64,000 nucleotides of DNA from the human T2T-CHM13v2.0 reference genome, Homo sapiens: the NCBI RefSeq assembly GCF_009914755.1, contig NC_060930.1. One strand, written 5' to 3'. Under the pieces are notes generated by a model. It had not been told where the DNA came from and made no database searches. It saw only the letters and a list, made by a program, of their open reading frames with translations. The translations under genes were made by a program, and so were the position numbers. Of this stretch, positions 1 through 64,000 are shown in pieces (positions within the stretch are counted from its first letter, which is position 1; the number at the start of each line of letters is the position of its first letter).

Positions 1-1067
1 CACCAACCAGGGCCTGTTTATATTTCCCCAAGTCCCAGTGCTCATGGGCAACTCTCACTGGTGTCACAATGTCAATATCATAAGTTTTGGCTTTGCAAGG
101 GAAAAGGGGTCCTTCTGCATGATGTCAATCCCTGGGTACAACTCTGCATTCTCCCTGCTGCTCCATAATTTGCTGAACCCAGAAACATCTTGATCCTAAT
201 TATAGTAAATGTGCAGTAACAAGTAGAAGGCACTGTAATGAGGAACAGTTTACTAAGGAGCCTGGGTTTCTTGATTTTTATTTTATTCTCATCCCATCTC
301 CTCCATTCACCACCAAAGCTCAGGAACCAATTTGGAAGAAACATCTGAGAATCTTATCACTTTCTGAACATTTTAAAAGTATACTCTACATTAATAATGA
401 AAGATCATCAAGTGCTAGAATCAAGGGCTACCGTTGGGGTATGGTGTCTAGAACATGGCAGAAGGGGGGCTTCTGGGGTGCTAGTATTGTCTGTTTCTTG
501 ATCTGAGTGCCGGTTGTATGCAAATGAATTAGTTTATACAATTTATTGAGATATTCACTTGTGATTTATTCATTTCTTTGTAAGTATATTTCTTTTAAAA
601 GTTTACTGCCAAATAAAATCCACTGCCACTGCCTCCAGCAGCTCATGTTCTGGAGCCACAGCCTAGATCTAGCTGAGTAGGTTGTGTGCAGCCCTGGCTA
701 TCAGAGTTAAACATTCGTGCTGGGTCCCTAATACTATTTCCAGATATGGTTCCATTAGAAAATAAATGTATTCAAGGAGAGGAAGGCAGCTGATTTTGAT
801 ATCCACCAACCAGCAATGTGGCCTAGCTTAAATAATCATTCTCTGGTCTCCATGCATACCCTTCCCTTCTGAGGGGGCAGTATAGTTCCTCCTGCGAAGG
901 AATGTGCTGAAGTGAGTGGAAGTGGCTGAAACCTAAAGTTCAAGTAAATATTTTTCTAGCCACAAGAGCATTGTTCTTGTGTCAGCTGAGTTACGTAAGT
1001 GGTAGTAAAAAAAAATGAGGGAAGAGGGGAGAACTTCTAATCCTGTCCAGAAGAACTGACCTGGGAG
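1..1067 (-). promoter_or_regulatory. Duplicated block copy 1: putative V1R promoter module, paralog of 30174-31280; its gene would lie left of the window
   Basis: Colinear with 30174-31280. Minus-strand TATAAA at 22-17, TGACA sites at 62-66, 70-74 and 123-127, TCCCTGGGT 129-137, TAATTA 197-202, TAATGA 236-241. The duplication is seen directly; the promoter role is inferred. Confidence 0.55.
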
Positions 1068-1084
1068 TCCATGTTGAGGCTCCA

Positions 1085-1480
1085 TGCCTCCAGCCTCACA
1101 TTCTGTAGGTCAGATGTTCAGTGGTCTTGGCTGGTTTTTCTGCTTCAGTTGTTAGAAGGCTGAAGTCAAGGTGTTGGCTAATTTGAGATTTATCTGGAGG
1201 CTCCGGGGGGAATCTGTTTCTAAGCTTAATTAGGCTATTGACAGAATTCAGTTCCCTGTGTTGGTAGAACTGAAGTTCACTTTTTTCTTGCTATTAGCCA
1301 GGAACGTCTGTTATATCCTTTAGGCTGCCTGTATTCCTCATCATGTTGGCCACTTCTTCAAAGAATGAACGATGCACGAAGAATCTTTCTGACTTCCCTT
1401 TTTGTCTCATCTCTTGCTTCTAAACAGAGAAAGTTCTGTTTTTAAGAATTTATGTGATTACACTGGGCTCATCCTGATAG
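1085..1480. mobile_element. MaLR LTR fragment (MLT1-type)
   Basis: gaaggctgaagtcaaggtgttggc...tctggaggctcc...gacagaattcagttcc resembles the MLT1 consensus. Confidence 0.6.
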
Positions 1481-1556
1481 TTTCTTTATGGTTAAACTAA
1501 GGTTATGAGTTTGTGGGGAGAATACCACAGAGGTAAAGTATCCTTCTCATCACATC

Positions 1557-1665
1557 TGTTACGGACTGAATTGTCCATATGGGGAATTGTCTTTCCACAA
1601 ATTTCATATGTTGAAATCCCTACCTTCAATGTGATGGTATTTGAGGGCGGGGCCACTGGGAGGTA
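1557..1665 (+). mobile_element. MaLR LTR 5' fragment (MLT1A/MST-like)
   Basis: tgttacggactgaattgtcc...catatgttgaaatccctacc...gtgatggtatttg. Confidence 0.55.
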
Positions 1666-2908
1666 AGCATTTATGGCATTAATATTTCAAATGTCGAGAT
1701 GATTTTGCAAGATATCCCTCAATTTTACCCTCATTTAACATATGGTTCTCTGGATTTTTAGCAGACTCCTTGAAGGGGCTTTTTCTTTCAACCCATTCAA
1801 ATCATCTAAGTGGAGTTATAAGATCAATTTAATAAGCTTCTAGAAATAAGAGCAAGGTGGGAAGATACAACAGAGTGAGAAGAGAGAAGAGAGGGAAAGG
1901 GAGAGAGAAAGGGAGAGGGGAAGGGTTGGTGGAGAGAGAGAATCAAAGTTGTCCACAGAAGTTAATAAAAAGGGAATCGAAAAGAGAGTCTGATGGTTGT
2001 TCTGTTCTCCTACTATGAAAGGTAAAATGAAATCTTATGAAAGACTTAAGTTCAGAAATCTAGACACATACATCAAGGCACAAATTCAAAGAATTAGATA
2101 GTGAAACAGGAATCTACTGGGAGTCAACAAATTTTGGTCCTAAGGAATGGATGCAGGAGTTTAAATACTAGTTTTAAATGCTAGGGTAAGACAGTTTTAA
2201 ATCATAATCATAACCCCTCAAATTTTACTGGTTTATTGTCAGATGCTTTTTTTCCCTTGACTATATACATGCATTCTTTATATGTCTACATAATAATCTG
2301 GTTTCACAATTATTTTAAACAGCTGCTTTTTCAGTTAAAACCGGTTTGTTTTTCATGATCATGTTGATGGCTTCCTAGCAGTCAATAGAGTGGTCATATA
2401 ATTTCCCTTTTAGTCATTGTTCTATTTTTAAAGTTTTGATTTTAGGATAATTAATTGGCTAAGGCTTGGCACCCCTTATAGATTAATTTTAGCAACTGAT
2501 AATTTTAAAAATTAAGATATAGTTGGCAAAAATTGTACATATTTATGGAATTACAATACGATGTTTTGGTATATGCAAGCCTTGTGAAATGATTAAAAGT
2601 GACTGACAATTTTGTTTTCAAATTTGTTGTTTCTTTTCACAATATTACTGCTAAAGCTTGAGTAATCTAGATTCTCTGGTATCCATGTACAATCTGGTTC
2701 CACAATTATTTTAGTGTTTTACATTTGCATAACAATAGAGTATAGGTTACATATGTATAAATATCTGAGATCTCTATCTATTTAGGAGAATATTTGAAGA
2801 TTCTTCCCCAAAATTTCAAATAGTTTTCCAATTACATTGTCTTCTGTTTTCAACCTATTATCTTTAAAATTATTTAAATTTTTCCAAACTCTTCTTTTAA
2901 AAAAACAA

Positions 2909-4280
2909 ATATTTTCATATACCTGTTTCCTATTTGTATGTTGTCTTTGGAAAAATGTTTAGTCAAGTCTTTGCCCATTTTTAAATTAGGTTGTTTGTTT
3001 TTTCTATTGAGTTGTATCAGTTCCTTATATATTTGAATATTAGCCCCCTGTATGGTTTGCAAATATTTTCTCCCATTCTGTAGGCTGCCTTTTCATATTA
3101 TTGATTGTTTCCTTTGATGTGAAGAAACCTTTCAGTTTGATGTAGTCTCAAACTACGGTTTGTAGTTGAGTTGTTTATTTTTGCTTTTATTGCCTGGAGT
3201 TTTGGTGTCATTTCCATAAAATTGCCAAGATCAATGTCAAGGAGCTCTTCCCCTGTTTTCTTCTAGCAGTTTTACAGTTTCAAGTCTTATATTTACATCT
3301 TCAATCCATTTTGAATTGATTTTTGTGTATGGTGTAAGATAAGAGACAAAGTTCATTCTTTTGCCTATGGCTATCCAGTTTTCCTAACAACATATATTTG
3401 AAGATATTATATTTTCCCAGTCAGAAAAATGCAAATCAAAACCACAATGAGATACTACCTCACATTTGTTTGCATGGCTATCAAAAAGTGGAATGACAAC
3501 AAGTGTTGGTGAAGATGTCAAGAGAACCTCTATACAGTGTTGGTGGGAATGTAAATTGGTACAGCCACTATGGAAACAGTATAGAGATTCCTCAAAAAAT
3601 TAAAAGTAAAACTACCATATGATCCAGCAATTCCACCACTGGGCAGATATCCAAACAAAAAGAAATCTGTATATCAAAGAGATATCTTCACTCCCAAATT
3701 CATTGCAGCATTATTCACAACAGTCAAGATAGGAAAACAACCTAAGTATCAATTTACATATATATAATGGAATATTATTTAACCTTAAAAAGAAAGAAAT
3801 CCTGCCACATGCGACAACATAGATGAACCTAGAGAACCTTCTGCTAGGTGAAATAAGCCTGACACAGAAAGATAAATACTGCATGATCTCATTTACATGT
3901 GGAATTTAAAGAAGCTAAATTCATAGAAACAGAGAGTAGAACAGTGGTTGCCGGGGGCTGAGGAAAGGGGACAATGGGGGATTTCAGTCAAGAAGTACAA
4001 ACTTTCAGTTATTAGATGAATAAGTTCTGGAGATCTAATGTACAGCAGGATGATTGTAGGTCATAATGTGTTGTATACTTGAAGTTTGCCAAGAAAGTAG
4101 AACTTAAGTGTTCTCATGACACACACAAAAAGGTAACTGTGTGGTTTGATGGGTATGTTAATTAGCTTGATAGTGGTAATCACTTCACAATGTATACTTA
4201 TATCAAAACCTCACGTTGCACACCTTAAATATATACAACTTTTACTTGTCAATTATATCTCAATAAAGCTGGAGAAAAAT
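2909..4280 (+). mobile_element. L1MA/L1MB-type LINE-1 3' end with 5' inversion (2909-3420 antisense, 3421-4280 sense)
   Basis: Antisense ORF2 tail (ORF 2874-3062 IYKELIQLNRKNKQPNLKMGKDL), then sense aaatgcaaatcaaaaccacaatgagata to the 3' end caataaagctggagaaaa. Confidence 0.85.
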
Positions 4281-4834
4281 TAAAAAACAAAATTTTATTA
4301 TGGCATTATTAAAACACACTGAAAATTAGAGAGAATTGTAAAAAATAAAAATAAAAATCTGCAAACTCTTCTCAGCTTCAATAGTACCTTATATTATCTG
4401 ACCTCACCCATAGTTCTCCTCCCTACCTACTTTTTCCAATTCCTTTCTTTGGGAAAATATTCTATCATTAAGAAACTGAAACACAGCAGGACCTTCTGCA
4501 CATCCTCTAGAGCAGTTACCACCTGTAAATCTCATAGTCCTGCTAGCAAATATATACAGTCTGATTATTTTATGATGAAGAAAAAACAAACTGCATTGAG
4601 GAAAAGGAAATCTGAACATATTACTCTTTGATGAAACACTTGGTGTCACAGAAATAATGAGTGATCTCTGGAAAGCCAATATTTTCCTCTCAGATGAAGG
4701 TATCATTGTTATGGTATCACTTTTAGTAAAAATAATATATGGGTGGCATTTTTATTGTAATGCAATAAGGCCGCATGCTTTTATACCTACAGATGGTGAT
4801 TCCAGCTGATTGCAGATTGTTTGTGATTCCAGCT

Positions 4835-7160
4835 AGATGGAAGTGGATTTTAAAGGTGTAGGATCAAGCTAAAATATAAAGTTGGACCAGGTCAGATTTA
4901 TTGATACGGGAACATTAAGCAGAGATTATGAATTCAATTTAGCTTGAGGGGTTAGGAATGGCTCTAAATTTTGCTAGGCTAGTTGTCTGAAAAAGGGACC
5001 CAAATTGGCCTGCAATAAATGAAGCCAAAACTTCAGAACCTACTTAGGATACTGTAGAGGGACTTCTCCAAAGTCTATGAGTGATTGAAATGCTAAAGAT
5101 AATTTATGGTGTAAAATCTGCTCATCCAAACCAGGAGACTACAGCTGTGACGAATTCATGAGGATAGCCCCAGCACCAGAGCTCTGTGGTGGATCTTCCC
5201 TCTTAGATGGAATCCCTAAACACAATGGGATGATTTGATCCTAAGGTGACAGGGGCCAAGAGGAGGCACTTAACCACCAAAGACAAGGTGAATATGGTTA
5301 CCATAATGATCAGTAAACAGAATAGTCTGACCCAGAGAGATCTTTGGCACTCACCAGTTGATCATGGTGTCTGTGGACCAAATCTACTAAAGTTTTGTTG
5401 GATCTGTAGAAAGGGAACATCCCTAATCTAGTAAACAGAAATCTGATTTGAAACACTAGAACAGATAATCAAACAATTCCCACATTTATCACAATTCCTG
5501 TGATTTAAATCAGTTCACAGATGTGTAACCTCTTGAATGAAGGGGAAGCCAGGTCCCCACCCCAGCTACACTGCCAAAAATGTGTACTGTTAATCTATCT
5601 TCCACCCTTCCACAAAGGGACCTGCAGTCATTTACTAGTGAGAGGTGACAGCCTGCTGGCAGCCCTCACAGCCCTCGCTCACTCTCAGTGCCTCGTCGGC
5701 CTTGGCGCCCACCCTGGCTGGGCTTGAGGAGCCCTTCAGCCCGCCGCTGCACTGTGGGAGCCCCTTTCTGGGCTGGCCAAGGCCAGAGCCGGCTCCCTCA
5801 GCTTGCGGGGAGGTGTGGAGGGAGAGGCGCGGGTAGGAACCAGGGCTGCGCGTGGTGCTTGCGGGCCAGCACGAGTTCCGGGTGGGCGTGGGCTCGGCAG
5901 GCCCCGCACTTGGAGCGACCCGCCAGCCCGCCGGCCCCAGGCAGTGAGGGGCTTAGCACCTGGGCCAGCAGCTGCTGTGCTCAATTTCTCACCAGGCCTT
6001 AGCTGCCTTCCTGTGGGGCAGGGCTCGGGACCTGCAGCCCGCCATGCCTGACCCTCCCCCGCACTCCGTGGGCTCCAAGCCTCCCCGACGAGCGCCGCCC
6101 CCTACTCCACGGGCACCCAGTCCCATCGACCACCCAAGCGCTGAGGAGTGCGGGTGCACGGCGCAGGACTGGCAGGCAGCTCCACCTGCAGCCCCAGTGC
6201 GGGATCCACTGGGTAAAGCCAGCTGGGCTCCTGAGTCTGGTGGGGACTTGGAGAACTTTATGTCTAGCTAAGGGATTGTAAATACACCAATCGGCACTCT
6301 GTATCTAGCTCAAGGTTTGTACACACCCCAATCAGCACCCTGTGTCTAGCTCGGGGTTTGTGAATGCACCCATCGATACTCTGTATCTAGCTACTCTGGT
6401 GGGGACTTGGAGAACCTTTGTGTCCACACTCTGTACCTAGCTAATCTAGTGGGGACGTGGAGAACTTTTGTGTCTAGCTCAGGGATTGTAAACGCACCAA
6501 TCAACACCCTGTCAAAACGGACCAATCAGCTCTCTGTAAAATGGACCAATCAGCAGGATGTGGGTGGGGCCAGATAAGAGAATGAAAGCAGGCTGCCCGA
6601 GCCAGCCGCGGCAACCTGTTGGGTTCCCTGTTTAGGCTGTGGAAGCTTTGTTCTGTTTTACTCTTTGTGCTGAATTTTGCTGCTGCTCATTCTTTGGGTC
6701 CACACTGCGTTTGTGAGCTGTAATGCTCACCGCGAAAGTCTGCAGCTTCACTCTTGAAGCCAGCGAAACCACGAACCTACCCGGAGAAAGGAACAACTCC
6801 AGATGCGCCGCCTTAAAAGCTGTAACACTCACGCGAAGGTTTGCAGCTTCCATCCTGAGCTAGGAAGACTACGAGCACATCCGGACATCATGAAGGAACA
6901 AACTCCAGACCTGTCACCTTTAAGAACTGCTCACTGCGAGGGTCTGTGGCTTCATTCTTGAAGTCAGTGAGACCAAGAACCCACCACTTCTGAACACACT
7001 AGGATGCCATGTAGTGGGGAAGGAAACTCAATTGAACTTTTCAGATGTTAGTGAACAGTGGCTCTGAATTGACATGAACCAATGGAAACCTGAAATGTCA
7101 CTGAAACACTAGCGTAGGGATTTAATAAGGTCAGGCGATGAATGCAGTTTTCTCTCAGCT
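4835..7160 (+). mobile_element. ERVL internal (gag/pro) fragment, split by LTR12C
   Basis: aaatataaagttggaccaggtcagatttattgatacgggaacattaagcagagatt resembles ERVL gag; degenerate protease region agtggctctgaattgaca ~7057-7074 continues after the LTR12C. Confidence 0.65.
5639..6998 (+). mobile_element. LTR12C (ERV9) solo LTR
   Basis: Starts tgagaggtgacagcctgctggcagccctcacagccc; CpG-rich U3; tandem tctagct/ccaatc enhancer repeats; ends ccaccacttctgaacaca; 4-bp TSD CTAG (5635-5638 / 6999-7002). Confidence 0.93.
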
Positions 7161-7164
7161 TCAT

Positions 7165-7380
7165 GATTTCTTATGAAAAATCCAATGTTATTTGAGAAAC
7201 TTTGTTTTCTTACAAGTAGTCCCAGGCCACTTTAGAGGTTTTTTTCCTTTGGTTTAATTTTCAGAAATTTATAATGTGTCTCGGTATGGATATTTCTGGG
7301 TTTATCCTGCTTAGCGTTCTCTGAACTTACTGAATTGGGAGGTTTATGTCACCAAATTTATAAAAGCTTTCAGCTCCTTT
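7165..7380 (-). mobile_element. Old L1M fragment
   Basis: ataatgtgtctcggtatggatatttctgggtttatcctgcttag resembles antisense L1M ORF1 region. Confidence 0.5.
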
Positions 7381-7398
7381 TTCTCGTCAAATCTTAGG

Positions 7399-7912
<514 letters not shown>

Positions 7913-8229
7913 GATTTTACAGGCAATAGATGTAGAGTTCATCTTTCTAGTTCTATTTTACTGGTAACAAAATACATGGAAGTCAAAGGCAGTGCATGTG
8001 GTTATTAGCCACATCAATGTGTTCTAAAATTCAGTATTTCCAGTTTCTATTCCCTGCTTCCCACTCCTTTAGATGTGCAACAATTTTAATTATGTTTATT
8101 TTTAATTATTTTCTGATTAAGATTGTAGATTTAAGTTTTCTCAACTCAATTTTGACTTTTCAGAGAGAAGTACAGAATAGCACTTATTTGGACAACTCAA
8201 ATTCCAGGGTATCCTTAGTTATGTGCCAC

Positions 8230-8783
8230 TGTTGTACCTGAGCGAGTTAGAGAAAACGCCACACTTTGAGACGAATTAAGAGTCCGGTTATTTAGCCGGC
8301 GGCCAAGAGACGGCTAATGCTCAAAATTCTCTAGGCCCTGAAGAAGGGGCTAGATTTTCTTTTATACTTTGGTTTAGAAAGGGGAGGGGGATCTAGTTAA
8401 AAGAATTTTACAGAAATAAAGTAGGCAAAAAGTTAAAAGGATAAATGGTTACAGGAAAGTAAACAGTTCCAGGTGCAGGGGCTTTAAGACTATTACAAGG
8501 TGACAGACTCGGGGCTTTGGGCGTTATCAATCAGATGAATTCCTAGGAATTCCGGATATAGCTTGCCACAGTATCTTATCAGTTAATTGCATTCTTGGGT
8601 GTGCTGGGAGTCAGCTTGCACAAGTTAAGTCCTTGAGGAAGGGGCTGCCAGTGAAAGAGCCAAGATGGAGTGAGTCTGGCTCTCTTAGCTAAGGGAGAGT
8701 CAATTCAGGTGGAAACAAGGCTAGGTGATTAAAGGAAAAGGGAGAGTCTAAAAAGGTTAGTAAAAACAAGGTTGGGCATTACA
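8230..8783 (-). mobile_element. LTR6A/LTR6B (HERV-S71/HERV-T) solo LTR
   Basis: Reverse complement begins tgtaatgcccaaccttgtttttactaacc and ends ctcgctcaggtacaaca; imperfect 4-bp TSD ccac/tcac. Confidence 0.75.
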
Positions 8784-8806
8784 TCACTAGTTACACATCT
8801 CCTATT

Positions 8807-9107
<301 letters not shown>

Positions 9108-9147
9108 CTCATGTCTATTCTTAATACTCAATAATATTTTCTTCAGT

Positions 9148-9454
9148 ATTTTTATTTTTTAGAGACAAGGTCTCTGTCACCCAGGCTGGAGTGCAGTGGC
9201 ATGATCATTGCTTACTGCAGCTTTGAACTCCTGGGCTCAAGGGATCCTTCCACCTGAGCCTCCCAAGTAACTGGGATTATAGGCGCATACCATCATGCCT
9301 AGTTAATTTAATTTAATTTTTTTTTTTTTTTTTTTTGGTAGAGATGAGGGTCTCACAAAATTGCCCAGGCTGGTCTTGAACTCCTGGGCTCAAGCATTTC
9401 TCCCACCTTGGCCTCTCAAAAGCTGGGATTACAGGTGTGAGCCACCATCTGGCC
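9148..9454 (-). mobile_element. AluJ
   Basis: tcctgggctcaag motifs in both arms. Confidence 0.8.
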
Positions 9455-9464
9455 CATGATTCAG

Positions 9465-9737
9465 TTTTTGTTGTTGTTGTTGTTTTGAGATGCAGTCTCA
9501 CTCTGTCACCCAGGCTGGAGTGTAGTGGTGCCATCTCAGCTCACTGCAACCTCTGCCTCCCAGGTTCAAGCAATTCTCTGCCTCAGCCTCCCAAGTAGCT
9601 GGGATTACAGGCGCCTCGCTAATTTTTTCATTTTTAGTAGAGACAGGGTTTCACCATCTTGGCCAGGCTGGTCTCAAATTCCTGACCTCAGGTGATCCAC
9701 CCGCCTCGGCCTCCCAAAGTGCTGGGATTACAGGCGT
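9465..9737 (-). mobile_element. AluS, 5'-truncated
   Basis: Alu consensus; TSD ATGATTCAGTTTT on both sides. Confidence 0.85.
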
Positions 9738-10677
9738 ATGATTCAGTTTTAATATGTCATTCTTACTATTATTTCCAGATCCTTATATTTTTTTTCCTTT
9801 TGAGTCAAATACCAACACTTACTTTGTCTTACTTTCTATGTTAGATACTAGGAAAAGGCTGCCACAGAAAAGTTATGAGACTGAGATAGATAGCATGCTC
9901 CTTGCCTTCATGTAAGCCACAGTGATATGAGAAAGAGAAGTTCCTAAATTACAGTGTAATATAATAACATAAATTATGTAAAAGCCATGTAGACAGCCAA
10001 AAAGCCAAACCAGAAAAGAAGTAAGCGTTCACCATTTTTAAGTAGAGGGGTGAAAAACCCAAATGTTTACAAGGGCTACAACAGAGACATGGTAAAGGGA
10101 CTCTAAAACATGGGGGGAAAGCCTGTCTATCAATTTTAACATTTTGTGCTATAAACGTGTAAAAAGTAAAATAGTATCAAGTATTTTTCAAAATGGCCTC
10201 ATCAGATATCTGATTGCCAGAACTATGTATTCTCACCAAATATGTGTATTTAATGATTCCATTTTAAGAAATTAATAACTGAATTATTCATTTAAATTAA
10301 TGTAGAACCAGATTATTTTGTAGCTCTTTGATGATAAAGACACTGATAGCATTGTGAGAAGTGCAAAGACATTAATGAATGATGTCTAGAAAGAAGCCAC
10401 AAATTGTTTTCAAACTTATTCATTTTGAAAAACAATGCAATCATATGTTTAATAAATAAGACACTACAGAAATATACAAAATGAGATTTATGAAATTCTA
10501 TGTACTATGACTCTATTTTCTTAGTTTCTGCCAACACTTAAGAGTTTCTTTTGCATTCCTCCAGAGATTGTTCATGGATATAATAACAACTTAAATATAT
10601 ATTCCACATTTTTAGAATACTATTACTCTTGCATTGCTTCTCTTTTGTTAATTAAATTTACACCTTAGATATCATTC

Positions 10678-11470
10678 TGATACCGAAGGGGGGCAAGGAA
10701 GTGCTGGGAGGAGACGGGTGGGTCCCTCTCAAGGGCTCCACCCCCGGGCCTGTGCCCACAGACCTAGGGGAGGACAGGCACTCGGCACTCCTGCTTTTGC
10801 ACCCAAATGTTGCCTTTCCCAGGACCACCCTGGCCCGCCACGCCCCTATCCTGTGCCTATAAAAACCCCAAGACTCTAGCAGGCAGACACACACGCGGCT
10901 GGACGTCAAGACAAACACATTGGCAGAGGAACACACAAGCACCTGGATGTGGAGAGGGTGTCGAGAGCACGCTGACAGGTACCGGCAAGCCTGCAGGCCA
11001 TCGACCGACCGGCCGAACGACTTGGAGTTTGGTCAGGGCGGTTGGAGGAGAGCCGGGGCTGCTGAGCTGCAGGAATCCAGGGGAAAACCTTTCCACTCCA
11101 TCCCTCATCTGCTGAAAACTACCTCCACTCAATAAAACCTTGCACTCATTCTCTAAGCCCAGGTGTAATCTGATTCTTCCAATACACCAAGGCAAGAACC
11201 CGGGATACAGAAAGCCCTCTGTCCTTACGACAAAGAAGAGGATCTAATTGAGCTGGTTAACATAAGCCGCTTATAGGCAGCAAAACTAAAAGAGCACAGG
11301 GCGCACGCCCACTGGGGCTTCAGGAGCTGTAAACATCTACCTCTAGATGCTGCCGTGGGGTTGGAGGCCCAAGCTTGTCCATCTGTATGCTCCCCTAGAG
11401 GTTTGAAGAAGCGAGCCACTCTCCCTGTTGAACGCCCTGCAAAGAGACCAGGGGAACTTTTCCCGTTTCA
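10678..11470 (+). mobile_element. LTR1-family (HUERS-P2) solo LTR
   Basis: tgataccgaaggggggcaaggaagtgctggg...cctataaaaacccc...aataaaacc...aacttttcccgtttca; 793 bp; TSD ATTC (10674-77 / 11471-74). Confidence 0.75.
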
Positions 11471-11820
11471 ATTCCGTATCAGTACATTTTGAACTTCCTT
11501 ATTTTTTCATATATTCTGTAAAATTCCTTTGTATAAATGGATACTTAATGACTATTTTTCAAATAGCCAGAAAACTAGCTCATTTTGCTAGATATCTAAT
11601 TGTGTTTATAAAATAACAAATGCTTCAATGTGTAGTAATTTTCCTGTTGTAATTCTCACAAGAGCAAGTATATCTGTAGAATCAAGGCCTAGAAGAGAAA
11701 CTCTGGATCCAAAGAATAAATACACTAGTAATTTTGGTAACATTTACCAAATAGTTTTCTTTTACTCTGCCACTGGAAGAGTTGTTGTGAAAGACAAACA
11801 TTAGAATTAAAGATGTTTGC

Positions 11821-12070
11821 AGCTGGGTGCAGTGGCTCTTACCTGTAATCCCAGCACTTTGAGAAGCCGAGGCAAGCGAATCACTTGAGGTCAGGAGTTT
11901 GAGACCATCCCAGCCAACATGGTGAAACCCTATCTCTACTAAAAACACAAAAAATTAGCCTGGCGTGGTGGTGTGCGCATGTAATCTCACCTACTCAGGG
12001 GGGATGAGGCAGGATAATTGCTTGAACCCGAGAGGCGGAGGTTGCAGTGAGCCAAGATGGCACAATTTGC
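11821..12070 (+). mobile_element. AluS, 3'-truncated and fused to L1
   Basis: Alu consensus stops at gccaagatggcac with no poly-A. Confidence 0.8.
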
Positions 12071-12074
12071 CCTA

Positions 12075-14000
12075 AACCTACATGCAGAAGAATGAAATTA
12101 GACCCTCATCTCACACCGTATACAAAAATCAACTCAAAATGAGTGAAAAAGCTTAAATGTAAGACCTGAAGCTGTAAAACTACTAGAAGAAAACAGGGGG
12201 AAAGCTCCATGACATGGATCTGAGCAATGATTTTTTGGACATGACTTCAAAATCACAGGCAAACAAAAGCAAAAATTAAAACGTATGATTATGTTAAATC
12301 AAAAAGCTTCTGCACAGCCAAGGGAATAATAAAGAAACAATCTATGGAATGGGAGAATATATTTGCAAACCATACATCTGATAAGGGGTTAATGTACAAA
12401 ATATATAAGGAACTCGAACAACTCAATGTTAAGAAAACAAGAACCTAATTAAAAAGTAGGCAAAGAACCTGAATAGACATTTCTCAAAAGAAGACATACA
12501 AATGGACAACAGGTACATGAAAAAATGCTCAACATCACTAATCATGAGGGAAAGGCAAATTAAAACCATAATGAAAAACTACCTCACACTTGTTAGAACA
12601 GCTGTTATAAAAAAGACAGAAGATAACAAGTGTTGGAGAGAATATGGAGAAAAGAGAAATCTTGTACACTCTCTGTGGAATGAAAATTAGTACAGCCGTT
12701 TCAGAAAACAGTATGGAGATTACACAAAAAATTAAAAATAGAACTATCATATGATCTAGCAATCCCACTATTGGGTATACAGTCAAAGGAAATGAAATCA
12801 GTATACTGAAGAGATATCTGCATTCTCATGTTTATTGCAGCGTTATTCAAAACTCGTGCAGGAATGTTCACAGCAGTTTTATTTGGAATAGCCAAAACTG
12901 AAAACAATCATAATGTCTCTTAATAGGTGAGTGGTAAAACATAATGTGGCAATTTGTACAATGGAGTACTATTCAGCCATAAAAAATTAAACATTGATAC
13001 ATTCAACAATTTAGATAGATCTTGAGGGCATTATGCTTGTAGCAGGACGAGCCTCAGATAAAACCTCTCAGACACCGAGTAGTAGAAGGAAGGGTTTTAT
13101 TCAGCTGGGAGCATCGGCAAGCTACTGCCTTAAAATCCGAGCTCCCTGAATGCACAATTTCTGTCCCTTTTAAGGGCTCACAACACTAAAGCTTTCACAT
13201 GAAAGGGTTGTGACTGATTTGAGCAATCAGGCAGTACGTGACAGGGGCTGCATGCACCGGTGGTCAGAGAGAAACAGAACAGGGCAGGGAGTTTCACAAT
13301 GTTCTTCTATACAATGTCTGGAATCTATGAATAACATTGGTTTCTAAGTTATGAGTTGATTTTTAACTACTGGGTTTAGGCCAGGCAGGCCCAGGCCTGG
13401 TTTTGGGCCTGGCGCCGGGCTGCCTGTCTTTGGTTTTACTTCCTTGTTGTTTTTTCTTAAAACAGGTACTGGGTATAAAATAATATAAAACAATATGAGA
13501 GGGTCTCTCTCTTCCCTCATGCTGAGTGGAAAAAAATCTCTGAAGTTCACATACTGTATGATTTTATATATGTATGTGTTTATATATTTCATATACACGT
13601 ACAAATACATGACAACATTTGTATACATATACAGACAAAATTGCAGTGATGTAAAACAGATTAGCGATTGCCGGGGATTATAAATGATGGGTATAGGGAG
13701 GATACGAGGTTAGGAGGTGGACGTAAATATAAAGGGATATCAGAAGGGAGATTTTTGTGGTGATGGAATAATTATTTATATTGATCATAATGGAGTTTGT
13801 ACAAATCTAAACATTATTAAACGGCTTAGAACTATACATATACACACTAGTAATGGCAATTTCCTGGTTTTGTTATTGTACTTTAGTTATGTAAAATGTG
13901 ACCATGCAGGTAAACATGGGGTCTCTGTACAAACTTTGCAACTTCCTTGAATCTATAATTATATCAAAATAATAGTAAAAGAAACAAGTTTGAAAATGTA
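12075..14000 (+). mobile_element. L1 fragments (L1MA ORF2 end, then L1MC/MD-type 3' end), interrupted by LTR2B
   Basis: ORF 12502-12690 [22 protein letters not shown] matches the L1 ORF2 C-terminus; L1 3'UTR motifs follow. Confidence 0.8.
13038..13519 (-). mobile_element. LTR2B (HERV-E-related) solo LTR
   Basis: Reverse complement begins tgagggaagagagagaccctctcatattg and ends ggctcgtcctgctaca; TSD TGCT (13034-37 / 13520-23). Confidence 0.85.
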
Positions 14001-14152
14001 GGTAGTTATTGAAGCATGCCTGATGTGTACTAGACGGGCATCTGACTGTTCTTTATAGCTCTGCGTGTGTATGCAGATCTCCAAGATAACAAAAGAAATA
14101 ACTTTAGGGAAAAAATGTCCATTAAAAGTCATGTTCTTCCTTTTCTGATCAG

Positions 14153-14324
14153 CTAAGAGTAAATGCAAGGAATCTGGTGACAGTAGTAAAGATTCAAGTG
14201 ACAAAACTAAGAGAAAGAAAAAGAAACGAAAGAAAGCCACGAGCCCAAGGAGCAAACAAGGGATAGCCCTCAAGCTCCAAAAAAAAAAAATAACTGGAAT
14301 TGTTTGTTTCGTGGTTTTGAATAG
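14153..14324 (+). ncRNA. Candidate exon of a spliced plus-strand transcript (possibly a LINC00240-locus isoform)
   Basis: Acceptor tgttcttccttttctgatcag|; purine-rich body; weak donor TAG|GTACTG or AATAAA at 14370-14375. Confidence 0.35.
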
Positions 14325-14572
14325 GTACTGCACTTCTAGGGTTTAATAACCACATATATTAAAAAATACAATAAACAATCCTGTTTCCACCTCAGTCCCA
14401 AACCACCCAGTTACCCTACCAACTATAAGCAATCACTCCTATTAGTGTCTGTGTACTCATCTGTGTACATAAATATATAAACATGAATTCTTTTTGCATC
14501 CTTTTATCTCACATGGCCAATAGTTGCATGTTCCTTCCATGGTTCTCACCATTTGGGCACCCTTACCTATAG

Positions 14573-14705
14573 GGAAGTGGAGTGGCTGAAACTACTCAGC
14601 AGGTGCTTCTGTGCACTGTTGACTGAGAAAGCTGAGGTCAAACCTGCTTCCCTGGGAATTCCCTGCTACACTGGGAATTCCACCATGGCTGCATCTTCCA
14701 TGAAG
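14573..14705 (+). ncRNA. Candidate 133-nt exon containing a Kozak ATG
   Basis: Acceptor ccttacctatag|; CCACCATGG at 14680-14688; donor AAG|GTGAGT. Confidence 0.4.
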
Positions 14706-14727
14706 GTGAGTTGGTCTGTCACTTTGA

Positions 14728-15267
<540 letters not shown>

Positions 15268-16029
15268 ACTCCTCTATTTTTTTTAAAGAAAAGCTTATGA
15301 AGATCTGACATTGCATGTTTTGTTTATTGACCTTGCTCCTTCCCCAATATATTCATTGAGACCAGGATTATTTGGTAGGGGTAAGGAGTGTAGGGGAGCT
15401 GTTTCCATTTGATCACTGCTCTATTTCCTTGCTTCTAGAGCAGTGCCTGGCATAGTTAGAAACTCAGGGTTATTTTCTTAAGTGAAAAAATTGAATTAAT
15501 CTTCATCCGCCCCCAAACAGGGAGCTCCTCAAAGGATGTCCTTTACTTCCTTCCATGGATGATTCAGAAGATCAAAGACAATCTGTCAGCCTCAAGCACA
15601 TTGTTCTGTAACTGGCCAAATTTCTAGTCCATTCTCTACATTTCCTCTTTCCCCCCAAATATTTTCAGTTTTGTTAAAATCAGATAGACATTCAGACCTC
15701 CTTTTCTTTTTCCTAAATATGTCCCACTGATTACTACTAGCACAGAGTATTTCATGTTCTCTTTATGTAGCAAAGAGGACAATTGATTTATTTTGCCTCA
15801 TGAAGACAAATTTGCTCTTTCTTTGGCTGAAGCATGACACTTTTGATCATGGAATGCACTAGGAGCTGACTGCAATAAAATGTTCCTCCAGATTGTGGGG
15901 GCAGAATCATGCTTAATGCTTTCTGTCCCCAAAGCACTGCTTTTTGTATTTTCATTTGTCCTGGTACAGAAACACTGGTTTTAGAGTCCTAGCCAAATAA
16001 GCCAATGTGAGAGGGGTCTCTTTTATTTA

Positions 16030-16279
<250 letters not shown>

Positions 16280-18327
16280 TGAGGCCACTTGTGTCTTACT
16301 TTTGATGAGACTTCCTTTTCTATTCTCATCTGGATCTTTATTCCCTCAGAAATGTCCATCTATTGAAGGAAATGGCTTCCAAAATTATCTCCTGGCTAAA
16401 ATTTTCTCCCTTTAATTTAAATCTGCACTTGAAACCATATAGGATGAGATATTCCCATTCAAAATGCTAGCAAAAGGACCTCATAGGAATAATCACCACC
16501 ATATTTTTAATCTGTGGGGCACACTAAAAAAGGAATCACTTTACTTATCCAATTTCATTTTTACATAAATCTATGTGTGATTACCTGCCATTTACAAAGG
16601 AAGCTAGACCTCCTAGGAGTAAAATAACTTTCCTAAAACTACACTCATGCTAAGGGGCCAAGCCAGATGTGGAAAGCAGATACTTTTCTAACTGTAAAAC
16701 ATGTGCTTTTGTCCATCTTAGCTCAAGGTTCCTCCATCAGTTCTTCTGCACAGCTGCTCACTCATTCATTCAACAAATATTTCCATATTTATGAATTCCT
16801 TTATCCTTTCAATAGACGTCAAGTCAGAAACTTCTAAGTGCCTAGCACCTGAGTTCAAAACTTCAAAATTTTTCTGACTTCTGCTTCTCCATGGAAATAT
16901 CCATACTGTGTGAAGTTCTTGCTGTGCAATCCCTCGAATCTGTCTCTTTCCTTTTATTCACTCACTTGCCCATTCCTTGTACACATAGTGAAGGAATTTC
17001 TGGATCAGACCCTGTGATAAGACCTGGGTCACAGCTGCGTATTTGTCCTCACTGTCATCAGAAACCAAAGAGAAAAATATGGTCCAGGGTTTCTTTATTT
17101 CAACATCTTCCTAACTGGTCTCTCCTTCTGCAGTCTCACCACCTTCCACACTTCCTAAAAGTCCACTGTGAGGACAATTCCTAACTTTCAATTTGGCAAT
17201 ATAAACTGCTCTGCTCAAAGTTCTTTGAAGGATCTTCAGTCTCCTTAATATGGATTTCAAACCATTTCACATCATCATCTCCAATTTTCCAGGCTTGTTG
17301 TTTAAGTTAGTTCTACCCTAAATCACATAAATAGGCTCTTTGCTTTTCCTCATAGAGGAATTCTCATGTCCATACCTTCCCCCTCCACCCTCTGGTACCT
17401 CCCTAACTTGGACTTCATGGGTTATTCTTCATTGCTTCACTGTGATGTGATATGGCTTTCTCAGAACTGCTGTATCTCTTGATTTAGTCGTGTTTTATGT
17501 TTTTTTCTATTTTGTTAGAATGTTGTCATGTGACTTCCTTTCTCAGTCCCCATCCTTTGCAGGGCAATAACCATCATATTCCATTAACACAATGCCCAGC
17601 AACCTGGCATATGAACTTCAACCAAATTGAGCTGGGTAGATTGGAAAAAGCTGGGTTATCTTGAGTAACAGCGCTTAGAACAACTGCTGTTAAAAACAGC
17701 TGTGGAGCTAAGAAGAATGGGGGAAATACCAAAATAAGAGGCAAATCAGAACAGGGACAATTTGTTTGTTGCTGGCAATTTCCATAAGAGGCAGTCTTCT
17801 TTACCTAGGTAATAAATGGTACCTTGAATCAGTAGCTTTGTCTAGTTTGGACCAGTAAAGAAATGTTTCCCTCTCAAATGTCAATGCGATTACTCACTAA
17901 AAGCATACATAATTCATGCTATTAAGTGTTTTCTATATTATATATTTAAAATAAATAAATAAATAAATATTAAGTACGGCGAATAGACTTGTAGCATTCT
18001 TGCTCAACCTGTTTATCTGTTAAGCCTGTTTATCTGTTTATCTCATGAGATTTTCTTTTTCTTTTCTTTTTGCACTGTCCAGCCCTCCCTGATGCTCAGT
18101 TTATTTGCAGAAAGGTTGGGGCCACCTAGAGAAGTCTTCACTGGCTTCATCATGTGGGTCCTACACTTGAATTACCAGCATTCAGATAATCAATAGTGTC
18201 TACAGTGGTCTATCTTTTCTAAGATGAAAAGAACTAATGATAGGTTAGGCCAGTGCTTTCAAACTGTGTTTAAGTTTCCATTAGTTGATTCACTGTAATT
18301 AAAATGTTTTTTAAATTAATAAATCTA

Positions 18328-18664
<337 letters not shown>

Positions 18665-19406
18665 TTACTTTTAAAAGTTGAATAACTTGTAGATTATTAA
18701 AGCTGTAACTTTATATCATTTGCACTAATAATAGCATAAAGTCATGAAAATAAAAAAGACTTGGTTTTGAATTATAAAATAACTTTATTGTTTTGAATTC
18801 TAAAAGAAACAGCATGTGTACATGATTTTAAAAACAGTAAATTAGAGACTATCTGAACAGTAAATTTTTATTTACATTAATTAGTAGTATAAAGTCATGA
18901 AATTAAAAAAGTTTGGTTTTAGTTATAAAAATTTATTGTTTTATTTGAATTCTAAAACTCCTCAAATTTGAATTCTAAAATTCTAAATTTTTATTTTAAA
19001 ATGTTCATATTGTTTTATTTGAATTCCAAAATTTCTTTGTTTTGATTAAAATAGCCATGGAAAAACATTTAGAACTATATATGACATATATATGGCATGA
19101 CTAGATAAAGAGATATAATGTATAGCTTGAAACAATCTCCAGATTCCTATGAACAGATAGGTGAAATATACCTCCTCCAAACAATTTGATGAACATAAAT
19201 CTGAATGTATCAATTGCTAAATGCTAATTAAAATTACTTTTATCCATTTTATGTTTTGAGATACCTTGTAGGCATTCTTTTGAAGTAACATTTTCCAATA
19301 AATAATGAAAATTAGGTTGTAAACAACATCATGGGTGAGGACTGTGAGTGTCAGAGGTGTTGAGGAGGAAAAAGGGTTTCTGTTTGAGTCTTGTTCTTTT
19401 CAACAG

Positions 19407-19700
19407 CAGAGGAAGAGGAGCGACTGAAGAAGAAAGAGGGTGGAGGTGAAGATGTGGAGCTCATATTGAATCTTTGGAAAAGTGAAAATGGCTTTTAGTA
19501 TCCAGTAAGAAGAGTAAATAGAAGAATTTTAGCCACAAATGGAAAAGAAAACGTCTCTTCCTCAGCTCAAAGAGACAAGCTCTTGTCAGTTCCTGTAAAA
19601 TTTAATGCTGGTGGGCCTGGAAGCACATTTCTCAGACACCCTAGCAAATAGGAATGACCAAGTAATATAATTTTGCCAATAAAAATATGCACAATATTTG
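19407..19700 (+). ncRNA. Candidate terminal exon of a plus-strand spliced transcript
   Basis: Strong NAGNAG acceptor gtcttgttctttttcaacag|cag; GA-rich body; AATAAA at 19678-19683. Confidence 0.45.
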
Positions 19701-20445
19701 GTGGAAATTTCTCACAAAATCTTGCTTTCCTCACATAAATGTTTCATCTTCATGCTTGTTGCTTTCTCTTTTTCCTTCCTATTCAGAAAGGAGATGGATC
19801 AATAATTGTACAAGCATGAAGACAAATGCCATATCACAGCAATGGTGAAAAGAAAGCCTAGAAGAAATTTGTCTTCCCAACTTTTTTGGAACCCCTGAAT
19901 CAGATTGACTGCCTCGAAATAGACTTCTTTTTAAACACACAAAAAAAGTAATCTCATTTTTAACAGCCATAAGAATATACCTTGTGGACCATAAATACTG
20001 TAAAATTATTTGACCAGGGCCCCTAGCTGTTCTATTCCCAAGTGCTTTGTTGTGTTTTTGCTGTGGCTCAGTATCCCATGAACTGTTTCCAGCTAATAAC
20101 TGAGTGCATAAGGGATACTAAGACAGACAAAGTTTCTGGGAGACTAAGGACTCCTCCGACAGCTGAATTTAGTGTCAGGCCTTCCTTGCTTAACTCAACT
20201 TACACTGCAAGGTGGCCTAGGTTGCTTCCATCCAAACTTCTTCCCTCTATCCTTGCACTGTGGTCTGATGATTCTCTCAGCTGACATTTTCTCTGACAGG
20301 TATTTCCCCTAATAACACTTAATTTTGTCTTGATGTCTGGTTCTGGGAGGACCCAGCTTAGCACACTATTTTTATAAGACACTGCTAATTTATGCAGGAC
20401 AAACTTTTTGCTGGGCAAAGACAAAAAAATCACCAAATAATATAC

Positions 20446-21027
20446 TGTCATGTTCACGACTATACCAATTGTCATGTTGAGGTCTGAAGGGAGTGGGTGG
20501 ATGAGCAGAAAGAACACTCGGCGGGGGGGGCACAGGCAGGTGAAAGATGCTTTATTCAGTAGTAACTCTCATCAACAGCTTACTCACACTAGCTTTCTCA
20601 CACTGTCTGCCTTGTCTAGCTGTCTGCTACAGCTCTGCAGCTCCTCTCAGCAGCCCCCTTCCACACGCAGCTGTATGGCCGGCTCTCCCCTGCCTTCAGG
20701 GTCATCAGCTTAACTCTTTCTCTCTCTGGTCATGAGCCGAGTTGTGCTGTGCCCTGGCTCCCCACTGTCTATCTGCAAAGAGGGACAGCTTTGATTCTCT
20801 CTTTCTCTGGGCACGAGTGCACCTGCACAGTGTCAACAGGGCAATTATACATTTTATAGACAACAGTGGCTCAGAGCCAAGTGATGGCCTTCCCATGTTA
20901 TGGCTACATAGTTGTGTTTACATTATCCATGGAATCGTGCGCCTGTGTTCCAAACTCGCTGAGTCATTCTGGCCCAGATGACTGCCTCGGCCTATTCCTT
21001 GACCAAAGCACAGCCATGTTTCTTACA
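20446..21027 (-). mobile_element. LTR18B (ERVL class) solo LTR
   Basis: Reverse complement begins tgtaagaaacatggctgtgctttggtcaaggaataggccgagg; 5-bp TSD TATAC (20441-45 / 21028-32). Confidence 0.8.
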
Positions 21028-21079
21028 TATACCTTTAGTTACTGGAGGAGTTAATGTAGAAAGTAATTTTCCCAACTTC

Positions 21080-21977
21080 TTAGTGAGTGTGCCAGCAGTT
21101 AACCAAATGGAATCCCTGCTGATCAGCATGAAGGGACTGGCACAGGCATAACCAACTGTTAGAAATATTTTCATACTTAATATCATAAAATCATTTGTCA
21201 AGCTGGAACCTATGTAGAAGGAGAAAATAAAATCTGCCCAATAAAAGAAAGGAAACAGGTCATGAGAATGAGAGTACTTTGAGTAGCTCTGATCTCTGGG
21301 CTGGAATTATTTGCAAACCTGGAGCTCTGAAGGCAGGAGACATGCTTGTGATGTTTATACAGATGATAAGCCATGGACCCACTTTTCCAGCCCATGAGAC
21401 TCTGAAAGATGATATCACAAAGAGCCATGAGAGTGAGAAAAACCCACCAAACTTTCCCTTTGCTTAGATGGTGGCATATAGCAATAACTAATATGTGGTC
21501 TAATTTCAGACCTATTCATGCTATTAACTGCTCTAAGGTAGCAGAGCAAGTTGGAGCTTATCAGAAAATTAAAGATCCAAAAGAGGAAGAGATAAGGAAG
21601 AACTTGCCAGGCAGTCCGTAGTTTGACCACGAGGTGGTCTTGGGACTGATGGTGATGGCCTGTACCACACTGAGGAGACAGGTGGTGCAGACGGAAAGGC
21701 CCCAAGCTACCTTCCCTAAATAAATTGTAGTTTTACAACCAGCATTATCTAGGAAGTTACTGAAATGAAAAGCTGACACTACATCTGAGATTCCTCTGAC
21801 ACAAAGTGTCATTGCATTAGTAAAAGCCAGGCGGATAAGAATAAGGTCTATGGGTTTTTTCTTGGAACTCATGACAAACATGTACACATGCTTCGCAAAC
21901 AAAAAGAAATTCCCTCCAATGCCAGATCCAGTAAAAGAAATAAAGATTATTCCCTGGATGGAGTTATTCCAGATCAT
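21080..21977 (-). pseudogene. VN1R13P: Vomeronasal type-1 receptor pseudogene, at least 4 frameshifts
   Basis: V1R motifs across frames: GIGGNFFLF, KKPIDLILIRLAFTN, CKTTIYLGKVAWGLSVCTTCLLSVVQAITISP, YKHHKHV, SPEIRATQSTLILM, VGYACASPFMLISRD; ancestral end HLVNCWHTH* with TAA at 21082-21080. Symbol from recalled locus order. Confidence 0.92.
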
Positions 21978-22040
21978 TCTCTGACTTCATGGACAAAACC
22001 AAGAGGAACCTTTTGAGAAAAACAAACAAAGTGAGGATAA

Positions 22041-23030
<990 letters not shown>

Positions 23031-24676
23031 ATAGCAATCGCCTTCTGTATATGTCCACATATATGTGGCAATATTCCTCCCCACAATCCTACTATACTTC
23101 ATGTATTTCCTAAAAAATAGTAAATTCCTACTCTGTAATCCTGAATATTACCTTCCGTCACTTCCAATATTCGACCACCTCTATGTTATCCTGAACGTTG
23201 TGAATTCCCCTTCCAGATCTCCTGGATATAGCATGTGCATCCATCTCCCAATTGCTGTGAATGTTGCTTGGAAACAGTTCACAGCTGGCACTTTCTCTAG
23301 AGAATTTCCCTTGGCCAAAAGAGAGCAATCTCTACCAAGAGAACAAGCACTCTCTCTCTCCTTACTCAGAACACCTAGGCCAGTTACTGACTGACATGGA
23401 AGGTCAAGCTTCCCCATAACTTCAACCTGTGGGTCCCTCCGTTATTTTGTTCCATAATCTCATAGACTGGAGGCAGCTGACATATTTTATTAGCTGAGAC
23501 TGCATTGTGGGGCTAACTTTGCTCATCTGCCCAAACTTGCTTTATCCCCTTCTCTTCCTCTGACTCCTCCCATAAATTATGTGAACACAAATTCCATTTT
23601 CAGAATCTGGATCCAGGGAACCCTGCCAAGATCAACATCCTGTTGATTCTATCTTTTAACATTTGTCTAATTTTACCATTTTCTTAATCAAAAATGCTAC
23701 CCTAATAGCTCATATTTTGATTGACATAATAGTTTTCTAACTCATCACTCTTCCTCCAGGTTTTTCCATCCATTTTCTGCCAGACTGAGATTTCAAATTA
23801 GAAATCTGCCTATTTGAATTTATGTCTCATAATCCCTTGATAGCTTTATATCTATGCAAGAACATTTGTCTTCTTTTGATTTGTATAAAGCTTACACTTT
23901 TAGCCTCCTTTCTTATCAAACTCATACTGAATTTTGGAGGTACATTGAATTACTGCAAAAAGTTTAATCTTTACACTTATCCATAGATATATGCACAAGC
24001 TCCCTATGCCAATATTTTACCTCTGCCACCACCCATTTCATAGCTACCTCCCATCCATCCATCAGAAACCAATTTAGACTTCTTTTGCCTGTTAAACATT
24101 CACTGATCTCACAGGGCCAAATTGTCACTCTGTATTTCTCACTTTTCTTCTGCCATCTAACTGTGGAAAGAGACTCACTTTTCATCTAAGTCATCTGGCT
24201 ATATGCCTGCAAAATAATATTCAATAAACAGTTCATAAACAAAAATCAAATAAGCATGTAGTTATGGTTGTTAAAGTGCATATTAATCACAGAGATGAGG
24301 TTAGGAGCCAACTGGGGAGCAGCTGTTTGAGCAGAATCTTCTCTACGAATCTAAAGACTAGATGACGTGGAGAACTCAAGTCAATCCATGTCCGATGACA
24401 CATTCATTAGGGACTTCAGTGTCTTCTCAGATGTATATGTAGGTTTAAACTTTAAGGCTGCCATTCTTGTTACCAGCTCCAGTAAGTCACATGTGCTATC
24501 TTTCAAGAGCCACAATAAACTCTGACATATTTACATTTACTCTCCCTGCATTGAAATGCTTCTGATTAATTAGTTATTTTCCAAACATACCATTCTGAGA
24601 TACCCATAGCAGTTTTTGGAATGAGAATTTTGTCTTTGCTATCTAGAATAGGATGACAAATGGACTGGGCAAGTGA

Positions 24677-25048
<372 letters not shown>

Positions 25049-25288
25049 GGTCACATGTATTTCTAAGAAACCTTTTGCAAGGCTTTTACAGCCAGTATTT
25101 AAGGATCAACCAAAGGCAACCTGGAGAACATAGGGTGTACCTCTTGGAGTTGTTTGGCAGAGGCTTTCTACATGAGAGACAGCATAACCCCAAAGTCAAG
25201 TGAGATAGCTGGCCAGGAGGGCTAGTGGTGTTTAAATCTCTGCAGATATGGGCTTCATTAATTACATTGTTTTTCAAGTCTCTCTTTC

Positions 25289-25296
<8 letters not shown>

Positions 25297-25338
<42 letters not shown>
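25297..25338. repeat. (TG)21 microsatellite
   Basis: Direct reading. Confidence 0.95.
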
Positions 25339-25339
<1 letters not shown>

Positions 25340-25340
<1 letters not shown>

Positions 25341-25628
25341 GTTTTTGTTTTTGTTTTTGAGACAGAACCTCACTCTGTCTCCCAGGCTGGAGTGCAGAGG
25401 TGTGATCTTGGTTCACTGAAACCTCTACCTCCCAGACTCAAGTCCAGCCTCCCAAGTAGCTGGGACTACAGCTGCACACCACCATGTCTGGCTAATTTTT
25501 GTATTTTTTGTAGAGATAGGGTCTCGCCATGTTGCCCATGCTGGCCTCAAACTCCTGGGTTCAAGTAATCCTCCCACCTCAACCTCCCAAAATGCTGGAA
25601 TTCCAGGCGTGAGCCACCATGCCCAGCC
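25340..25628 (-). mobile_element. AluJ
   Basis: Diverged Alu. Confidence 0.8.
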
Positions 25629-26520
25629 CAAGTCTATAATTAAGGTGTGTGGCTTCAATATTAAGAAGAATTGTCGGAAGATTTAAACACTTTATCATGG
25701 TATACATTAAGCCCACCTTAACTTTTAAAGCCTTTATTTATAACCAAGTATATATGAATCTCTAGTAAGCACTTTTCTATCAGAGTTGAGGCCTTCAAAA
25801 TGGGTTAAACTCAGACACTGTTCTGAATGAAAGACTTATGAACCTGCAAGAAAAATATGATAGATTAAAGAAAACATTTATCCAACAAATGTACCTGGAT
25901 ATTTCACCATATAATAGGCCCTGAATAAGATATTGGAAATTAAATAGAAAAGTACCATGTGGTTTCGCCATCAAGGGCTACTCACTGATAGGGAAAGATA
26001 TCATGTGGAAGAGCCAAGACAGATGTCTGCAGTGAGTGTCATGGGAACACATGATATCAGACGAGTGTGGTCATTTAGAGGAGACTATTGAGAAAGGGCT
26101 TTTAGATAATGTGACATTATGGTAGACCCAAAAGGAAAGGGTTTATGAATATCCACAGTTATGGGCTGTGAAAGGTAGAAATGGGTGAGCAGAAGGAACA
26201 AATGAAATTTCATGAGCAAAGGCATAAGGTTACCAAGGCGAGGTACAGGGAAGGGAAACAGAAAGTAGGTCACTTTGGCCCCATTGGATAGTACATGAAT
26301 TGTGGGTGGCAGCCCACACGTTGCGCTCTCTTGAACAAATCTCTAATTTCTTGTAATTTGTTGTTCACACCACAGAACTAACATATATACTTTAAATGAG
26401 TCTAATGAATGTATTAGCACTCCATGCTCCAGACACAATGAATGGTTTATAGTTTTAAAATGCATTTTTCTTGTTCATATTCCTGTGCATGTCAATGCCT
26501 CTGCTTGGAATCCAGCTTTC

Positions 26521-26527
26521 ATATATG

Positions 26528-26562
<35 letters not shown>

Positions 26563-26575
26563 TATATAAATATAT
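26521..26575. repeat. (TA)n microsatellite
   Basis: Direct reading. Confidence 0.9.
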
Positions 26576-28288
26576 TTTTTAAAAAAATCAAGATAATTTT
26601 TAAAATATCATCTTTTAAATGTCATTCATGTCATCTTTCTTGTAATGCCACCCCTAACATTAGCTAGATTTATTTTTTATCTGCTCTATTCACTGGCATT
26701 TTGGACCAGTCTCTGCTTAACACTTAGTCAACCCTAGTACAATTGTTGGCTTAGGTATCTCACAGCCTTATGTGACTGCTTCATGTAATAAAATCTCAAA
26801 ATTGAAATAACTATGTGAGGTAATATATATGTTAATTAGCTGGATTTAGTCATTTCATAATGCATATATTTCAAAATATCATTATATATAATTTCATCTA
26901 TCTATTTTAAAAAAGAAGAAAAAAAGAAATACAAATTTAAAAAAAAAATCTCAAAATTGAAGTTTTGGCTGAGTCATTAGGGCACACAGGCATTTGTTAA
27001 TCATCTCTGAGTGCCTCTTGGGTAGATCTGGTTTTACAGTTTTTGGATCCTGGGAGCCTACAACCTAGTTTGAGGTTTTTCAGTGGGTAAGAAAGTACAG
27101 TTTAGAGAAGATTATGGGAAGAAATCAGAAGAGAGCTATATTGTGAAACCTGTCAAGTGAGAGGAGTGAAGGGTGATGCCACATCTAGGAAAGGACGTTT
27201 CCTCAACCAATTAGGAAGCACGAAGTGTCTGCCTTGTAGCTGTTACACACGGTGGGGGGATAGGGGGACCGCTGTCTGACTTGGGCTAATTAAAATGACA
27301 AAGGTCCCTCACAGCAGAGGAGAAGGATGAAACTGGGAAGTAAAGGTGCTCAAGGTGATGGGTGATCAATGCTGCAGACCTTTCAAGGACTAGGTTTGAC
27401 AGTGCAGTAGGGATATCAGCCATGAAAGTGGTCCAACATGCTGAGTGTATGCACAGGGAAAAGCCTGTGTGTATATCACAAGCAGCAGAATCATTGGGGT
27501 TTTCAGGAGTAGGCTTCCTGAAGGAGAGGCATTGCTTGCCCAGGGTGAGTTGCAGCTAGAAGTGCCCAGCAGAAATGCCTCCAAAGAATTTACAAAAGTG
27601 TCTCGGAGAGAATTGGCTTTAAGTCAGATAAATAGTCCCTTTGTTCTCCTGTGAGAACACATAAATAATTAAATAGATAAATATGAGTCAAATAAATAGT
27701 CCCTTTGTTTTCCTATCTACTGTGAGGCAGGAGATGCAAAGAGAAAAAGCAGGCCACACCCCTAACTCAGCTCAAAGTTTCACACTCTGCTCACAGAGGG
27801 AAGAAGATTGTACTCCTGATTGGAAGTGCTTTTGTGATTTAAACTATCTTTAGGTAATTTTATTGCCTAATTCTGAAAAGAAAAATTAAGGATCTGCTTG
27901 ATTTGACATCAGGTATAAAGGACGGGAAACAAAAACAAAGTTTCCCTTATAATTACAACCATGGGATTTGCTATTTCCAATGTATCCACATTTTCAAGGC
28001 CTGTTTTCCTTTATAAGCCTGAAAACAACATGTCTTTTGGGCTCAGAGACAGTGGATGATAAAAGAAGCATCATGAACATGGCCATTAGACAAGCATAGG
28101 TGTACATCCCTGGTTTGGGAAGTTACTAGTTCCATGATTTGGGGAGCATGTGTTTTCTTCCCTGGGACTCTATTTCTTCGTGTTTAAAATGGTTATAAAA
28201 TGATCCATATTGTGGACTACATTTGTGCATTGCATTTTCCAGAATGTCTTCCTCTTATATAGTGCTTGACAAACAATTTAATAATAGA

Positions 28289-28609
<321 letters not shown>

Positions 28610-28769
28610 TCACTACAACAACAAAAACAACACTGATTAATAAATAAAAACTCACAGAATTGTTAAACAGTTTGGTCAAGACCTGGAATATGTTTGTAAG
28701 GAATATCTCAATTCACTTTACTGACTTATTTTCCATCCAAATACTTTGTTCCATCCCCTCGATCTTTTT

Positions 28770-29090
28770 GTTTGTTTGTTTTGTTTATTTTGAGACAGTG
28801 TTCTGCTCTGTTGCCCGGGCTAGAGTGCAGTGGTGTGATCACAGCTCATTGCAGCTTAGACCTGCTGGGTTTAAGCAGTCCTCCCACCTCAGCCCTCAGC
28901 CACTCTCCCACCACAGCAGAGAATACAGGCACATGCCATCACGCCCGGTTAGTTTTTACTTTTTAATTTTTTGTAGAAATGAGGTCTCTCTATGTTGCCC
29001 AGGCTGGTCTCAAACTCCTGAGCTCAAGTGATCCTCCTACCTCAGCCTCCCAAGGTGCTAGAATTACAGGCATGAGCAACCATGCTCAGC
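28770..29090 (-). mobile_element. AluJ
   Basis: Diverged Alu. Confidence 0.8.
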
Positions 29091-29289
29091 ATCTCATCCC
29101 CTCAATCTTTGTGATCATCCTCTTTGCTACTCCTCTGATCACTCCCTCCCAGGTCAACTTATCTAATTCCTACTTCCCACCCTGACTGATATGCTCACTG
29201 TCTCTGAATCTCCTAGATGTTTATCTAGTGTCCTTGGGTCTAGGAGATACAACTGCACAGATTCACAAGAATTAGCTTTGCCTTCAGTC

Positions 29290-29510
29290 ACTCTAAAGTT
29301 CAAGTCTTGGCTTTCCTAATTTGTATCTGCATATTACTTGACCTCTGTAAGACCCAATATTCTCATCTGTAAAATAAGGGCAGTGCTTTGTACTGTACTG
29401 GTCTCTAGTGAGGAATGAGGACTGAAGGAGCTGATGTAGGAAGTGCTTATATATGTGCTTGGCAACTAAGTACTGAAGAACAATTTTCCATAAGGTAACT
29501 ATTAGTATTA
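29290..29510. mobile_element. MIR
   Basis: ttctcatctgtaaaataaggg core. Confidence 0.6.
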
Positions 29511-30124
29511 TTATGATGTGCTTTTTACATCTGTCCTATTCCCCACATCTCAACAATTTTCTAAAAAAGTACACCGTATTATGTTTTGGAGCTAGGGTGT
29601 TAATTTAAAGAAAAATGCAGAATAAATTTAAACATCCTCAGAATACTAAACCTTATTAAAGAAGACAAAAGTGCCACGTAAAGAAAAGATTGAAGGACAC
29701 TAGAGATAATATGCATAGCTTAACTAAAAATTCCAACTGCTAGGAAAGAAAGTGCACAAATGCTAAGGGAAGAATGCAGAGAAAAAGTGCTCCCACACAT
29801 CCAGGCTGACATGTCACTGATGTCTGATGTCACCTATACCTCTCTTCCTTGTATAAGAAGGGGCAGCTCCAGGCACAGTGCATCAAACACTGCTGTACAA
29901 TGGCTCTGGCTCCCTTGTGGACCAGAAAGAAGCAGATGTTTCTGGATGGGAGTTGGGAAATGATCAGCCACCTTCTCCCTGGGCCCTGGAATCTTCCTCT
30001 TCCACAAGTGACAGAAGACCTCAGAATCTTCTCTTTCACTGCCTACCCCTGACCAGCTCTGCCCTGGACAGTCCCCTTCCAAAGCCAAAGGCAGCCCCAA
30101 TCCACAGTTGTCAGGTACACTCAC

Positions 30125-31280
30125 CTGGGGAGTCTGTGCAGCATGCCTCTGGGTGGCTGTTCTGGCAGAGCAGCACCAACCAGGGCCTGTTTATATTTCC
30201 CCAAGTCCCAGTGCTCATGGGCAACTCCCACTGGTGTCACAATGTCAATGTCATAATTTCTGACTTTGCCAAAGGAAAAGGGGTCCTTCTGTACAATGTC
30301 AATCCCTGGGTACAACTCTGCCCTCTCCCTGAGGCTCGATAATTTGCTGGGCCCAGAAACATCTTGATCCTAATTATAGTAAATGTGCAGTAATGAGTAG
30401 AAGGCACTGTAATGAGGAACAGTTTACTAAGGAGTCTGGGTTTCTTCATTTTTACTATATTCTCCTCCCATCTCCTCCATTCACCACCAAAGCTCAGGAA
30501 CCAATTTGGAAAAAAAAAACCTGAGAATCTAGAGTGGTCACTTTCCGAACATTTTACAAGTGTGTTCTACATTGATTATGAAAGATCATTGATTGCCAGA
30601 ATCAGGGGCTTCTCTTGGGGTGTAGTGTCTAGAACATGGCCGAAGTGGGGCCTCTGGTTGCTGGTATTGTCTGTTTCTTGATCCAGGTGCTAGTTTTATG
30701 CATATAAATTAGTTTATACAATTCATTAAGATATTCATTAATGATTTCTGCATTTCTTTGTATGTATATTTCATTTAAAAGTTTACTGCCAAATAAAATA
30801 TACTGCCACTGGCTCTGGAAGCTCATGCCATGGAGTCACAGCCCAGACTAGCTGAGTAGGATGTGTGTAGCCCTGTCTATCAGAGTTAAACCTTCATGCT
30901 GGGTCCCTAATAGCTTTTCCAGAAATGGTTCCATTAGACAATAAAGGGATTCAAGGAGAGGAAGACAGCTGATTTTGATATCCACCATCTAGCAATACGG
31001 CTTAGCTTAAATAATCTTTCTCTGTTCTTCACTCATACCCTTCCCTTTTGAGTGGCCAGTATAGTTCTTGATGCGAAGGAATGCACTAAAGTGAATTCCA
31101 GCTGAGACCTAAAGTTCAGGTAAATATTTTTCTAGACACAAGAGCACCTGTGCTTATGTCAGCTGAGTTAGGTAAGTGGTAGTTTAAAAAAAACAACAAT
31201 AACAAACAAACAAAACAAAACAAAACAAAACAAAACAGGGAAGAGAGGAGGACTCCAAAGGAATGGAATTGACCTGGTAG
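30125..31280 (-). promoter_or_regulatory. Putative promoter and short non-coding first exon of the minus-strand V1R pseudogene (duplicated block copy 2)
   Basis: Minus-strand TATAAA 30195-30190, ~40-nt exon ending CCCCAG|GTGAGT at 30125/30124; four TGACA; TCCCTGGGT 30303-30311; TAATTA 30371, TAATGA 30391 and 30410; matching acceptor ttttctcaaaag| at 22010/22009 just before the V1R ATG. Confidence 0.6.
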
Positions 31281-32213
31281 CAGAGGCTGGGGTCGGGGCC
31301 GGGGACAGTTTCTTTCACAATCCTGAATGATGCAGCATGATCATTGCGGACTCCTCTGCTATTGCAACCTGAAGAGACATAATTTCCCTCACTTACATTT
31401 TTATTCAATTCTTACAACCTTTCGATGTGATATTTGAGCTCCCTCCAAACTCAAGTTTGTGCGTGTGTGTGTGTGTGTATCACAACCACACATTATCTAC
31501 TATTTGCAGAGCTCTTGTATCAGGATATAAAAAAATCTAGGCATAAGTAATTCCATTAGATGCACAACAGATTTTTCAAATTTTCTGCTAAGTGCATGTG
31601 AGAAGATGAACATAAATATTTAATAATGTATTATACATCTAGAGAATTTCATGTAAATTATTTGAACTTCATGATAACCACGGAAATAAGATGCTGAGGC
31701 CAGGTGGGCTAAATTGCTTCCTCAAGGATGCATAAATAAGACGCCGACCTAGATCTCATGACTTATGTTCATCAAAGTCTCCCTAAATTAGTAAAACAAC
31801 AAGCCACAAACTGACAAAATATATTTACAACAAAGTATTCTGAATTAGTATTCAGAATATATATTAAAACTGGCTTAAAATAGACCAGAAAAGGATAAAA
31901 CTAAAAAAGCACAAAAAACATGGCCATTTCATAGAAGGATAAAAAAAATGCATGGAATATAAAAAGACACAGATACACTCAATCTCAATAATTTTATGGC
32001 AATGTGAATTAAAACCAAAATAAATACTTTTTATCAAATTTAAACAGACAGAATACCAGGTGTTGGTGAGCATATAGAACAGTGGGGACTTATGGCTGAT
32101 AGTGTTAATTGGAACATCAGGGGAAATAATTTGACTAATTATTAACTAGTATGTTTGAACAACTCATATCTTATGACTACGCAACAAATTACTACATATA
32201 TACTTTACTATTA

Positions 32214-32579
32214 CACTTATGTGTCACTCAATGAAGGATATATGTTCTGAGAAACATGTCATTAGGCAATTTTGTCGTTTGGTGGGAACATCATAGTGGG
32301 ACACCACCATAGTGTCCCACATACTCACGCAAACCTAGATGGTATACCCTACAACATACCTAGGCTGTCTGGTATAGCCTGTTGCTCCTAGGCTACAAAT
32401 ACGTTAGTGCACTGAATGCAGTAGGCAACTGAAACACAATGGTAAGTATTTGTGTATCTAAACGTATTTAATACAGAAAAGATACAGTAAAAATATGATA
32501 TTATAATTTTATGGGACCACCCTCATGTATGCAGTCAGTCCATCATTGACCAAAATGTTGTTATACGACCCATGACTAT
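32214..32579 (-). mobile_element. Tigger3a-like DNA transposon
   Basis: gttctgagaaacatgtcattaggc...tgctcctaggctacaaa...atggtaagtatttgtgtatctaaac...atgggaccacc...catgact. Confidence 0.8.
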
Positions 32580-32599
32580 ACTATATACCTTAGAATATT

Positions 32600-32775
32600 A
32601 GCTTTCAAAATGTGGTCCTGAGTCCGGAGTCACTAGCATCACCTGGAAACATGTTAGAAATGAAAATTCTATGGCCCACCCCAGAACTACCGAATTTCAA
32701 GACTCTGCAGGTGGCACCCAGCAATCTGTGTTGAACAGGCCCTCCAGGTAATTCTGATGCACACAGAAGTTGAAA
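32600..32775. mobile_element. MER5A (hAT-Charlie)
   Basis: tcaaaatgtggtcc...catcacctggaaacatgttagaaatg...aacaggccctccaggtaattctgatgcac. Confidence 0.8.
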
Positions 32776-33116
32776 ATATTCCTCTTGCATATTTGTGCAG
32801 GAGACAAGGAATTAATAGAATTGCTTTTAGAGCAAAGAGAACAACAAGAACAAAAAACTATAATTAACTGAAATTTAAGTTGATAATAGAATGAATAAAG
32901 ACATAGTATTTATGGCACTTAAAACAATTAATTGCATTTGCAACCACAACATAGGTGGATCAAATGGCAGTTATATAAGTTATGATACTATCTTAATAGA
33001 GTTTCAAGCAAAACTAAAATAAACATTGTTTTGAAATGCATGCATATGTGATAAAACGAAAATAAAGCAGAGAAATACTAATTTTTAAATTATTTTAATA
33101 TTTATTTCTTATTTAA

Positions 33117-33440
<324 letters not shown>

Positions 33441-33797
33441 CTATAATGTAGTTTTAATTATGATTTTAAAACACATTTTGAGACTTAGTTTATGGTCTAT
33501 GATGTTTTGTAAACTTTCTTCATAATATACATATTTTAAATTTGAGGAACATAAAACTCTATATATGTTCAATTATTAGTTATATTGTTCTAATCATCTT
33601 TATTTCTGGTATCAGAAAATGAAAAGATCAGTATCATCTATCACTAAATGAAAAGATATATTAAAATTTTATGATGCTGGATATCTATATTTCCCATTAT
33701 AGTTCTATAATTTGCTTTACATATCTGAGGCTTTTCAAATGTGCATAAAATTGAGAATTGTTTTACTATACAAGTTGGAACTTTTATCATTATGTAG

Positions 33798-34298
33798 CAT
33801 GATGGCTAATTTTAGATGTTGACCAGATTAAGTAATATCTAGAGAACTGGTAAAGCATTATTTCTGGTCTGTGAAGGTGTTTCCAGAGGAGACTGGTGTG
33901 CGAGTGGGTGGACCTAGTAGGGAAGTTCTGCCCTCAATGTGGATGCACACCATTGAATTGGCTGTTGCTTGGATAGAACAAAAGGGCAGAGAAAAGGCAA
34001 GTTGTTTTATCTTTCTCCTGGAGCTGGAACACTCTTCTTCTCCTGCCCAGACTCTCTCAGCCTGGGACTCCAGGACTAGAGGCCCCCAGATTTTCAAAGC
34101 TTTGGTCACAGATTGAAAGCTATACCATTGGTTTTTCTGGGTTCTGACACTTTCAGACATGGACTGAGCCACACTACCAGCATTCTATGGTCTCCGGCCT
34201 GCAGACAGCCTCTCATGGGACTTCTCCACCCCCATAATCATGCAAGCCAATTTCCTTATTAAATCCCCTTCTATCTACCTATCATCTATCTATCTATC

Positions 34299-34337
<39 letters not shown>

Positions 34338-34402
34338 ACCTATCTATCTACCTATTTATCTCTTATTTGTTCTGTTTCTCTGGAGAACCCTGGACTAATA
34401 CA
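33798..34402 (+). mobile_element. MLT2B (ERVL) solo LTR containing a (TATC)n STR at 34271-34352
   Basis: ctggtaaagcattatttctgg...tttccagaggagact...ctctggagaaccctggactaataca; 5-bp TSD TGTAG (33793-97 / 34403-07). Confidence 0.85.
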
Positions 34403-35756
34403 TGTAGAAACCCTCTTTAGTCGTAATAATGCTTTTTGTCTTAACAACAATTAGTCTTATATTAATATGGGTTCTCCAAAATACTTTTTGCTTAATATTA
34501 GCTAAGGTAACTTATTTCATAATTTTCCTTTCGAAGTGGTCATTATGTATTGGATAGGTCTCTTGAAAAGGAAAAATAGCAGTAGTTAGTATTTAGTTTC
34601 ATCTAATACAATATTCATAGATGACCAAGAATAACAATTTGATCTATGGCTTCTGGAGTTACTTTTCCTGAATTTGGTGTCTATGCCCATCAATTGCTAG
34701 CTTTGAAATCTTGGAAAAGTTATTTAGTTTCTTGGTGTTTTCTCATCAGTAAATTAATAATTAATAATAGTAAATTAATAAATTTCTCATCAGTAAAATA
34801 ATTTAATTTAATAAAATTAAATAGGAAGGATTATATACATTTTTGATGTTTAAATGAGTAAAAATCTGTCCAGGAATGAAAGAATAAAAATCAGCTCACA
34901 TCGTAAAAGAAAAAAAGCAGCATTGTCATTTTTCTCACTAGGAAAACATACACAGATTAAAGAAGGCTGAAAGTTTACAGGAAACATTGTTTTTCTACCA
35001 AGATCATGGAATAACTGTAAAACTCCCTAATAGCCTCCTCTTTGAAAGGTTTCTGCTTTCATTCCAATGATGCCCCAGGCCTGCCTTGCTATATCCATTT
35101 ATTACAGGGGAGACCCGACTACTAAAGCACCCTCAACTCATTACTGCACTAAATCTTTAGTTAATCCTTCTATTTTCTAGTCCTGTCCTAGAAACATCAA
35201 CCAAACCAGAACCAAGGTTGAAGAATACCTGCTTCTCCTTGTCTCTCTTCAGAATCTTTCAGCAGTAACTCAAACCTTATAAAATGTACTTCTCTCTTCT
35301 CTTCTGTAGAGCTACTGTTTCAAGATTCCTCTCAAACATCTTCCTTCCATTACCTGACTCATTAATCTGATTTTGTCAGATTACAGGTTTGTTTCTAGTG
35401 GTTTAGTGGCTCCTGGTTAAAGCTGCTTAGGCTGCAACCTGTTATTATACCAGCACTGATATACTTGGAATTTTTTCTAACATCTCTTTGGTTTGTATTT
35501 TTCCCACATTTGAGTTTATTACTTTTTTATTATCTTTTTTCTTTACTGTCTTTTTAATTGGATTTTTTATTTTGCTAATTTTTCCCCTTATTGCTCTACT
35601 CATGTGAATAATTTTTCTTCTACTAATCTATATATTTATCTATTCTTTGTGTGCTTACTATCAAAATTTTATTATTAATAGTTAACTTTACAAAGTGTAA
35701 AGTTAATCTACTTTATAACATATTCCAAGCATTAACATATGTTTACACACACATAT

Positions 35757-36010
35757 TTTGAGACAGGATCTTTCTCTGTCACCCAGGCTGGAGTGCAGTG
35801 GTGCTATCAGGATTCACTGCAACCTTGACCTCCTTGACTTAAATGATCCTAATTTTTTTTAGGCTAGTTTTAGACCACCTGGCTAATTAAAAAAAACTGG
35901 TAGAGACAAGATCTCACCATGTTGCCCAGGCTGATCTCAAACTCCTGGGCTTAAGTGATCCTCCTGCCTCAGCTTCCCAAAGTCCTGCTATTGTAGCCAT
36001 CATTCCCAGC
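35757..36010 (-). mobile_element. AluJ, diverged
   Basis: Alu arms with internal deletion. Confidence 0.75.
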
Positions 36011-36111
36011 TACAATATTTTTAAATAGCTTAAATCTAATTACTGTCATCTGTTAAACTATTCTTATCTGTTATTTTAGTTCTGGCTTTTTTCAACCCCC
36101 AAAACTCGACA

Positions 36112-36146
<35 letters not shown>

Positions 36147-36351
36147 TTATACAGGCAATATTTGCTTAGGCTTATATGTTTCCCGATTTTTTTTTTCATT
36201 TTTTTCTTACAGCTTATCCCTTCTAGGGTTATGTTTTTGTTGTTCAAGTACAAACTTAAAGATTCTATAGTAAAGTTTCTTAGTGGCAATATTGCTCTGC
36301 TTTCCCTCACCCTTAAACTGTATTTTATCCTCATTATTGAAAGACAAATTT

Positions 36352-36736
36352 ACTACGATGGTTTGAGTGTATCCTCCAAAAGTTCACATGTTGGAACCTT
36401 AATTCCCTAAAGTGGAAGGATTGGGAAATAGGGCCTGGTGGAAGGTATTTGGGTTATCTCTGCCCTCATGAAGAGATTCATGCAGTTCTGGCTAACTGGG
36501 TTAGTTCTCATGAGAGTGAGTTGTTATAAAACCAGTCAGCCTGCTTCTTTTTCCCTCTTTCATCCACATTCTCTTGTCGTGTTGCTTTTTCACCATGTCG
36601 TGATGCAGAACAAAAACCCTTGCCAGAAGCCAGTCCCATGACCTTGGACTTCCCAGCCTCCAGAATAAACTTCTTTTCTTTACAAATTACCCGGTCTAAG
36701 GTATTCTGTTATAGCAACAGAAAATGAACCAAGACA
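36352..36736 (+). mobile_element. MST-type MaLR LTR
   Basis: atggtttgagtgtatcctccaaaagttcacatgttgg...tattctgttatagcaacagaaaatgaaccaagaca. Confidence 0.8.
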
Positions 36737-36739
36737 TTT

Positions 36740-39330
<2,591 letters not shown>

Positions 39331-39435
39331 AGAAAAAGTATAGCAATGGAGAGGCCAAGTAATTCATCAAATATTGCCCATCCAATGTAACCCAGCCAGA
39401 AATCATTAAAGTTCACATGTAAACCCCGAAACTGT

Positions 39436-39743
39436 TGAGACAGCCGAGTAAAAAGGGCTCCCCAGAGAACCTCCGACCCACCTGTGCACTGGGAAAAGGG
39501 GGTGGAGCCACGAAGTTAGCGTGGTTTGCAGAGGGGAGGAGCCCAGCCTCTTGTGTTCCTGTGTGGTGGGGCAGGAGCAGGTTAACAGGCCTCCCTCTCA
39601 CTCTGCTGAAAGTATTTCTTTTTCCTTTTTCGCGCAATAAATTCCATTTTTTTCACCCTTCTATGCATCCTCAAGCCTAATCTTTCCTGGTTATGTGACA
39701 AGAACCCGGTTTTTAGCTGAACTAAGGAGAAAGTCCTACAACA
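39436..39743 (+). mobile_element. MER61-family ERV1 solo LTR
   Basis: tgagacagccgagtaaaaagggctccccagagaacctccgacc...tttagctgaactaaggagaaagtcctacaaca. Confidence 0.75.
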
Positions 39744-40149
39744 CTGCCACCATGTGGCAATTACTCCAAATAGAAGGAGAGGCTGAAGGACACACAACCA
39801 GGATGCAGAGAAAAAGATGGAGACAGAGTCTGTGCAAGATGGGATTGATACTGAGACTGGGTTAGCCACCTCTCCTAGACAGTGAAACAGATCGCAAGAG
39901 AGGCTGACCCAGAAAGACACATGCAAAACAATGGGCAATAGAACACATGACCTGAATTAGATTATCTGGGTTCAAATCCTGATTTTGCTATTCATTATCT
40001 GTGTATCACTGGGCAATTTACTCAATCTCTCTGTGCCTGAATATCCTCATTCAAAATCAGGGATGAAAAGAGTACTTATCTCAAAGGGCTATTTGCTCAC
40101 TTATTGCACAAGTAATTTGGCATCTGATATGAACCAGGTGCACCTCTAG

Positions 40150-41052
40150 ATGAGGATACTGTCACATTGAATGAAGACCAGTGACCAGAAGCCTGCCTCA
40201 CAGCCCAGCTCAGTGAGAAAAATAATTCCATTCTCACCTCTAATCTCAACCCTGTGTCACCATTTATGTATAGTCCTTTGCATTAGTGTCTGGAAAGGTC
40301 ATTTTTTGAGGGCAGAATGAATAACCTATAGAAGGATCATTCTTGGGTATAATGAATTAAAGAAGTATTATGAAGCTTTATAAGGCAGGATTAGCTCATA
40401 AAAATGGAGGGTTCTTTTGCTTTTCCAGTCCCATTTGTTGTTTCACAGACAAAGAATAAAACAATCACTGATGGCAAAGACTGCAAACTGCCAACGTTCA
40501 TCGGTAGAGCAAGGTGACGCTCGTCCTGTCCAGGCCTGTGGTTGGGATAAGCTCAGAAAGCAGAGTCTCCAGGGCTGGTCATCATCTATCATAACCCTGC
40601 GTATAAAGAATGCCTTGAGAAAGAAAAGAAGTGACTTATTATGTGTCTTCTGACCTGGTTCTCATTTTTATTCAAAACATTAGAACCTTGGGAAGATGAA
40701 GAGAGGGCCAGAAAAATGGGAAACCCTGGATACAGAAACTTGGCTAGCTGTTTACTTTTTCACTGTACATCTTTCTATTGCAATAGTTAAACCCCAATTA
40801 AGACTGAAATAACTCCTGAGGCAAACAAACGTAATTGTGGAGACAGAGGGGAAAATGTACTTCAGGGACTAGGATCCTGCAGAGGGTTTCCGTCTTCCTG
40901 ACAGAAAAACAACTTTGAAAATTTGAGTCCTGGTAATAGTTTGTTAACCAAGAACTCTACAAATCCAGAAGGCACAAACATGGCTTGGGGAGCCTTACCT
41001 TGCCAGAAGGACTAACCCAGAGCTTTACTACACCATAGCTACCAAGGTGAGT
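40150..41052 (+). promoter_or_regulatory. Putative promoter and 5' non-coding exon of the plus-strand V1R pseudogene
   Basis: TAATGA 40350-40355, O/E-like TCTCCAGGG 40566-40574, TATAAA 40602-40607, donor AAG|GTGAGT 41046/41047; acceptor ctttcttcatacag| at 43927, 30 nt before the ATG. Confidence 0.45.
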
Positions 41053-43956
41053 AGACCTGACAATTCTTTTATTTATTCACATATGCCATATAATATTTCC
41101 CTCAGAAGTATGCATCTTGCTTTGTTCTTTGACTAAGCAAGGGAGTTTATGTGAGCCAGAGGACCTTGACTCTGCATCTAATCTTTACCTGGGGTCATAA
41201 ACATGAAGGGGACCATTTCCAGAAGATGACCCTAGAAATGCTTGAGCATCTTTGTCCCAGTGTTCAGGATCTTGTACTGTAAGAGAGGTCCGGGGTGGTT
41301 CTTCCTATAAGGTTCCCTCTTTGGTTTCATCCAAAAATCACAAAGATAAAAAAGCTTTTCAGGTTTCTAGAAAAAACTCATTTTTAGGCTTACATTTTCA
41401 CCTGCATTATAACTCTATCAGCATTATTAGCTTTCATCAAATTTCTTCATATCGTTTTTGGTGCATTTCTGTGATTTGCAAGTGGGCCAACTTTGTCTTT
41501 ACCTATTAAGTAGTTAATTCATTAAGAAAGAGATAGAGAGAGTGTGTGTGTATATCTTGAAGGTTTTCTTTCTGCATCCATCCTTAAAGTCTCCTAATCC
41601 AATATATAATATTGTATCATATACAGAAGTCAACTTCATTAACCATATGCCAGTTTAATGGAAGCATCTATTAACAATCATTATGATTAAAAATCATACT
41701 TGCTCTTCAGAAATTTTCCACTTTTATTTTTGGCCAGGCTATAAGTAAGTATAACCTGATGTAACCCTGTAAATTTACCCTGGCATTATGTAGCAGGGAG
41801 CACTAATCTCATTTTCAGTTGAGAAAACTGGAGCTGAAATGGGTGCACTTCCTTACCTGCCTAAGCTATTAGGTATTAGAACTGGATGGAGCACTACACA
41901 TCTATCTGAATGTGAAGCATGTTTTTTCAAATAGTTTTCAATCATGATTCCAAAAACAACTTGGAAGACCAGTCACCCTTCCTTCCTCTGATATTTTTCT
42001 TATTATTCAGTCAAAAAAATGGAAGTGTCTTATTAGTATTACAGAAGCTAATCTCTAATCTGAATCAGAGCTTTGGAACCTTGGGAAGATGAAGAGAGGG
42101 CCAGAAAACTGTGAAACCCTAGAAAAAGATAAGAAGAAACAAACATAAAAATATTTGATAAGGACATCAGGGTGGTGAAGTGTATGCAGGACATTCATTT
42201 TTGACAAATTCCAGGTTTCTGACTAAATATGTAACCAGTTCTTACTCCAAACCTATTAGTCCATACTGCTCTTCTTGTTATTAAAGCCTGTAGTTCATTT
42301 CACTATAGGCTATCCAGTTCAGATCATGTAATGCTTTGTTTAATGCATTGATATAGATGTTAGTCTCTTCATTTGGCACTGGAGGAAACTGAGGCAGAAA
42401 AGCAATAACTAATATTCCAAAAGTTATAAAGTTTCCTGGTATAAGACCTGAGTACAAGCCTAAATTCAGGCAGTTCACACTGCCAGGGACCTTTAAGACA
42501 AATTAAGATAAATCTAAGGCATCTCTTAGTGATTAGTAGAAAATGAAAGGGGACAAGGCTTATAGAAAGGTTAGATCAAACATCCTGGTTTCTTTTGTTT
42601 TGGGGGATTTATTTGTAGTTTGATGTAAGTTCTGGAAAAGAAGTGAGATTGGAGAGGTTGATTGTGAAAGAGTAAAATCCTGTTCAGACAAAAAGAGTAA
42701 AAATTAGCTTGGACTGGTAAAGATCAAAGTAGCTCTCCTGTTACCAATGTTGGGAGAACAGACACAGGTAGATCTGGTTACAGAGTCAACTGGACTCACT
42801 GGTTACACAGCAGTTGTAAACTGCCATAATTGCACCATTTGAGTGATGACTCTTTTCTTACCAATGTAGCCCCAACCTGCCTTGTATATCCAGACATCAG
42901 AGATCTCTAATTTATAAACTGCCTTCATCTCGTGACAGTATGCAATAGCTAATTAATCTACCTCTCCTAATGGCCCTTGAGAAACATCAACACATCAACA
43001 ACTCCGCTTAGGGGCCCCTCAGATCCATCAGTGGGAACTCAGACCTCTCCTAAATGCCCTTGTAGAGTGACATTCTATGGTTCCTCTAGAGCACCTTCTC
43101 TGGCTACATCCAGTCCATGTATCTCATTGTTTTTCAGCAACAGGCTTGTTCCTGAAGGTCTTTGGCTGATTAACCATTAACATTTGAGGTCCTACAGTGA
43201 AATGCTATGCAGTTTGACTTTATATGGAGTACTTGGAAAACCCACTGAAAACTTGTAAGTACTGAAATTACAGATTCAGTTCGGGGTCTTGAAAGACAAC
43301 TCAGAAATATTAAGGAATATAAATCAAAGATATGAAAATAAGAAGAGATAAACCAGAAATTGTTATACTAATCAAAATGATAGACATATAGGCATAATGA
43401 ATAAAAGAAGTATCACAGAAGATAAAACATTGTTAAACTTGAGAAATGTTAAAGATGTTGAAACAACATGATTTTATGAGTGTCTGTCTGTTGAATGTGG
43501 AAGAGGTAGAGGGGTTAAGGGTGAGCACCAGGTTTTTGAAATTGGCTGATAGGAATATTAAGAATAAGTAGAAAATGGAGACATTCAGGTTGGGGGAATT
43601 GTTTTAGTTCAATTCAGCATATGCTGAGACTTAAAATATGTGGGATATATCAGAATTTGAACAAGCAAGTTGGTCTTGCAGCTATGGAGATCAGGAAAAC
43701 AAAATCTGTTTCCCAAATTTAGATTTTTGTATCCTCTTCCAAGATGACATTTAAGGTCACATGGTATGTTCATCAAAGAGTGTCACAGGGAAAGGACTAC
43801 AGTTCTTTGGACAAAAATCTGCTCTGTTACATATATTATGATTTCCTTTATCCACTAGAAATGTGCTATGATATGATTTTTTTGCAGATACATATATATC
43901 ATCATAACTGGTACTTTCTTCATACAGTGTTTCCTTGATCTAAATATTTTCTGCCC

Positions 43957-44866
43957 ATGAAGTTAGAAATGGCTTTGAATATTATCAAGGGAACAATATT
44001 CCTGTTTCTAACTGGACTTGGCATTGTGGGGAATGTTTTGGTTTTGGTAAACTATATGTGCATTTTCTTTTGGGGGACTGAGAAGAAGTCTTTACACTTT
44101 ATTCTTATTCACTTAGCTTTTACAAATATCATACTTCTATTTTCCAAAGGAATGCCCAAGACAATAGCAGCTTTTGGTTTGAAAAACTTCCTAGATGATA
44201 CAGGCTGTAAAATTGTTGCTTATCTGGAGAGGGTGGCTCGAGGCCTTTCCATCTGCACCAGCAGTCTCCTCACTGTGGTCCAGGCCATCACCATCAGTCC
44301 CAGAGCCTGCATGAGGGGGAGGCTCAAGCTGAGGTCTGCATGACAAGTCCTTCCCTTGTTTCTCTTTTTTTTGGACATTCAGTTCCTTGATAACCATAAA
44401 CTTACTTCATTCCATCACAAATAGCAACATGAACAGATCACAAATTAGTGAAAAGGATAACTACTGTTATTTTCTAGCAGGGAGATCGGTAATAAGACGG
44501 ATTTTTCTCACACTGATAGTCTTGCAAGATGCCCTGTTTCAGGGTCTAATGGGCTGGGCCAGCAGCTACATAGTATTTCTTCTCCACCAGCATCACAAGC
44601 ATGTTCTTCACATTCAGAACTCCAAATTTCTGTACAAAACTCCCCCTGAGATAAGAGCTGCTCAAAGTGTTCTCCTTCTGATGATCTGTTTTGTTTTCTT
44701 TTATTGGATAGATTGTATTATTTCTTTATATTTAACTTTATCCTTAGAGAATAATTTCATAATATCAAATATTCAAGAATGTTTAACCCTTGGTTATGCA
44801 ACTCTCAGCCCTTTTGTGCTGATTCACAGAGATAGATGTGTGGCTGAATGTTGGCAAGTTCAGTAA
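43957..44866 (+). pseudogene. VN1R11P: Vomeronasal type-1 receptor pseudogene (one nonsense codon and one +1 frameshift)
   Basis: MKLEMALNIIKGTIFLFLTGLGIVGNVLV...CKIVAYLERVARGLSICTSSLLTVVQAITISP; TGA at 44341-43; T8 run 44365-72; ...PEIRAAQSVLLLM...GYATLSPFVLIHRD. Symbol from recalled locus order. Confidence 0.95.
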
Positions 44867-44915
44867 GACTTCAGAAAATGTCTGTTTTATTGATCTCTTC
44901 AGTAAGCAAGTTTGA

Positions 44916-44921
44916 AATAAA
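44916..44921 (+). terminator. Candidate polyadenylation signal of the V1R pseudogene
   Basis: AATAAA 50 nt after the stop, followed by a GT/T-rich tract. Confidence 0.4.
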
Positions 44922-46794
44922 CTTGCTAGTTTTGCTGTGCTGTGTATTTTTTAAAATAAGAAGAATTGCTTAAACATATAAGGATAAATTCTCATACAAC
45001 AAACCTGGTGACCAGCAGCTCCGATCTAATGCAAGAGATCACAGAAATCCTAGAGAGACTCAGCGATCTTATTCTCTATCCTTCCACCCTTCAAAAAGCA
45101 GCTGAAATTCTGTGTATTTATGATGGCTCTTTCACCACCAGGCTTCCAGGAGTAAAAAACAGTAGAACAATCTGGTAAAATCTATCAAAATTACTGGTGC
45201 AGTCACCTTTTGACTCAGGAATTCCATGTCTAGGGCCTAATCCTTCAGATATACTTGCGCATTTAAGAATTGGAGTAGGAAAAATACACGTTATGATACA
45301 TTATTTTAAAAATACAACAAAATATCTAGCAAAAGGAATTATTTTTGGCTATTTAAAGATATTGATATGTATCCATTCATACAAAGGGATTTTATGGTAC
45401 TTATGAAGAAGTGGATGAGTTCAAAATATATTGACACGGAATGATACGCAAAGGTTTTTTTTTTTTCAATTAAAACAAAAGCAATGTGAAAGCTGTAGCA
45501 TTCAAAAAGCAATATAATAATATAATTAATTTGGAATTATCTACATCATGAACTCCTGCAAGAATAAAAAAAAAACTATAAGAATTATTCCTGATTGAAG
45601 AGAAACTAAGTAAATGGAGGCATAGTAAATCAAATTTTATTTTATATATTTCTCTGTTTTCTGATTTGTTAAACATGTAAATGTATCTCTCTTCAATATA
45701 TAAATAAATTAAGTTAGATAGCAATTTATGACTTGTTTCTAGACATCATTTTTTAGTGCCTTGGCACTCCCACAATGTTATCAGTCTAGTCTCTCTATTA
45801 TCAGAGTTAAAAAATAATCTGGTTCTGCATTAATTTAAATGAATAACTTGGTTTCAATTTTTCTTAAACTGGAACCAAAATACATATTTGGATAGAATGT
45901 ATAGTTCTGGCAGTAAGGGATCTCATCAAGCCATTTGGAAAAATACTTGATAAAATAAAAATGAAGTGAAAACTTTATAGATAACAAGAGACTTAAGAGA
46001 CATTTCAAAAGAACACATGTTCAATCTTACTGAGGTCTTCCTTACTTGTTTTTATTTGGTCTAGTTTTCTTGACCAAATAAACTAAAGTAAAAGTTAACA
46101 ATTTTTGAATAAATGTATAAGTAAATGAACATCTGATTACTAAACAAGCTGTAATAAATAAGTGAGAAAAATGATTCCTGATTATAGTGCTCATTATATC
46201 AAGCACAAGGAAATGAAAGCAAAGGAAACCAGAGGAGAGGAAATAGTATTGGGCAAGAAATTGAAATAAGTGTACTGTATTGAAAGTGAATGAAAATTTT
46301 AAGTAGGAGCAATTAGCTGCTTTGGAAAGATTGGCAAGAAATATTTAACTGGTCCATGGCAGCTTCTATAATCAACATTTAATAACTGATTAAACTGATT
46401 GAACCATCATAACCAACCACCATTCATTTTCCCCGTTTTTGCTCAAAATGGATACATAAGAAGATCATAATGCATGAAAGGTGAAATAGTGCAGAAAGCA
46501 AAAGGCATATGAAACTCTGAAAACCAGAAATTAATGTAAATAAAGAGGTTGGAACTTGTAAGGTAGGGGACACAAGTTTGTGATGCCAGGTTCATTAATG
46601 TATGACTCCATTCTTCTTTTCAAGTATTTTAAGTCCTGAAGATATCCTTAAAGTGCATTTGGTAGGTGGGATTCTTCCCTTTTTACTTCTCAATTTCTAT
46701 CACACTCTTCTGGAAGATACAACACAGTATATTGGAGATAAAGGAAAACTACATTTATTTCTTGAAGGATAAGCAAAATAAAAAATCAAGAAAA

Positions 46795-47208
<414 letters not shown>

Positions 47209-48406
47209 TCATTCAGTGATGGAAGCATTTCAAGCCTGTAATTTGGGTGCCTGCTTTCACTAACTCAGGGACTTGAACACAAAATTCTCAGTTTAAAATG
47301 CAGATGTACTCTTGACCAAGCTATGCAAACTGTAAAGTATCTTTTAACTAAAAGATAAGAGGATTTTGATCTGCTACCTGAGTCCTTTTATGTTCTTTTG
47401 AAGATGATTTTTGACATCCTCTGATCACACACAAAACATCAGCCTTTAATATACATATTACCAATTTTATACTATTAAAATATACATTCCAGATTTGTTG
47501 AACAAAAGAGTTTTGGTGCATGTTGCTATGTGGATGAAATGCAAGATCTTGTTATGACCTTGTGATCCTTGAATAAGCTCAACATTCAGTGGTCTGAAAC
47601 CATGCCAAAGACCTTGGTGATCCCACCACCCTCCCTGAGTCTGTCATTCCCACTTCCATACCACTGTTGAGGCAAAGTTCAGAGGATCTCATAATTAGCA
47701 AAATAGCAGCTTTCATAAAAAGAACTTTCTTCAGCCCTATCCCAGCCACATATGGGGTGTAATAAAGTCCTGTCAATCCAGTGGCCAAAGTGTAACTTGT
47801 CATTTTTTTATATCATGATACATGTGTCAAAGGGCATGAATTTCTGACCTTGATTATCATATCTTCATGATAATATTTCAAGACACGCACACATACACAC
47901 ACACTCCCCTCAAAAATGAGAGATTTGAGTTGGCAAAATATTATTGGAGGAGTCCAGAGAACTTACTTTGAAGCTGTGTCTGCCTATCAATCACACTGGT
48001 TAACTTAGATTTTAGTTTTATTTATAATGCCTCGGAAAAGCTGATGGAGATTTTGAGGAAGGGATAGAAAAGCAAATTCCACTTGTTGTCTTCTTGGTTT
48101 TTTAATTGTAGCTCTGCCTTGGTTGGTCAGTATGCTGTATCTGTTGGTGGTTCAGTGTCTTTATCTCTGAAACGGAATACAGAATAACAGCATTATCTGT
48201 TTTAAGGCTATTGTGAGAAGTAAAAAGGTAGGTGCCTTTAAAATAGTACATAGTAGATACTAAGTGTGAGAAAACAAAAGACTTTTGTTTCTTATAATTG
48301 TGTACTCAATTAGCAAACATTTGCTATGTTGCTTGACATTTTGTATAGGCTACACTGAAGAGAGAGTGTCCTAAAAGAATGATTTCCTTTAAAATCTGCC
48401 TCTTGT

Positions 48407-48710
<304 letters not shown>

Positions 48711-48934
48711 AATCTGCCTCTTGTACACTGCAATTACATGTGCTTTAATTCTGTGTTACCAATCACTTTGTTATTTATGTTCATAATGATTCCATTTTCT
48801 AGCACTTCATTAGCTCATGAAAACTTCATGACAGGCACACAAGTGTTGGTGATCCAGCTGGAAGAATCAACACAATTATGTGAGCCACATTCCTGCAAAG
48901 TGTGCATTTTACTTTACTTTTGTCTTTCATATTG

Positions 48935-49010
48935 TCATCATCATCATCCTCATCACCCCACCACCATGACCATCATCACCATCATCTCACCACAATCATC
49001 ATCATGACCA
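48935..49010. repeat. Imperfect (CAT/CAC)n trinucleotide repeat
   Basis: Direct reading. Confidence 0.8.
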
Positions 49011-49429
49011 TCTTTATCAATATAATTTCTCTATTGAGCAACATTGTTCAACTTCCAACTGTCAGTCAATTGGTTGGAGGCCTGTGGCCAGACTTACAAT
49101 AAAGATCCTGGACTGGCCCATTTCCTTAGTCCTCTCTCAACTGAATAAAAATTCAGGTGAATAGAAATGTCACCTGAAGAGAAACCTTATGAGAACTTCA
49201 GCAAGTAGAGAACCTCCCAAACTATAAAGATTTGGGAGGCAGTTTACACTGCTTGACTAAAAAGATGGGCTTCCAAGAGGAGATTTTTTAAAGTGTCATA
49301 TCTTTGAGGGATTCAGTATTTGGTTTTAGTGGAATATAGAGACTTCAGAGTCATAAAACAGACACAGTCATAACGATTTGGGATGCAACTCTGTTTCAGG
49401 AGATCTTATACTGATATAAATATCTATTT

Positions 49430-49958
49430 TTAATTAAACTTTGTATTACATCTGTTTAAGATGTATAAAATAATTTTTGATATACATAGTGAAATGGTTA
49501 CTATAGTCAAGCAAATTAACATATTCATTATCTCACAGTTATCCTTTGTGTCTCTATGTTAAAATTATCCAAAATCCACTCCTAGCGAATTTCCAGCATA
49601 TACTACAATATTATCACTATTGTCCTCATGTTGTACAGTAGATCTGTATACTTATTCATATCAGATATCTACAGCTTTTTACCCTTTGGCCTATATCTCT
49701 TCATTTCCTCCTCTACTCTTCCACTCCGGATAATTATCTCTCTACTCTGTTTCTGTGTATTTGAGATTTTTGTTTGTTTTTGTTTTTTAGATTGCATATA
49801 TAAGTAAGATCATGTAGTATTTTGTTTTCTATGCCTGGCTTATTTAGCTTAGCATAATGTCCTCCAGTTTCATCCATGTTGTTGCAAACGGCAGTACCTC
49901 CTTTTTTAAGGCTGGATAGTATTTCATTATATATATTCATATCACATTATACCACATT

Positions 49959-49995
<37 letters not shown>

Positions 49996-50520
49996 GCACA
50001 CACACACTATAATATGTATTATAATTTTTTTAATTTTTTTTTTTTGAGATGGAATCTTACTCTGTTGTCCAGGCTGGAGTGCAGTGGTGCGATCTTGGCT
50101 CACTGTGACCTCCGCCCCTAGAGTTCAAGCAATTCTCCTGCCTCAGCCTACTGAGTAGCTGGATTTACAGGCATGCGCTACCATGCCTGGCTAATTTTTG
50201 TGAGAGATGGAGTTTTTAGTAGAGACGGGGTTTTGCCATATTGGCCAGGCTAGTCTTGAATTCCTGACCTCAAGTGATCTGCCCACCTCGGCCTCCCAAA
50301 GTGCTGGGATTACAGGCATGAGCCACCGCACCCAGATGTATAATATATATATTATATATACACATTTTTATGCACACGCTTCTGCGTGCACACACACACA
50401 CATACATCAGACAATTTCTTTCTCCATTCATCTACTGAGGAACATGGAAATGCAGATACCTCTACCAGGTGCTGATTTTATTTTCTTTGGGTATATATCC
50501 AACAGAGAAATTGCTGGGTA
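49430..50520 (-). mobile_element. L1MA 3' end with nested AluS (50035-50334) and (TA)(CA) repeat
   Basis: tggttactatagtcaagcaaattaacatattc, gcctggcttatttagcttagcataatgtcctccag. Confidence 0.8.
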
Positions 50521-52420
50521 ATTTGATATATGTATATATGTGTGTGGGTTTATGTGTATGTGTGTATGTTTGTATATGTATATAGAAATTTGGTGAATGA
50601 ATCTTGTCATTTGTTGGGAAATTTTATATCCATTGTTCTAAGTTGTCTTCTGTAACTATATCTTTAAGCCACATTTTCTATTTTCCAAGAAATTTGAGTT
50701 TATGAATATATTCATATTTGCTAATGTAACTAAGCATGTTATTATGCATGATCTACATGGCCTAGACAAGGACAATAAACATCTCTGTAAAATGACTGGA
50801 ATATAAGTCCTACGTGGGTCCCCTGATGTGTGTAATGATGCTGAGGTTTAGTAATCTTTAAATAATGACCTTTCTCTGGAGTCTGAGTTCCCACTGGTAT
50901 AAAAGTAAATGAACTATTTATTATCCTTAGAAAAGTTGGATTTGGGAAGGGAAATGTATATTATACTACAAAAATGAAGAGAGAACGAGGGTTTGGGGTT
51001 GAGAGTGTGGGTCTGTATATAAAGTATGTGATCCCATTACCATTGTGTTGAGTTCAGAAATTAGTAAACTAATCTATTCAGTTGATTTCAAGATGAACAG
51101 AAGTGCTCTAAGTTGTGTGTCAAAGAACAGGTTCTCTGGGAAATTGTTGGGTTCAGGACAAATAATTATTTTCCACACTGAAATATTTAACCTTTGATTT
51201 AACATCTCAATATAGTCCTATGTCCCAGCTCCATCTATGCATGAACATGAGATGCTATTTCTTGAGGAGAAAAACATATTTTCATGGAAGTGGAATGTTG
51301 AGTCTGAACCATAATCACTTCTAAGTTTTAGGGCAGTTAGGAATGATTACTACTCCTAGGTGTGTGTTTCAGAGGAGTTAGTCAAGATTTTTTAGGTTTT
51401 CATAGTACAAAGAAAGCAGTCGGATTGCAATAAGAATCTCACTATTCTAATATTAGTAAGGTGGGCAGGAGTTAGAGGAATGCCTAGTAGCCTCATAATT
51501 ATTTTGATCCGCTCAGTAAATCCATGTCAAAATTCAAATTAAGTACTAGTTTAAATCTACTCTCCCTTTCAGAAAATATTGATTTCTCTTCACACATATT
51601 CAAGATAATCCTTATTTTGATTTGTCCTTGCAAGAGAGTTTCATTTTTAGTAAATAAACAGGTACTCTATAATAATTATTGGATAATTGAAAGAATGAAC
51701 TGAATGAGATCTTTTAAATTTTTGAAGGTATCAAATTCGGGACAGCAAAATGAAATTGAAAATATGTATTAATTCAAAACATAAATTTTAACATGAATGT
51801 AAAATGTGGCTTAGATGTATCAGCTAATGATCTGTTGTAAAAACTTTCTTTGCATTTAACCGAAAGTTTTTGTAACTTTCTTAAATCTGTATGTAGGAAG
51901 AAGTTAGTAAACTAACCAAATACATCTTGGTACTCCTGAAAAGTTGACCTTAAGAAATCTCTTATAAGTAGAATTTTGCTGAGATTAGGAATATTCTTTC
52001 TGAAAAACTTCTGGTAGCGAAAATATTCCTTGTTAGAGCAAATCATCTAGAAGTCCCTCAGTAACAGTAATATCCAACTTTCAAAAAGGGTAGAAGTGAG
52101 ATAAGGAAACTTGAAAACTCAAATTTTTCTAAAATATTTTAATTGAAAGCTAAAAATGGAAAAAATGAGTTAAATTACTTAGAGTAGTATAGCAAAGTAG
52201 AATAAAGGAGAAATGTTTCTACAGGTGACAAGTTTTACCATAGTATGGTAATTTAAGCTACCAGCAGACCATCCACAGAAATAGCCTTTCCAACCCTTTC
52301 ATTTATGTAAATGATTGATGGAGTGATAAATATTATTTGGTAACAAATTCTTTGAGGAATAAAAATAAATAATTTGGGAATAAATCCTACAGTAAATATA
52401 AGCAAAAGCCATTTCTAAGT

Positions 52421-52492
52421 GGCTCGTTGGTCTAGGGGTATGATTCTCGCTTCGGGTGTGAGAGGTCCCGGGTTCAAATCCCGGACGAGCCC
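52421..52492 (+). tRNA. TRP-CGG2-1: tRNA-Pro (anticodon CGG)
   Basis: GGCTCGTTGGTCTAGGGGTATGATTCTCGCTTCGGGTGTGAGAGGTCCCGGGTTCAAATCCCGGACGAGCCC; anticodon 52453-55; intact A/B boxes. Confidence 0.97.
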
Positions 52493-52498
52493 ACTTCA

Positions 52499-52502
52499 TT
52501 TT
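52499..52502 (+). terminator. Pol III terminator (T4)
   Basis: TTTT 6 nt after tRNA-Pro. Confidence 0.7.
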
Positions 52503-54269
52503 CGCCCAATAAGGTTTAAGGATATTTAAAGTATTTCCCCAAATAGTCATACCCAAAAATATGTACTTTCACCACATCAACAGTAGAATTGTCTAAGCAG
52601 GCGAGTACTGAATCCGGACTTCTTCTAAGGGCAGACACCGGAATGTTGATGCGGCTGCAGCTGCGCTCTCCCACCTCTGTCTGTCTCTTCTCAAACCCCG
52701 AAAGGAAGACCGTGGGCAGCTCGTGCGCGCGTGCGTGTGCGTGTTTAACCGAGTGCTGGAGGGGAAACGTGAGTTGCAGTCAACCGGTTATCTTCCTCTT
52801 ATAGGAAGGAGGATTTTAATTTACACTTTTAACTCCAGCTTCGGTGATTACTCTCTGACTCCTAGTGTTTACTACTCCCGCCACACTGGAAAGTAAAAGT
52901 CTCCCCAAGTGCTGCTGGTGCCACTGCTCCCACTGCAGTCGACTGTTAGGGTGTCACACTCCTGCCTCTCCTGCTTTCCCCGGTCAGAGTTCATTCCTTT
53001 ATTTCTTCAACGGATGCATAGCCAATGAGTATGACATGTCACCCTTCAGTGCTGAAAGCTGTGGAGGCAGTGACGGAAAAACATGGTTTTATTTCTACAG
53101 AACTTAATATTACAAGTAATTAATTATTTACCATGATGACGCGTTTTGAGAAAGTATGGAATTCCCATGGAAGTATATAGCACCAGGGCTGACTATTGAC
53201 TCTTGGGAATATTGCTAGCCCAGGTTCGTCTAACTGGAGAGAGAGACCACGAGGAGCAGTCATTAAGGCTGGAATTTCAAAGTTTTTCTCATCCCATGCT
53301 CTGGAAATTTGCGGGTACTTTGTTGAAAACACTCAGGAGAATTGATTAACACTGGAATTCGAAACAGGGAAAAAATGGAGAGGAAGATATCAATCCAGTT
53401 ATTTTGCTCATGCTGTCTAAATTAAAATATTTCCTCAGAATAACTGTTTTGTTTGCTTTTGTGGCCAAGACTGAAAGTGGACACCCACTCCCCGACCCCA
53501 ATTTCGTTCTAGCTTCATGGACCTCACAGAGGCTCAGCTCGCTCTGCTCATCTTGGTATTCTGAAAGTGTGGATCTTTTTACCTTTCCTTTTTCTGACCA
53601 ACTTTAAGGGCCACTGAGTATGAAGATGCACATCCTTATTCATAGGTGGGGTGTAATATATTGTCTCTTTTTATAAATAAAATATAAGTGTATAATTTAT
53701 TTGTAAATTAATGTGTATAATTTATTTGTAATTTAATTTTATAACTTGGAATAGTGTTACTTATTAAGTTTGAAATTCAAAAGGAACTTCCTCTGACCTC
53801 TGTTCATTAAGAATTTTCTCTGAATGCAGAAAGTCAGTGTGATGTCATCTAGGCAGAAGAGATTGAATGACCCTTCTCAACAAGGAATTTTACTATCCTA
53901 AGAGGGATAAGTTGGACATTTTGACATGTAAAAGTCTGATAGTAAATGACACAGGCAGTCCATTCTAAAATGGTTCCCAGAGTCAATAAATTGGACTCAT
54001 GGTCTTAGTTTCCAGTTATTTTTAGGGCTTAATTATAATTATGGACCAGCAATCAAAGATCACTAGGCATCATTAGACACTGAAGTTAGTGTCCAATCTG
54101 AGAAACAGTGATTTTTTAAAAGCTATTTTAAGAAAGGGAGAGAAAGAATGCTGTACAAAAGGATAACTCTATAGAAGTCTCTTGAAATTAAAATTATGAG
54201 AGTAGAAAGAAAAAACTTAATAGAACAATTAACATAAAACCTGAAGGGCATCTCCAAAATGTGGAGTAA

Positions 54270-54990
54270 AAATATAAGGGGAAACTCCAGCAATTGTGAT
54301 TCTTGATATATACTCAAATGAGTTGAAAAACCATATCCACACAAAAACCTTCACATCAATGTTTATAGCAGCTTTATTTGGATTTGCTAAAACATAAACA
54401 ATCAAGATGTACTTCAATAGGTGAATGGATATATTTAATGCAAACTATGGCACAATGGATGGACTATTAATTCATGATAAAAAGAAAGGAGCTATCAAGA
54501 CAGGAAAAGACATGGAGGAATCTTAAAAGCATACTGCTAAGTGAAAGAAGCCAATCTGAAAAGGCCACATACTGTATATATGATTCCAACTATATAACGT
54601 AGTGAAAAAGGTAAAAATATGTAAACAGCAAAAAAGAGCAGTCATTGCTAAGAGGGAGGGAGGGAGGGAAGGATGAAGAGGCGAAGCACAGGGAATGTTT
54701 AGAGTGGAGATACTATTATACATGATACAGTAATGATGGACACATGCCATTATACATTTATCAAAGAGGAAAGAGTTACAACATAATCCATAAGAGTTAC
54801 AACAAAGAAAGTGAACCTAAAGTAAACTACAAATTTTAGTTAATATTAATGTATCAATATTGGTTCATCAGTTGTAACAAATGGACCACAATCGTATAAG
54901 ATTTAATAATAAGAGAAGCTATAGGAAGGATAGGAGATATATGGGAACTCTTTGTACTTTCTCTTCAATTTTTCTGTAAATAAAAAACTG
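54270..54990 (+). mobile_element. L1MC 3' end
   Basis: ccagcaattgtgattcttgatatatactcaaatgagttgaaaa...ctaagtgaaagaagccaatctgaaaagg...ttcaatttttctgtaaa. Confidence 0.8.
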
Positions 54991-55099
54991 CCTAAAAATG
55001 TCTATTAATTTTTTAAAAGTAAAAAGAATGTAACCAGGAAAGAGCAGTAAAAACAAAACAAAAGGTAGAGGAAACATACTGGAGATTTAAAATCCAAGT

Positions 55100-55360
55100 A
55101 AAGGAAGGGAAGGAAGGAAGGAAGGAAGGGAGGGAGGGAGGAGAGGGAGGGAGGGAGAGAAAGAGAGAGAAAGAAAGAAAAAGAAAAAGGAACAAAAGAA
55201 AAGAAAAGAAAATTAGCCGAGTGTGGTGGCACACGCCTGTAGTCCCAGCTACTTGGGAGGCTGAGGCAGAGAATCACCTGAACCCAAGAGGCAGAGGTTG
55301 CAGTGAGCTGAGATTGCTCCACTCCACTCCAGCCTGGGCAAGAGAACAAGACTCTGTCTC

Positions 55361-55388
<28 letters not shown>
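55100..55388 (+). mobile_element. GA-rich low-complexity tract followed by an Alu right monomer
   Basis: (GGAA)n/(GA)n, then aaattagccgagtgtggtggc...poly-A. Confidence 0.8.
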
Positions 55389-55392
<4 letters not shown>

Positions 55393-55729
55393 GAGAACAC
55401 AGAAATCAGAAAACTAGCAACAACGAAAAACAAGCTAATATCCCTAACCGAAATACAGGATTTAATGATGTAATAGAGTTCCCAAAACAAGGAATGGAAA
55501 CAGAAACACACTAAAGCATATCTTTCAGACATTGCAGAACATTGAGGACAAGGAAATTATCCTGAAATAGATAAATAAAAGCTAACTGCAAATGTAGACT
55601 CCATAATTAGAATGACTTTGTACTTCTCAAAATGAATACTGGAAGCTAGAAGAAAATAGAGAACTCTCTCAAAATCCTGAAATAAATTTCAAAAGCCTGA
55701 AAAATATTTCCCAGACAAACATTCAATCA

Positions 55730-55977
<248 letters not shown>

Positions 55978-57479
55978 TCATCTACAATGAACTCTTTCTC
56001 AGGAAGCTGCTTTACAATGTACTCCACCAAAATGTGAAGGTATAGTAAGACAGAAAATACATGAGAAATTGGGCATACAGCACCAGTGGCAGGGAAATAA
56101 AATGTATAGTACAATGGTGAAGGAAGACATCACGATGAAAACCCCATATCAAGTTTAGAAATCACTCAGTTTATTGTTTTGGCAAGGCTTTTATGGTTAT
56201 TTGTGATATTTTTTTCTAAAAATAATGTTCAGGAAACAAAATAGGAAAGATAGGTAAATAATATTGCCAAACATAATTATATAAAGGGTGATTACTTATT
56301 CAATAAAAATTCTGATATAACTATATTTGAAGGAAAAATTGATCAGAAGAGTGTCTGTGGAGGTGTTTACGGTGAGGAAGAGAAGTGAATCTTCTATTTG
56401 TGTAATGGGAAATCAATGGAAAATACTAAGCTTAAAATTAATACGTAGCATATGTATTAGAGTACAATTTTGTCTCTGTAACAAAGACCCAAAAGAACCA
56501 TAGCTTAAAAGAAGCATTACTGATCTCTCCTGTGACTGTCTGAGGGTGTAATCAATGCCAGGGTGATGCTTTGGCTTCATGGTGTTGGTTCCAGTCTTCT
56601 ATGTCATGGCTCCTTCCTTCCTACAGTGTGCTGGGTCCAATCACTATTCCATGAAGCCTTCATTCTCAAAAGCAGATACATGAGGAAGAGATAAATAGAG
56701 GTTATTTCCTTCTCTTATGGACATAACCTGGAAGTTTTACATACATTTTCTCTCTTATGCCTTTACTTAGAAATTGGTCACGTGATGACGCTGACTGTCA
56801 AGGGAAGTCACTGTAATCTTTTCATGGGTGGCTATGAGCTCAGCTAATTTTCCATTTCTTGGAAAAAACAAAAATAATGATTGGACAACTAGCCATCTTT
56901 GCCATAGCATGATGACATGCAGGTAAAAACAACACAAAACGCCAAATGGCTGAAAATGTTTGCCTCTACTAAGAGGAATAAGATAGGAGAGACCACTGTT
57001 TCGCATACACATATTTTTTGAAGTAATTGAGCTTTTAAAACATGTATGGTTAACTTTGATTAAAAATTTTGTTAATAATAATTTTAAAAAGCTTTAAGAA
57101 CCAAAGTATGGATAAATAATTCAGCCAGGCTAAAGTGAGAAAGGGAAAGAGCGTTCCATGAGGGAAAATCATTTGTTGGAAGAGGAAAACTAGATCTGTC
57201 TTGAGGCAAAAACCCAAATGGGACTGAGCATGGAAAACAACGGGTAAGGAAGTGGGTTGAGTTGAGGTTGAAGATTTCAGGCAGGTCAACGCAGCAAACA
57301 CTGCAATATAAGGGCTCTTCCAAGGAAAAAAAAAGCGGATGATTCTTTGTGAATTCACAGAAACTAGCAAAGGTGGTATTCACTCAAGATGTTAGTGCAA
57401 TCTAACGTAAAATATCCTGACATTGAGAGTGTGAAAATACAGCAGGGGTCCATTCCTGCAGGATTTCCCCTATGTTCCC

Positions 57480-57980
57480 TGTTGTTTAGCCTGTGATTGA
57501 TTTGCGTGGGCTTCTGAAGAGAAACCGACTCCGGTGTGAACGGTTTTGGGAACCTCGGTCTCCTGCTGGCTCCCAGGTGCGCTATCCGACGCAGCGAGAC
57601 GCGGTGAGCCTACAGAAGGGCTGACCAGGCTCACCTGACGCCCCAGGTCGACAGCAAACCCCGTGCGCCCCGTTGGCCCGGTCACGCCCGCAGCCTGCTC
57701 AGGCGCCTCCTGCCTCGGGACCAGGAAGCGGAAGAAAGGGAGAGACCGGCCCGGCAATTACGTTTCTATCATGTCTTGAACATTTGTGTGAGTCCCACGA
57801 AAGCTAAGCCCGTTTATTCCCCCTCGAAGCGTTTCCACTCAGTTCTTGATCATTCATGTGAAAACGAGCCATCTCCACGTCTCCCAAACGTCTTCAAACC
57901 GTTTCCTAAGTCTTGTAAGGCCGCCTGTGGGTTCCTATTACAAACTCTGAAATAAAATACTCGGGAAACGTGGGTTATCA
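57480..57980. promoter_or_regulatory. Small CpG island upstream of tRNA-Ser
   Basis: CpG-dense non-repeat sequence; tandem ETS-like ggaagcggaag 57724-57734; TGACG; splice donors on both strands. Confidence 0.6.
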
Positions 57981-57981
57981 A

Positions 57982-58063
57982 GACGAGGTGGCCGAGTGGT
58001 TAAGGCGATGGACTGCTAATCCATTGTGCTCTGCACGCGTGGGTTCGAATCCCACCCTCGTCG
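57982..58063 (+). tRNA. TRS-GCT1-1: tRNA-Ser (anticodon GCT)
   Basis: GACGAGGTGGCCGAGTGGTTAAGGCGATGGACTGCTAATCCATTGTGCTCTGCACGCGTGGGTTCGAATCCCACCCTCGTCG; 82 nt, long variable arm, anticodon 58015-17. Confidence 0.97.
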
Positions 58064-58072
58064 GGGGAGGTC

Positions 58073-58076
58073 TTTT
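58073..58076 (+). terminator. Pol III terminator (T4)
   Basis: TTTT 9 nt after tRNA-Ser. Confidence 0.7.
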
Positions 58077-58571
58077 AATACGAAGAGGAGGAAACAACAC
58101 CCAAGTCCAGCCAACTTCCCTTTCAACTCTCCTGGAATTCAGGTCCCTGGCGTTGGAGAGGAAAAAGGAGCTCTTGTAATTTTGTATCATCAGTATAACG
58201 ATGGTGTTGCTGGGTTTTTTAACTTTATGGTTGATGGGGTATTGATTGTCAATATTGTGCGCGTGATCAGTTTAATGAGTACTCTTCTGGTGGGCTTTCT
58301 ACCTGATGACTGCAAAAACGCCTTCGAGCCTGAGAAAGGGGAGAGGGCAATAGAGAGGAGAGGAAGGTGACGGTGGGGCTAGAAAGAGAGAGAGATGAAG
58401 CTGCCAAAAAGGGGGAAAAACTTGAGGTGTGGTTATCCCAGCCGCTTCTTTTAGAAATCATTACTACTGTGAACATTAAAATAAATTCATCAAAAAGATA
58501 AGCAGAAAAAAACAAAAACAAAACAGCACGACAAATACACCAACACAGAAATTCAATTACTTAGATTCTCA

Positions 58572-59018
<447 letters not shown>

Positions 59019-59254
59019 TCATGATAATCTTAATAGCTGCATTATAGTCACAGGAGTTGACATACTTTAGCAATTCTTCTGTTTTCGAAATGTGTTTTAT
59101 GAAAATTAATGAGTCAAAGGATTATTGCAAAAATCGGTCAAAGGCTTTGAACGTCTTCTGGTTACTCTTGGTAATTAGTGATTTCTATTTCAGTTATGTT
59201 GTTTCTCTTTGCAATCAACAGTGCAAGAGGGACCCAGTTACCCCACTGACACTT

Positions 59255-60156
<902 letters not shown>

Positions 60157-60162
60157 ACTTGA

Positions 60163-60510
<348 letters not shown>

Positions 60511-61039
60511 TAATCACATATATGTTACATATTTATATATATTTTGGATATATCAAGTAGAATGGCAAGAACTTTTCCATATTCTGTTCTTTAATTATTA
60601 ATTTACTTGCTATAAATCTATCAGTCCTTAGAATTATTTACCTCAAATATATTTCCTTTTACTTTTCAAATAGATTTTTAAAACAATTAATTCATAGAAA
60701 AATTTTAAATACATCGAAATTTATATTAGTTATAAAATATCCATGTATCTATCTCAGAACTTCCATTTTATCCATTTTTGAAAATTCCTATTCTACAAAA
60801 TAGCACTTTTTTAATTTTTAAACTTTTTTGTGAAAATTATCACCCATGCAGAAAAGTACACAAAATATATATGCAAACTTAACTTTATGTACAGAAAAGT
60901 ATATAAAATATACATGCCAACTTAAGTAATTACAAAGCAAGCACCTGCAGAATTGTGACAAAGGCCAAGAAGTAGAACATGGCAAGCATCTAATAAGGGA
61001 ACCCTCTCAGTCACTGTCTCCTCTCTTCCCCAAATGTAT

Positions 61040-62020
61040 TTATTATATATAAATATAATATATTTATAATAATTATATAATATATTATATTATATATCAT
61101 ATATGATATATCATATATTATATTATATATAATACATCATATATTATTATATATAATACATCATATATTATTATATATAATACATCATATATTATTATAT
61201 ATATCATATATTATATTATATATATCATATATTATATTATATATAATATATCATATATTATATTATATATAATATATCATATATTATATTATATATAATA
61301 TATCATATATATTATATATAATATATCATATATTATATTATATATAATATATCATATATTATATTATATATAATATATCATATATTATATTATATATAAT
61401 ATATCATATATTATATTATATATAATATATCATATTATATTATATATCAATATAATATATAATATATTATATGATTATATTATAAATATATTATATGATA
61501 TATAATAATATATCATCTATTATATAATAATAATGTATCTATTATATAATAATAATGTATCATCTATTATATGATATATAAATATAATGTATATAAAATA
61601 TAAATAAAATATAATATATATAAAATATATATGATATATTATATATAAATATATGATATATTATATTATAAATATGATATATATTATATTATATACTATA
61701 TATGATATATTATACATAAATATATGATATATAATATATGATATATTTATACGGTATAGTATATATCATATATACTATATATATGATATACTATATATAG
61801 TATATATCATATATAGTATATATGATATATACATACTATATATGATATATACTATATATAGTATATATATTATATACATACTATATATGATATATACTAT
61901 ATATCGTATATATACTATTATATATTATATATCATATCATATATGATATATAATATATGATGTATTATAAATCATATATCATATATCATACATTGTATAT
62001 CATCCATTAAATGTGATATA
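61040..62020. repeat. AT-rich minisatellite/low-complexity array, core unit about AATATATCATATATTATATTATATAT (26 bp)
   Basis: Direct reading; several sub-arrays with different units. Confidence 0.9.
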
Positions 62021-62277
62021 TATAACCAACCTGACTTTTATTACTTCCTTGCATTTTTAAGAATTATTTTATCACCAATTATTTTATTCCTAAACACCAT
62101 TGTTTACCTATGTCTGAACGTTATATAAATAGAATCACATCTCTAGTATTTTTTTCTATGTTTTTCCTTAATAATATTCTATAAATTTCATTCTTGTTTT
62201 TGTAGATAGTTCATCCCTTTCTGTTTTTATATAGTATGTCATAACATAAACATACTGTAACATATTTATCCTTTGAA

Positions 62278-63150
<873 letters not shown>

Positions 63151-63269
63151 ACACATTTTAGGTTAATGAAGATTTGTGTTTTTGTTTACTTCTAGGGCGC
63201 TTCTTGTACATTTCTTCTGATGCATATGTGCTTACATTGCTGAGTCATAAATTATGGATATGTCATGGG

Positions 63270-63960
63270 TCTGGCTTTGTTCAATATGATGTTGGTGAGA
63301 TAGATCCATGTACTCATAGCTCATTTTCACTGTGCTGTACTGTTCCATGGTTTGGACCCCTACAATTTATTTATCCGTCCTACTGTCAATTGACCTTTTT
63401 TTCAAGTTTTGCCTATTATAAACTACATTTTTGGAGATTTTTCCACATATCTCAGTGCACATTTGCACTGGATATACATACAGAAATGAAATGTTGAGTC
63501 CTATGATATGCATAATTTATTAGATAATTTTATTAGATACCCCCCAAATTTTCAGATAGTATCGTGCACCTGCAGCATACATTAAGTTCCTGTTGCTTCA
63601 ACTTCTTTCCAAAATTTAATATGGTCAGGCTTTTAAATTTCACTATTTTCCTGGGTGTTAATGGGTCAAAATTGCTTATTTATTCTGTAAATACCTGATT
63701 AGTAATGCTGTTAAGTCCTTTTTATATTATTATTACTATTCAATATTTCATTTTGTGAAATGCCTCTTCAAATCACTTGATTTTTGTTTTTCTGTTCCTT
63801 TCTTACTGCTGTGTAGTAGTTCTTTCTATATTTTGACAAGCTCTTTGTTGATTCCATGTGTTATAAACACAATTCCCCTACACTGTAACTTGCCATTTGA
63901 ACCTCTGAATCTCTTAATAACTTGAGGAACAAAAGATTTTTGTTTTAATGAATCCAAATT
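63270..63960 (-). mobile_element. Old L1ME fragment
   Basis: tttgtgaaatgcctcttcaaatc, tagtagttctttctatattttg antisense L1 motifs. Confidence 0.55.
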
Positions 63961-64000
63961 TATTTATATGTGTGTATCTGTGTCATATATTATATATGTA

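What the first reader, a model, noticed from the sequence alone, without database searches (positions are those of the whole stretch)
30119..30450. Fossil V1R promoter module (HD + O/E + TALE + TATA + micro first exon) feeding the VN1R pseudogene 8 kb away
Seen on the minus strand, 5' to 3': TAATGA (30410, 30391) and TAATTA (30371) homeodomain sites; O/E(EBF)-like TCCCTGGGT (30303); four TGACA sites (30235, 30243, 30249, 30297), one as GATTGACA, which is PBX/MEIS-like; TATAAA (30195-30190); then an estimated ~40-nt exon ending in a consensus donor CAG|GTGAGT (30125/24). A strong acceptor (tttgtttgtttttctcaaaag|, 22010/09) sits 32 nt before the V1R ATG at 21977. Established: V1R genes have an intronless CDS with non-coding 5' exons and conserved promoters several kb upstream; HD and O/E sites define olfactory-receptor promoters; Meis2 marks V1R-class vomeronasal neurons. 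Inference: a complete, still readable V1R transcription unit whose cis-regulatory grammar (including a TALE cluster I do not recall being described) outlived the receptor ORF.
Basis: partly seen in the sequence, partly recalled or inferred. Interest (0 to 1): 0.8.

Follow-up and report, generated by a model that had tools for sequence, protein, structure and literature searches.

The report
Relic V1R pheromone-receptor promoter and first exon
This stretch is most likely the dead promoter and tiny non-coding first exon of a human vomeronasal receptor pseudogene, built like the known mouse V1R promoters and present upstream of all three pseudogenes of its subfamily, so it is an ordinary relic.

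Summary
Singly they are common. The support comes from paralogs. The 13P and 12P gene units share two homology peaks, the coding sequence and an upstream block at 29262-31192, separated by a weakly alignable intron. This is the mouse V1R "gene block" layout (PMC1955453). A third, much more diverged copy of exactly 30466-30100 lies 2.9 kb upstream of VN1R11P in sense orientation (nhmmer E 2.8e-7 and 3.1e-11). The consensus donor plus 11 following bases, an initiator-like GCCAGA 32 nt after the TATA box, ACCCAGAG, an AATTA core and half of the O/E-like site are invariant in all three copies. The acceptor AG also aligns in all three. The TATA box, both TAATGA sites and the TGACA/"TALE" cluster are absent from the third copy. 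The 12P and 13P copies are 96.8% identical over 500 bp, against 84% in the coding sequence, which points to gene conversion. No cross-species or transcript data were available. Verdict: a relic V1R promoter and first exon, a new member of a known kind; the TALE grammar is unsupported.

The parts
29262..31192 (-). Upstream homology peak shared by the VN1R13P and VN1R12P gene units (the broad promoter block)
   Evidence: blastn gives 83% identity over 1944 nt to window -859..1015. Only 2 full copies exist in the 3.1-Gb genome. nhmmer gives 0.72-0.95 bits/nt here against about 0.2 in the intron.
30100..30466 (-). Core promoter and exon 1 module, the only part also conserved upstream of VN1R11P
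   Evidence: nhmmer profile positions 724-1090 match window 40695-41065, E 2.8e-7. A single-sequence query gives E 3.1e-11. Three-way alignments A1 and A2.
30190..30195 (-). TATAAA box, present in the 13P and 12P copies and reading CACAAA in the 11P copy
30125..30163 (-). Predicted non-coding exon 1 (39 nt), running from the A of the invariant GCCAGA (initiator-like, 32 nt after the first T of the TATA box) to the donor
   Evidence: GCCAGA and ACCCAGAG are invariant in the 3 copies. The start site is inferred, not measured.
30108..30127 (-). Splice donor CAG|GTGAGT followed by nnACCTGACAA. The last 19 nt (30126-30108) are invariant apart from the 2 nn positions in all three copies; the first base is C in 13P and 12P and A in 11P.
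   Evidence: The 19-nt pattern has 4 exact matches in the genome, and 3 are these modules. Two of the 3 perfect consensus donors in the window are these.
29761..30260 (-). Tract of 96.8% identity between the 13P and 12P copies (16 mismatches in 500, perfect runs of up to 161 nt); putative gene-conversion tract covering the TATA box, exon 1 and about 360 nt of intron
   Evidence: 0 of 2000 shuffles reach it. No counterpart in 11P beyond about 12 nt past the donor.
30235..30415 (-).
   Evidence: It is 92% identical to 12P. In 11P only AATTA and CAGGGA are kept.
22009..22031 (-). Polypyrimidine tract and acceptor AG (22011-22010); exon 2 starts at 22009
   Evidence: The AG aligns in all three paralogs (A3).
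21080..21977 (-). VN1R13P pseudogene coding region (open for 137 codons, then multiple stops)
   Evidence: plus the hub annotation.
1..292 (-). Upstream part of the paralogous module of VN1R12P. Its exon 1 and donor lie just before the window start, at about -10 to -48.
40695..41065 (+). Third, diverged copy of the module, 2.9 kb upstream of VN1R11P. Initiator-like GCCAGA has its A at 41005; the donor AAG|GTGAGT ends the exon at 41046.
43914..43927 (+). VN1R11P acceptor ttcttcatacag|, 41 nt before the ATG at 43969

Best explanation
The block is the relic promoter, transcription start region and 39-nt non-coding first exon of VN1R13P. When the gene was alive, transcription is inferred to have started about 30 nt after the TATA box, at a conserved initiator-like GCCAGA near 30163. 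It ran to the donor at 30125/30124, and an 8.1-kb intron was spliced out to the acceptor at 22010/22009, 32 nt before the receptor ATG.

The same module serves, or served, the two other members of this small V1R subfamily. VN1R12P has an intron of about 5.0 kb and VN1R11P one of 2.9 kb. It is a subfamily-specific V1R promoter "homology peak" of the kind mapped in mouse.

The near-identity of the 12P and 13P copies is best explained by non-allelic gene conversion, not by present function.

Shown here: the paralog conservation pattern, the invariant splice signals, the restriction to the subfamily, and the heterogeneity of identity. Inferred: past promoter activity, the start site, actual splicing, and which factors bound.
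For: 1. Two homology peaks. The coding sequence (21027-22031, 82.5% by blastn; 84% over the annotated CDS 21080-21977 in the MAFFT comparison) and the upstream block (29262-31192, 83%) are the strong collinear non-Alu matches between the 13P and 12P units. The intron is homologous but far more diverged, at about 0.2 bits/nt against 0.72 in the coding sequence and 0.87-0.95 in the promoter core. Stewart & Lane describe exactly this layout, with mapped start sites inside the upstream peak (sections read).

2. A third copy of 30466-30100 lies at 40695-41065 (+), 2.9 kb upstream of VN1R11P. E is 2.8e-7 in 184 kb searched and 3.1e-11 with a single-sequence query. Homology stops about 12 nt past the donor.

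3. There were 0 hits in 100 kb upstream of 6 more distant V1Rs. The 361-nt core has 2 copies genome-wide. V1R protein identities are 58% (12P), 48% (11P) and at most 45%, over shorter alignments, for the other 37 of 40 matches. This fits promoter homology confined to a subfamily.

4. The donor is a perfect consensus in all 3 copies, and the 19-nt donor pattern has 4 exact genome matches, 3 of them these modules. The acceptor AG is aligned in all 3.

5. Sizes fit published ranges. Mouse V1R 5' UTR exons are 22-518 bp and introns 237 bp to 39 kb, with O/E-like sites in 39 of 39 promoters near the start site. The V1R-derived Fpr-rs3 promoter has a 53-bp first exon and a 24-kb intron.

6. Gene conversion. 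Jukes-Cantor distance (K) for the 12P-13P module is 0.069 against 0.18 for the coding sequence, whereas against 11P the module (0.72) is more diverged than the coding sequence (0.45-0.48). There are 16 mismatches in 500 nt and a perfect run of 161 nt; 0 of 2000 shuffles reach this.
Against: - No transcript, CAGE or chromatin evidence and no orthologous sequence from any other species could be consulted. Promoter activity and splicing are therefore inferred from sequence alone.
- All three copies descend from one duplicated unit, so their sense orientation is not independent evidence.
- Global identity of the 11P copy to the others is only 53.5%. Conservation there is concentrated in exon 1 and the donor, and in short patches.
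- The TATA box is absent from the 11P copy.
- The 13P and 12P acceptors have A at position -3 (AAG), which from memory is an uncommon acceptor form. A second candidate acceptor (gtcag|a) lies 3 nt before the ATG.
- Part of the upstream block (about 30647-30793) gives weak matches on chromosomes 2 and 14 and may be an old interspersed repeat.
Confidence: 0.75

Rival explanations
1. Merely co-duplicated DNA. The block never was a promoter; it is a patch of the ancestral duplicated unit that stayed alignable by chance or by gene conversion alone, and the motifs are chance matches.
For: Most motifs are common in the window. Most are not kept in the 11P copy. Gene conversion by itself can create an identity peak between 12P and 13P.
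Against: Conversion between 12P and 13P cannot explain why the same 370 nt is the only strongly detectable non-coding homology with the much older 11P unit. It also cannot explain why homology there ends just after a perfectly conserved consensus donor, or why an aligned acceptor sits before each ATG.
Confidence: 0.12
2. A living element in humans. The nearly identical 500-bp tract is kept by selection because it still works today, for example as the promoter and first exon of an unannotated spliced non-coding RNA or as a regulatory element using the TGACA(T) sites.
For: 96.8% identity over 500 nt with perfect runs of 116-161 nt. A further TGACAT-rich palindromic patch lies at about 29833-29800 inside the tract. 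TATA box, initiator-like site and donor are intact in both copies.
Against: The tract includes about 360 nt of presumed intron with no counterpart in 11P. Identity is patchy: 6 mismatches fall within about 53 nt (30042-29990) between perfect runs, as in mosaic conversion tracts. RefSeq lists no transcript or functional element here (hub annotation). Rfam gave nothing but an Alu/SRP match, and there were no Pfam hits on 3 open frames.
Confidence: 0.08
3. A fragment of an ancient transposable element that happens to carry TATA-like and donor-like sequences.
For: Weak matches (73-83% over 60-140 nt) of 30647-30793 to 4 other loci. A MIR-like core lies near 29335-29400; that consensus is recalled, not tested.
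Against: The 361-nt core has only 2 genome copies at E<=0.001. The 11P copy is unique apart from a 65-nt local echo. The weak repeat-like matches lie outside the core module.
Confidence: 0.03

Closest known systems
Mouse V1R subfamily promoter 'homology peaks' (Stewart & Lane 2007, PMC1955453; abstract and sections 6-7 read, passages of 11-12 seen)
   Same: An upstream island of 0.5-1 kb of elevated paralog identity several kb from an intronless coding sequence. A second peak covers the coding sequence and its acceptor. Homology is confined to the subfamily. Promoter copies are sometimes more alike than the coding sequences, which the authors attribute to gene conversion.
   Different: Here all three genes are dead human pseudogenes and the subfamily has only three members. 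No start site has been mapped. The paper's cross-subfamily motifs are shown only as figures and supplements, which I could not see, so they were not compared.
Mouse V1R 5' gene structures and promoter motifs (Michaloski et al. 2011, PMC3247230; Results parts 1-2 read)
   Same: A short non-coding 5' exon (published range 22-518 bp; 39-42 nt here) and a 5' intron (published range 237 bp to 39 kb; 2.9-8.1 kb here). An O/E-like site lies within 300 bp of the start; here it is about 140 nt upstream.
   Different: Their CNTCTGG/TCTGG motifs are here only as TCTGG at about -190 and as CCTCTGG on the opposite strand inside exon 1. These motifs are too short to weigh. The O/E-like site is only half kept in the 11P copy.
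V1R promoter captured by Fpr-rs3 (Sci Adv 2022, PMC9668312; passages seen)
   Same: A 400-bp promoter, a 53-bp first exon and a very long intron before the coding exon. The promoter sequence is conserved within the family.
   Different: That promoter is active and was tested in transgenes.
Odorant-receptor promoters with homeodomain plus O/E sites (title of PMC3247239 seen in a search listing only)
   Same: An AATTA-type site and an O/E-like site lie within about 210 nt upstream of the predicted start.
   Different: A different gene family. The strict O/E consensus is not met (1 mismatch), and only partial conservation is seen in the third copy.

Membership tests
V1R subfamily promoter peak with non-coding 5' exon | An upstream island of elevated non-coding identity among subfamily paralogs, separated from the coding sequence by a low-identity intron | tested here: met
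   The promoter block is 85-97% identical, the coding sequence 84% and the intron about 67-71%.
V1R subfamily promoter peak with non-coding 5' exon | Promoter homology shared within the subfamily but not with other V1R subfamilies | tested here: met
   Copies lie upstream of 3 of 3 subfamily members. There were 0 hits in 100 kb upstream of 6 other V1Rs. No further genome copies were found.
V1R subfamily promoter peak with non-coding 5' exon | A short 5' UTR exon with a donor, spliced over a kb-scale intron to an acceptor just upstream of the ATG | tested here: met
   Sequence signals only. The consensus donor is invariant in 3 copies and the acceptor AG is aligned in 3 copies. Exon 39-42 nt; introns 8.1, about 5.0 and 2.9 kb.
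V1R subfamily promoter peak with non-coding 5' exon | An experimentally mapped transcription start inside the peak, with vomeronasal expression | not testable with these tools
   No RNA, CAGE or cross-species data were available.
V1R subfamily promoter peak with non-coding 5' exon | O/E-like site(s) concentrated between +1 and -300 | tested here: inconclusive
   One site with 1 mismatch lies at about -140 in 13P and 12P. There are 10 such sites in the 64 kb. Only the CAGGGA half is kept in 11P.
PBX/MEIS (TALE) composite regulatory cluster | TGACA(G)-type sites, or a TGATTGACAG-like decamer (recalled consensus), enriched above background and conserved among paralogs | tested here: not met
   4 TGACA per 100 bp ties with another window locus. 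GATTGACA and the TGACA triplet read GACTAGGA and TTGAAAATTTGAGT in 11P. No binding data exist.
Interspersed repeat / transposon | Many dispersed genomic copies | tested here: not met
   2 copies of the core. 2 full copies of the 2.1-kb block, with 4 weak partial matches outside the core.

The most novel reading that the evidence does not exclude
The roughly 500-bp tract that is nearly identical between the VN1R12P and VN1R13P upstream modules (TATA box, 39-nt exon, donor and 360 nt beyond, including TGACAT-rich patches) is kept alike because it still functions in humans. It could be a pair of promoters for unannotated spliced RNAs, or a TALE-bound regulatory element that outlived the receptors.
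Probability: 0.07. Interest if true: 0.6.

Novelty: new member of a known kind. Interest (0 to 1): 0.3.

Why it matters
It shows that the promoter-plus-first-exon architecture mapped for mouse V1R genes can still be read upstream of human V1R pseudogenes, and it gives full gene models for three pseudogenes that are annotated only by their coding remnants.

The strong homogenisation of two dead genes' promoters is a small natural test of an idea in the mouse literature. Stewart & Lane suggested that selection might favour gene conversion to keep V1R promoters alike. If the conversion here happened after the genes died, selection is not needed to explain it.

My rough dating uses recalled substitution rates and recalled timing of vomeronasal loss in catarrhines. 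It is compatible with conversion after gene death but does not prove it.

The finding does not open a new kind of system, and the proposed TALE grammar is not supported.

Tried and rejected
- **Earlier findings:** A second call failed on a missing field and was not repeated.
- **Genome-wide profile search:** I used an exact or 1-mismatch pattern instead. The 13 one-mismatch hits were fewer than the reversed-pattern control (93) and none was near a V1R, so no further family members were found.
- **Rfam** on 29000-31500: only an Alu/SRP match and one sub-threshold chance hit.
- **Pfam** on three open frames within 29837-30566: 0 families.
- **Bacterial promoter/terminator scan**: irrelevant to a human locus, no signal above shuffles; disregarded.
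- **Soft-masking:** the window file carries none, so repeat status rests on genome copy number only.
- **Literature:**
  - The three pseudogene names occur in 4 papers, all GWAS-type listings.
  - Two searches for Meis2/TALE motifs in V1R promoters found no paper describing them; passages of PMC9525060 were read.
  - A search for V1R pseudogene promoters and gene conversion in primates found nothing specific; in PMC6944220 the term "promoter" occurs only in the reference list.
  - Lane et al. 2002 (PMC117554) is not held.
- **Supplements:** Stewart & Lane's peak sequences and logos, and Michaloski's Figure S1, were closed. They could bear on the motif comparison.
- **Rejected idea:** that the abrupt end of 12P/13P homology about 22 nt upstream of the acceptor proves constraint on the acceptor. 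An interspersed repeat (22042-22676, similar to 36405-36737) abuts it in 13P.

Full report
**Observation**

- TCATTA (TAATGA on +) at 30415-30410 and 30396-30391
- TAATTA at 30376-30371
- O/E-like ACCCAGGGA at 30311-30303
- GATTGACA at 30304-30297
- TGACA at 30253-30249, 30247-30243 and 30239-30235
- TATAAA at 30195-30190
- CAG|GTGAGT with the last exon base at 30125

The acceptor tttttctcaaaag|g has its AG at 22011-22010, 32 nt before the ATG at 21977.

Taken singly the motifs are not remarkable. Counted on both strands, the window holds 159 TGACA, 156 TAAT[GT]A and 111 TATAAA. The O/E-like site misses the strict consensus. Sites within one mismatch of TCCCNNGGGA (a consensus I recalled) number 10 in the window, and two of them are this site and its paralog. 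The TGACA density of 4 per 100 bp is the window maximum but is tied with a place inside the V1R coding sequence. Perfect MAG|GTRAGT donors are rare: 3 in the window.

**What the block is: paralog evidence**

The window is human chr6 (T2T), and its genome can be searched.
- The 361-nt core has exactly two copies genome-wide. One is itself. The other is 93% identical at window -73..286, upstream of VN1R12P.
- blastn between the 13P and 12P gene units shows Alus plus three collinear blocks:
  - the coding sequence with its acceptor, 21027-22031, at 82.5% (84% over the annotated CDS in the MAFFT comparison)
  - a weak intronic block
  - 29262-31192, at 83% over 1944 nt
- A more sensitive nhmmer comparison shows that the intron is homologous but much more diverged. 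It scores about 0.2 bits per nt, against 0.72 in the coding sequence and 0.87-0.95 in the core of the upstream block.

This is the V1R "gene block" described for mouse. One homology peak covers the coding region and its acceptor. A second peak of 0.5-1 kb lies several kb upstream, contains the RACE-mapped start sites, and is shared only within a subfamily (PMC1955453, section 6).

**A third, diverged copy**

By protein, VN1R13P is closest to VN1R12P (58%) and VN1R11P (48%). The other 37 of 40 genomic matches are at most 45% identical, over shorter alignments.

A profile of the 12P and 13P blocks was run over 84 kb of the locus plus 100 kb upstream of six other V1Rs. It found one further significant match: window 40695-41065 on the plus strand, E 2.8e-7, aligned to profile positions that equal window 30466-30100. 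A single-sequence query gives E 3.1e-11.

This copy lies 2.9 kb upstream of the VN1R11P ATG (43969, plus strand), in sense orientation. Nothing was found upstream of the six other V1Rs, and the 11P copy has no other genomic relative apart from a 65-nt local echo.

In the three-way alignments the following are invariant:
- the donor and what follows it, AGGTGAGTnnACCTGACAA
- GCCAGA
- ACCCAGAG
- CAGGGA, which is half of the O/E-like site
- an AATTA core

Homology with 11P stops about 12 nt past the donor. The 19-nt donor pattern has 4 exact matches in 3.1 Gb, and three of them are these modules. One-mismatch hits (13) are below the reversed-pattern control.

The acceptor AG aligns in all three genes: AAAAG| in 13P and 12P, ACAG| in 11P.

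The following are not conserved in 11P:
- the TATA box, which reads CACAAA
- both TCATTA sites
- GATTGACA
- the TGACA cluster

**Gene model (inferred)**

The A of the invariant GCCAGA is at 30163, 32 nt after the first T of TATAAA. From memory, this fits the canonical TATA-to-initiator spacing and a BBCABW-type initiator.

| Gene | Exon 1 | Intron |
|---|---|---|
| 13P | 30163-30125, 39 nt | 8.1 kb |
| 12P | 39 nt | about 5.0 kb |
| 11P | 41005-41046, 42 nt | 2.9 kb |

These values lie within the published mouse ranges. Mouse 5' UTR exons are 22-518 bp, introns are 237 bp to 39 kb, and O/E-like sites occur near the start in 39 of 39 promoters (PMC3247230). They also resemble the V1R-derived Fpr-rs3 promoter, with its 53-bp first exon and 24-kb intron (PMC9668312).

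Caveats:
- The AAG acceptor of 13P and 12P is, from memory, an uncommon form.
- A second candidate acceptor (gtcag|a) lies 3 nt before the ATG.

**Why 12P and 13P are so alike here**

Identity along the block is very uneven:

| Segment | Identity |
|---|---|
| 31192-30561 | 85% |
| 30560-30261 | 91% |
| 30260-29761 | 96.8% (16 mismatches in 500) |
| 29760-29262 | 71% |

- The longest perfect run is 161 nt. Neither that run nor the 500-nt minimum is reached in any of 2000 shuffles of the mismatch positions.
- Jukes-Cantor distance (K) for the module is 0.069 between 12P and 13P, against 0.18 for their coding sequences. In comparisons with 11P the module (0.72-0.73) is more diverged than the coding sequence (0.45-0.48).
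- The most identical tract includes about 360 nt of presumed intron that has no counterpart in 11P. Identity is also patchy, with 6 mismatches within about 53 nt (30042-29990) lying between perfect runs.

I read this as mosaic non-allelic gene conversion, the process Stewart & Lane proposed for some mouse V1R promoter subfamilies.

With recalled hominoid substitution rates, K of about 0.03 would put the last conversion in the order of 10-20 million years ago. That is possibly after vomeronasal signalling was lost in catarrhines (recalled). This dating is an inference only.

**Other readings tested**
- Transposon: only two copies of the core exist. Weak partial matches elsewhere fall at about 30647-30793, outside the core.
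- Structured RNA: Rfam gives only an Alu/SRP match at 29000-29090.
- Coding exon: three open frames within 29837-30566 have no Pfam family.
- RefSeq lists no transcript or functional element at the module (hub annotation).

**Literature**
- The three pseudogene names occur in 4 held papers, all as GWAS-type listings.
- I found no description of TALE or Meis motifs in V1R promoters in two searches, and none of human V1R pseudogene promoters.
- Motif logos and peak sequences of the mouse studies are in figures and supplements that I could not see.

**Verdict**

That core is a relic V1R promoter, a tiny first exon, a donor, a long intron and an acceptor. It has not been verified by transcripts or by other species.

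The specific HD + O/E + TALE "grammar" is not supported beyond an AATTA core and half an O/E-like site. The apparent survival of the module owes more to gene conversion than to constraint.

This is a new member of a known kind, of modest interest.

Noticed in passing
window 22042-22676 (-) and 36405-36737 (+); also about -15280..-15416: An unidentified interspersed repeat abuts the VN1R13P acceptor, about 33 nt upstream of the AG. It recurs upstream of the VN1R11P module, and it explains the abrupt end of 12P/13P homology there.
   Followed up: partly
window 29833-29800 (-): A TGACAT-rich patch with a TGACATGTCA palindrome sits inside the stretch that is 100% identical between the 12P and 13P units. 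It lies in the presumed intron and has no counterpart in 11P.
   Followed up: no
window about 29335-29400 (-) and 41800-41844 (+): A MIR-like core (consensus recalled from memory) lies at collinear intronic positions of the 13P/12P and 11P units (nhmmer E 0.0018). It may predate the duplications.
   Followed up: no
window 40672-40736 and 42065-42129 (+): A 65-nt local repeat (86% identity) links the 5' edge of the VN1R11P module to its intron. The neighbouring 42102-42354 also weakly matches the 13P intron at 28805-28559.
   Followed up: no
window 21991-21977 (-), 43957-43969 (+): An ATG lies shortly upstream of the annotated V1R start (ccATGaagtYaga...ATG). It is in frame in VN1R11P, out of frame in VN1R13P (a short upstream ORF), and lost (GTG) in VN1R12P.
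   Followed up: partly
window 30647-30793 (-): This stretch gives weak matches (73-83% over 60-140 nt) to chromosomes 2 and 14. It is probably an old interspersed-repeat fragment inside the broad upstream block. The family was not identified.
   Followed up: partly
window 39433-39512: A RefSeq-annotated silencer lies about 1.2 kb upstream of the VN1R11P promoter module. Any relation between them is unexamined.
   Followed up: no
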